From: Isurus oxyrinchus
Lineage: Eukaryota
NCBI GenBank assembly: GCA_026770705.1
Contig: JANJGN010000021.1
Span: forward strand, 99,324,001-99,388,000
DNA: 64,000 nt
Direction of reading: 5' to 3'
Shown: piece by piece, positions 1 through 64,000 of the stretch
Numbering within the stretch: position 1 is the first letter of the stretch
Layout of the letters: each line of letters starts with the position of its first letter
The notes under the pieces: model-generated
What the model saw: only the letters and a program-made list of their open reading frames with translations
The model's database searches: none
Told to the model about the DNA's origin: nothing
Made by a program: the position numbers and the translations under genes

Positions 1-250
1 GGCTCATAAACATTCCCAGCACCAAAGGAGGCCATTAAACCCATCGTATCCAAGTCGGTCAACAAAGGTCAGACTACACTCATCCTATTTTGCAACACTT
101 GGCCCATAGCGCTGGAGGCCATGGCAATGCAAGTGAATATCTAAATACTTCTTCAATATTACGAGAGCTTCTAACTCAACCACCCTTCCAGGCAGTGGGT
201 TCCAGACTCCCACCACCTTTCTCCTCAACTCCCCTCTTAATCCCAGCATT
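1..250 (-). mobile_element. CR1-type LINE 3' fragment (decayed)
   Basis: Resembles the reverse complement of CR1 3' ends seen elsewhere in the window (ggaggccatt...ccc, cttccaggcagtgggttccagactcccaccacc). Confidence 0.55.
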
Positions 251-279
251 AACTAAACTGACTCACACATGGTAAATGA

Positions 280-385
280 ACACAGAGGGAGTGCAGGGTG
301 AGGGAAAGGAGGGTGAGGAAGAGGAGATTGAGGGAGAGGAGGTTGAGGGAGTGGAGGGTGACGGAGTGGAGGGTGACGGAGTGGA
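280..385. repeat. Purine-rich ~15-bp tandem repeat (GAGGGTGANGGAGTG)
   Basis: About 6-7 diverged copies are directly visible. Confidence 0.75.
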
Positions 386-399
386 GAAAGACAGTGAAT

Positions 400-1205
400 C
401 CCCCTGAGGAATTTGAGTTGAATGTTCCTATCTTCTCCAGTATTGACTTGACTAAGAGGTGATCTCATTGAAACAGATAAAATTCTGAGAGGATTTGATG
501 GGAAGACATTGAGAATCTCTTTCCCCTGTCAGGAGAGTCCAGATCCAGGATTCCCAGTCTCAGGATAAGGGATCAGTCAGTTTGGGCTGAGATGGAGAAA
601 TGTCTTCACTCAGAGAGTTGTGAATCTTTGGAATTGTCTATCCAGAGGGTTGTGGATGATCAGGTGATGAGTACATTCAGCACTGAGATCCATCGATTCT
701 GCAGCACTGAGGGGATCAAGGGATCTGGGAATGAAGTGGGAATGTGGAATTGTAACTAAGTTGAAGTGGAGCTCCCTAGAATCATAGAAACTTTCAGCAC
801 AAAAGGAAACCATTCTGCCCATCTTCTCCTGCTGGATCTTTGAAACAGCCATTATGCTTTGTCCTAGATTCCCGCTTCTTGTCTTTATCACTGTAAGTTC
901 CTCATCCTCAAGCATCTGTTCAACCCCCTTTTAATATTATTTATGGGATCAGCTTCCACTACATTTTCAGGTGCAGTGTTCCACATCCCGACAACTCCCA
1001 GAGTGAAAAACGTTTCTCTTCTTCTCCTCTCTGGATCACTGAGCAGTGATAGTAAATCTATAACCTCTCGTTATCGATCACTCACCAGATAGAATCATTT
1101 TTCTCCATCTACTCTATCAAAACTTTTCTTCATCAGGAAAATCTCTATTCAATGACCTCTTAACCGTCTCTATTCCAGGAGACAGTCTGAACACTTCCAA
1201 TCTCT
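400..1205. mobile_element. Two decayed CR1 3' fragments (+ strand ~400-780, - strand ~780-1205)
   Basis: Motifs such as agaggtgatctcattgaaacagataaaattctgagagga and ttcactcagagagttgtgaatctttggaatt match the CR1 ORF2 C-terminus (RGDLIE..K, F.QRVVNLWN) of the intact copies in this window. Confidence 0.7.
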
Positions 1206-1548
1206 CCTATTGATGTAGGGAATCAGCCATGATCTTAATGAATGGTGGAGCAGGCCTGAGGGAGGCGTATGGACTATTCCTGCTCTGATTTCTTATGTTC
1301 ATCTTCCTGAGACCACAGCTCCCAGGAGTGGAGAAGCAGGGACAGGAGAGGAGGGGGAGGGAATGAGGGTAACAGAGTGGATGGGGAGGGAATGGTGGGT
1401 AAGGAAAGGAGGGTGAGGGTGTCGTCAGCAAGGGAGGAGTGAGTGAGTGACCCACATTTGCAATCCTAAATTACTCCCAGGAGAATATAATTGTACAACT
1501 TTCAATCCCTCCTATTTCACTCCCACAATCTGTCCCTCAGTCACTTAC

Positions 1549-1581
1549 TCTGAGCTGTTGTGTAGGTCACACTTGGTGAAT
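1549..1581 (-). CDS. MHC class I-like cytoplasmic exon, 33 bp, (D)SPSVTYTTAQ
   Basis: Minus strand: atttatttttcttctgcag|AT TCA CCA AGT GTG ACC TAC ACA ACA GCT CAG A|gtaagt. Phase 1-1, 33 bp and Tyr-containing, like the first cytoplasmic exon of class I genes. Confidence 0.75.
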
Positions 1582-1903
1582 CTGCAGAAGAAAAATAAAT
1601 GTCAGTTAGAATGGGGAATAATCCATTATCAGAGAGTGAAAACACAACAAGTGTGAGGGAATGGAGATTGTGTAAGAAATACTCATTCCCATACTCCCCT
1701 CCATCCTTACACTTTATGGATAGCCTGTCGATCTCTTCCATTCCATCGATATTCAGTAGGCGAGGATGTGAGTGTGTGTGGTGGGTTTAATGATCAATAT
1801 TAGACCTGGTCTGGGCTGATCACACTAAGGAAGATCAGACGGGAACAAGACATGTTTATATGTGTGTATCTGTGTGTGGGAATTAAATCAGTTCCATTCA
1901 ACA

Positions 1904-2054
1904 CAGTGTCCTGTACTCCCAGTACCGGAGATTCCCCCACACTCACTCTGTCCCCTCAGTTCCACATTCCCCTCTCTCTCACTCTCCCTGCTCAGTGTCC
2001 TGTACTCCCAGTACTGGAGATTCCCCCACACTCACTCTGTCCCCTCAGTTCCAC
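1904..2054. repeat. Tandem duplication of ~62 bp (period 89) in the class I intron
   Basis: cagtgtcctgtactcccagtac(c/t)ggagattcccccacactcactctgtcccctcagttccac occurs at ~1904 and ~1993. Confidence 0.85.
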
Positions 2055-2077
2055 GTTCCCGCCTCTTGGATTTTTAC

Positions 2078-2194
2078 CTCTCCGTTGCCTTTTCCAAATT
2101 AACATTCCAATTATCCTGAATATAAAAATCCCAGTGATCACTAATCATGTTACAATTCCAAGAATTAGAAGATCTCCACTGTTTTCCAAGATTT
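2078..2194 (-). pseudogene. MHC class I-like connecting-peptide/transmembrane exon (117 bp) with an in-frame stop
   Basis: Minus strand: tgtgtttcag|(E)ILENSGDLLILGIVT*LVITGIFIFRIIGMLIWKRQRR|gtaaaa. Phase 1-1 hydrophobic segment followed by a basic stop-transfer motif (WKRQRR). TGA at 2147-2145, and an Arg inside the TM segment. Confidence 0.8.
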
Positions 2195-2279
2195 CTGAAA
2201 CACATTTGAATAATATCAGGATTGTCTCTCTGTTCCCGGATCCATTCCCAGGTCTGACCGGGGACATTGGCAGGATGTG

Positions 2280-3245
2280 ATAAGTTGTATTCCCCAGGGA
2301 TCTGTCCTGGGGCCTCAGCTTTTCACCGTCTATATTCATGGCTTGGATGCAGGAACAGAGAGTCGTATATCCAAGTTTACAGATGACACTAAGTTAGGAG
2401 ACACAGTGAAGGGGCATTGACAGATTAAATGAGTGAATTCCATCTGCCACAGTTTTCCCAATGTAGGGAAGTGTGGGATAACCCACATTAAATCTGGGAA
2501 CGATAATTTGGAATATTTTCATCATGTTCAGAGTCTGGGAGCTGTAAAAAATCAGATGGATGGCCATGTACACAAATCACTAAAAGCTCGTTCACTATTA
2601 TAAAAAATCAATCAGAAAGGCTAATGGGCTGTTGTCCTTTATCTCAAGGGGGTTTGAACACAAAGTGAGGAAATGATACTTCAGTTGTACAGAGCTTTGG
2701 TCAGACTCCATCTGGAGAATGACATTCAGTTCCGGACACCAAACCTCACATCAGATATACTGGCCTTGGAGGGGAACAGTGTAGATTCAGCAGAATGATC
2801 CCACAGCTCAGAGGGTTCAGTTATGAGGACAGGTTCTATAAAGCTGACATCTATTTCCTTGCGTTTAACAGGGTGGAGGATGATCTGATGGAGATGTTTA
2901 AAATGATAAAGGGAGTCGATAGTGTCACAGAGAGAAACTATCTTCTCTGGTGATAGAATCCAGAACAAGAGAGAATCAACTTAAAATTAGAGTGAGGAGT
3001 GAAATCAGGAAGCAATTCTTCACAAAAAGGGCAGTGGACATCTGGAACTCTCTCCAGCAAGAGGCTGTGGGAGCTGGGGGTCAACTGAAATTTTCCAGAC
3101 TGAGATGGAGAGATCTTTGTTGTGTAAGAGCAGTGAGAGATGTGGAGCAATAGTGGGTAAGTGGAGATGAGGTACAGATTAGTCAGGATCTCAAGGATGG
3201 TGGAATGGTTCAAAGTGCTTAATGGCCTTCTCTTGCTTATATTAC
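2280..3245 (+). mobile_element. CR1 LINE 3' fragment (RT region to 3' end), decayed, in the intron between alpha3 and TM
   Basis: ccccagggatctgtcctggggcctcagcttttcacc (PQGSVLGP), aagtttacagatgacactaag (KF.DDTK), and a 3' UTR ending in aatggccttctcttg. Confidence 0.85.
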
Positions 3246-3254
3246 CATAATTTG

Positions 3255-3260
3255 TTTATT
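3255..3260 (-). promoter_or_regulatory. Candidate polyadenylation signal AATAAA just after the alpha3 read-through stop
   Basis: Minus strand …GAA CTG TAG T AATAAA C. Confidence 0.4.
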
Positions 3261-3261
3261 A

Positions 3262-3554
3262 CTACAGTTCCTTATCCCACTGATAGAGCTTGCTCTCTGC
3301 CAGGCTGCTATGTTCAATTTGACAGGAGTATTGATCCTCATCCCCAGCATTTATTTCAATCTTTTTCTGGATCTGATGGGTCCCATCGTGGTTGGGTCGA
3401 ACCCCCGAGGATAGTGTCTCAGACATTACCTCTCCATTCCTTAGCCAGCTCACCTCAATGTCTACAGGATAAAACTCAGTAACCAGGCAGGAGAGAGTGA
3501 GCGGCTTGTACTGACTATCGGGGTCACTTCTGGAGATGAACACTTCAGGCTGAA
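3262..3554 (-). CDS. MHC class I-like alpha3 (Ig C1-set) exon; reads through a lost donor site to a stop (…YQWDKEL*)
   Basis: Acceptor ttttcaccctttcccattacag| precedes 3554. VQPEVFIS…LTLSCLVTEFYPVDIEVSWLRNG…GVRPNHDGTHQ…YSCQIEHSSL has the C1-set motifs C-x3-FYP, W, PN.DGT.Q and YxCxxxHxS. The expected exon end at 3276 (279 bp, phase 1-1) is followed by ATAAG instead of GTAAG. Downstream TM and 33-bp cytoplasmic exons support a class I architecture. Confidence 0.85.
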
Positions 3555-4264
3555 CTGTAATGGGAAAGGGTGAAAATACAAACAATAGACAGACACTGAA
3601 TGTTAAATTGAGGGGGTTTGGGGCTGTGTTTAATCCCGTCAGAAGGCTGCACAGGGCTGTGTGTCTTCAGTATGTTAAGCTGGATAATACCCAAAAATGG
3701 ATCACAATATGCAATTTATCTGCAGCCATCTTTTGCATTTCAGGGGCATGTTAGATCTAAACAATGGGCAGTGCTGGAAAAACTCAGCTGGTCTGGGAGC
3801 ATCTCTGGAGGGACAAACCGAGTCCAAATGTCTCTTCATTATAATGTCAGACCTGCTGAGTTATTCCAGCCTCTCCTGTTTTTATTTCAGATCTCCAGCA
3901 TCTGCGGTATTTTACTTTCATTTCAGAGCTTGATCTAAGCTGCCTGCTGTTTACCATAATTTCTGCGTATTGCAGCCATTGCTTTGAGCTGTTCATTGGA
4001 TGTATGCATCAGTGGTGGACTCAATATTGTAATTGGTTAGCACTGCTGAATGGCAGCCTGCACCTCTTTATGGGGTGGTTAGGCCGGGGGTTGGGGTGGG
4101 TTGGAGGGTGGAAGGGTGCATACAGGCTGATATACGTATGCAAGTCATTTGTGAACTGAAGCTGTGGTGTCAAAGCTTGAAAAATGGCTGGACATGCAAC
4201 GTGGTCTCAGTTTTTCAGCCGCACTGGTGGTATTGGTGTATGAAGTGGAATAAAGGAGATTTTT

Positions 4265-4925
4265 AAAAATATATTGGTTCACAAGATGTGGGCATCACTG
4301 GCTAGGTCAGCAGTTATTGCCCACCCCTAATTGCCCTTGAGAAGGTGGTGGTGAGCTGCCTTCTTGAATCGCTGCAGTCCATGTGGTGTAGGTACACCCA
4401 CCGTGCTGTTAGGAAGGGAGTTCCAGGATTCTGACCCAGCGACAGTGAAGGAGCGACGATATATTTCCAAGTCAGGGTGGTGAGTGACCTGGAGAGGAAT
4501 TTCCAGGTGGTGGTGTTCCCATCTATCTGCTGCTCTTGTCCTTCTAGGTGTCAGAAATCACGAGTTTGGAAGGTGCTGTCTAAGGAGCCTTGGTGAATTC
4601 CTGCAGTGCATCTTGTAGATGGTGCGTACTGCTGCTACTGTGTGTCAGCAGTGGAGGGAATGTTTGTGGATGGGGTGCCAATCAAATGGGCTGCTTTGTC
4701 CTGGATGGTGTCAAGCTTCTTGAGTGTTGTGGGAGCTGCACTCATCCAGGCAAGTGGGGAGTATTCCATCACACTCCTGACTTGTGCCTTGTAGATGGTG
4801 GACAGGCTTTGGGGAGTCAGGAGGTAAGTTAGAAACTGCAGAATTCCCAGCTTCTGACCTGCTCTTGCAGCTTCAGTATTTATACGGCTAGTCCCGTTCA
4901 GTTTCTGGTCAATGGTAATCCATAG
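4265..4925 (-). mobile_element. CR1-clade LINE 3' fragment
   Basis: ORF 4635..5138 contains LTPQSLSTIYKAQVRSVMEYSPLAWMSAAPTTLKKLDTIQDKA. The same family occurs at 49690-50300, 8420-8612 and 63440-63610. Confidence 0.85.
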
Positions 4926-4974
4926 AATGTTAACCTCAGGTTGGGAAAGTGATACTCCAGGCACACAATTAATA

Positions 4975-5080
4975 GGCAGTGGGAATGGATAACCACAGAG
5001 GTTAATGGTAGGAATGTTCCTCCAACAATATGGATACAATGCAGGAAGAAGCTTAGTAACCTGACATAATTTGTCAAGGT
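4975..5080 (+). mobile_element. Myb/SANT-like fragment of a Harbinger-type element (decayed)
   Basis: Translates as WEWITTEVNGRNVPPTIWIQCRKKLSNLT, matching the W..VA..VN…R…QCRKK..DL pattern, and is followed by a gtgaat donor-like site. Confidence 0.55.
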
Positions 5081-6919
5081 GAATGAGTCCAATCTTCAAA
5101 TGGCATTTCCCATTCACTGCACCACTCGCCTCATCCACTGCTTTAGTATACTCTTATCACCCACCTACTAACAATCTGTATCAATCAAGGATCAACCCTC
5201 CCATTCATAAGCTTTACCTCATCCTCACATGGTTAGCATTATTGGAAGTCTACATCCAAGACTCACAGCTCACACACACTGGCAGCTATTTAACCATGAC
5301 AGCCACATCACCCAAACAGATTGCAGCATACTCACCCTCTTTCTCGCAGAAAGAGGAAATAGCAGGAAAGACCTGGAGAAGGATACATCTGCCTGAATGT
5401 TTTAACCTTGCATGGAGATGACATGGGGAAGGCTGTGAGGTCAAGCTGAAGCAATTGAAGGTGAGGATGTTCTCATACTTACCCTCCTTCTCATGTCCCT
5501 CTTGCACCTCATTCTACGTCTTCTGACTCACAAGCTGCAGATGGTATAAGCTTGCACTTCTCATGTTCTCCCCTCCCCTCAGGGCAGACCAGCCCTCGTC
5601 CTTTTTACATTTTGATATCCAGGAACAGGAGCCTTCACTCTCTAATCGACCCTGCTCTAAATCTGCACCACTGTTTGCCCTCAATACGAACCTGTTGAGA
5701 AATAGGCCTGCCTGTTGATCAATAAAAGGACCCCCAACTTGCTGAGACCAAACTCTAACTCTGGCACCTCCCCTAACTCCATCTGAACTGTTACCCAGAC
5801 TTCAGTGACTGCTCTCCTCGTGACCTATCCCAACAGTACCTTGAAATCCATAGTTCCTCAACTCTGTCAAAACCTCCTAGATCCTGTGTAAAGAAAGCAG
5901 ATTCCCAGTAACATTGGAACAGTGTTCAGCACAACCTATAGAAAGGCAAGTATAGCTAGGATCCATGTCTGCTTCTCCAATGGGTGGGATTGGTTAGGAT
6001 CCAAATCAGAGACAGGATGCACGCAGGCTCCAACAGACTGTTGATCCATTGTGAAGAGACAATGAATGGGACTGAAAAATCCCAAATCATGGAAGTGGCA
6101 GAAAGGTGTTAAGGTTCTCACTGAAGTTGATTGGGAGGGCAAAAAGGTAAAGGTAAAGGTAAAGTCAACCTAGCAGGAAATTAATTCAGATTGATGGTAA
6201 ACAAGTGGGACAGGTGGGCTCGTGTATCTTGGGCAGGACGAAGAAATGGGTTCTGCAGAGCTGGGGAACTATGAGATTCAAAGCAATATTGAGATAGGTC
6301 ACCAGGAGAGACGAGACTAGCTGCTGTCTGGGGAATAATGACATGGAATCAAAGTTCATCTGGAGTTAAAAAGAGTTGTCAAAGTTGAGGTTTGGTCTTA
6401 GCAAGTTGGAGGCTCTTCCACAACACCCAGGCCTACTGCTCAACAGGTTCTGTCACCATGATGGGGTTCGAATTGAGGGAAGGGAAGGCTGTAAGTTAAG
6501 GTCAGAGAGTAAGGAAGTTCTCATTGAAAAGGTGGAGAGATAGCAGGACCCCAGAGCAAAGTTGTCAATTCTCCAGCATTGTGTTCAAGACTCCAGGGAT
6601 TAAAATTTAAGCTCATCTGCACTGCTGCCAGTAACTATGAGAAAAATCATAGCGGAAATGGACAAAATTCTGCTTTTTGTTCATGATGATTGAACATTTT
6701 AAATTGAGTTACAAAGTATTAGAGAGGGGGAAAGGAGGTTTGACTGAATGGGACAGAGGGAGGTTAGAAGCCTATAGGATGTGCCCAGGGAGAAAGCTGA
6801 GAGATGGAGGAGAATGCTGAAAGCTGGACTCTGAGGTAAGGGTCCAGTGGCATGATGGTGACCCGGCTTGTGTCAGACTCCGTCTGTAAAACCGAGACCT
6901 TGCAGTACCTCCAACAAAC

Positions 6920-7282
6920 TGGGGTTTAAATTAATGAGGGTTTAGGATTGGGTTCAGAGACAGGATTTCAATGGACGAGGGTTTAGGATTGGGGTCAGAG
7001 ACGGGATTTAAATTGATGAGGGTTTACGATTGGGGTCAGACTCAGGGTTTAAATTGAAGAGGGTTTAGGATTGGGGTCAGACTCAGGGTTTAAATTGAAG
7101 AGGGTTTAGGATTGGGGTCAGAGACGGGATTTAAACTGATGAGGGTTTAGGATTGGGGTCAGACTCAGGGTTTAAATTGAAGAGGGTTTAGGATTGGGGT
7201 CAGAGACGGGATTTAAACTGATGAGGGTTTAGGATTGGGGTCAGACTCAGGGTTTAAATTGATGAGGGTTTAGGATTAGGTT
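6920..7282. repeat. 39-40 bp minisatellite (gggtttaaattgatgagggtttaggattggggtcagactca), ~9 copies
   Basis: Directly visible tandem array with two alternating unit variants. Confidence 0.9.
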
Positions 7283-9057
7283 TATATTTTAACTAGGTTT
7301 AAAGCTTCTCCCAGGGCTACCCTCCCTCTCACTATCTGAAGGGAAGTTCCACTCCCAGCTCATGCTAAATGGCTGGAATCTTTGATTGGCATTTTAGTTG
7401 TGGGTGGTTTCTCCTTGGAATGCAGTTTCTGACTGGCTGTGAACACTGTCAGTCTGTCTAATGTGCCCTGTGCCCCGATTTCCTCCTCCTTTCTTTCAGC
7501 AGGTTCAGTCCCTCCTGTGTCTGCAATCAAAGTGTGAGCAATAAAGCTGGTGAGGGGCTGGAAGAAGGTTTGTACACATTTTATACAGTAAAATTGTTAA
7601 TGTTGAGGCAGTCTGATTATCCTGCTGGGAATCAGGAAGGGGGCTGCACTGTGTATGAGGATCCCAGCTCAGAGGCTTCTGTGCTTTGTGTTGAACTGTT
7701 CGGCTGGAGCTGAGAGTTGGAGATTGAGTGACTGTGCTTATTGGAAGCACCTCCCTTTCATTGACAGGCTGAGTTTTATTTGTGGGCCATTGCTGAAACT
7801 GAGAAGGCGAGGGGTAAATAGCCGAGAGGTGCAGGAGGATTCTTATAGATTCCCTGCCTGTGATGAGAATGCATTTCTGGAGACCATTCTCTGGGAGGAA
7901 TCCTGCTGTAAAGGGAAGTCTAGTTTGTTGGGTAAATCTGTTGTAAGAGTCAGGGCAAGCTTGGGCCTAGTTTTGAGGTCAGTCCATGCCAACATGGTTG
8001 ACCCTTAGCTGCTCTCTCAAGTGGGCCAGCAGGCAATTGGAGCGTATCAGCGATGGGCAATCAATGCCGATCTTTCAAGTGACACCAAAAATGATCAGAA
8101 ATGGAGACGTAGTTGGATATACAGAGCAGCTCGGCCAGCTCAGTGTGAAGAGCACTGGTGATGGTGTGATCGCATTTCCAAAGTCCTGCTTCTTTAAAAA
8201 AAACAGTTTCTATTTGTTTTTTCCAAGGCTGGGGCAGTTCGGCTCAGTGTGTATTGTTCAGCAGGTTATTTAATTGGCAGCACTTTTTCAATTGAACAGC
8301 TCTGTTATTTAAGTAGTGCACTGTTCCACTAGCAGTCTTTTTTCAAATCAGTGACTTTGAAGAGGTTTGAGTGACCATAAAGGGTGCTTTCACAGATAGT
8401 GAGAATAAGGAAACCTATCGCTGTTCCTTCACTGTCGCTGGGTCAAAATCCTGGAACTCCCTCCCTAACTGCACGGTCGGTGTACCTACACCACAGGGAC
8501 TGCAGCGGTTCAAGAAGGCAGCTCACCACCACCTTCTCAAGGGCAATTAGGGGTGGGCAGTAAATGCTGGCCCGGCCAGCGAAGCCCACATCCCGTGAAT
8601 GAATTAAAAAAAAGGAAAGGGCTGATTTATCATTTTAGCACAGGGGAAGGGAACTATTTAGTATTTCTACTCAAGGAGCTGCCTGTGATGTTACTGATAC
8701 CATTCACTTGTTCTCATGGTGTTTAATCATTGTGTTTGTCAAAGTTTACAAGGGGCAGTTTAGACTTACACTCCCACCTCTTAACTACAAACCGCATTCT
8801 GTGAGGATACGGGATAGAGCAAGACACTGAAATAACCTGTTTTCTTTATTTCTTACCTGGCCATGGCATGAATTTTATACAGATATCAAGGTAAAAGCAC
8901 TCTGAGATAGAACAAGTGAGAACTCACCTACAATCTGAAACAACGAAAAGGGCAAGAGACCAAAAAGGATGGCATGTCCAGCCCCTAACTCTGAATCATT
9001 AGTTTGATTTAGACATTAGTTTTAGTGGTGCTGAGCGAATGGGCATATCGAGGAGAC

Positions 9058-9370
9058 CGCAGTGGGACTGAGTGAGAGGGTCAGGGAGACAATAACATTC
9101 ACAGTGGGACTGAATTGTCAGGGAGACTGTAACCCACACACAGTAGAACTGAGTGACAGGGAGACTGTAACCCTCATAGAGTGGGACTGAGAGTCAGGGA
9201 GACTGTAAGCCTCACACAGTGGGCCTGAGTGACAGGGAGACTGTAACCCTCATAGAGTGGGACTGAGAGTCAGGGAGACTGTAACCCTCACACAGTGGGC
9301 CTGAGTGACAGGGAGACTGTAACCCTCATAGAGTGGGACTGAGTGACAGGGAGACTGTGGCCCTCAGGAC
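9058..9370. repeat. 38-40 bp minisatellite (cagggagactgtaaccctcacacagtgggactgagtga), ~8 copies
   Basis: Directly visible tandem array. Confidence 0.9.
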
Positions 9371-10043
9371 TGGTTATAAGTGGAACTGAGTGATATGATC
9401 TGGGAAACTACAACAAATCATCAGCTGAACAAGGTAGGAGCCTGGAATGTCAAAATCTCTTTGTCGATAATGCACTGGTTTGCTTACCAAAGGCAGGTGA
9501 GCTTTGGGGAGTTGGGAGATGTCACGTAGGCACAGCTGATGTGCTATATTGTGCACAATGTTGTACAGTGCAATTGGGGGTCTCAGAGACAAAGAAGCAA
9601 CTTACTGTATTCCTGGAAACCAGGCCATTGCCAGATCTTTGTTTCAAGTGATCGCTGTCGGGAAACACCCTAATACAATAAGACAACAGCAACAAGTGGT
9701 GTGGCCAGCAAGCTGAGGCAGTGTCCTTACTGAACTGAGCACAGGTCCAGATTACACTCGAGTTATGGTCTCTACTAATATGACAGGCAGGGCGATAGCG
9801 GGGGTCACACTGAGTCAGGTGAATGAACAAGGGGAGGAGTAACAGTTGTTTACTCGAGCCACAAGCTATTGTCTTGTAGCGCTCACTGCCTGGGAAGAAT
9901 TACACTGCCCATGTGAGTATTGTGAAGATTGAGCCATAGCTCTGCACATTTCACGTAAATGCAGATCACAATCCACTGACTCATTTAAACTCAGAATAGG
10001 GCATTGCAGAGGTTGTGGTGAATGGGAATACAGGGGGGTTAGA

Positions 10044-10482
10044 GCATAAGAACATAAGAAATAGGAACAGGAGTAGACCATTCGGCCCCTCGAGCCTGTT
10101 CCGCCATTCAATAAGATCATGGCTGATCTTCTTGTGTTTCGATTTCCACATTCCAATTTAACCCCGATAACCTCTGATTCCCTGGCCTGACAGGAATCTA
10201 ACTATCTCTGCCTTAAAAGTATCCAGTGACCCCACCTCCACCGCCTTCTGAGGCAGAGAGTTCCAAAGTCACACAACCCTCTGAGAGAAAAAAAATCCTC
10301 CTCCTCTCTGTCCTAAAAGGGCAACCCCTAATTCTAAAACGTGGCCCCTAGTTCTGGACTCACCCACAAGAGGAAACAGCCTTTCAACCTCCACCTTGTC
10401 AATAACGTTCAGGATCTCATATACTTCAATCAAATCGCCCTTCACCCTTCTAAACACCAGGGGAAACAAGCCCAATCTGTCC
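10044..10482 (-). mobile_element. CR1 LINE 3' fragment
   Basis: Tail cataagaacataagaaataggaacagg. ORF 10269..10475 reads FRRVKGDLIEVYEIL…GESRTRGH. Confidence 0.9.
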
Positions 10483-12493
10483 TTTCCTCGACAGATATCT
10501 TGACAGTGAGCTCTGTGTTATAGAGGCCGACACTCTTACCCCCATTGCAGAGATTGAAGTGAATGGGAATACAGAGGCTTGAAAGCTTGAGAATATTTTC
10601 ATTACGTCCATCATTGTTTGAAAATAACTCGGCATGTTTTACACAAACAGTTGCCATCTCGCCATGTGATCATTAGTAAACTCCATCCATTTGAGAGGTC
10701 GCTCAGAGTGTGGTGCAGGACGATGCTAATGGTGCAGGTTCAATCTCATACAGGCGGTGGTAGTTTACAGAGACCTGCCTCCGTGCCTGGCCCATGCTTG
10801 AAGTGGAGTGGTGCCCCTCAAGCTGATCTCTCTCTAATGAAAAATGATGCCAATGGTCCTTTGTGAACCAAGACTGATCATCTTGATAATTCGAGCTTGG
10901 GAGCTATCTAACAAGGAGGAGAGAGTAAGCTATTATCACCATTGACTCTGCCATCCTCCTCCAACTCCTCTCCTCAATTGTCCAGCTGGAGCGGCCCTTT
11001 CCTGGTCCCATACTTACCGATCTAATCGGAGCTGGGAAATCTCCTACAACGATTTTTTCTCCTGCTCCTGTACTGCTAAAGATTCCAAGCGTCTCTCCCT
11101 TGACCCGTCCCTATGTCTCCTTTCCATGCTGTCCCTCAGCAACATCGTTGAAGTAAACAACATCAGTTTTCATGTGGATGCTGTTAACACCCAGCTTGAC
11201 CTCGCCACCATCTCTTTTGACCTCTCCACTGCTTGTCTGACACCCATTGATGCGCTGGATGGGAAATTTCCTCCAGTAGAGTATTGGAAAGACCAATGCC
11301 ATTGGCTTTGGTCGCCATAAGAAACTCTGCTCCCTAGCTACAGTCTCCATTCGTCTCCCTGGCCACTGCCTGAATTCAGCTGAATTAGGCCGTCCACAAC
11401 TCTTACAAAAGCAAAGCGCTTCAGATTCTGGAAACCTGCAATAAAAACAGGAAGTGCTGCAACCGCTCAGGAGGCCCAGCAGCATCTGTGAGGAGAGAAA
11501 CAGCGGTAATGGGTAAGATTTTACGGTCTCCAGCAAGGGTAAGGGAGGCAGAACGGGAAGTGCGCAGTCCGCTCACTCCTGTCCCCATTGTTTTGGTGTC
11601 AGCCAGCCAATGGGAATGCTGGCCAGTTAGCGTTGTTGGGGAGTGGGGGGTTGGCGGGGGTGCTCTGCACCCAAACGGGTGTCGAGGGCAGGATGTCCAG
11701 TGGGTGAGGGGTTAGGCTGTGAGCCGGAAATCGGTTGGGGCCAACAATTTAAAAGCCCCCCTTCCCTCTCACTCTCTCCTTCATTGTTATGTCAACCTGT
11801 GAAAACTGAAGGAATAAAACCTACTAATAGCCAAACATGGCCACCTTCAGATTCTGCTGCCACGTGTGCACCATGGTCCTGTTTGGAGGCCCCCTCACCA
11901 CAGGCATAACTCACCCCCAACGCTTTTCCCTTGTGGCTCGTGTGAAATGGAGCGGACAATGAAAGATTGCTGCCAATTGCCTCTTTAACAAAGCTCAATG
12001 GCAGTTCTGAAGCAGGGTCAGATTGGACTGCAAACATTGACCCTGCTTTTCCTTCTCCGCAGACCTGCTGAGTGTTTTCAGCATTTTCCACTTTTATTTC
12101 CAATTTCCAGCATCTGCAGGATTTTGCTTTTATGTTAACAGCTTATTAACTGTTTTCTCCAAAATGGTGGGTGGGTTTCTGATTTTGAAATCCGCTGGTC
12201 TTCCCTATTGTCGGGGGGTGGCGGCAGGGTGGCGTGGATTGCCAACCCGGTGACACTGTATTTTACGTAAGCATAGGGCCGATTCGAGACTGTAAGCCCC
12301 ACCCCGATGTTTCAGGTGCGTGGCCTTTCATCAGAACTGCTCACAAGTCTTCAGGACCTGGGCATCATATCGGGCCCTGGGCCTAGCTGCTGTCCACGTG
12401 ACCACACCATCACCAAGAACAGCTATTTCCATCACATGGCCTGAGTTAGTTCATCAGCTCTCCTATGAATGACCTTGGGATGTTGCTCTATGT

Positions 12494-15400
12494 CATAAGA
12501 CCATAAGACATAGGAGCAGAAATTAGGCCATTCGGCCCATCAAGTCTGCTCCGCCATTCAATCATGGCTGATAAGTTTCTCAACCCCATTCTCCCGCCTT
12601 CTCCCTGTAACCTTTTATCCCCTTACCAATCAAGAACATATCTATCTCAGTCTTAAATACACTCAATGACCTGGCCTCCACAGCCTTCTGTGGCAATGAA
12701 TTCCATAGATTTACAACTCTCTGGTTAAAGAAGTTTCTCCTCATCTCTGTTCTAAAAGGTCTTCCCTTTACTCTGAGGCTGTGCCCTCGGGTCCTAGTCT
12801 CTCCTACTAATGGAAACATCTTCCCCACATCCACTCTATCCAGGCCTTTCAGTATTCTGTAAGTTTCAATCAGATCCCCCCTCATCCTTCTAAACTCCAT
12901 CGAGCATAGACCCAGAGTCCTCAAACATTCCTCGTATGTTAAGCCTTTCATTCCTGGAATCATTCTCGTGAACCTCCTCTGGACCCTCTCCAGGGCCAGA
13001 ACATCCTTCCTGAGATACGGGGCCCAAAATTGCTCACAATATTCTAAATGTGGTCTGACCAGAGCCTTACAAAGCCTCAGCAGCACATCCCTGCTTTTAT
13101 ATTCTAGTCCTCTTGAAATAAATGCCAACATTGCATTTGCCTTCCTAACTACTGACTCAACCTGCAAGTTAACATTAAGAGAATCCTGGACTAGGACTCC
13201 CAAGTCCCTTTGCACTCCAGATTTCTAAATTCTCTCCCCATTTAGAAAATAGCCTATGCCTCTATTCTTCCTACCAAAGTGCATGACGTCACACTTCCCC
13301 ACGTTGTATTCCATCTGCCACTTCTTTGCCCATTCTCCTAACCTGTCCAAATCCTTCTGCAGCCTCCCCGCCTCCTCAATACTACCTGTCCCTCCACCTA
13401 TCTTTGTATCATCTGCAAACTTAGCCAGGATGCCCTCAGTTCCTTCATCTAGATCATTTAATGTATAAAGTGAAAAGTTGTGGTCCCAACACTGACCCCT
13501 GCGGAACTCCACTAGTCACTGGCCGCCATCCTGAGAAAGACACCCTTATCTTCACTCTCTGCCTCCTGCCAGACAGCCAATCTTCTATCCATGCTAGTAT
13601 CTTGCCTCTAACACCATGGGCTCTTATCTTACTGAGCAGCCTCCTGTGCAGCACCTTGTCAAATGCCTTCTGGAAGTCCAAGTAGATAACATCCATTGGC
13701 TCTCCTTTGTCTAACCTACTCGTTACCTCCTCAAAGAATTCTAACAGATTTGTTATGCATGACCTCCCCTTGATGAAACCATGCTGACTTTGCCCTATTT
13801 TACCATGCACTTCCAAGTATTCTGAAATCTCATCCTTAATAATGGACTCTAAAATCTTACCAACAACCGAGGTCAGGCTAATCGGATGTAATTTCCCGTC
13901 TTTTGCCTCATTACCTTCTTTAACAGGGGGGTTACATTAGCGATTTTCCAGTCCTCTGGGACCCTCCCTGACTCCAGTGATTCCTGAAAGATCACCACTA
14001 ACACCTCCAATATCTCTTCAGCTATCTCCTTCAGAACTCTGGGGTGTAATCCATCTGGTCCAGGTGATTTATCCACCTTCAGGCCTTTCAGTTTTCCTAG
14101 CACCTTCTCATTGGTAATGGCCACCATACTCACCTCTGCCCCCCGACTCGCTTGAATTTTGGGGATGTAACTCGTGTCTTCCACCTTGAAGACTGATGCA
14201 AAGTACCTATTCCGTTCCTCCGCCATTTCTTTGTTCCCTACGACTACTTCTCCAGCATCATTTTTCAGCAGCCCAATGTCCAGTTTTGCCTCTCTCTTAC
14301 CCTTTATATATCTAAAAATACTCTTGCAACCTTCTTTTATATTACTGGCTCGGTCATCCTCATATTTAATCTTCTCCCTCCTTATTTCTTTTTTAGTTGT
14401 CCTCTGTTGGTCTTTGTAGGTTTCCCAATCCCCTGGTTTCCCATTGCTCTTCGCCGCATTGTATGCTTTCTCTTTAGCTTTTATGCTGTCCCTGACTTCC
14501 CTTGTCAGCCATGGTTGCCTCGTCCTCCCTTTAGTATGCTTCTTCTTCCTAGGGATGAATTTTTGCTGTGTCTCCCAAATTACTCCCAGAAACTCCTGCC
14601 ATTGCTGTTCCACTGTCTTTCCTGCTATGTTCATCTCCCAGTCAATTCTGGCCAGCTCCTCCCTCATGCCTCTGTAGTTGCCTTTATTCAACTCTAATAC
14701 CGTTACATCTGATTCCAGCTTTTTCCTCTCAAATTGCAGGGTAAATTCTATCATATTATTGTCACTTCCTCCTAAGGGTTCCTTCACCTTAAGCTCCCTT
14801 ATCAAATCTGCCTCATTACACATCACTATGTCTAGAATTGCCTGTTCCCTAGTGGGCTCCACCACAAGCTGCTCCAAAAAGCCATCTCGTAGACAATCTA
14901 CAAATTCCTTTTTTTGGGATCCACTATCAACCTGATTTTCCCAGTCTACCTGCATATTGAAATCCCCCATGATCACTGTAACCTTGCCTTTCTTACACGC
15001 CCTTTCTATCTCCTGGTGTATCTTGTGCCCCACATCCTGACTACTGTTCGGAGGCCTGTACATAACTCCCATTATGGTTTTTTTCATCTTTGAAGATCCT
15101 CTACCTACACAGATTCTACATCATCTGACCCTACGTCATTTCTTGCTATCAATTTAATTTCATTTCTTACTAACAAAGCAACCCCACCCCCTCTGCCAAC
15201 CTGCCTATCTTTTCGATAGGATGTATATCCTTGGATATTTAGCTCCCAGTCCTGATCCCCCTGCAGCCATGTCTCCACGATGCCCACCACATCATACCTG
15301 CCAATTTCAATCTGCGCCACAAGCTCATTTACCTTATTTCGTATACTGCGTGCATTCAGATACAACAGCTTCAGTCCTGTATTTCCCGTCCCCTTTCTCA

Positions 15401-16930
15401 TTGCTGTCCCTTTATCTGATGTGCTTGAAGTTAGATTCCTAGCCCTTTCCAAACACTTTGTCCTACTTTGTGTTCTGGAGACTTTAATAGCCTCTCCTGG
15501 GCTCTCCTTCCTTTTCAGTTTTTTCATAATTTTCCATGAAGTTGAATCCAGCCCCCTAAACGCTAACCTGCTGCTTTGTTTCCCATTAGTCATACTTCTT
15601 GACGTTTTACCCTTCCTTCCCCCCCACTTTCTAGTTTAAAGTCCTGTTTACCACCCTATTTACCCTTTTCGCTAGAACATTGGTCCCAGATCGGTTCAGG
15701 TGGAGAAAGTCTGAATGGTACCGATCCCTCCTGTTCCAACACTGATGCCAGTGCCCACGAAATGGAACCCCTCTTTCCTGCACCACTCCTTCAGCCATGT
15801 GCTTACTTCCCTTATTCTCGCGTCCCTATGCCAATTTGCACGTGGCTCGGGTAGTAATCCGGAGATTATAACCCTTGAGGACCTGTTCTTTAATTTAGTT
15901 GCTAGTTCCTGATAATCCCCAAACAGGCCCTCTTTCCTAGTCTTACCTATGTTATTTGGCCCGACGTGGATCACAACAACTAGATTCTACCACTCACTCT
16001 CCAAAATCCTTTTAAGACATGTTCCTCACCCTGGCACCAGGCAGGCAACAAACCATGTGGGACTCTCGATCCTGCTTACAAAGGATGCTATCAATTCCCC
16101 TAATCATAGAATCCCCTACCACTACCACTTGTCTTTTTGCTCCCTCTTCTTGAATGGCCTCCTGTGCCACGATGCCATTGTCAGCTGGCTCATCCTCCCT
16201 ACAGCCCTGTTCCTCATCCACACAGGGAGCAAGTACCTCGTACCTGTTGGACAAGGTCAAGAGCTGAGGCTCCTCTGTTCCTGAACACAGGATCCCTCTA
16301 CCTGCCTCACTTGCAGTCACAGCCTGCTAACCCTGACCACTGACCGAACTTGAGGTACTTAATCTACCGGATGTGACCACCTCCTAAAACAAAGCATCCA
16401 GGTAATTCTCCCCCTCCCAGATGTGCCACAGCGTCTGGAGCTTGGACTCCAGCTCATCAATTCTGAGCCGGGGTTCCTTCAGCAACCAACACTTACTGCA
16501 GATGTGGTCATTGCGGCTCACAATGGGATCTGCTAGCTCCCACATCATACAGCTACAGCGCATCATCTCCCCAGCCATCTCGACTTACTTAATTAATTTA
16601 TTAATTAGCTTTCAGTGTTTTGTTTTTCAAATTTGGTGCAGATTTCCTACCAACCAATCAGGTCACAGCTTTCCTGTGATGTCACTTTTTCAGTTTTGGC
16701 TTCAGTTACTCTGTGCCACAAGGTCACCGCTCCGGTGCTCCTCCCTTCAAGTCTGCTCCCTGGAGACAAGGCCACGAATCCCCGAGGTAAGCTAGATTTA
16801 TACTCACTGCTCCGGTGCTCCTCCCTCCGAGTCTGCTCCCTGGAGACATGGCTGCGAATCCCCGAGGTAAGCTAGATTTATACTCACTGCTCCAGTGCTC
16901 TTCCCACTGAGTCAGCTCCTAGAATTTACT
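12494..16930 (-). mobile_element. Near full-length CR1 LINE: ORF1 esterase (SGNH-type) plus ORF2 APE endonuclease/RT, frameshifted
   Basis: ORF1 pieces: VVVVGDSMIRGID, HVGPNNIGK, VIISGLLP. ORF2 pieces: LYLNARSIRNK, YRPPN, GDFN, KSPGPDG, QHGF, YLDFQKAFDKV, PQGSVLGP, KFADDTK. 3' tail (cataagac)n at 12494. 5' UTR carries tandem repeats. Confidence 0.95.
16729..16912. repeat. 80-bp tandem monomers in the CR1 5' UTR (~2.3 copies)
   Basis: gctcc(g/a)gtgctc recurs at 16729, 16809 and 16889. Confidence 0.85.
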
Positions 16931-17689
16931 CACCAATCAGCTGCTTTTTCTTTAAAATCCACTTTCAGAAGAGTGTCCCTCGCAGGTCTGGTGCACTCCT
17001 GAAGGCACTGCCTCTTCCTCTCTTTTTTAGGTTTGAGGAGGAGAGAGCGATGGAAACACTACAGCAATGTAATATTTGGAACTATTCCGTTCTTTGACAG
17101 TGGGTCCTCCTCGATTCCCTCCTGAGTCGCGTTGGCTGCAGTGACTTCTCCCAGAATGCTTCAGTCATTTCTCACCAGCGCCCTCTGTTGGATGTCAAAG
17201 ATGCTACATAAATGCAATGTGTTGAAAGGTATTGGGTGGAATTTTCCAGCCCTGGCGTGGCAGGGGGCAGGGCTGGGAAATGTGGCGAGCCATTCCCAAA
17301 GCCCATTGCCTTCGGCAGGCTCGGAAACCCCCCACCCCCCATGGGAGGGGTCATAGACCAATTGTGCCAGTGAGGGGCAAGGACTAAGGCAGTACTACCC
17401 AGAATGACACTGAGCCTTGCTGGGCAGTGAAATGCAGCCTCTCCGCATCGTCTGTGCTGGGTCTGATCTGGTTGGGCACTGGAGTCGGAAAGCGGGTGAG
17501 AGAACAACCAGCGCCTGCCCCTTCATACAGCCCAGTGACAAAACCCCACCCCCCCTCATCTCAAACCCCTTTCTCTGCAGGAAAGAGTGTGTGCAAGCAA
17601 GGCTAGCATGAGGCAATTAGTTATTATGGAGCCCCTGTGGGACACTCTTTAGCGATGGAGAGAGGGAATTGGAGGAAAAGTGATCAACA

Positions 17690-18562
17690 AAAAGGTTGAA
17701 TGTCTTGGGCTACAGGAATGGGATGGTCAAATGGGCAGATAAGTGGCAGATGGAATTTAACCCTGAAAAGTGTGAGGTGATACACTTTGGAAGAAGTAAT
17801 TTGACAAGGAAGTATTCAATGAACGGCTTGGCACGAGGAAGTTCTGAGGAACAAAGGGGCCTTGGCGTGTGTGTCCATAGATCTCTGAAGGCAGAGGGGC
17901 ATGTTAGTGGTGGGTGAAAAAGGCATATGGGACACTTGCCTTTATCATTTGAGGCATAGATTACAAAAGTAGGGAGGTCATGTTGGAGTTGTATAGAACC
18001 TTGGTGAGGCCACAGCTGGAGTACTGTGTGCAGTTCTGGTCGCCACATTATAGGAAGGATGTGATTGCACTGGAGGGGGTGCAGAGGAGATTCACCAGGA
18101 TGTTGCCTGGGATGAAACCTTTAAGTTATGAAGCGAGGTTGGATAGACTTGGGTTGTTTTTGTTGCAGCAGAGAAGACTGAGGGGTAACCTGATCGAGGT
18201 GTACAAATTATGAGGGGTATGGACAGGGTGGATAGGGAGCAGCTGTTCCCCTTAGTTGAGGGGTCAGTCACAAAGGGACATAAGTTCAAGGTGAGGGGCA
18301 GGAGGTTTAGGGGGGATGTGAGGTGAAACTTTTTTACCCAGAGGGTGGTGACGGTCTGGAATGCACTGCCTGGGAGAGTGGTGGAGGCGGGTTGCCTCAT
18401 ATCCTTTAAAAAGTACCTGGATGAGCATTTGGCACGTCATAACATTCAAGGCTATGGGCCAAGTGCTGGTAAATAGGATTAGGTAGGTAGGTCAGGTGTT
18501 TCTCACGTGTCAGTGCAGACTCGATGGGCCGAAGGGCCTCTTCCGCACTGTGATTCTGTGAC
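17690..18562 (+). mobile_element. CR1 LINE 3' fragment
   Basis: WADKWQMEFNPEKCEVIHFG and LYRTLVRPQLEYCVQFWSPHY; ends in the tail gcactgtgattctgtgac. Confidence 0.9.
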
Positions 18563-18993
18563 TTTTTTTTACCTGTTTGTTGTATTGCAGGAAAAATTGC
18601 AACAATTTTAAAAACTTGTATGGAGAAAACCAGGAGGATTTAAAGCAAAGATCTACTCTGGCCCACCAACTGGGAAACATCTCCATTTCAAACTACTCAA
18701 ACAGGAGGACATCGGCACAGTATCCAGTCTGAAACTAGAGGAGCGATACTGGGTCTTCCCTGTACCTGTGCAGAGTGAAGAGCAGCAGGCAGGCGGGCAG
18801 TAGAGGCAGTTCACAGGTGAGGCTGGTGAGCAGCCCGACAAGCTTGTTTGCCTTTCACAATCAGCAATGAGACAGCGATGTGGCCGGTCCGACTACGAGA
18901 TTGTGTGAGGAGTCTGCACAAGATCGAGCGTTTTAAGTTTTGGATGAAGCCCCAGTTTTAATATTGTGCCTCCCATGACACCAGGGCAGCTAT

Positions 18994-19647
18994 ATGGGGG
19001 AGAAGCCGTTCAAATGCGAGTTGTGTGGCAAGGGTTTTGCACAGGCCTACACCCTCCAGGTCCACGAGCGTGCCCACCGGGGGGACAAACCCTTCAAGTG
19101 TGAGCTCTGCGGCAAGGCGTTCGTGACCTCTGTGGGCCTCTTGGAGCATCACCGCACCCACACGGGTGAGAGGCCGTTCCACTGCGATGTTTGTAACAAG
19201 ACCTTCGTGAAGTCCTCCCGTCTCCGCGAGCACCAGCGCACCCACACCGGGGAGAAGCCCTTCAAGTGTGAGGTATGCGAGCAGGCCTTCACGCAGCTGG
19301 CATTCCTGGTCAGTCACCGGCGGGTTCACACGGGCGAGAAGCCCTTCAAATGCCAGGTGTGTGACAAGGCCTTCACTCAGTCGTCGACGCTTCTGCAACA
19401 CCGGCGGATCCACACGGGCGAGAAGCCCTTCAAGTGCGGGGTCTGTGACAAAGCCTTCTCCCGGTCGCTGTGCCTCGTGGAGCACCAGCGCATCCACACC
19501 GGAGAGAAACCCTTCAAATGCGAGGTCTGCGACAAGGGCTTTGCAAAGTCAACACAGCTCCTGATCCACCAGCGCATCCACACGGGGGAGAAGCCATTCA
19601 GATGCAACACTTGCGACAAAGCCTTCACCCAGTTGATATTCCTCCAG
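18994..19647 (+). CDS. C2H2 zinc-finger protein, coding part 1 (218 aa; fingers 1-7 and the first part of finger 8)
   Basis: Tandem CxxC-x12-HxxxH units with TGEKPF linkers, open for 218 codons to …[10 protein letters not shown]|gtaagc (phase 0 donor at 19648). An upstream acceptor (tttgttgtattgcag|) ends at 18590, so the true start may depend on exons outside what I can identify. Confidence 0.9.
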
Positions 19648-22578
19648 GTAAGCTTGGTGGGCGATGCTGAGCTACAGGCACAGATAGCCCCTGGCTCAAA
19701 GAGCAGGGTTGGGTAAGAAACATTCCTGGATATGCAGTGTTCAGAAAAAATAGAGAAGGAAAAAAAGGCGGGGGGGGATGTGGTATTCATTATGGAGAAT
19801 GTTGGAGAGGCAGGAGGACTTAGCAGCAATTACCAAACCTTTTTGACTCTTGCTAAGAGACAGTAGAGGCACTGTACATTGCTGGGTGTATTCTATATGT
19901 CATCAACTAGTGGGGGAGATATGGAGGAACAAATTTGCAAGGGAAGTTAGAGAAGTACAAAAACTATATAGTAGTTATAATGGGGGACTTTAATCATCCT
20001 AATAGACTGGAATAATAATTGTGTAAAGGTGTAAAGGAATAGTAATTGTGTAAAGGATAGAGAGGGTCAAGGGTTCCTGAAGAGCATTCAGGAGAATTTT
20101 CCACATAAGTATGTTTTTGCATAAACAGGGTAAGAGGCATTGCTGGGTCAGGTTCTGGGGAATGAGATGGTCAAGTGAATTTGGTATTAGCTATAGCCAT
20201 GGCCTAGTGATAATGTCACTGGACTAATAATCCAGAGGTCCAGACTAATGCTTTGACGCCATGGGTTCAAATACCCACCACAACAGCTGATAGCATTTAA
20301 AGTCGATTAATCAAATCTGGAATAGAAACTAGCCTAATCCTGATCATGAAACCTTGTCATAAAAACCCACCTGGTTCACTGATGCCCTTTAGGGAAGGAA
20401 ATCTGCCTTCTTTACCTGGTCTGGCCTTCTTGTGATTCCAGGCCCACAGCAATGCTAAAAATAAAAACAAAAAAACTGCAGATGCTGGAAATCCAAAACA
20501 AAAACAGAATTACCTGGAAAAACTCAGCAGGTCTGGCAGCATCGGCGGAGAAGAAAAGAGTTGACGTTTCGAGTCCTCATGACCCTTCGACAACAATGCG
20601 ATTGACTCTTAACTGCCCTCTGAAATGGCCTAACAAACCACTAAGTTCAAGAGCAATTAGAGATGGGCAACAAATGCTGGCCTTGCCAGCAATGTCCATA
20701 TCTCATGAAAGAATAAATTTTAAAAAGTAGGTTCAGGTTGGCTTTGAAAAAGAAGAAGGTGCAATCAGGAGTAAAATAACTAATCGGAGGTGGGCCAACT
20801 TTAATGGGTTGAGAATGGATCTGGTCCAGGTAAATTGGAATCAAAGATTGACAGGCAAAACTGTACTGAACAAATACAGGGCTATCTTTAAAGAAGACAT
20901 AGGTTGGGTAGAGTCAAGGCATATTGAGACAATGGGGAGTGCTAGGACAATAAAAGACAATCAAAAAGTGTGTGCATGACAGGCGACAGGTTCGGACCCA
21001 GAAAGATATGGAAGGTTCAGCCGGGAAAGTGAAAAAAGAAAGAAGAGCAGTATAGAGAGAGTATGAGAAGAGACTGGCAGCTAACATAAAAGAGAATCCA
21101 AAAGTCTTCTATGGGCATAAACAGTAGTAAAATAAGGAGACAATTAGGAATTAAAAAGGCAATTTACACATGGAGGCAGATCAGGTAGTGTATGAGCACT
21201 TTATCTTTGTCTTTACCAAAGAAGGTGCTGCCAAAATCACCGTGTACAAGGAAGAATTTAGACACTGGATGAGCTATAAACCGACAAAGAGGAGGAATTC
21301 GAAAGGCTGGCCGTGCTTAAATCTAATAGGGGCACTAGGACCGGATCAGATGCATCCAAGATTACAGAGAGAAGCAAGGGTGGAAATCACGGAGGTACTG
21401 GCCATAATTTTCCAATCCTCCTTAGCTACGGGGGTGGTGCCAGAGGACTGGAGGATTGCAAATGTTACAAATGATAAAAGGCCTACATAAAACAGGTTTC
21501 TCAGCAAAGTTTTAAGTACATGAAATAAAAAGGAAATGGAAGCATGGATATGAGGTTGGCTGAGTGACAGATAACAGAGAACTGTAATGAATGGTTGTTT
21601 TGTCGGACTGGAGGATGGTATGTATTGGGTTTCCCCAGGGGTTGGTATTAGGACCACTGACATTCTTGATCTATATTAATGACCTAGAATTGGGTATGTG
21701 GGGCACAATTTCAAAATTTACAGATGGCACAAAACTTGGAAATACTGTGAACTGAGGAGGATAGTGTTAGACTTCAAGAGGACATAGACAAGCCAGTAGA
21801 ATGGGTGGACATGGTGGCAGGTGAAGTTTAATTCAGCGATGTGTGAAGTGATGCGTTTTGATTGGAAGAATGAAGAAAGACAATTTTTTTTTAAAAAGGC
21901 ACAATTTTAAATGGGGTAGAGGAGCAGAGGGACCTGGGGGTACACGAGCACAAATCATTGAAGGCGGCAGGGATCCTGAGCTTTATAAAGAGAGGCTTAG
22001 AGTACAAAAACACTTGCTCAGCCTCAACTGGAGTATTGTGTCCAGTTCTGGGCATCACACTTTAGGAAGGATGTGAAGACATTGGAGAGGGTGCGGAAAG
22101 GTTTACAAGAATTATTCCAGGGATGAGAGACGTCAGTTCCATCAATAGATTGGTGAAGCTGGAACTGCTCTCTTGGGAGAAGAGAGGGTTGAGAAGAGAC
22201 TTGATATTTGAGGAGAGGTGTTCTAAATCATTAAAAACGATTTCCGCTGGTAAAGGGGTAAGAACCAGCAGACACTCATCGAAGGTGGATGGCAAAAGAA
22301 AGTGGCATAAAGATTCCATGGATTCCATCATGACATGAGGAAGTGTTTATTATGCAGTGAGTGGTTAGAGGTTGGAATGCAGGGCCTAAGCGGAGTGTGC
22401 AGACAGGCTCAATTGCGGTTTTCAAAAAGGAAATTGGATAATTATCCGAAAAGGAAAGATTTTCAGGGCCATGGGGAAAAGGCAGAGGAATGGGACTGTC
22501 GGAGTTGCTTTTTGCAGGGGCCAGCATGGGCATGATGGGCCAAACTTCTATGTTATAACCACGATTCTGTGATTCCAG
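19648..22578 (+). mobile_element. 5'-truncated, decayed CR1 LINE (with nested SINE/Penelope pieces) forming the whole putative GT-AG intron of the zinc-finger gene
   Basis: CR1 endonuclease-like sequence starts right at the junction (aagcttggt…gagctacaggcacagatagcc = KLG.ELQAQIA; NIPGY.VFRK.REGKKGG). Further in: GDFN, GPDQMHPRL…FQSSLATGVVPEDWRIANV, KF.DGTK. It ends in the CR1 tail gattctgtgattc directly before CAG|. TSD TCCAGGTA at 19643-19650 and 22574-22581. Confidence 0.9.
20200..20725 (+). mobile_element. SINE nested in the intronic CR1, itself interrupted by a Penelope terminal fragment (~20454-20592)
   Basis: gtcactggactaataatccagagg…gggttcaaa…ggaaggaaatctgcc…tacctggtctggcct, with related copies at 43070-43410 and 61350-61680. 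The nested piece matches the end of the palindrome element (aattacctggaaaaactcagcaggtctggcagcatc) and is flanked by a CAATGC duplication. Confidence 0.7.
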
Positions 22579-23106
22579 GTACATCAGCGCACTCACACCG
22601 GGGAGAAGCCCTTCAAGTGTGACATCTGTGACAAAGCTTTCACCCAGTCATCGAATCTTCAGGTACACCAGCGGACCCACACAGGGGAGAGGCCATTCAA
22701 GTGCGAGGTGTGTAAGAAAGCTTTCACACAGTCGTCAAACCTGCGGGTGCACCAGCGTATCCACACAGGGGAGAAGCTGTTCAGGTGTGAGGTTTGTGGC
22801 AAAGCCTTCACTCAGCTGATATTCCTCCAGGTCCATCGGCACACCCACACTGGGGAGAAACCCTTCAAGTGTGACATCTGTGACAAAGCCTACACACAGC
22901 TGCCCAACCTCCGGGCACATCAACGCACTCACACAGGCGAGAGGCCATTCAGGTGCGAGCTTTGCAACAAGGCGTTTATCCGCTCGTCCTCCCTGCTGGT
23001 GCATCAGCGCACGCACACGGGGGAGAGGCCATTCAAGTGTGAGCTTTGCGACAAAGCCTTTACTCAGTCATCTTCGCTGCTGGTACATCAGCGCACACAC
23101 AAATGA
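22579..23106 (+). CDS. C2H2 zinc-finger protein, coding part 2 (175 aa; end of finger 8 and fingers 9-14)
   Basis: ctgtgattccag|GTA CAT CAG CGC ACT CAC = VHQRTH completes finger 8 in phase 0. It is in frame with ORF 22708..23106. The joined product is 393 aa with 14 fingers. Confidence 0.9.
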
Positions 23107-25559
23107 GAAAGAGCCAGAGTGTGAGATTCTCAGCCGGGCCTGCTGGTCACCTCTGCAGCCTCCGGAAAGACCAGCACATCTTCATAGATCCGGCAGGCAT
23201 AATCCAGAGGGCTGCCCAAGCTGCCTGTGCAACCCCCAACCCTCTCCCCCACGCTCCATACACAGTGCGACGCCTCAAATCTCAGCAAGTGTCTCTTCCC
23301 TCTCCCGCCAATGGTACTTCCACAGGAGTGAGAAACTCTGGAAGTACAACACGTTCGAGAGGGTTATGAACAGCGTGAGTTCCCCAACATCAGTCGCCCT
23401 AGTGCAGCCGTAAAGGGAATGAGTTATTCCAGACCTAAAGTCCTTCCTGGAGGAGCAGCGTGCCCATGCAGGCTGAGAACCCTTCCAGTAGAGCCTCTGA
23501 ACAAGTGATTCACACACGCACTAGAAACTGAGCAAATCTGCCCAATGTCGGAAAGGCTTTGCCTGCTGATCCACCAACACATGCATATGGGGTTGATCCA
23601 TTCCAGAGGCGTTAGTTCGAGGTACTGCAGTAGTATTTTTAAAAATACTCTGGGTAAGGTTTGGGGGGTGGGGAAATCAGCCAGAGAAAGGGAAAGAGAC
23701 CTGTAGGAGAAATGCCCCATAGGAAGTGAACTGCGTGCAGTGGCTAGTGGGAAACTGTTCCAATGATCCCAGTGACCTTTTGTTCCTCCTATCTTCCCCA
23801 TTGCCAGTCAGGCTTGACAGACTGTGGCTGCCTTTCAGTGCGGATGAACAATTACCGGCAGATTGAACTGCACAGGGACTCCAACAGGATGTGACACATC
23901 CTCACCATGGCATCAAACCTTGAAGGCAGCAGTGACTGCAATGCAAGAGTCTCACATTTGGCACAAAGTAGCTTTTCATGGTAGTGATTTTATATTAACG
24001 GGGATAAAGACTCTCTAAGGACATTCTGTAATGGCTGACGCAGTGGGCTTGGGTTATTTCAGTTTTGTCTTCCAGCACTGCCTCCTGTTTTTTGCCCCTC
24101 TCCCTGCAAATCAGCCCCTGTGGCTCTGGTGGTGTTCCAGTGAGCCCGCCTGGTGATGCACTGTTGCAATTTTCTGGAGGCATCCTGCAGGAATTTTAAG
24201 TGAATGGAAAAGGGTGCCCTGTGGGGAAGGAGCTGTTCCATTATTGTGTTTGGGTTTTATTACCCCCGCCCCTTCCCCCCCCACAACTTGCCCAGTCTGC
24301 AGGAGCGTGAGCAGGGGCTGTGGGGGAGGGGTGGGGGGCACTCCCTGCCTCAGAGCCCAAGTGAACTGTCTTTTCTGCTGCTCCCGTGGTTTGGCTCTTG
24401 AAGGATCCCAGTGATTGTGAGTGCCCACTGTGTGGGAATTTTAATTATCTCTGCTTCTCCATTACCTCCACTAGTGCAGATGTTTAAATGCCTGCAGCAG
24501 ACCCGCTGTAAATGGGGACTGTTTAAAACTGAAAACTTCCAACCGAGGGAGCTGAAGTGGCATCGTGCCATAGCTCCATCACACTGTGCCCAAGAAGTGT
24601 TGTAATAGAGGTTCAGAGCAGCAATGCCCTCCCCAGTACATGGATGTGGGGAGTTTCCAGATCTCAGCCCAGCTGCAGAGTGGGGGGCCAGAAGAACGAC
24701 CATGGACAAGATCCAGGGAGGGAGGCAAGGCCAGAGGACTCTGCTGTCATAGATTGAGGCCCTGTGTGCAGGACACCTACCTAGAAGAGGATGTGGAAAG
24801 ATTTTAATTATGACTGATTGTGAAGGCTTGGCGTAGGCAGTGCAGAGTAAATATTTGGAGTGCGGACTCGGTGTCAACAATGCGTGAACATAGCGGCTGA
24901 AACATGATGTCTGCTTTCACGGGTGGTAGAGCCTATAGACCTGTCTCCGTTAGGGCTGTATCATTTCAGACAAACACTACAGGCGGTGTCTGGAGTTGCC
25001 ATTGAGAAGCGGCCACACATTCCCTATGGTGGCTGACCCATCATTGAATATTCTCCTTGGGAAGCAATTGATACTCATGACATAAACAAAAACAAAATTA
25101 CCTGGAAAAACTCAGCAGGTCTGACAGCATCTGCGGAGAGGAACACAGTTAACGTTTCGTATGACTCTTCATCAGAACTGGGGGAATTTAGAAATGAGGT
25201 GAAATATAAGCTGGTAAGGGGGGCGGTGGGACAGGTAAAGCTGGATAGAGGGCCAGTGATGACATACTTTGTGCTTTGATCAGTGAGAAAGATGTTCCCT
25301 TTCCTTTATAGCCAAATATCAGAGAAAATTGGAGCTTGGGTCTTGAGTGTTTATATTTCAGTGTAGTGATATGGAAGCGGTACTCCATGCAACTGTGGAC
25401 CCCATTTTTATATTTACTCAAAAGGCAGTTAAAGGACACTTCAGAAGGACTCAAAAGCACTGTAAAGTGCTTTCTTGGTTTCAAAGTAGTTTAAGATATT
25501 TGTGTTCGTGAAACACCATGTTGTTGTGAAACACCACTTTGTGTAAATTTACAACCATT

Positions 25560-25565
25560 AATAAA
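25560..25565 (+). promoter_or_regulatory. Candidate polyA signal of the zinc-finger gene
   Basis: AATAAA in AT-rich sequence, followed by a T/GT-rich tract. Confidence 0.4.
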
Positions 25566-25669
25566 TTTGTTTTTTTAGTTTTAGCTTATATTGTATAGCT
25601 TATCAGCATGGCGTCTTCTTCATCTATTGAAATATCCAGGAGTGTAAGATAGGTACTCTGCATGTCCTG

Positions 25670-25975
25670 CATCCTGCTTCCTGGCCATCTCTCTATCCTC
25701 CTCCAGCCCTACAACCTTCAGTGATCTCTGCCCTTCCCCAATCCTGGTTAAATCCTCTTCACCATTGGCAGCTTTCAACTACCTCAGCTCTGGAATTCCG
25801 CCTCTAAATCTTTCGGTCTCCCGGTCTCTCCTTTCCCCTTTTAGGGCGTTCCTTAAACCTACCTCTTTGACCAATTGGGTACCTGCCCCTAATATCTCCT
25901 TATACGGCTCAGTGCCAAAGTGTCTTCTGACATGTTACTACATTTAAGGTGCTATACAAATGCAAGTTGTTGTGC
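25670..25975 (+). mobile_element. L2-like LINE 3' fragment
   Basis: ctcctccagccctacaacc…ttggcagctttcaactacc…cttaaacctacctctttgacc…ggtgctatacaaatgcaagttgttg. A related copy lies at 58480-58800. Confidence 0.6.
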
Positions 25976-26974
25976 CTGTTGCAAAATAATTGTGTACAAT
26001 GTAGTAGTGCCTGCTGCACCATGATGTTCTCTTCACCCACAAGGTTTCTGTTTCTGTTACTGGGAGGTATGGACCTGCCCATGAAGTGTACTCTGAATCT
26101 GAATAAGCACTGTTGAGTAAAAGTCTGAGTCATAACAGTGCTTACCAGCTGCTAACCACTTTTCATTGTTTGCTGCAAATTGTGCAACCGTTTGGTTGGC
26201 AGATGTGACAATCAACGACAACCTACATTTATATAGCACCTTTAACTCTGCAAACGGTTGGCGGGTGTTAAAACCATTAATTTTTTTGCATAACCCTGAT
26301 GGGGTTACAATTTACTGTGGGTACGAGCAGGCCACTTTGGATCTTCCCGTTTAAATGTTGCTTCACGAGCAGAGGAAACACAGGCCACTCGCTAACACGC
26401 ATTCCTTCCTCGATTGATCTTACTAAAGTAAAATGGGTTTCCAGTCACCCCATTAAACTGCGGAACTGCAACTCAGTGCCTGAACAGACAAACTATAGCT
26501 CCTTGAGTGGCAGTTGCCACCAAACCAAGGCTGAAAAGTACATTGATGTTTATGTGTTCTTGTCCTAGTGCCGGGTTTCTGTGAGAGCATTGTATGGACT
26601 TAGGTGCGCACTCCTTCATGATTTTCCAGCCATTATAATAAGAATGAAACTTCCCCCGACATCATATATTTTATATAAATTCTAAGACATACTTGAACCC
26701 ACATGGGCCTTAGCATCCAAGCCAAACATCTGAGAGGCCAAGGGCGGAAATTCACGTGCTGAGAAAAACAAGGTGGGCACGCTGAAATGAAAAAAAACAG
26801 AATTCTGGAAATAATCAGCAGGTCAGCCAGCATCTGGGGAGAGAAATAAGAGTTATCGTTTCAGAGTGATGGGACTTCATCGTAACTTAATTAGCCGTTT
26901 TGTTTCAGGGGAAAATTATCTGCGGGTGGAATGGTGACTCCGGGTCCTGGAATGCATGGTACAGCGAGCGTATC

Positions 26975-27190
26975 TCAGTTCCAGTAATAATCCTGATCTG
27001 ATCTGCATGGTGACCCTGTCAGTGTCTCTCAGTTCCAGTAATAATCTTGGTCTGATCTGCATGGCGACCCTGTCAGTGTCAGTTCCAGTAATAATCCTGG
27101 TCTGATCTGCATGGCGACCCTGTCAGTTTCTCAGTCCCAGTAATAATCCTGGTTTGATCTGCATGGTGACTCTCAGTGTCTCAGTTCCCA
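26975..27190. repeat. ~50-53 bp minisatellite (tcagttccagtaataatcctggtctgatctgcatggcgaccctgtcagtgtc), ~4.3 copies
   Basis: Directly visible tandem array. Confidence 0.9.
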
Positions 27191-28903
27191 ATGTCCCAGT
27201 GTCCCAGATCCTTCAGAGTCTGCAATCTTAGCCGATGGTGCTCCCTGGAGAATAATGGGTTAATAGTTATGGTAATGGGATAGAGATGTGTTTCATGATG
27301 TAACAGTGACATCAGCAGTCATGTTCAAGAGATTGATAAGAAAATATGAAATAGCATGTACAGGAGAGAGAGGTGTACTTATCTAGAGGCGTATAGTGTA
27401 AATAATGGAGTTTGTGAAGAAAGATACTGGAGTTAGATTTAAGTCACTTATAAGAAGTGGGAAACCTTCCCAATCTAGGGCAGGCCTCAGGACACCTGAA
27501 GAGGGATCCAAACAGTAAGGGTGATGTCAGGGTGACCTGAGGGAGATAACTGGACACGGGCAGTCCTCCTGCACCTCACTGTTCTAAATCCAAACTCACC
27601 TATACCCTCCTCAGATATGCTGCCCAATGCATAACAGCACTGAGCTGCAGCAAGGACTGGGGTCTCACATGAAGAGTATGTCATTCTGAGGGGGAAAGGT
27701 GCCATGTGTCCATGAGATTCTCATACAAGTAAATGTACAACAGCGCTAGACGAAGGAATCGCTTGAATTACGTGCGGTGTAGATAGCTGCAATTTAATGC
27801 CTGATTTCTGACAGAGTGAAGGAAGGATCACAGTGTGTGTCATTTGCCAAAGGGACAGGAATGGTTACTGAAGGAAGGCTACCCGCAGCTCAAGGACTGT
27901 TACAGCAGAAACAGGCTTTTCTGGGCCTCTTTCCTCAACCAGCCATCAAGTCTAACCACTCTTTCCTGCTCACTTTTCACACACTTCAATGTTCCTCTCT
28001 CTCTCTATGTCAGTTCGTTCATTGTTAAAAGGATTTATTCATCCAGTGATGCTTTGTGATAGAGATTTTAACCAGCCTGGCTAACATTTTTCTTCTACTT
28101 TCCCCGTCGCTTCTTTTGGTGACTAATTTGCTGGGTGGAGGCCTAGCAATGTCCAGGAGCTGGGGAACCTCATCCGGATTTCAGTCTTACAGGGCCTGAA
28201 ATGATTGGAGGCTTCCCCGGGGGAATGACAGGAAAACCAGCGTTTTGTCTGCTTGCACAGAGTAAGGTAGGTAGGTGTGGTTTGTGCAGTGAATCTCCCC
28301 AACCAGAGACTCTGTATGGGTAAATGGCAATGGCAGGATCAGTGAATAACCCCAACCAGAGACAGGGGGATAATGGGGAGTTAGGAAATCCCCCTCAAGC
28401 CACAGGGTGACGTGGGGGTGGGCTGGTGGGTAACTTGACCAGAAGTGCTCTCTGTATGGGAAGCAGACAGTAAGCACAGTGGCTGCATCTCTTGGGGATG
28501 TTCATGCTGCTAATGCTGTGGGATCGTGTGCACAGCCTAATGGATGCTAAAGACACCTACAAACAAAGTCAAGAAATGCATTCCAGAGATCTCCAGCGAT
28601 TCCAGACTAGTGTACCCATGGCATCCAAAACTTAAATTCACATTGAATCACAGAGATAGGCAAATAGCTGTCAAGCTGCCACCAACACATACTGTAAGTG
28701 GTAAAAAAAAGCTTTTCAATGTTCATAGCCACTCATTTCTGACACACATTTCACATATTCAAGCCATCCTAATGTGTTTTACAGTCAATTAAGTAGTTTA
28801 AAAGTGTTGCCCTTGTTATAATGTAGGAACAAGGTACACCAGTATGTTATTGGGTTGGAGTAGTTACAATAACTCCTAAAGACTACCAGCTGCAAACAGC
28901 CAT

Positions 28904-28967
28904 GGCAGGATTTTCCATTCCTGACTGTGACTTTGACCGCCGCTGGTGGGACCAGGAAATCCTGGCC
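28904..28967. mobile_element. 64-bp miniature inverted-repeat element
   Basis: Ends ggcaggattttcc and ggaaatcctggcc are near-reverse complements and resemble the GG(C/G)NGGA(A/T)TTT termini at 17233, 47502 and 62150. Confidence 0.5.
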
Positions 28968-28978
28968 TCTAACCTTAC

Positions 28979-31600
28979 TGTAATATATTTACAGTTATGA
29001 GGACACTCTCTTACATCAGCTCATTTTCATGCTGCTTTCTTCTAGGCGCTGAGATCGGAGTAGTATATGTCACTTCCTTCTATGATATTGCAGGCGATTA
29101 CAGTTAGCCCTTTTATGAGACTTAGTCTAACATACTCCATTATACTACATTTCCTCCAAGTCTCTGTTAAGACTTCAAAGTTTTCCAATGTTCCTGGAAA
29201 CCCAATGCTTCAATCTCCAACTCATTCTGAACATTTTCAGGGTTTTGAAGTCTCTTAGGAAATCTAGCCTCTTTTTGCTCTCTTGGGTGGATATTCTTTC
29301 TCCCTCCACGTTCTCCTCTTGTTCTGTCTTCTCCTTCCTCCAGTTTTTTGAGATTCTCACCTCTTATACCAATAAGCATTATGCTGCCTTCATTAATCTA
29401 CCATACCTCATTCTCCTCCCATTTGTTGGGAATAAGGTCTTCTCTTTCTGGTGTTAGCCCTCTGGATGCTGTTGAATAGATTTTGAATGAATAGATGGTT
29501 CAGGATCACCTACTTCTACTTTCATTTCTGACTTTTGAGAACTCTCTGCTCTCTGATTTTCACTCTGTTGCTCAATTTTGATCAAAGCTCTTCTGTTTCT
29601 TCTTACTGTGCCCTGTTCTGTCTGGACCAGGTAAGATTTTGTGGGTGGCGATTTCTCTACTATTTCTCCAAATCTCAATTGATCTATTCTTTCTGTTGGA
29701 GATCTGCTGATGCTCTTGCTGTGTGATGTCCATCACAGTGTTTCATCTGTTTAATTCAGTAAGCTTCCTCTCTTTCTCGTATTTTCTCTGTCTGTGCCTT
29801 TGACCTGTGGCATCAATGTATGTGGAAGGGTAGGAATCCATATCTGCAACCTTCCTCACATAAGAACTCACATGGAGTCATTCCATTATGCAAGAGTGAG
29901 GAGCTATAACTCAAGAGTGTTGGTTTAAAATCCTCATTCTTTATCAGTGACGCATTTACAGTTTTGACACCTCTCTCAGCTTCTCCATCAGCCTGAGGAA
30001 AGCTCAGTTAACTTGCTATGTGAACAAATCCAAACAATTCTGTAAATTCTTGAAACTCAATGTTTGTGAATTGTGGACTATTATCTGATATCACAATACC
30101 AGGAATCTCAAAGACTGTAAAAATTGCTTTCAATGACGTTTTCACTGTTTCTGGTGCGTGACCAAGTAACTGTTTCACTTCAATCCACCTTGAGTAGTAA
30201 TCTGCTACTATTATGAACATTTTCCCTTTATGCTGAAATAGCTCCATTCCTAGACAGTCCAATGGGCTTGTAGAAAATGCAGGTGACAGTGGTTCTTTTG
30301 CGATGTGTCTGTGAGTTGTACAGCTGACATCTGGATATAATTTCTTCCAATGCCAAACTCTTTGATCTGCTTACATTCCTCGTCTGATTTTTGAGCATCT
30401 TTAATTTCACTCAATCTATGTGTAGTTACCAATAGTGTCTGGACTTTCATTATAGCAAACTCCTTGACTTCTTCCACAAATTCAATATTGCATTTTTCTC
30501 GATTCTGCTTCAATGTCTGATAATGTATAAAGGGTTAATGTTAAATATGTAAATATATTTAGTTTACATCGTTAATGACATGGGATCACATGACAACAAA
30601 GTATGCTGAGAGGTAGTTCGATGTAGAGCATCATGTGAAGCATGTACGGTACATAGTTAGTATAATGTTCAAAGAAAGATAATGTTTACCAATAGCCTTG
30701 CCTCCAGCAGTATCTGTAAATCCAGACCATGAACAACCTCATCTAAGACCCTCAAAGAGGATAAAAGAATTTCCCTTAATAATATACTGCATGAGTATCA
30801 AACCTCTTCAATCTTAATTTAAACCTTTTGAACTCTTGATGGCATCACTGCAAGCTATTTTAATTTCAGTAGTGTGTCTAAAGGTTTCTGGTCTGTTTTG
30901 ATCGTAATGTGAAGACCTAAGATGTAGTCAACACATTTCTCACGTGCCCATGTGGCTGCTAATGTTACCTTTTCGATTACTGTGTAACTCTTCTCTGTAT
31001 CTAGTAATGACCATGATGTGTAACAGACTGGACTGTGTTTTCCATCTCTTTGATCCTGAAAAGGTATTGCCCCCTGTCTTGTAGAGGATGTGCTCACCCT
31101 AACATTGTAGGTAACGCCAGATTGTGATATGCTAATATCTCAGATGACGTCAACCGCTCCTTGATTTTTTTTAATGATTTCTTACGTGCTTCTTCCCAAC
31201 ACCGTTCATTGTCTTGGTAATGAAGGACGTAGTGGCTTCTGGAGCTCTGTTAAGGTTTTTTTTTAGAAATGTTGTCACTGGATGCACCCATTCCTATGAA
31301 CCTTTGCAACTGTGTGATGTTCCTTGGATCTGGAAATTTTTTTATGACTCTGGTCTTCGGTGGGCTAACCTTCATTCCTGATGCACTCACTATGTGACCA
31401 AGAAACTTGATTGATGGCTGTGCGAACTCGCATTACTATTGAGTGTCAATCCTGCCCCTTGTAGCAATCTCAGCACTGCTCCCACTCTCATGTTATGCTC
31501 ACCTTGAATGGGGCCGTGTATCAACATGCCATCCATGTGGTAAACAATTCCCTCTAAGCCCTCTAAAAGATTTGACATTTAGTCATTTGGTAGTACAGAA
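28979..31600 (-). mobile_element. Gypsy/Ty3 LTR retrotransposon relic: RT/RNaseH/integrase fragments plus the 3' LTR (28979-29149)
   Basis: LEGIVYHMDGMLIHG (RT), SYTVIEKVTLAATWA…TDQKPL (RNaseH), IIVADYYSRWIEV…ISDNSPQF (integrase), KSYLVQTEQGTVRRNRR. A purine tract is followed by a TGTAGT…TTACA LTR on the minus strand. An LTR-like insert sits at ~30517-30770. Confidence 0.85.
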
Positions 31601-31849
31601 CTTTAGAATTGCTGAAAAGAAGATCAGGTGTCAAAGCTTCTTAACTTGCATTCATCAGGACAAATTCGCAAGAATACCAAATCTCAAAGGGAACAATTCT
31701 TTACATGGCATGCAATGTTCTAGTATGGCAACACCTCTACCAATCAGAGTCCACTTGCAACCAATCAGCACCCTCTTCACATGCATTATAAATTCTTGTT
31801 CCCTTTGAGATCAAGAGCACCACTCTTGCCAGCAGGGTTGATAACAAAA

Positions 31850-33030
31850 TACCCCAGGACCACCCCTGACTTTACTATCACATTCTCTCGTGTCCAACCC
31901 TGACCTTGTTATCACTTTCTCTCAGTTCCAACTGTGACTTTGTTATCAAACCTGCTGACAGGGGCTGTGCTGTTGTCTGGTGTACAAACCTCTACATTGC
32001 AAAGGCTCAGCACCAACTCAGGCATTTCTTACCTCTCCCTGCACCGTGACTCTACCACCAAACATCAAACCATTGTTTCCACAGCCCTCCACAACCTCCA
32101 ACCATATTGTCCCTCAACCCCATTTAGCCCACTTCTACCTCCTTCCCAAAATCTGCATACAGGATTGTCATAGTAGGCCCATTGTTTCAGCCTGTTCCTG
32201 CCCCATGGAACTTATTTCTTCCTGACTTCACTCTGATTTTTCTCCCTTGTCCAGTCTCTTCCCACCTACATCTGTGATTTGCTTCATGCCCTACGTCATT
32301 TCAACAAATTCTACTTTCCTGGCAGGAACCATCTCCTCTTCACTATGGACATCCAATCCCTCTAAACCTCCATCTCCCACCAGGATAGTTTGTGGACTCT
32401 CTGCTTCTACCATGAGCAGAGGCCCTATCAGTCCCATTCACCCCCACCCTCCTGTGCCTGGCTGATCTTGTTTTATCATTGAACAATTTCTCCCTTCGCT
32501 TGTCTCACTTCCTACAAATAAAAGGTGTGGCTGTGGGCCCCAGTTATGCCTGTCTCTTTGTAGGGTATGTGTAACATTCCTTGTTCCAGTCCTGCTCAGG
32601 CCCCCTGCTACAACACTTCTTCTGGCTCATCAATGACTGAATCGGTGCTGCTTCATGCTCTCACCTGGACCTGGAAAAGCTCATCAGTCTTGCATCTAAT
32701 TTCCACCCGTCTCTCACCTTCACACGATCCACCTCTGACACTTCCTTTCCCTGCCTTGACTTCTCTGTCTCCATTTCTGGGGATAGACTGTCCACCAATA
32801 TTCATTACAAGCCCACTGACTCTCACAGCTACCTCAACTACAGCTCCTCACACCCGCTTCCTGTAAGGATTCCATCCCATTCTCCCAGTTTCCCCATCTC
32901 TGTCGCATATGTTCTGCTTATGATACCTTCCACACCAGCACTTCCGACGTGTATTCCTTTTCCCGCGAACCAAGATTCCTCCCCACCATGGTTGACAGAG
33001 CTCTCAACTGTGTGCAATCCATTTCTACTT
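31850..33030 (+). mobile_element. Penelope-like element RT fragment (decayed)
   Basis: Remnants of KPADRG.AV, FYLLPKI…RPIVSACSCP.ELIS, FTMDIQSL, FLQIKGVA.GP and YKPTDSHSYL. A second fragment lies at 55790-56330. Confidence 0.85.
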
Positions 33031-34504
33031 CAACCGCATTTTCCTGCACTATCCCTGTCATCCCTGATGTTTTTAATAGGTAGAAATCTACTGATCTCTG
33101 TCTTAAACATATTCAATGACTGAGACTCCACAGCCCTCTGGGGCAGAGAATTCCAAAGATTCATTACTCTCGGAATAAACAAATGCCTCCTCATCCCAGT
33201 CTGAAATGGCCTATCCCTTACTCTGAGACTATGTCCCCTGGTCTAGAACCTCCCCAGCCAGGGGAAACATCCTTTCCACATCTACCCGATCGATGTTGAA
33301 CCAAATATCGGCGACAGAATTGAATGCTGCCCACAGGTTAAATATCCATAATCACATGTGAAGATGCAGCTATCTTAACAGAGCTTGTGGCCATTTTAGT
33401 ATGATTTTACAATCCATAATATCAAAGACCCTCATGCTTGTACTGAGCGTGACATGGCACCCATAAAGGAAAAAAATGGAATATAATGTTATTTTTACGT
33501 GATTATCCCGTGAAGCGAGGCAAAACACATACATTGATTCTGCATATCTCTTAACATGTCAACAATTTTTGTTGAAATGGGCTGGTTTTCCTCATTGGAA
33601 AAACACAGGGCTGTTTCCCACCGGTCTCTCATCTGGGTTTCTCTTTTTAAAAGTTGGGGAGCATGTTCCCTTCCATATTCCCCTATGCTTTCCAGCCTGC
33701 CTCAGTTCATCTATCTCTCTTCTATCTTGCCCTTGTCTGTGAGAGTTCCCAGACCCTGGTTTACTTTGAGTGGGGGGGCCTATGTGTTAAGTCAGAGTCA
33801 CGAACAAGAGCTGCAGATTTCCTGGCTGTTGAAACCCTCTGCTCCTCCACATGAGACTTGAGGCTGGGAAAGAGGCAGTTTTTAAACTCCTCAAAAAATA
33901 TTATTTCTCTTAATCCATCAGAAATACAGTCAGTTTTCTAGGGCTCAGACCCTCTGTTCGAAGCTAATTGTTTAATTCTCCCCAATTCTAAATAAGTTTG
34001 AGCAAGCTTGTTCCTGAGAGATTCAGAATTGTTGTCGGTACACTTCTGGGATGAGTTCATAGGCCCTTAGGATAGCAGCTTTTGCCTGTTCATAATTTTC
34101 ACAGCTATCAGCGGGCAACAGAGAGTAAACCTCTCATGTTTTTCCATTTAAGTGATCTTGCAGTGGAGGAGTCCAGACTTCTTCTGGCCTCTTTAATCTA
34201 AGCTTCAAAAAATTAAAACCTGTCTCTGAACTAGGATCAGTCAAATCACCAGTGGCTTCTTCATTACATAAAGATGACCTTGCCCTCCCAATTCAATTTC
34301 TTTAAGCCTTTTTCTCATTGGGCCTGAATTTCCTCCTCTAGGTTTTCCAGCTGGAAAATGTTTTCTCACTCTTTCTCTTTTTTCTCTCTCTCTCTCTCTC
34401 CCTTGTTCTCTCTCTCCTATCTCTCCCTTATCTAGAGATTTTCAACTATGATGGTTCAGCTGTTTCAGATGATTCCTGGTGCTTCAAATGTGTCTAACAC
34501 AAGA

Positions 34505-36704
34505 CAAAAACAGAATTACCTGGAAAAACTCAGCAGGTCTGGCAGCATCGGCGGAGAAGAAAAGAGTTGACGTTTCGAGTCCTCATGACCCTTCGACAGA
34601 ACTTGATTTCGAGTCCAAGAGTTGAAATATAAGCTGGTTTAAGGTGTGTGTGTGGGGCGGAGAGATAGGGAGAGAGAGAGGTGGTTGTGTAGACAAACAA
34701 GCAGTGATAGAAGCAGATCATCAAAAGATGTCAGTGGCAATGGTACAAAAGAACACATAGGTGTTAAAGTTAAAGTTGGTGATATTATCTAAACGAATGT
34801 GCTAATTAAGAATGGATGGTAGGGCACTCAAGGTACAGCTCTAGTGGGGGTGGGGGAGCATAAAAGATTTTAAAATATTTAAAAATAATGGAAATAGGTG
34901 GGAAAAGAAAAATCTATATAATTTATAGGGAAAAAAAAGGGAAAAAGGGGGAAACAGAGAGGGGGTGGGGATGGGGGAGGGAGCTCACGACCTAAAGTTG
35001 TTGAACTCAATATTCAGACCGGAAGGCTGTAAGGTGCCTAGTCGGAAGATGAGGTGTTGTTCCTCCAGTTTGCGTTGGGCTTCACTGGAACAATGCAGCA
35101 AGCCAAGGACAGACATGTGGGCAAGAGAGCAGGGTGGAGTGTTAAAATGGCAAGCGACAGGGAGGTTTGGATCATTCTTGCGGACAGACCGCAGGTGTTC
35201 TGCAAAGCGGTCGCCCAGTTTACGTTTGGTCTCTCCAATGTAGAGGAGACCACATTGGGAGCAACGAATGCAGTGGACTAAGTTGGGGGAAATGCAAGTG
35301 AAATGCTGCTTCACTTGAAAGGAATGTTTGGGCCCTTGGACGGTGAGGAGAGAGGAAGTGAAGGGGCAGGTGTTACATCTTTTGCGTGGGCATGGGGTGG
35401 TGCCATAGGAGGGGGTTGAGGAGTAGGGGGTGATGGAGGAGTGGACCAGGGTGTCCCGGAGGGAGCGATCCCTACGGAATGCCGATAAGGGGGGTGAAGG
35501 GAAGATGTGTTTGGTGGTGGCATCATGCTGGAGTTGGCGGAAATGGCGGAGGATGATCCTTTGAATGCGGAGGCTGGTGGGGTGATCACCCCACCAGCCT
35601 CCGCATTCAAAGGATCATCCTCCGCCATTTCCGCCAACTCCAGCATGATGCCACCACCAAACACATCTTCCCTTCACCCCCCTTATCGGCATTCCGTAGG
35701 GATCGCTCCCTCCGGGACACCCTGGTCCACTCCTCCATCACCTCCTACTCCTCAACCCCCTCCTATGGCACCACCCCATGCCCACGCAAAAGATGTAACA
35801 CCTGCCCCTTCACTTCCTCTCTCCTCACCGTCCAAGGGCCCAAACATTCCTTTCAAGTGAAGCAGCATTTCACTTGCATTTCCCCCAACTTAGTCCACTG
35901 CATTCGTTGCTCCCAATGTGGTCTCCTCTACATTGGAGAGACCAAACGTAAACTGGGCGACCGCTTTGCAGAACACCTGCGGTCTGTCCGCAAGAATGAT
36001 CCAAACCTCCCTGTCGCTTGCCATTTTAACACTCCACCCTGCTCTCTTGCCCACATGTCTGTCCTTGGCTTGCTGCATTGTTCCAGTGAAGCCCAACGCA
36101 AACTGGAGGAACAACACCTCATCTTCCGACTAGGCACCTTACAGCCTTCCGGTCTGAATATTGAGTTCAACAACTTTAGGTCGTGAGCTCCCTCCCCCAT
36201 CCCCACCCCCTTTCTGTTTCCCCCTTTTTCCCTTTTTTTTCCCTATAAATTATATAGATTTTTCTTTTCCCACCTATTTCCATTATTTTTAAATATTTTA
36301 AAACCTTTTATGCTCCCCCCACCCCCACTAGAGCTGTACCTTGAGTGCCCTACCATCCATTCTTAATTAGCACATTCGTTTAGATAATATCACCAACTTT
36401 AACTTTAACACCTATGTGTTCTTTTGTACCATTGTCACTGACATCTTTTGATGATCTGCTTCTATCACTGCTTGTTTGTCTACACAACCACCTCTCTCTC
36501 TCCCGATCTCTCCGCCCCACACACACACCTTAAACCAGCTTATATTTCAACTCTTGGACTCGAAATCAAGTTCTGTCGAAGGGTCATGAGGACTCGAAAC
36601 GTCAACTCTTTTCTTCTCCGCCGATGCTGCCAGACCTGCTGAGTTTTTCCAGGTAATTCTGATTCTGTTTTTGTTTTGGATTTCCAGCATCCGCAGTTTT
36701 GTTT
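34505..36704. mobile_element. Penelope-like (GIY-YIG) retroelement insertion arranged as a spacerless inverted repeat centred at 35585/35586
   Basis: Mirror-image ORFs 34985..35314(-) and 35857..36186(+) encode NLVHCIRCSQCGLLYIGETKRKLGDRFAEH (GIY-YIG). Centre reads ggtggggtga|tcaccccacc. Flanking direct repeat TGTCTAACAC(A/G)AGA at 34491-34504 and 36705-36718. Confidence 0.92.
36572..36606 (+). ncRNA. Minimal hammerhead-ribozyme-like motif in the Penelope terminal region
   Basis: CUGUCGA-A-GGGUC-AUGAG-GACUC-GAAAC-GUC resembles the CUGANGA / stem II / GAAA core, with one non-canonical core base. A mirror copy is at ~34566-34600, and a copy with canonical CUGAUGA is on the minus strand at ~25151-25178. 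Confidence 0.45.
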
Positions 36705-37989
36705 TGTCTAACACGAGATTTGCTTCGTTGAGGTTGTCCCTGACAATTAGTTTCAGTCACACAACTGCAGGGTTAACAATTCTGGGGTCCAGACCACCAT
36801 GATACAAAAGCAGTTGACAATGGACATTCACTCTTATCTCTGTTCCAACTTAAGCTCAAATATTCTCCTTTGATAAATAAGGCACTCAGAGGCTAAAAGT
36901 CTAGAGATCCCAGATTCTTCAAGTGCTGGTTCATCTTTACACAATGAGATATTTAAACTGCAAAAGTCCCTTATTCAGGTCCAAGTTGAACTAAATATTG
37001 CCCACAGAGTAGAATACTGTCTGCAGTTTAAATGTCCATAGTCACATGTTAAGTTGCGGCCATCTTAACAAAGGTTGTAGGTACTTTCACAAAGTATTAT
37101 TTTATGGCACATAATATCCACTATCCTCATGCTGGTACTGAGCATGATTACAATAAGCAAAACATCCATTCAAGAAGCACATCAAAGATTGATAACCCTA
37201 TTACCACCTCTTAAAACTGTCAATCAAATAATACACTTATGCCCTTCACAGCTGTGTCCACAGATCCTTTACTAAGTTCAGACCATTTGTAGATTTTGAA
37301 ACTCAGCCAAGCATTCACAATTACCTCAAAGTTATAAGCACCCCATTGGAGCTGAATACCATGGACCCTTTGAAATAGAATGAAAGGATGGCCAGGCTTC
37401 TTCAAAGGTTCAGCAGATGGCCTGTCAATCAAATTAGTCCAAGAACAAACATGCAATTATTTAATCAAAGATTCTGCATACTGGGTTCTTAAGTCATTGT
37501 TCAAGTCATTCCAACAGGATTCCCTGACATGTTTTTGTCAGTAGTTTTGAATATATAAGCAATTTCACCAAGGGGAAAGTACTCATATTCATCTCAATAC
37601 TTTACACAATGCTGGCCAATGTATTGGGAACTTTACCCTTTCAAGGCAGAGCTCTCTGATCCTGACTCCTTGATAGGCTTTCCTCAAAGCTTATGAACAG
37701 CCTTACCTTGTGGGGTTCCCACATCTTCACATTGAACATTGCATGGGGGATGATGTACAAAAGTTTTCAGGATATGCATGTGGGGTCGTGACCCACCACA
37801 TTTCCTGCCTAGGGGAAAATGGCATGGGTCAGGATTGGAGGGGTAAGAATGAAATTGTGGGCCTGTGAACTTTAGTTAACTAATTCCCAATGCATTTCTA
37901 TGAAGGGGTGGAAGGGCAAAGTCCAATGCAACATTTCAGCTTTGTGAGCTATCATCAGTTCTCATGAACTGAGCCCTTTTGGAAAGATT

Positions 37990-40900
37990 AAAGAACAAAC
38001 AACTAAGAACGAACAACTAGGAACAGGGCCTTTGGCCCTCCAAGCCTGCGCCGATCATATTGCCCGTCAACTAAAACATTTTGCACTTCCGGGGTCCGTA
38101 TGCCTCTATTTCTATCCTATTCATGTATTCGTCAAGCTGCCTCTTAGACACCACTATCGTACCTGCTTTCACCACCTCCTCTGGCAACAAATTCCAGACA
38201 CTCACTACCCTCTGCGTAAAAAACTTGCCCCACACATCCCCTCTAAAGTTTTCTCCTCTCACCTTAAATCTATGTCCCCTAGTAATTGACTCTTCCACCC
38301 TGGGAAAAAGCTTCTGCCTATCTACTCTGTCCATGCCACTCATAATTTTGTAAACTTCTATCAAGTCACCCCTCAATCTCCGTCGCTCTAGTGAGAACAA
38401 ACTGAGTCTCTCCAACCTCTCCTCATAGCTAATAACCTCCAGACCAGGCAGCATCCTGGTAAACCTCCTCTGCACCCTCTCCAACGCCTCCATATCCTTC
38501 TGGTAATGTGGTGACCAGAATTGCATGCAATATTCCAAGTGTGGCCTAACCAAGATTCTATACATGCCATGTGCCTTCCTGACTACCTTATCCACCTGCG
38601 TTGCCACTTTCAGTGACCTGTGGACCTATACACCCAGATCCCTCTACCCATCAATGCACTTAAGGGTTCTGCCATTTACTGTATAATTCCTGCCTGTATT
38701 AGATCTTCCAAAATGCATTACCTCGCATTTGTCCGGATTATACTCTATCTGCCATTTCTCTGCCCAAGTCTCCAACCGATCTATATCACGTTGTATCCTT
38801 TGACAATCCTCTTCACTATCTGCAACTCCTCCAACCTTGGTGTCGTCTGCAAACTTACTAATTAGCCCAGTTATATTTTCCTCCAAATCATTTATGTATA
38901 CCACAAACAGCAAAGGTCCCAGCACTGATCCCTGTGGAACTGCACAAGTCACCCTTCTACTGCTAACATCTGTCTTCTATGGCCAAGCGAATTCTGTATC
39001 CATCCTGCCAGCTCACCTCTGATCCCGTGCAACTTTACCTTCTGTATCAGTCTGCCATGAGGGACCTTGTCAAAAGCCTTACTGAAATCCATGTATATAA
39101 CATCCACTGCCCGACCATCGTCGATCATCTTTGCCACTTACTTGAAAAACTCGATCAAGTTAGTGAGACACGACCTCCCCTTCACAAAACCACGCTGCCT
39201 CTCACTAATACACCCATTTGCTTCCAAATGGTAGTAAATCCTGTCACGAGGAATCTTCTCCAATAATTTCCCTACCACTGACGTAAGGCTCACTGGCCTG
39301 TAATTTCCTGGATTATCCCTGCCACCCTTCTTAAACAACGAAACAACATTGGTCATTCTCCAGTCCTCTGGGACCTCACCCATAGACAGTGAGGATACAA
39401 AGATTTCTGTCAAGGCCCCAGCAATCTCCTCCCTTGCCTCCCTCAGTACTCTGGGGTAGATGTCATCTGGCCCTGGGGACATATCCACCTTAATATTCAA
39501 AATGCCTAACACCTCTTTTTTGATCCCAACATGATCCAGGCTATCTACACACTCTTCCCTAGACAAATCGACCGCTAAGTCCTTCTCTTTGGTGAATACT
39601 GATGAGAAGTATTCATTTAGTTTCTCTCTCATTTCTTCTGGCTCCACACACATTCCCACGTCTGTCCCTGAGTGGGCCCATCCTTTCCCTGGCTACCCTC
39701 TTGCCCTTTACATATGTATAAAAGGCCTTGGGATTTTCCTTAATCCTGGTTGCCAGTGACTTTTCATGACCCCTTTTAGGCCTCCTGACTCCTTGCTCAA
39801 GTTTCTTCCTACTTTCTTTGTTTTCTCCATGGGCTTCATCTGTTTCCAGCCTGCTAGCCCTCACGAATGCTTCCCTTTTCTTTTTGACTAATCTCACAAT
39901 ATCCTTCGTTATCCAAGATTCCTGAAACTTGCCATGCTTATCCTTCATCCCAGCAGGAACATGCTGGTCCTGAATTCTTATCAACTGACGTTTCAAAGCA
40001 CCCAACATGTCAGTTGTTGATTTGCCCTCAAACATCCGCCTCCAGTCTAGATTCCTCAGTTCCTGCCTTATATTGTTATAATTAGCCTTCCCCCAATTAA
40101 GTACCTTAACCCGAGGACTCCTGTTATCCTTATCCACCAGTACCTTGAAACTTACTGAATTATGGTCACTTTTCCCAAAATGCTCTCCTACTGAAACTTT
40201 GACCACCTGGCCGGGTTCATTCCCTAATACCAGGTCCAGTATTGCCCCTTCCCTAGTTGGACTATCTACATATTGTCTCAGGAAGCCCTCCTGGATGCAC
40301 CTTACAAATTCTGCACCATCCAAACCCCTAGCACTAAGTGATTCCCAGTCAATATAGGGAAAGCTAAAATCATCCACCACAACAACACTATTGCTTTTAC
40401 ATCTTTCCAAAATCTACCTACATAACTGTTCCTCAATCTCCCGCCGGCAATTTGGAGGCCTATAGTAAACCCCCAACATTGTGACTGCACCCTTCCTATT
40501 CCGGAGCTCTACCCATATTGCCTCGCTGCATGAGGCCAATGAGGTGTCCTCCTGTCGTACAGCTGTGATATTCCCCTTAACCAGCAGTGCAACTCCCCCA
40601 CCTCTTCTAAATCCCTCTCTATCCTGCCTGAAACATCTCAATCCTGGAACGTTTATCTGCCAATCCTGTCCATCCTTCAACCAAGTCTCTGTAATAGCAA
40701 TAACATCATAGTCCCATGTACTAATCCAAGCTCTAAGCTCATCTGCCTTGCCTGTTATACTTCTCGCATTGAAACAAATGCATTTCAGACCCCCAGTCCC
40801 ACTGTGTTCAGTAATTTCTTCCTGCCTGCCCTTCTTCTTAGTCCTACTGGCCATATTCACTGGCTCCCAGTCATTTATTTCACCTCCTGACCTATTGCTC

Positions 40901-42400
40901 TGCTTCCCACCCCCTTGCCATACTAGCTTAAACCCTCCTGAGTGACACTAGCAAATCTCATAGCCAGGATATTGGTGCTCCTCCAGTTTAGATGCAACCC
41001 GTCCTTCTTGTACATGTCCCACATGCCCCAGAAGAGATCCCAATGATCCAGATATCGGAAACCCTCCCTCCTACACCATCTGTTCAGCCACGTGTTCAGC
41101 TCCACTATCTTTCTATTTCTAGCCTCCCTGGCACGTGACACAGGGAATAATCCTGAGATTACAACACTAGATGTCCTGTTTTTTAACTTTCTGCTTAACT
41201 CCCTGAACTCCCGCTGCAGGACCTCGTCACTCTTCCTGCCTATGTCATTAGTACCAATGTGTACCACGACCTCTGGCTGTTCTCCCTCCCCCTTCAGATG
41301 TCCCGTACCCAGTCAGAGACCTCCTGGACCCAGGCACCAGGGAGGCAACATACCATCCTGGTGTCTCTTTCATGACCACAGAAGCACCTATCTGAGCCCC
41401 TAACTATAGAGTCCCCTATGACAATTGCTCCTCTGTGCTTTGACACCACCCTCCCACCACCCCCCCCACCCCCGCTGAACAACAGAGACAGCCGTGGTGC
41501 CACTACTCTGGCTACTGCTGTTGATTTCCCCTGATAGGCTACCCCACGCCAACAGTATCCAAAATGGTATACCTGTTAGAGAGGGGGACAGCCACAGGGG
41601 ATTTCTGCACTGACTGCCTGCCCCTTCTAGCAGTCACCCATCTTTCTGTCTGTATCTTGGGTGTGACCACATCTCCAAAACTCCTGTCAATGACGCTTTC
41701 CGCCACCTGAATGCTCCTAAGTGCATCCAACTGCTGCTCCAACCGATCCACGCGGTCTGTGAGGAGCTGCAATTGGGTACACTTCCTGCAGACGGAGTTG
41801 TCCGGGACACCAATTTCCCACATCCCACAGGTGAAGCACTTCACCCCAGCAACTGCCATTTCTAGAACTATTTAATAAATTAATTTAAATCCAAAAACTG
41901 CTTATTGACTCCTTATTAACTATACTTTCCCTAGGGCTAGATTTCTACTATAAATGCTAAATTCTAAGAACAGTAATCCCCTGATTCTGGTCTAGATACC
42001 CTCTACTTATTAATTAAGTGATTAATTTATTTGGTTTAATTAGTTTAACAATGTTTTAGTTTCAAATTCAGTGTAGATTCCCTACCAGCCAATCAGGTTA
42101 CAGATTTACCAGGACGTTACTTTTAATTTTTTTAAAATATAAAAATCCCCGAGGTAAGGTTTCTATACTCACCTCTCTGGAACTAGGCCGCGAATCCCCG
42201 AAGTAAGGTTTGTATACTCACCTCTCTGGAACTAGGCCGCGAATCCCCGAGGTAAGGTTTGTATACTCACCTCTCTGGAACTAGGCCGTGATTCCCTGAG
42301 GTAAGGTTTGTATACTCACCTCTCTGGAACTAGGCCGCGAATCCCCGAGGCAAGGTTATTATACTCACCTCTCTGGAACTCCGCCCTCTGACTCTGCTCC
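37990..42400 (-). mobile_element. Near full-length CR1 LINE (second subfamily): ORF1 zinc-finger/esterase plus ORF2 EN/RT, frameshifted
   Basis: ORF1: KCFTCGMWE…CRKCTQL, IVIGDSIVRG, VHIGTNDIG, DGLHLN. ORF2: ICFNARSI, ITETWL, YYRPPN, PGNYRPVSLTS, YMDFSKAFDKV, PQGSVLGP, KFADDTK. 5' tandem repeats present. Confidence 0.95.
42144..42381. repeat. 49-bp tandem monomers in the CR1 5' UTR (~5 copies)
   Basis: aatccccgaggtaaggtttgtatactcacctctctggaactaggccgcg repeated. Confidence 0.9.
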
Positions 42401-43069
42401 CTGGAATGTTTCTATCTTTCAGTAGATTTTTCTGTGTTTGCATGTGGACTATGTAATTATTGCTTAATTATTACAGATTTGTTGTTTATGACTGATTAGT
42501 TGTTTATGGCTGGTTTGATTCCTGTATAAAGGAGTGTTCTATATCTATGTTAACCATTGATTTAACGGCTTCAACCCAGTTACTGAGCTGTAAAGAAAGG
42601 GTGTGTCTTTACAATACAGACTTTCACATCTTCAGAATGTCCCAAAGCACATTAATAAAATCACTTGAGGTGTTGACAGTGTAGTAATGAATGGAAACAG
42701 TAGCAAATTGTGTACAGCAAGTTCCCTCAAACAACAAATGAACCAGTTGATTTTGGCACATGTGATTTTGAGCCAAGGGGGGAATAACACACTTAATAAT
42801 CATCAAAGAGTGCAATGAGATCATCTACATCCAGATGAGATGGTAGCTTGAACCCAGGATTAAACATGCATCTGAAAATTTGCTCCTTCCCCAATGCAGC
42901 ATTCCCTCAGTACCACCACAGCAACAATGCAGCACAAACCCAACCTTTTCTTCTTTTTCAGCAGTCCCTCAGTATCAAGGATGACTTGCTTCCACTCCAA
43001 TTGGATGGGGTCTGACATGGCTGAGAAGGCTGTCTTGGATGGTCCCTCTGATCTCTGGATTATAAGGAG

Positions 43070-43412
43070 GTGGTGGTGTAGTGGTATTGTTACTAGACAG
43101 CTAATGCTCTGGGAAGCCTGGCTCGAATCCCATCATAGCAGGTGGTGGAATTTGAATTTAATAAATATTTGGAATTAAAAGTTGAACGATAACTATGAAA
43201 CCATTGTTGATTGTTTTATAAACCCATCTGCTTCACTAATGTCCTTTAGGGCTGGAAATCTGCTGTCCTTACCTGGTCTGCCCTACATGTGACTCCAGAT
43301 GCATAGCAGTATGGTTTGACTCTTAATAATGCCCAAGGTTATTTAGAGATGGGCAATAAATGCTGGCCTTGCCAATGGTGCCCAAATCTCATGAACGAAT
43401 AAAAAAAAATCT
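43070..43412 (+). mobile_element. SINE copy
   Basis: ggtggtgtagtggtattg (A-box-like), gctcgaatccc (B-box-like), and a 3' end gatgggcaataaatgctggcc…atgaacgaataaaaaa shared with the LINE family at 49690-50300. Confidence 0.7.
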
Positions 43413-44406
43413 GTGAATCCAATGAAGGGATGAAGGGGAAATAAAGACAAAATTCCAGTAAGCCTTTCAAGAAAAGAAGAGATGATTTCCCAATGGCATT
43501 TCTTTGAAAAAATCAACTTCTGCAATGGACTGAATTTCTATGACAAAACGAAGACAAATTTCCTTTAGATGAATAACTCAAAGACAAGTTTGCTGCACAG
43601 GATTGCAAGGCTTTAGAGGTGCGCAAGATTCTGTGCAACTTCTGTGCTGACCTCCAGCTCTGAAGGGAAGAAAAGTTTCAGCTGGGTCTGAAATATGGGT
43701 GTCAATTGACTTTTACCACTGGGAGCTACCAGCTCTTTGGCAGTGTGGCCCTCCATGGACTGTAACATAGAACCAGGCAAAGCATTCTCTCTGGAAGACT
43801 CTTCATGGACAACTAGTGACAGACTGGGCATACATTGGTTTGAATGGGTGAAAGGCCTGACTGCTGCTCAACCACTAGAAATTCTCATCAAAAAAAGGAT
43901 TAGAGGCTTCATATGTCTATCAACTGGAAAGATAGACAAACCTCGAGGACCTTATCCTCCATCAGTTCACTCAGTGCTACAACTGCCACTTCCTCCTTCA
44001 AGAAAGAGTCAGCTCAGTTCCAGCAGGTTTTCATGTGGATGGTCGCTGTCTGCCAAAGTGCCTTCTGTATCTGCAACCTCTGGCTTAACTTCATAAAGAA
44101 CTCAGAGATTCATAACCTCAATCTCCACCCGGGGTCCAGTGCATGGTGTCTCTGTGACAGAAAAGAACTTACTGCTGATTGGATAAACCTCCTCAGTTGC
44201 TGCAGGCTGAAGTTCCACTGGTTCAAAATGAAAGGTTGGAGATTGTTCGATGAAAGACATTGAACTGTAGAAATGCTGGTCGTCACCTGGCTTTTCCAGA
44301 GTTCCTAGAAGTACACCAATATCTCTACTCAATGAAAATGTGAGTCGATTGTGGACATCATAGAGATAATCTATGATCTGTTGCCCCTTGTAACAAAGAG
44401 GAGCAA

Positions 44407-44730
44407 TTATGCTGCCTTTGACTGGTACTTGTGTGCCTTCTGGACCTTGTCTGATGGATGAAGGAGTAGTGACTGAAGCCAGTATAGATCATCTGCTAGT
44501 ATGTCAACAGCAGCGCCAGTTTCAATTTTAAAGGCGGTATCGCAGCCTTTAAGTTGCACTGTAACTGGCCAATAGTATTGATTAAGACCATTAACCTCCT
44601 CTAGAAACTCTAATTTCATCTTTGTTGTGAGTCCTAATTTCTTGAATGGAATGTGTTTTATAAATATCTTCTTGTCTTCTGACTTGATTTTTAAACTGAA
44701 GTCTCCACGTCTTTCCACACCTTTTATCAA
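44407..44730 (-). mobile_element. Gypsy aspartic protease fragment
   Basis: WPVTVQLKG…AFKIETGAAVDIL, a degenerate FKxDTGA motif. Confidence 0.65.
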
Positions 44731-46460
44731 ATGGAAGTCTCCCTGCTCTTTTTAAACTGAAGTCTCCCTGCTCTCGCCCCTCCTTTTTTTAAGCTGAAGT
44801 CTCCCTGCTCTCGCCCCTCCTTTTTTTAAGTCTCCCTGCTCTCGCCCCTCTTTTTTTTAAGCTGAAGTCTCCCTGCTCTCGCCCCTCCTTTTTAAGCTGA
44901 AGTCTCCCTGCTCTCGCCCCTCCTTTTTTTAAGTCTCCCTGCTCTCGCCCCTCCTTTTTTTAAGCTGAAGTCTCCCTGCTCTCGCCCCTCCTTTTTAAGC
45001 TGAAGTCTCCCTGCTCTCGCCCCTCCTTTTTTTTAAACTGAAGTCTCCCTGCTCTCGCCCCTCCTTTTTTTTAAACTGAAGTCTCCCTGCTCTCGCCCCT
45101 CCTTTTTAAGCTGAAGTCTCCCTGCTCTCGCCCCTCCATTTTTTAAGCTGAAGTCTCCCTGCTCTCGCCCCTCCTTTTTTTAAATTGAAGTCTCCCTGCT
45201 CTCGCCCCTCCTTTTTAAGCTGAAGTCTCCCTGCTCTCGCCCCTCCTTTTTTTAAATTGAAGTCTCCCTGCTCTCGCCCCTCCTTTTTAAGCTGAAATCT
45301 CCCTGCTCTCGCCCCTCCTTTTTTTAAATTGAAGTCTCCCTGCTCTCGCCCCTCCTTTTTAAGCTGAAGTCTCCCTACTCTCGCCCCTCCTTTTTTTTAA
45401 ACTGAAGTCTCCCTGCTCTCGCCCCTCCTTTTTTTTAAACTGAAGTCTCCCTGCTCTCGCCCCTCCTTTTTTTTAAACTGAAGTCTCCCTGCTCTCGCCC
45501 CTCCTTTTTAAGCTGAAGTCTCCCTGCTCTCGCCCCTCCTTTTTTTAAATTGAAGTCTCCCTGCTCTCGCCCCTCCTTTTTAAACTGAAGTCTCCCTGCT
45601 CTCGCCCCTCCTTTTTTTAAATTGAAGTCTCCCTGCTCTCGCCCCTCCTTTTTAAACTGAAGTCTCCCTGCTCTCGCCCCTCCTTTTTAAGCTGAAGTCT
45701 CCCTGCTCTCGCCCCTCCTTTTTAAGCTGAAGTCTCCCTGCTCTCGCCCCTCCTTTTTAAACTGAAGTCTCCCTGCTCTCACCCCTCCTTTTTTTAAACT
45801 GAAGTCTCCCTGCTCTCGCCCCTCCTTTTTTTAAACTGAAGTCTCCCTGCTCTCGCCCCTCCTTTTTTTAAGCTGAAATCTCCCTGCTCTCGCCCCTCCT
45901 TTTTAAACTGAAGTCTCCCTGCTCTCGCCCCTCCTTTTTAAGCTGAAGTCTCCCTGCTCTCGCCCCTCCTTTTTAAACTGAAGTCTCCCTGCTCTCGCCC
46001 CTCCTTTTTTTAAACTGAAGTCTCCCTGCTCTCGCCCCTCCTTTTTTTAAACTGAAGTCTCCCTGCTCTCGCCCCTCCTTTTTTTAAACTGAAGTCTCCC
46101 TGCTCTCGCCCCTCCTTTTTTTAAACTGAAGTCTCCCTGCTCTCGCCCCTCCTTTTTTTAAACTGAAGTCTCCCTGCTCTCGCCCCTCCTTTTTAAACTG
46201 AAGTCTCCCTGCTCTCGCCCCTCCTTTTTTTTAAGCTGAAGTCTCCCTGCTCTCGCCCCTCCTTTTTAAGCTGAAGTCTCCCTGCTCTCGCCCCTCCTTT
46301 TTTTTAAACTGAAATCTCCCTGCTCTCGCCCCTCCTTTTTTTTAAGCTGAAGTCTCCCTGCTCTCGCCCCTCCTTTTTTTTAAGCTGAAGTCTCCCTGCT
46401 CTCGCCCCTCCTTTTTTTAAACTGAAGTTGCCCTGCTCTCGCCCCTCCTTTTTAAACTGC
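44730..46460. repeat. Homogeneous minisatellite, unit aa(a/g)ctgaagtctccctgctctcgcccctcc + T5-9 (35-39 bp), roughly 45-50 copies
   Basis: Directly visible ~1.7-kb array; variation is mostly in T-run length. Confidence 0.97.
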
Positions 46461-47501
46461 CTATTTTTCTCATTTTACTGTAATATCTCACAATTGTGCT
46501 GAATTCATTTGTAAGCGTCAGCCCATTCTTAATATTTATTATTGCCTTTTTCTAATTGGTTGCAGTCTTCCTCACATTGATTATTCCTCAATTTGACTTC
46601 ATCCACAAACTTAGCCATTGTGTTTCTGATTTCCAAAGTCTGAATTCTTAATGTAAATTGTGAACAACAGTGGTTCCAGCAATGATCCTTGCAGAATACC
46701 ACTTCCCATGTTGCCACTCCGAGTAACTGCCCTTTACCCCCATTCCCCTGCTGCCAGCTGGCAATCCAGTCCACTGCTTGACCCCTGACTCGGCATGCTC
46801 TGGCCTTATTCCTTTGTTTATTATGGGGTCAGGCATCATATTGTCAGTAAAAACAGGACTTACAGAATTTCTGAAACAATTTCAAAATGTGTAAGAACTG
46901 CAACTGATGAAGACAGTGAAAATCTGTGAACCTCTACTGTTGAGTCATAGACACGAACAGCAGATCCTATAAAGGTTTGGAATGTTGCCTGACTGGAAAT
47001 ATAGCCAGTTCCATCCGTGTCAGCAATAATCTTTTTCTGCATTTGATAATAGTTTTATTGTACGTCCGGTCATGCCCAGCATAAATCACTGACACACTTG
47101 GAATTTGTCTTCATCTCTCACCTGACCAATTTTCCTATTCTAGATCAGGTGCTGTCAATACATGAGGTGACATCTTTGTGAAACCCACTGGTCCAACCGC
47201 CTTCTACAATATCAGCTGGATAATGGAGACTTCATATGCTGGTCAGTAAAATAGCTTCAAGGATAAGGGAACTTCGGAGTGTGAGTGTGTCTACCTGTTT
47301 ATGTGTATAAGTGCAAGGCTGTACTTGTGTAGTTGTTTGAGACAGGGACAACATGGGTGACTGTGACAATAGCTGCGTGTGAGTGTGAGACACCATCCGT
47401 ATTTACGTGAATGTATTACTTCAGTGTGGGAAAATAGGTCTGTCTGAGCGTGAGATCATGATAGTGTTATCAGGTGCATAGGAGTACAAGACCAAGTTTG
47501 T

Positions 47502-50500
47502 GGGCGGAATTCTCCCATTGTGAAACTAAGTGCAGGGTGGACAATTTTGGCAGCACCTAGCCTGCTGTCCATAACTTGGGCCCGACTCGACACTTGGAGG
47601 GTCACTAATTATTTAGAGACGCTTATTGATCCAAGTCACCAGGCGGATTGGGAGTTGATTCGTCCGCCTGCTGTCAGCTGGCAGGTTTGAACGTCTGGGC
47701 TCCATATTTAAAGGCCAGTCTAACTCACAATCTCACACTCACCAGCCCACCAGAGGTGTCTGGCAGCCAGAAGAGGAAGGCCGAGAGCCTGAAGAGAAAG
47801 GCAGCACCCGCTTCACCCATCAGTCCCTCCAAGAATTGATCAGAATGGGGTAGGTACAAAGGCACATGCTCTATCCCAGGGATGACTCCAGGGAGCGCAG
47901 CAGCCTCAGTTCTCCAGCCTGGGAGGCAGTCACGGAGCAGGTCAGCGTGACTGGCAACCCCGCCCGAAATGCCATCCTGCGCAGGAAGAGGAAGAATGAT
48001 CTCATCCGCTCTGCCAGGGTAAGTCATCCTTCAACACCCTCCAATATCAAACTCTCATCATGGCATTATATACTCAAACAGCTACTCTCCAAGGGTCTGA
48101 CGCAACCATTAGTGGGGGACACATATCAGCACTCATTCTCTCACCAAGATGTTCACATCACCACCATCCCATCTATCAAGTTTCTCATTCTCCATCCTCT
48201 GGCCCTTCTGGGGAGAGCTCACCACACACAGGGACACTCATCTCACCCAACCTCTGCGGCATCCCTTCACATCACATGACTTTCTTCACTCAAGCCAAGC
48301 TGGTGCACAACAGGCACTAGAGATCACAGACTTGGGGAGGGACTGCCGACATCATTGCCCTCACTGAGTTTAAGGAGGCTGCAGCTGAGCTGGTTGGGGA
48401 GGACAGGGATCACTCCTGTGGGGAAGGGGAGCTCGACCTCTCCCAGCAACCCAGAATGAATCACAGCTCCATCACTTCACCAAATCCTGACATTCACAGT
48501 GAGTCACACACAGTCTTAACTAGCTCCTGCTCATTAACTGAAACTCTATTCTCCATTTTACTAGGCACCAGCGGATTGAGGCTCACAAGCCAGCCCAGCA
48601 CCAGTCTGAGCCCTCAGACGTCCGAGGAGGAAGCTCCAGAAGAACCCTCACTGCCCTCTCACACACCCTCCACCAGCTCAGAGACACACACTCAATGGGG
48701 CACTAATGTAGATTAGGCTTTGGCTCACTTGCTGGGGAACAACTCACTGACACATCCCTGTAGCAATCGGAGGCAGGGACAGCCCAGGTATCCGGCACTC
48801 GGAGGGCTGCTGGAGACCAGCCACCCACTCGGTCTGAGTCAGATGAACCTCTGGAAGCAGCCGCCAAATCTGTGATGGAGATGCAATAACAGGAGGTGGA
48901 ACATCAGGCAGAGATTCAGCAGTTACTTGGCAGACTAGAGCGAACGATGGAGTCCGTCTGCATTCTGTCTGATGTCATGAGTCTGACAGGTGAGCACCTC
49001 GAGGTCACCATGGAAAGGCTGGTGAACACCATGGAGACCTTGGTTCAGTAGGCCTTGCGGGATTTGCACTCAGCCCTGCACTCCATGGCCACACACCCTG
49101 GTGGGCATCATCAAGATGTAGGTGACATGGGGACGAGGCACCTTGACCTCCCTCCAGGTGCACCATCTCCTGCAGGAGTCAGGGTGGGGCCCTCAGAGGA
49201 TGAGCATCAGCCGGACACACTGGGGGCCTCCTCTCAGGACAATCCAAGCATATGCAACCGTTCACAGCCCCCTCTGCCTGTGATCCCATCCACTCCAGCT
49301 TCTCAGACTGCAGCCAGGACCAGGACCCTCCAGGCCTCGAGCCATCAGAGGACGTCTGTTAAGGTCATCACAGGCATCGGGACATAGCAGTCAGCAGGCT
49401 GCCTCCACCTCTGCTGCGGCTGGGGCTGCACCCAAGCGTAGCAGTAGGGTTAGGAAAGTTTTTAGAAAGATTGATGTAACTTTTGAGTCATGTGTGTGCT
49501 GGGCAGGTAAATAAATTGTACTTTTGTCAACAAATTTGATGGTTATGTGAATGTTCCTGTCAACTGAAGGCATGGTAATTTTATACTTTGGAATCCTCTT
49601 TTTTTTTGGATGAAGACTGGCATCTGTAATGCTGGGGTCCTCTGGAGGGGGCCAAGATGGATCATCCACTTGGCACTTCTGGCTGAAGATTGAAGATTGC
49701 AGGTCAGAGGCTAGGAATCATGCGATAAGTAACTCACCTCCTGACTCCCCAAAGTCTGTCCATCATCTGCAAGGCACAAGTCAGGAGTGTGATGGAATAC
49801 TCCCCGCTTGGCTGGATGAGCGCAGCTCCCACAGCACTCAAGAAGCCTGACACTCTCCAGGGCAAAGCAGTCCACTTGATTGGCGCCACATCCACAAACA
49901 TTCACTCCCTCCACCACCAACGCACAGTAGCAGCATTGTGTACCATCTACAAGATGTACTGCAGGAATTCAACAAGGTTCCTTAGACAGCATCTTCCAAA
50001 GCCTTGACTGCTACCATCTAGAAGGTCAAGAGCAGCAGATAGATGGGAACACCACGACCTCGAAGTTCCCCTCCAAGTCACTCACCATCCTGACTTGGAA
50101 ATATATCGTCATTTCTTCACTGTCGCTGGTCAAAATCCTGGAACTCCCTTCCTAACAGCACTGTGGGTGTACCTATACCACATGCACTGCAGTGGTTCAA
50201 GAAGACAGCTCATCACCACCTTCTCAAGTGCAACAACGGATGGACGATAAATGTTGGCCCAACCAGTGAAGCCCACATCCCATGAATGAATTTTTAAAAG
50301 ACTATTTTGAGGTTTAGCCTTCCTCCTACTGTGAGATTCACTTTCCTGTGATGTCAACCTCAGTTGAATTAGTCTCCACACCCTTAGTGTGATGTCAGGG
50401 AGATGTGTTTAAATCTTTATTTGAAGTGTGTGATTTCTAACCCTTCTTCCTCACGGAACACCACTGAGCGGGGGTAGCTCATCAGCATTGATAACCTAGC

Positions 50501-50902
50501 GATATTTGTGTCTCCTCAGTGGTAGTGACAGAAGAAAAGACATGCATGGGAAGAGGAGATCCCTCGGCATGTCCTCATCTCAGTCGCAGCTTTGTTGGTA
50601 TCATTAGATGGCGGAGAAGGCTTCAAATCTTTTCTTGCATCGTTCTTGTTCCTCAGTGGGCTTGGTGTTACCCTTTGGCTTTCAAAAGCTCCTCTTCAGA
50701 GACTGCATGGTGCCCCAGCTGTGCTGCTGGCCAATCCAATTGTCTGGCAGCTTTCTATGGCAGGACTTCCTCCCCAGGTGTAGGCAGAAGACTCAATCTT
50801 AGCCCCGTCAAGTGTAAAATGACTGTGGAACAGCCGGCTTTGTCGTGGGCGGGCTCTCACTCAACTTTCAGTCAGGGTGCCGTGCCCTATAAAATTCAGC
50901 CC
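47502..50902 (+). mobile_element. Harbinger-type DNA element with an intron-containing Myb/SANT-like gene remnant and a nested LINE (49690-50300)
   Basis: Terminal GGGCGGAATT and AAAATTCAGCCC are inverted. PAWEAVTEQVS…RRKRKNDLIRSAR|gtaagt, then AKLVHNR. No clean TSD seen. Confidence 0.6.
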
Positions 50903-51134
50903 AATGTTTCAGCTCTGACTTTTCATCAGAATGCAGATTATTCAGTAGTAGGGACGGTGGTGTAAGGCCATTGGATGGGGGCCGCAGGTCAAGTAAAGAA
51001 ACTAAAGATGGGTCTAGAAGAGGTCTGAGTGGCAGAATGATGAACAGCTGATATTAGAAAGCAAACAAAAATGAAAACAAGGAAGTAAAACCAAAGCCAG
51101 CAAAGAAAAGGGGGAAAAAAAGTAGGTACGGAGA

Positions 51135-54100
51135 TGTGGTAAAATGGAGTGCTATGTACCTTTAAGAGACTTTAGTTAGTTGACCATGTGACTGTATTGA
51201 CCAATCGCTACACAGCGCGGGCTTCTTGGGTAAATAAGGCGAGAGCTGGAGGTGATTGAAGGAGCACACTTGGTGTTAGTGCTCTGTTCTTAGTTCCAAT
51301 AAACTACCAGTGTTTATTCAGTTAATCGGCCTCTCTGCCTATATTGTTTCAAGCACCAACTAATGTGTTAATATCAAGGTCGAAACTAACATCGGCCGGG
51401 CAAAGCGAAACTGATAACCAGAAACGTAAAACTGGCAATGAGGATGGGATAGGATAAATTGATGACAATCAAGAAAGCCGGGTAAGCCAGCTAAGTTACT
51501 TCATTACTACCTTGAAAGCTGTTTGAAAGCAGTCTCCTTAGTCATCGAGTATGCTGCAGTTTGGACATCTTGAACCATTCAACCCTGTTTCCAATGACTG
51601 GTCTCATTATGTCGAACGCCTGGCATCCTTCTTTACCATTAATGACATCGTGGGGGAGGACAAGAAGAGGGCAATTCTTTTGTCCATGTGCAGGAGCAAA
51701 ATGCATGGGCTGATCCGCAGCCTCACATCACCAAACACCCCCGAAACGAAGACTTTTTTGATGAGTTAGTAAACATTGTAAGAAACCACCTGAAGCCAAA
51801 GCCCTCAGTCACTATGCAGCATTTTAAATTCAATTCGAGGAATAGGCTTCCAGGAGAGACAATCACTGGCTATGTAGCTGCTTTAAAGGAATTAACGGAA
51901 TATTGAGAGTTCGGAACTTCAACTGATGCCATGTTGAGAGACCGATTGATATGCAGCATCTGAAACTAATTTAGACTCCAGTAAGGCATTAGAATTGGCA
52001 ACAGCCATGGAGAGCGCTGTTAGAGACTCAGAGGCAACAAAAGGTACACAAAATGGTACACAAAAGTAGGGCAGGAAGGGCCAGTAACAAAAGGCACGAA
52101 AACGTCGGATTCCGCAGAAAGGCAGGGAACGCCCACCATGTACAGACCATTGAAGAACAACAGTAGTACAGTGAAAGCCTGCGACATTAATGAGAGAAAT
52201 GCACCCAGGCAGCCTGCAGGCAATTAACAGTTCTGAAATGTCGAATGCTTTTCCTGCCACTGCAATGGTCACATAATGTGGCACTGTCAACAGAGGTTGC
52301 GGCAGCATTTTAAAAACAAAGGTAGAAATCACGAAATCTGTCTCATTGAAGAACCAGAGGAAGCAGAGTCTGACATCTATTCATTATACAACCTGACAGT
52401 GGGTAGAACTGAGCCAATCCAGGTAGTCATTGGAGTCAAGATGGCGATAGATACTGGGATGCCAGTGTCTGTCATAGCAGAATATACATTCAGACACTTG
52501 AATAAAGGAGTCCGTCATTTAAGTTTGGAAGAATTGGATGCTAAATTAAAAACATAAACAGGCAAAGAAGTAAGAATGAAAGGGATACGTCAAGTACTGG
52601 TGCAGTTTGGGGGTCAGGCTGCAAATTTACCCCTTTATAGTAGTAGCTGGGGCGAGCTCAGTTTAATCGGTTGTAACTAGGTCAAAAAGATGAAATTGCA
52701 ATGGGCTGAGATATTTCAAATCAGAATGAGAAACTTACAGGAATTCTTACAAAAGTAAGCTTCCATTTTCAGTGATGAGCTGAAAGGGATTCATGGGCTA
52801 CAAGCCAAAATCCACACAGACATTAACACAAATCCCCAGATTTATCAGAGCCAGACCAGTCTCTTATGCTCTATGGGACAAGATCGAGACCTAGATAAAC
52901 AGGCTGGAAAAGTTGGGTATCTTAGGACTGGTAATTTTCCCAGTGGTAGGCACCCATAGTACCCGTACTGAATCTCACAAGTACGCTTATGCAGTGACTA
53001 TAAGTTAACGGTAAACAGGGTGGCCAAACTTGATAGACACCGATACCAAAGATTGCCAAATTATATTCAAAATTGGCAAAGGGCATCACATATTCAATAC
53101 TCAGCATGATCCATGCCTACCAGCAGATGGATCTCTAGGAGATTTGTGATCATCAGTACATATTGAGCATTGTATCAATATTCTTGAGTACCCTTTAGGG
53201 TCTCAACTGTGTGTGCTATTTTCTAGTTTACCATGGAAAATCTGCTTCAGGGATTGCCCCATGTCTGGATGATGTCTGAGTCACTGGATGAACTGACAAA
53301 GAACACTTAGCTAATTCGGAGGAGGTGCTAAAACACTTCTCACAAGTGGAGATGCATTAGAAGCGAGAAAAATATCTTTTCCAAGCCAAAGAGTAGTTTA
53401 CTTGGGCCATAAGGTCAACGCACAGGGCCTGCATCCTGGGGAAGAAAAGGTCAAGGCTATTCATGAGGCACCTGCACCGAGAAACACTTCAGAACTAAAT
53501 GCCTTCTTAGGCATGATAAACTACTATGAGAGATTGCTCCCAAATCTATCAATCTACTGGCTCTGTTATACGCATTGCTTAAGGAAAGCCATAAATGATT
53601 TGGCAAGCTCCGCACCAGGATGCATTTCTGAAGGTAAAGCAATTGTTAAAATCATCAGCCCGACTGGTCCACTTTGACCCAAAGAAAGACTTGATTTTAA
53701 CTTGTGTTGCATCCCCCTATGGAGTACGGACTGTACTTTTACATCAGATGGCAGATGGCTCCAAATGATCCAAAGGTTATACATCTCGTACGGTCAGTGC
53801 TGCAGAGTGACGATATTCTCAAATTGAGAAGGAGGCTTGCCTGTTGTGTTTGATGTTTGGAAGTTCCATCAATATCTTCACGCTCACCATTTTCATAATA
53901 TATCTGACCTCAAGCTTCTGCTAGGATTGTTTGGAGAGGATAATGTGATACCCCCATTGCATCTGCTCACATCCAAAGATGGGCACTGATAATTGGCTGC
54001 TTATGAAAACACTTTTTTATTCACTGATCGGGAAGCTGGATCACACATGCTAACATGCTGAGCCATCTCCTCCTGCAGGTCACAACATGAAGGTACCAAT

Positions 54101-55774
54101 TCCCCAGGTACTTGTCTTAGTACTAAATTTTTTGGATTCCTCCCCCGTCCAGGCCAAACAAATGCATGAGTAGACAAGCTGAGATCCACTTTTATCTCAC
54201 GTCCAGGAGCAGGTCTTGAATGGATGGTCAGGTGAGCCAAAGTCTGATGGCATGAAGCCCTATTTCAATCGCAGAAGTGAGCTCACCTTCCAGGAGGGCA
54301 TATTGCTCTGGGGAGCAAGGGTTATCGTGCTTCCGAGAGGGTGAAGGCCATTATTGGCTGAATTACATAGCGCTTACCCTGGCATTAATAGGATGAAGAA
54401 GTCACATGCACCTACTTCTGGTGGCCAGGGATGGAGGCAGACGTTGAAACCCGAGTCGAAAGTTATCTTCAATGCCAGCAGCTCCATTGCACCCCTAGGA
54501 ATGGCTGGGGCGGCGGTGGGTGCACCTCCATGTTGACTACATGGGGCCCTTCTTGGGCACAATGTTCCTTTTACTAATAGACACCCACTCCAAGTGGATG
54601 GATGTCTATGAAGTCTGGTCACCCATGTCTGCTGCCACCATAGAGTTTGCAACAGAGTCGGCAGTGCACAGGTTACCAGAGGTGCTCGTGTCAGACAACA
54701 GGACTGCAGTTACCAGCAGGGAGTTCCACAGGTTTACAACCCCCAAAGGAATAACATATCAAAACCTCGCCTTACAACCCCACCTCTAATGATTTGGCTG
54801 AGCAGACAGTCCAAACTTTTAAGTCTGGGATCAAAAAGCTGGACGGGGATTCCATTAGCACCAGATTATCATGGTTCCTGTTCGCGTACCGGAGGATACC
54901 ACACAGATGACCAGCAGTATTGCCCCCGCTGAACTAATAATGAAGAGGCGCCTCCGCACCCGTCTAACTCTCATCAGCCTGAATTTAGAGGGCGAGTGGA
55001 GGGAAGCCAAGAGGCCCAGAAGACTAGACAAGATGGCCATAATCCTGAAAGAAATTTCACGGTGGGATACGCAGTTCTTGCGAGAGAATTTGGAGATGGG
55101 CCCAATTGACTAATAGGTGAAATGAATGCTGTGACAGGACCTCTCTTTCCTACAATATGTCGGTAAATGGCCAAATAATTGGACGACATGTGGATCATCT
55201 CCAGAGAAGAGAGGCAGCCCCACAAGAAGAAACACTGTCATCATCTGTGTTAGAGTCTGCACCGCATGTGGAAGAAATGTCACACGATTTGGAAGGGGCA
55301 TGTTGAACCCGAGAGGGTTGAAGCCACAAACTTGCCCACTTCCACCGAAGAGCCTGGTGAACAGTTAACCCCTGAGAAGCGGGTCTCAGAAAAAAACAGC
55401 TGAGGCCGTTGAGCTACAATTCTCAGCACATCAGAGGAAGCTTCTTGAGAGACTTGACTTGTAAATAGTTATTCATGTAAATAATTGGGATGCTGTGATG
55501 CTTGTCAAGTGTACTTTCTCTTAAAGGTACATAGCACTCCACTTTACCACATCCCTCCTCCTTTAATTGAATGTAGTTAGTTGACTATGTGACTGTATTG
55601 ACCAATTGCAGGCTTCTTGGGTAACTAACTCTAGAGCTGGAGGTGATTGAAGGAGCACACATGGTGTTAGTGCTCTCTTCTTAGTTCCAATAAACCACCA
55701 GTGTTTGTTCAGCTAATCGGTTGGTCTCTCTGCCTATATTGTTTCAAGCACCAACTAATGTGTTAATGTCAAGG
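51135..55774 (+). mobile_element. Near full-length decayed Gypsy/Ty3 LTR retrotransposon with paired LTRs
   Basis: The LTR starts TGTGGTAAA at 51135; LTR sequence 51172-51379 recurs at 55575-55774. PBS-like TGGCAATGAGG at ~51433. gag DWSHYVERL…AILLS, protease MAIDTG, RT/RH FLGMINYY, integrase LHVDYMGPF…LVSDN. Confidence 0.92.
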
Positions 55775-57029
55775 GCACAGCCAGTGTTTGCCAGACAAAG
55801 ATAAGCAAAAACATAAAAAGAGGTTAAGTCTGAAATTAAACCGATACTAACCTCATGTCCTCTGGAGGTCTTCCCACCATAGCTTTCAACCTCATAGTGC
55901 ACCAGTCCCGAACAACTCACTTTTACCTCTGTCTCAAAATCCACAAACAAGACTGCCTGAAGAATCATCATTTCAGTTTGCTCCTGCCCCACTGAACTGA
56001 TTAATTCCTTTCTTGACTATTTTTCTCCCCTTGTCCAGTTTCTTCCCACCTACAGCTATGACTCTTCCGGTGTTCTCCTTCACTTTATCAGTTTCCAGGT
56101 CCTAAACTGTCTCCTTTTCACCATGGACATCCAATCCCTGTCTAACTCCATCCTCCACCAGGACGATTTAAATCTCTCAGCTTCTTCTATGAATGGAGGC
56201 CCAAGCAGCCTCCTTCACCTTACTGAACTTGTTCTCACATTGAACAATTTCTTGAATCTAACTCACTTTATCCAAATAAAGGGTGTTGCTATGAATACCT
56301 GCATGGGTCCTCTGACATGCTGGTAACACACGTTTCCTGTGAGAGTGGCATGCAGCAGTATCAAGCTGCTCCGAGGAGTCCTTATTGCCTTCAGGCAGGG
56401 GTTCATTTTCTTCATGCGATAGATTCATAGAACAGCAGGAGGCCATTCAGCCCATTGAGCTCCTTCAAAGAGCAATCCAATCAGTCACCATTCTTTCCCC
56501 ATAGCGATTTTCTCTCCAAGCCCAACTGTGTTTTTGATATGTATTAATGGCTTGGATTTTGAGGTATTGAAATTTTTGACATTTGCAACTGACATTGACC
56601 TTAGAAATAGAATAACTAGTTAGAAGGATGAGAGTAGACCATCTTCTTTGTAGAATATTCTTCTCTGTTCAAAGCAGAACAAGCCCAGCTTCTTAATGTA
56701 ACTGTAATCCCCCACCTCTGGAACCATTTTAATCAAATCTCTTCTACACCCTATGCAATGCATTCACATCCTTCCTAAAGTGCAGCACTCAGAATTGGGC
56801 ACATTACTACAGTTTGGACCAAACTAATGTTCGTTCCATGTAGGTCTCATGTAACTTCCTGGCTTTTGTACTAGTGTCTCTATTTATAAAGTCAAGGATC
56901 CTGTATCAACAATTAATTATTTTTGTTAACTGTTTTGTTAACCTGTCACATCACCTTCAACAATTTGTGCACAAGCAGACCCAGGCATGTTTTTGCACTC
57001 CCTTTTAAATTGTACCATTTAAATGCCCT

Positions 57030-57256
57030 GTTGTTATAATGATATAAGGGCACCAATCACTCATAAGGGATTCGGTGAACATATTATAGGTTTATTTATT
57101 AAGATTAGGCATGAGAATATTTATACAAAGATAGAAAGCTTGAAGACATCAGAGCTGTGGTGTGTTCTGCTCACAGGCAAAAGTGAAATTAGATCGCATG
57201 ATACACTTCCCTTCTCATGATGTTGTGCTGCTATCTCTTAAAGGCATATCACAACA
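57030..57256 (-). mobile_element. Probable solo LTR inside a decayed CR1
   Basis: Minus strand TGTTGTGATATGCCTTTAAGAG…AATAAA…TATAACA. It shares the cctttaag motif with the LTRs at 51135 and ~61840. Confidence 0.5.
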
Positions 57257-60200
57257 TTAACTTGTATTGTTTCTTCCTATTCTCCCTATCAAAATGCATT
57301 ACCTCATACTTTTTACATCAGTTATTGGCCCATTTCAGCAGGCTGTGTCATCTTGGTCTTTTACTTGCTTCCTCACTGTTTATTATGCATCTCAGCTTCC
57401 AACTGATAACATCTCTTCTTTCCTCCAGGGTTAAGATTCACTTGTTGAAATTTTCAAATGTTGAAACACACCTCATTAGGATGATCATAATTGATAATGT
57501 GATGAAGTCTGTTCAAAGTGACTTTGTTATCGAAGATTTTGATCTCTGAGATTTAATGCTGTCACCCCGCCTGAAGGAGAATTAATCTCGCCATCTCTGA
57601 TACTCAGAGACAGAGACATTGTGAATTTGCAAGACCCTGTTCTTCTGCTGAGTAGCACTCCATGATCTATTAGTTTCACCCTTTGGTCCTTGACCTCTCC
57701 CTTGTATTTTGCAGCCTCTTCTGCAAGGAGGGCACAAGAGACCAATTTGTGGCTCAGAGTGAAACCCTAAGATGTAGTGCATTTCGTAAAAGAGACTATT
57801 AGGGAGAGACATCATAAGTTAATGGCTACTGGTTACTGAGGACTAGTGTGATTGGTAGTGTCGGGTGGAGGAGAGGAGAGATGAGTATAAGGGGAGCAAG
57901 GATGATAAGATGAACAATGAAACAATGCTGTTGTTGCAAATGAATTGGCTGTGAAGAGTGTTGTGAATGGATTATGCTTGACATTTGAGAGTGAGGGGGA
58001 CATAGTATACAATTCAGTTGCGTAGGGATATTTTCTGACCTTTTCTGACCTGATCAGGTCATTGAATCATTTGTGGCACTGGATTCAAGGCCTCATTTTC
58101 ACATATCTGCTGTTCTCCTCTTGTGTCACATATAGTCTTTCTTTAACTGTTTGTTTTTACCATTGGCTTGGAAACAGGACTGCCCTACACCTAATTACAC
58201 CCAGCAGAACACCAAGAGGAACATTTAATCAAGCTTTCCTCTCTTTGCAACCATCTCTCTTTTCCTGATCTAAAAGTGAGGGCACGGAAAATGAGAATTA
58301 TGCAGGGGAGGTAGATTGTAGCTGACCAATCCAGCAAGATTGCAGACATGGATGATCTGTCTATCTTACAAAAGATCTCTGCAGAGTGGAAATTTGGTCA
58401 CTGCTGGGGAATAATCTCCAAACTCAATGACTGGACAGGATAGCTTCTAATCATGGTGGGAATTACTCGCAGCAAGTCCCATTCTCCAATCATCCCTCTA
58501 CTCGCTGAGCTACATTGGCTCCTGGTCAAGCAGCATCGTGACTTAAAAACTGTCAGCCTTGTTTTCACGTTCCTCCATGGCCTTGGCCCCCACCCTCTCC
58601 CCCTCACTTCCCTCCTTTAAGACACTCTTTAAAACCTACCTCTGACCGAGCTTTTGGTCTTATATTTCCGAATATTATGAATCTAATGTCTCCTTATGTT
58701 ACTCGGTATCATACTTTATTTTATGATGTTCCTGCGGAATACCTTGAGATGTTTTATTATGTTAGAGGCACAATGTAAATATAAATTGTTGTCATCGTTG
58801 ATGGGAAGGTTGGATTCTTTTCTGGTGACTAATTAGAGGAGAGGTTGTTGCTGGCTTGGAGATCAGGAAATGGCGGTAGTGGGAATGTTATCTCACAGTG
58901 GGAATGAACCCTCCCACTGTGCTGCTGCTGAGCAACAGACTGTGCGACTTTCCTCGGCTGATCTTAAAATTGTCTTGCGTGCTAGTGACATCATCGGGCC
59001 ATGACATTTGAATCTTAAGTTCAACACCCCACCCTCCCGCAGGCTGCTTTTGGTGAGAGACTTAGGGCCGGAATTGTACTGTTAATATTATGATGATCAG
59101 GAATGAGGTTGGGTTCTTGCCTGTCAAAGGGCAAGGGGTTAAAAATCAAGTCAGTGTTTGTGTAAGAATGAAGAGGTACTGGATGGATGACAATCTCGCC
59201 CCTACAGCCCATGACTGGTTGGAGTGGTCAGCAGAGGGGTTAAAAATTAAACTGTGAAAATTCAGGAACAAGGTGCCAACCTGCTGCAATTATGTATGTT
59301 GCCATGTTTTTCTGTTGGTGGCTAATGATATGTGCTTCCTGGAGGATGATCATGATAGGGAGACAGTTACTGAGTTAAGTTACTAAGTTCATTTTCTTTC
59401 TAATAGTTTAGCGCTCCTTGGGCTCTGTACCTCCACCCAAAATGTGATGGCTTTCAACTGAACTCCTGCCATCTGGGAGGTCAGAGCCATGTGACATTCT
59501 CTAGAATGACTGCCTCCAGTCCTTGATGCAGTGGCTGTCTCCCTATCATGATATCTTCTATGTCCCATATTGGACAATCAGTCATCCACTACACAGTCTA
59601 AGTTTACTTTCTATAGAATGCAAAGAAAATTGATTGGGTTTAAAACTAGCAGCTGGCTCACTGCTGAAGAGGTGGAGGAAATACAGGAGTTTTGCACAGA
59701 TGTCAATAGTATAAATGCAGAAGAGGCTGCAGAAATCACATGAAGGGGCAGCATATAGATGAAGAAAAGAACAGAACCTAGCAAATATCCTTACAGAACT
59801 CTTAGGGTGAGGTATGGACTAGAAAGAGAAGCCATTGATTGAGATGTTCTGGCCACAATCAGATTGTTAACAAGGGAACAAATCAAGAGCAATTCCAAAA
59901 TGCAGGACAATGAATGATGGTGAGTCTGGCCATGTCAAAAGCTGCAGACAGATCGAGGAGGGGTTAATCAGAGAGAGGAAGACCACAGTCACTGAGGATG
60001 TCATTTGTGACTCATTATTTCTCAAGATGGGGTCCTCATTGGCAAGGCCAGCATTTATTTCCCATCTCTAGTTGCCATCTACAGCTGGCCAGGTAAGGAC
60101 AGCAGGTCTCGTTCTCTGGAGGACAATTTAATAACTTTTACTGACACTGTGCTTTATTTTCAGGTCATTCATGGGTCTCTCTCTGTCTCTTTCTCCCTCT

Positions 60201-60279
60201 CTCCATCTGCACAGTTGCTCCCTGATCTGCTGAGTACTTCCTGCATTTTCTGTTTTTATTTCAGCCTTCACAATATTTT

Positions 60280-61025
60280 GTATTTTTACATTCGAGTGAA
60301 CCTGTGTTGCACTACTTCTAATGCCAATATATCCTTTCTGAGGTGCAGTACCCAGAACTGTCCACAGTAGTAGTTTAGCCAGGGCTTTGTATAGATGTAG
60401 CAAAACTTCCCCATTCTATTCTAGCTCTCTAGTTACATGACTAATATTCCATTCACTTGTTTCATTGCTTTTGTACCCATCTCCTACATTCCAGTGATCT
60501 GTGTTGATGGACCCCTACGTATGTTTCAACCTCGCTTGTTCCTAACTTTTACCATTTAAATAAATACTCTGACCTACCCCGCTCTGATCCAAACCAATGA
60601 CCTTTTATGTGCATTCAAATCCATCTGCCATACTATCAATATATCTTTGTAATTTCATACTTCCATCCACAGTACTTTCTTTACCACCAATCTGCGTCAT
60701 TGGCAAACTTGTACAAATGGTTTGCTGGTGTTGAGAATCCTGTGCAGATCTTTTTGGGACACTAATAGACACTTCCATTTCAATCCATACTCATTATCTA
60801 TGCTTGTTCTTCTGCCTAACCAATCTAACCAGGTCAATGATTTGCCTGCAATTTAGCTCTAATTTTACCAAATAGTCTCTAACATGGAAACTTATCCAAT
60901 GCCTTCTGGAAGTCCATATAACCTACATCCATCGACATTCCCCTGTCTACTACCTTAGTTACGTCGTCAAAAAATTCAGTTAATTTTGTTAGACATGACC
61001 TCCCTTTTATAAATCTACCTCGGCT
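60280..61025 (-). mobile_element. Decayed CR1 RT fragment
   Basis: LYKALAK…, ccttctggaagtccatata (YMDFQK), aaaaattcagttaattttgttagacatgacct (RSCLT.L.EFF). Confidence 0.75.
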
Positions 61026-61190
61026 CTAAAGCCAGAATCAAATATTGCACCATGTTAATTATAGTTTTCAGAGATATTTACTGGGTCACAATGTTGTTCT
61101 CCAATAGTTAATTTCTAAACTGGAATGTCTGATTAATTAGCTGATGTGAACCTACTGAATGCAGCTATTTCACTAAATTTTCTGTTTCAG

Positions 61191-61325
61191 ATAAGCCTCT
61201 GTTGGATGGATCTCCTCATGGTCCAGAAGCTAGTGGAGAAACACTGGTTATTGAACGGGCATCTCTGGGCCGTCCTTTCCGGCTGGGAATGCTGTACGGC
61301 TGCCGATCCGATTCTCTGATCCCAG
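61191..61325 (+). CDS. Coding exon of a stonustoxin/verrucotoxin-like (MACPF/CDC-type) protein gene, N-terminal region
   Basis: ttttctgtttcag|(D)KPLLDGSPHGPEASGETLVIERASLGRPFRLGMLYGCRSDSLIP(G)|gtaatg, 135 bp, phase 1-1, open. LGRPFxLGMLY(D)xRxxxLIPG is the N-terminal signature I recall for stonustoxin-family proteins. It is too short to appear in the ORF track. Confidence 0.8.
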
Positions 61326-61837
61326 GTAATGAAATGATGTCTTTTTTTATTCGCTCATGGGATGTGGGTGTTGCTGGCTAGGTCAGCATTTATTGCCCAT
61401 CCCTAATTGCCCTTTTTCAGAGGGCATTTAAAAGTCAATCACATGGCTGTGGGTCACATGTCAACCAGCAGATTTCCTTCCCTAAAGGGACATTAGTGAA
61501 CAAGATGGGCTTTTATGATAATTGTTTCAGGGTCACCATTAGACTTTTAATTCCAGATTTTTATTGGATTCAAATTCCACCATCTGCTGTGGTGAGATTT
61601 GAATGTAGGCCCCCAGAGTATGACCCTGGATCTCTGGATTACTAGTCCAGTGACAATACCATCATGTCATTGCATCTCCATCACCCATAGCTCATGATGT
61701 TTAAACTAGATCAATGCATTTTGAAGCATTTGAATAGCAGGATTTGAAGCATGTATTTACCATGTAGAGTTGTGCACTTATATTCACAGAGCTAGAGAGG
61801 GAGCTGGGGTTCATCTCTGGGGAATTGGATTAATGGT

Positions 61838-62127
61838 GTGTGTTGTATGTATGCCAATGCAGATAATGACATGTACCTTTAAGCCGCATAGTGACATTAC
61901 TGTGACATCACCATTCGGAAGGCTGGAGGATAAAAGGTACAGCCTCCAGGTTAGATATTCACTATTGTCTGTGACTCTGTGTCAGCAAGACTTCATGTGT
62001 GCCTTGTCAGTCAGGCATATACTCAAGTAGTCAGCCTAGGTAACTGTTAGGACCAGACTAGATCAAGGCCTGTGCAGTGCTGTATATAGTTATTGCTAAC
62101 AATAAACTTCATGTAACTGTTCAACCA
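61838..62127 (+). mobile_element. Probable solo LTR
   Basis: TGTTGTATG…gtacctttaag…gataaaagg (TATA-like)…AATAAA…TTCAACCA. Confidence 0.5.
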
Positions 62128-62149
62128 GAGCCCTTGTCGCAATCTCAAT

Positions 62150-63700
62150 GGCCGGGATTTTCCATGCCCACTGGCACCAGGCATGTTCAGTGGCGTGAAT
62201 GGAAAATATGGCGTGATTGGTTTCAAAATGGCGTGAAACCAGTTTGCGATCGTCCGCCCAGCCCGCTGATGGCAGGCCGTGTTTCCCACCATCAGACGTT
62301 GGGAAGCTCATTGTTATACGTTTGCATATCATTATTAGGCCTACCCACCGGAATCATCCCCCCACTCCCCAACTGCATTGTCCACCCACGTCGGCAGGAA
62401 AGCTGCCAACAAGTTTCACAACAGCGCATAAAAGGTGTGCACTTGGTGGGCTGTACTTTGACGGGAACTCGGAGGTGAGTACACAGCAATGTTGCACAGC
62501 ACTCATCAGGGTCATCTGTTGGATTTCAAGCTTGCGATGTGTTTTGGGGGGTGCAAGGGCATTCCTGAGTGTTGAGGTGACTTGGGGCGAGGGGTGTGCA
62601 AGGGCAGCCCTGCAGTTCAGGTGGCTTGAGGGGGTGGGGGGCAAGGGCAGCCCTGCAGTTGAAGGTAGTGCACAAGCACTTGGGGTGTAGGGTAGGGTGG
62701 GCGAGGGAAGTGGCCACACATTAGAGACACCTTATATAAAGTGACCATCCCTGTGCAGCTGAGACACTTCAGGTGCAGCCATTGATTTGATTGGAGTCGG
62801 GCTTCTAGCTTATCTGCCCACTCAAGCAATGAAGAGGCATCAAAGTGCCACAAAGTTCTCCAAAGCTTTTCACCCCTCAAACACAGACTGAAAAGTAAGG
62901 AGTGTTTTCGTGGACTGCAGAACAGTCAGACAATTGTGCACGTTGGTACAATCTCCTTGCTAAAGCTAAATCTGGCTTACAGCAGTGCACATACCTTCTG
63001 TGATAATGCTCCTGTTATGGAGACACACTGGAGGCCCTAATAGTTGCTCAATTGCAGGAGGATGATGACAACATGCAATGAGAACACTCCAATCGCTGGT
63101 GGAAGTGCTCACAGCCCCATGCAACGTCAGCGTCCCAGGTTGGACCTGTCTCACCATGGTTCAAGCTAACAGTGCAGCCTTGCAGGTGAGGAGAATGCCT
63201 GCACCTGAGCTGAGAGCACAGCATGGACTAAGCTGCTACTAATCGGGCGGGGTGGAGGTGGGTGGGGCTTTCGGGCATATGTGGATGGTGAGTAGTCCAA
63301 TGGATGGGATGAGGACAATGAAAGTTTTTAAGAGAGAGTGAATGGTGATGGCTGGCAGTGAGTGTGATGGGTTTGTGAGTGTGTGACTTGAGAGTGATGA
63401 GAAGAGTGACTTACCCTGGTGGAACACAGGAGATCTCAGTCAAAACCCTGAAACTCTCTCCTTAACAACATTGTGGGTGTAACTACACCACATGGACTGC
63501 AGTGGTTCAAGAAGGCAGCTCACCATCACCATCTCAAAGGTAATTAGGGATGGACAATAAATGCTGGCCCAGCCAGCGCAGCCCTCATCCCGTGAATGAA
63601 TAACAGAAAAAAAATCATTCATCCTCCTGCGACACTGGGTGGCTGTCCTGCCCGCTACCGTACATACTGCAAATATGGAACGGTTGCTCCCAATATCTTG
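62150..63700. mobile_element. Harbinger-type element remnant with a nested LINE tail (63440-63610)
   Basis: Terminus ggccgggattttcc. Minus-strand gatctcctgtgttccaccagg|gtaagt parallels the DL.RS.R|gtaagt exon end at 48019. Confidence 0.45.
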
Positions 63701-64000
63701 CCTAGCATAGATAGCATAGAAATGAACCCCTTGAGGCCTACATTGAGACCCTCAACATATATGGTGGCAGCAGACCGTAAGAGACCACAACTGTGTCTAA
63801 TATGGAATGCACCCAACAGACCAGTCTTTTTTTAGTGTCAGTTCATACATATAAACTACGGATTAATAGTGAAGAAATTTTACTTCAAATCTGCTTTACC
63901 AATCTATGGAATTATTCAGGATGCTGGAAGTGATGGAGAAAACAGGGGTAGAATGGAGACCAGACTGTTCTGGTTGAAAATGATCTAACATTTTGAAGCA

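Follow-up and report, generated by a model that had tools for sequence, protein, structure and literature searches.

The locus lies in a 64-kb window of the Isurus oxyrinchus genome (GCA_026770705.1, contig JANJGN010000021.1, 99,324,001–99,388,000, forward strand), which is the whole stretch of DNA that was analyzed; coordinates are window positions, and the features of the locus described here are all on the plus strand. It holds a 14-finger C2H2 zinc-finger array that is interrupted within finger 8 by 2,931 nt (19648–22578), with seven whole fingers 5′ of the break and six whole fingers 3′ of it. The upstream part, zinc-finger exon 1 (18994–19647), contains the ATG, fingers 1–7 and the first 15 residues of finger 8 (218 codons), while the downstream part, zinc-finger exon 2 (22579–23106), contains VHQRTH (the rest of finger 8), fingers 9–14 and a TGA (175 aa plus the stop). 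Both junctions are in phase 0, and together the two parts code for 393 aa (218 + 175). In Pfam, exon 1 was matched by zf-C2H2 and zf-H2C2_2 (portion searched: 19264–19647) and exon 2 by zf-C2H2 in six stretches, with zf-C2H2 E-values of 1.5e-26 and 1.9e-43 over the two exon halves. The 13 complete units follow the pattern C-X2-C-X12-H-X3-H with TGEKP-type linkers, which are canonical in exon 2. All of their zinc ligands are present (52/52), and the C-X2-C and H-X3-H of the split finger are intact as well. Across the 1,182 nt of flanking coding sequence we found none of the hallmarks of a pseudogene (0 stops, 0 frameshifts, 0 lost ligands), in agreement with an earlier sequence-only reading that had described both zinc-finger halves as fully open; the insert, in contrast, is full of stops and frameshifts.

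The fingers are 55–79% identical among themselves, and a recent internal finger duplication was rejected on the basis of these identities. Finger 11 has TQLIFLQVH in common with finger 8 and had been proposed as an uninterrupted internal paralogue showing the ancestral sequence. The uninterrupted form was borne out, but the DNA identity is only 80–85%, and finger 11 reads as an illustration of that form rather than as a recent copy. Within the 64-kb window we found no zinc-finger paralogue and, upstream of the array, neither a further coding exon nor a promoter-like CpG island. With T at −3, the start codon at 18994 lies in a weak context. A small exon that might lie at 18775–18817 is conjectural. 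When exon 2 was compared with protein representatives, long poly-zinc-finger proteins dominated (34–59% identity). No near-identical protein was found for exon 2 among homologues of up to 306 aa (best 61% identity) or for the 3′ part of exon 1 among those of up to 224 aa (best 66% identity); as these length limits exclude the 393-aa model, the blanks say little.

The interrupting sequence is a CR1-group LINE in sense orientation, 5′-truncated in the endonuclease part of ORF2. As tblastn queries, we used ORF2 pieces from two better-preserved LINEs of the same window (copies A and B), which carry Exo_endo_phos and RVT_1 (Pfam). The matches are colinear and on the same strand, running from the endonuclease, starting at 19659, via the reverse transcriptase (RT) to the ORF2 C-terminus at 22493. 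The 5′ part of the element (19651–20189; CpG o/e 0.10) matches the endonuclease parts of copies A and B at 19659–19757, 19876–19941 and 20062–20166, with stops and frame changes, and the remainder (20721–22573) comprises the pre-RT region, RT, the ORF2 C-terminal domain and the 3′ UTR (tblastn 20794–22493). The insert’s own fragments did not reach Pfam thresholds, being too decayed, and no close copy of the LINE part occurs elsewhere in the 64-kb window (best identity 68–77% over short stretches). CR1 elements end 3′ in the octamer repeat TTCTGTGA (ATTCTRTG) and are without a poly(A) tail (PMC2612034). A perfect terminal octamer, TTCTGTGA, lies at 22564–22571, with TTC next and no A-tail, and the 3′ terminus of the insert reads ...GA TTCTGTGA TTC|CAGGTA. 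The claim that finger 8 is split by 2,931 bp of CR1-derived sequence, with CR1 homology extending to both junctions, is thus borne out by the colinear ORF2 matches on one side and the octamer on the other. The window has another CR1 fragment a short way upstream, whose end is of the same type (18552–18562). CR1-group elements make up 22–34% of elasmobranch genomes (PMC13343379).

The sole non-LINE sequence in the insert consists of nested repeats. The first is a SINE-like repeat (~20190–20720, boundaries approximate) that is 76–87% identical to 61346–61661 (minus strand) and 43211–43403 (plus strand). It is split by the second, a younger short repeat (20458–20592) that is 91–99% identical to 36574–36703, 34500–34598 and 25084–25159. 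Neither a tRNA (ARAGORN) nor an Rfam match was found in the insert, so the SINE-like repeat is named solely by its repeat copies. In the LINE itself, ~420 aligned codons include at least 5 clear in-frame stops; the reading frame changes at least 8 times, and RT has lost ~260 nt. The element’s earlier description as heavily decayed and bearing nested elements was accurate. An older intron that was later entered by the LINE was considered and rejected, as no non-LINE intron sequence is left and the flanks meet codon-perfectly.

The insert is flanked by two identical copies of the 8-bp sequence TCCAGGTA, at 19643–19650 (left) and 22574–22581 (right). Two 8-mers at defined element ends would match by chance with a probability of ~1.5e-5, or ~4e-4 if a few bases’ slack is allowed. 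Because the TC at the start of the duplicate might just as well belong to a partial octamer, the actual duplication measures 6–8 bp: both copies stand as originally read, but their length of 8 bp does not stand as a fixed value. The finger period in this array is 84 nt between first-Cys codons, and excising the 2,931 nt gives back exactly this spacing (22618 − 2931 = 19687 = 19603 + 84). Excision also gives a C-X2-C-X12-H-X3-H finger 8, as read from the junction phases and the finger spacing. These features bear on whether an assembly error could have put the LINE into the array, or whether gene conversion from intact paralogues could have kept the two halves open. At least one feature of the window, a perfect palindrome of 740 nt, does look suspicious, and gene conversion readily affects zinc-finger families. 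Nevertheless, codon-perfect flanks and a clean target-site duplication mark a real retrotransposition rather than a misjoin, and half of the locus’s words are present in several independent sequencing runs. Conversion is opposed by the absence of a paralogue in the window and by the identities among the fingers, which indicate an old, non-homogenised array. We consider both versions of this explanation very improbable.

The proposed intron (19648–22578; 2,931 nt, GT...AG, phase 0) corresponds to the LINE plus one duplicate, and its putative splice sites fall in the two duplicates. At the left end, where exon 1 ends at 19647, the duplicate and the first LINE bases form the putative donor CAG|GTAAGC. 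The donor consensus MAG|GTRAGT and its pairing with U1 are established knowledge; the donor here matches the consensus at 8/9 positions, would be able to pair with U1 from −3 to +5, and is the sole GTAAG-type donor at any finger boundary. At the right end, the duplicate provides the putative acceptor TTCCAG|GTA (AG at 22577–22578), before which the octamer TTCTGTGA and TTC make up a pyrimidine-rich run. The tract as a whole is only moderate (12/18 pyrimidines at −3 to −20), which upholds the caveat originally attached to this acceptor. There is no other AG in the final 54 nt of the insert, and a candidate branch-point A (in ATAAC) can be placed from the sequence at 22558, 21 nt 5′ of the acceptor. 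The structural interpretation of the sequence-only reading therefore holds: a LINE sits in an exon, and the strong donor and usable acceptor supplied by its target-site duplication lie exactly at the points of precise removal, with restoration of the frame, the 84-nt period and the 393-aa reading frame. Among the 18 sequencing runs listed, none is recorded as RNA; in the ten guessed to be RNA, the share of locus words was 0.20–0.39, values that cannot be interpreted on their own.

Exon 2 has no Met, and its frame is shut by a TGA (22570–22572) two codons 5′ of the acceptor (TGA TTC CAG | GTA), which blocks read-in from the LINE; it should therefore be translatable only via the acceptor at 22578. 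This dependence would also fit a gene in which the two halves are used but not joined to each other, with the acceptor at 22578 being real, exon 2 spliced to another upstream phase-0 exon (e.g., in an isoform skipping exon 1), and the LINE within an intron whose donor lies elsewhere. Exon 2 does need a coding exon upstream, and there are donor-like sites upstream, such as CAG|GTGAGG at 18817. However, no strong in-phase donor is nearer than the one that the duplication created at 19647, joining there restores a canonical finger, and no other coding exons were recognised in the window. We regard this arrangement as quite improbable.

The state of the flanking exon halves can be compared with that of the LINE between them. 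In simulation, the stop density of the LINE corresponds to ~0.10 substitutions per site, and at this divergence none of 1,500 neutral replicates was free of stops and ligand losses in either half; at 0.04 substitutions per site, the clean fraction was 0.025 for exon 1 and 0.040 for exon 2. The frameshift rate of the LINE likewise predicts ~3.9 frameshifts in the exons, where 0 were observed. CpG o/e is 0.72 in exon 1 and 0.56 in exon 2, as compared to 0.30 in the window and 0.10–0.35 in the LINE. Both exon halves were kept intact while the LINE decayed, and the argument also holds when quantified, on the assumption that the LINE lesions arose after insertion; as a clock, it would not hold for a copy that had decayed before being mobilised in trans.

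These comparisons bear on two further explanations. The first is truncation. The exon-1 frame runs on for 22 codons into the LINE to a TAA (19714–19716), so that an unspliced mRNA would encode a 240-aa, 7-finger protein (ORF 18994–19716), and the sense strand of the insert has six AATAAA/ATTAAA hexamers that could terminate transcripts early. Transcripts might then stop at this TAA or end at a LINE poly(A) signal, leaving the six and a half fingers 3′ of the insert as an untranslated relic not yet mutated; the moderate pyrimidine tract would be in keeping with this. Such a relic is at odds with exon 2 being as clean as exon 1 in stops, frameshifts, ligands and linkers, with the scarcity of clean replicates for this half at either divergence, and with a CpG o/e well above the background. 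Truncation is in our view unlikely. The second is a recent insertion into a dead or dying gene, by mobilisation in trans of a decayed CR1 copy that already included its nested SINE; the LINE lesions would then say nothing of the age of the insertion, and the open exons would merely be young. CR1-type LINEs recognise their own 3′ end, and any transcript bearing that end can in principle be copied. A terminal octamer that is still perfect and identical 8-bp duplicates would agree with a recent event of this kind. Yet only rarely would a 2.9-kb composite made up of a dead LINE and two nested repeats be copied, the nested SINE-like repeat is 13–24% diverged from its other copies, which fits decay in place, and high exon CpG together with intact ligands are traits of a live gene. 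We give this scenario a low probability.

Considering all of these lines of evidence, which support function indirectly, the CR1 insertion most likely now acts as an intron. The observations in favor of a LINE-made intron are the LINE sequence from end to end, the duplication at both ends, the CR1 octamer, the restoration of both frame and period, and the contrast of a decayed LINE with two clean exon halves; the near-consensus donor and the apparent reliance of exon 2 on this acceptor support it further. The moderate pyrimidine tract, the six hexamers, the weak ATG context and the lack of an upstream CpG-island promoter in the window count against it. On balance, we think that a real, LINE-made intron is probably present at this locus. 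The fuller reading, in which the intron is fixed and constitutively spliced and arose in one step from a CR1 LINE in a vertebrate zinc-finger coding exon, with the duplication supplying both splice sites, we favor somewhat more cautiously.

We propose the following sequence of events. A 5′-truncated CR1-group LINE would have retrotransposed, in sense orientation, into the sole coding exon of a 14-finger C2H2 gene, landing at TCCAG|GTA within finger 8, and target-primed reverse transcription would have doubled 6–8 bp of the target. The left duplicate and the first LINE bases would have become the near-consensus donor CAG|GTAAGC, and the CR1 terminal octamer with the right duplicate the acceptor TTCTGTGATTCCAG|GTA. 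With donor and acceptor made by the duplicates, the spliceosome could excise the LINE and one duplicate precisely, rejoining finger 8 in phase 0. The full 393-aa protein would still have been made and the insertion could have persisted as a new intron, which presumably decayed later and gained further repeats.

The origin of new spliceosomal introns is an old question. The mechanism proposed here is a known model, of which, to our knowledge, hardly any examples come from vertebrate coding regions. Recent intron gains are usually said to be almost absent from vertebrates, and how the few known ones arose is for the most part unresolved (PMC12130899, PMC12124190, PMC3443670). The history of this locus is still legible in the DNA: the element can be recognised together with its tail and the point where it was truncated, the target is duplicated, and excision restores the protein repeat exactly. 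If spliced reads confirm the junction, it would be a textbook-quality vertebrate case of a retrotransposon creating an intron within coding sequence in a single step, and a clean vertebrate coding-sequence instance of the model of transposon insertion at AGGT. It would also mean that a CR1 tail (TTCTGTGA...) ahead of a CAG|G target is a ready acceptor, which gives a simple screening rule for CR1-rich genomes (sharks, rays, turtles, crocodilians and birds), and it would suggest that more such cases could be found by systematic screening of LINE-rich elasmobranch genomes.

Several known systems of intron gain resemble the proposed event in part. In one established proposal, a transposon inserts at AGGT and both splice sites come from the duplicate (PMC3443670, Yenerall and Zhou 2012). 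As in that model, the insertion here is at AG|GT, the duplicate gives AG|GT on the left and AG|G on the right, and splicing would drop the element plus one duplicate and leave the coding sequence unaltered; the body of the insert is transposable element from end to end, the AG|GT duplicate lies at both junctions and the coding frame is restored on excision. The events reviewed there come only from Oryza, Drosophila, Oikopleura and Zea, whereas the present case is a 2.9-kb LINE in a vertebrate, for which splicing is predicted. Introners are similar in being transposable elements that become introns on insertion, with signals from the element, the duplication or the exon, and non-LTR retrotransposons account for ~5% of classified introner families (PMC9860276, PMC12130899, PMC11282704). 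However, an introner family has many copies and has given rise to numerous introns in one genome, and most are short DNA transposons of protists, algae and fungi; here, in the 64 kb analyzed, a single event by an ordinary genomic LINE is proposed. The SINE intron of rice catalase A and the human Alu introns (Sela et al. 2007, PMC2394776) are likewise exonic retroelements removed as new introns. The rice intron is in coding sequence, as is the present insert, but the four human Alu cases are alternative retained-intron events in 3′ UTRs, with splice sites inside the Alu; in the present case the element is a LINE in coding sequence, precise removal is predicted, and both sites would come from the duplicated target. 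Finally, in the vertebrate intron described by Hellsten et al. 2011 (PMC3265369), a duplicated AGGT also gives both sites of the new intron and coding is preserved, but there the intron body is a tandemly duplicated exon segment with no mobile element, and function was shown experimentally.

The C2H2 zinc-finger gene lies on the + strand in two open parts. Exon 1 (18994–19647, ORF start at 18994) encodes seven complete fingers and the first 15 residues of finger 8 (218 codons), and exon 2 (22579–23106) begins with VHQRTH, encodes six complete fingers and ends in a stop codon at 23104–23106 (175 codons). Both junctions fall between codons, and the two parts sum to 393 codons (218 + 175). The codons for the first Cys of each finger are spaced at a constant 84 nt. 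As 22618 − 2931 = 19687 = 19603 + 84, taking out 19648–22578 restores both the repeat period and the canonical C-X2-C-X12-H-X3-H unit (worked out from coordinates, with each exon handled separately). Reading of both ORFs, the codon counts and the 84-nt period therefore bear out two claims of the sequence-only reading, namely that the array is broken within finger 8 with a same-strand continuation at VHQRTH, and that removing the insert with one duplicate copy restores a 393-aa frame. The target-site duplication, TCCAGGTA, is likewise present twice, at 19643–19650 and 22574–22581, but its proposed length of 8 bp has to be relaxed to 6–8 bp, since TC could be part of a partial octamer. In searches limited to proteins shorter than 393 aa, the closest proteins are 61% identical to exon 2 and 66% identical to the 3′ part of exon 1. 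For exon 2, matches among protein representatives were dominated by long zinc-finger proteins.

The 2,931-nt insert was searched by tblastn with ORF pieces of two better-preserved LINEs (12580–15593 and 38071–41267, both on the − strand), which jointly match Pfam Exo_endo_phos, Exo_endo_phos_2 and RVT_1. All matches were on the + strand and in the order of ORF2: endonuclease (19659–20166), the region before the reverse transcriptase (RT; 20794–21472), RT (21494–21677) and the C-terminal domain (21925–22493), followed by a 3′ UTR of about 80 nt. Directly past the left junction, the frame reading DAELQAQIA resembles, by eye, ELVAQIE and ELRAWIS of the reference copies, which places the 5′ truncation some tens of residues past the start of the endonuclease and no more than a few bases from 19651. 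The 3′ end reads ...ACGA TTCTGTGA TTC, then CAGGTA, where TTCTGTGA is identical to the CR1 terminal octamer of St John and Quinn (PMC2612034), who found TTC(T) to be favoured beside it. The 13-mer at the insert end occurs once in the window. The insert is thus CR1-derived from end to end, as had been proposed, and is a genuine sense-oriented, 5′-truncated CR1-group insertion into a formerly continuous finger-coding exon. An older intron later hit by a LINE was ruled out, with no non-LINE intron sequence found at either end. The two reference LINEs are themselves CR1-group elements with long open ORF2 pieces, far better kept than the insert, and their 3′ tails, unlike that of the insert, assign them to younger, different subfamilies. 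Another CR1 3′ fragment (17980–18562, + strand), which precedes the zinc-finger ATG by about 430 nt, terminates in ...CTGTGATTCTGTGAC and a T-run, a tail of the insert's type.

Both splice sites that the duplication was said to supply are present in the sequence. The candidate donor, CAG|GTAAGC, combines GTA of the duplicate with AGC, the first bases of the LINE; it fits the consensus MAG|GTRAGT at 8/9 positions, and its positions −3 to +5 are able to pair with U1. At the candidate acceptor, TTCTGTGATTCCAG|GTA, 12 of the 18 positions from −3 to −20 are pyrimidines, so that the tract, previously flagged as weak, is moderate, not strong. No other AG occurs in the final 54 nt of the insert, and the A at −21, within ATAAC, makes a plausible branch-point candidate. 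The moderate tract and six poly(A)-type hexamers (AATAAA/ATTAAA) on the insert's sense strand weigh against efficient use of these sites. Upstream, 18775–18817 (+ strand; acceptor ...cctgtgcag|AGTG, donor CACAG|gtgagg) is a possible small exon lacking an ATG; it might belong to the 5′ UTR and be joined to an acceptor at 18989, immediately ahead of the start codon at 18994.

Exon 2 lacks methionine codons, and a TGA at 22570–22572, two codons before the AG, shuts its frame; in-frame translation therefore requires the acceptor at 22577–22578 together with a phase-0 donor. Of such donors, the one that the duplication made at 19647 lies closest, and joining the two would rebuild a canonical finger; use of the acceptor with a different upstream donor is improbable. 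None of the sequencing runs found to contain the locus is catalogued as RNA. If the message were unspliced, reading would continue to TAA at 19714–19716, giving a 240-aa, seven-finger protein and leaving exon 2 without protection.

The exons are intact beside a decayed LINE. The insert carries at least 5 unambiguous in-frame stops per ~420 convincingly aligned codons, at least 8 frame changes between consecutive colinear matches, a ~260-nt deletion at the start of RT and two nested insertions, in agreement with its earlier description as decayed and carrying nested elements. One is a SINE-like repeat (~20190–20720; 76–87% identical to two other window copies), itself split by a younger repeat (20458–20592; identity to other copies up to 99%); neither was named by ARAGORN or Rfam. 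This ~130-nt repeat recurs at 36574–36703, 34500–34598 and 25084–25159 in the window with 91–99% identity, a degree of likeness that suggests a small element with recent activity. The window also holds a spacerless palindrome (34846–36325; 740-nt arms 34846–35585 and 35586–36325, 99% complementary), which also yields the same 117-aa ORF on each strand and represents a genuine foldback or else an artefact of long-read assembly.

The exons' 1,182 nt contain no stops or frameshifts, the 13 complete fingers keep each of their 52 ligand residues, the split finger keeps its C-X2-C and H-X3-H, and the linkers are normal save RGDKPF and TGEKLF; both halves are open with Cys/His kept, as first read. 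We simulated neutral substitution on the intact LINE ORFs and the two exons (transition bias 2, CpG transitions fivefold), scoring exons as clean if they had neither stops nor ligand losses. Once the four stop codons native to the reference ORFs are subtracted, the insert's stop density matches ~0.10 substitutions per site, at which 0/1,500 replicates were clean for either exon; at 0.04, the clean fraction was 0.025 for exon 1 and 0.040 for exon 2. From the LINE's frameshift rate alone, ~3.9 frameshifts would be expected across the exons. CpG observed/expected reaches 0.72 and 0.56 in exons 1 and 2, against 0.30 for the window and 0.10–0.35 for the LINE, and no other stretch nearby is rich in CpG. 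DNA identity among fingers (55–79%) indicates an old, diversified array, so recent duplication does not explain the intactness. If the LINE's lesions post-date insertion, purifying selection would have acted on both halves through most of the time since, and this preservation points to splicing of the LINE.

That condition would fail, voiding the clock, if a CR1 copy that had decayed beforehand had been moved in trans into a dispensable gene. Recognition by a LINE of its own tail could allow this, but such events are rare, and the nested SINE-like repeat, at 13–24% divergence, looks as expected for decay in place, which makes this an improbable origin. Truncation, with exon 1 alone used and exon 2 a relic, has the clean exon 2 against it and seems unlikely, if slightly less so. 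Assembly artefact or gene conversion is very improbable given the clean duplication and the old, non-homogenised array. We consider a LINE-made intron the probable reading, with some reserve: on sequence grounds, the structure (LINE, duplication, restored frame) is proven, the function proposed for the split gene is well argued from the internal clock, and splicing and fixation are predicted. The interpretation offered by the sequence-only reading is supported in part.

The geometry is exactly that of the 'transposon insertion at AGGT' model reviewed by Yenerall and Zhou, whose cases come from rice, maize, Drosophila and Oikopleura only (PMC3443670). Introners follow the same principle at genomic scale, with non-LTR retrotransposons making up ~5% of classified families. 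In human 3′ UTRs, Alu elements made four alternative introns, and coding-sequence cases were expected to be rare (PMC2394776); a vertebrate intron is described as produced through tandem duplication (PMC3265369), and 342 gains were reported in the human lineage with intronization in view, by methods not built for transposon-made introns (PMC12124190). CR1-group elements form 22–34% of elasmobranch genomes (PMC13343379), giving many chances for such insertions. The mechanism is therefore already known, and what is new here is the case.
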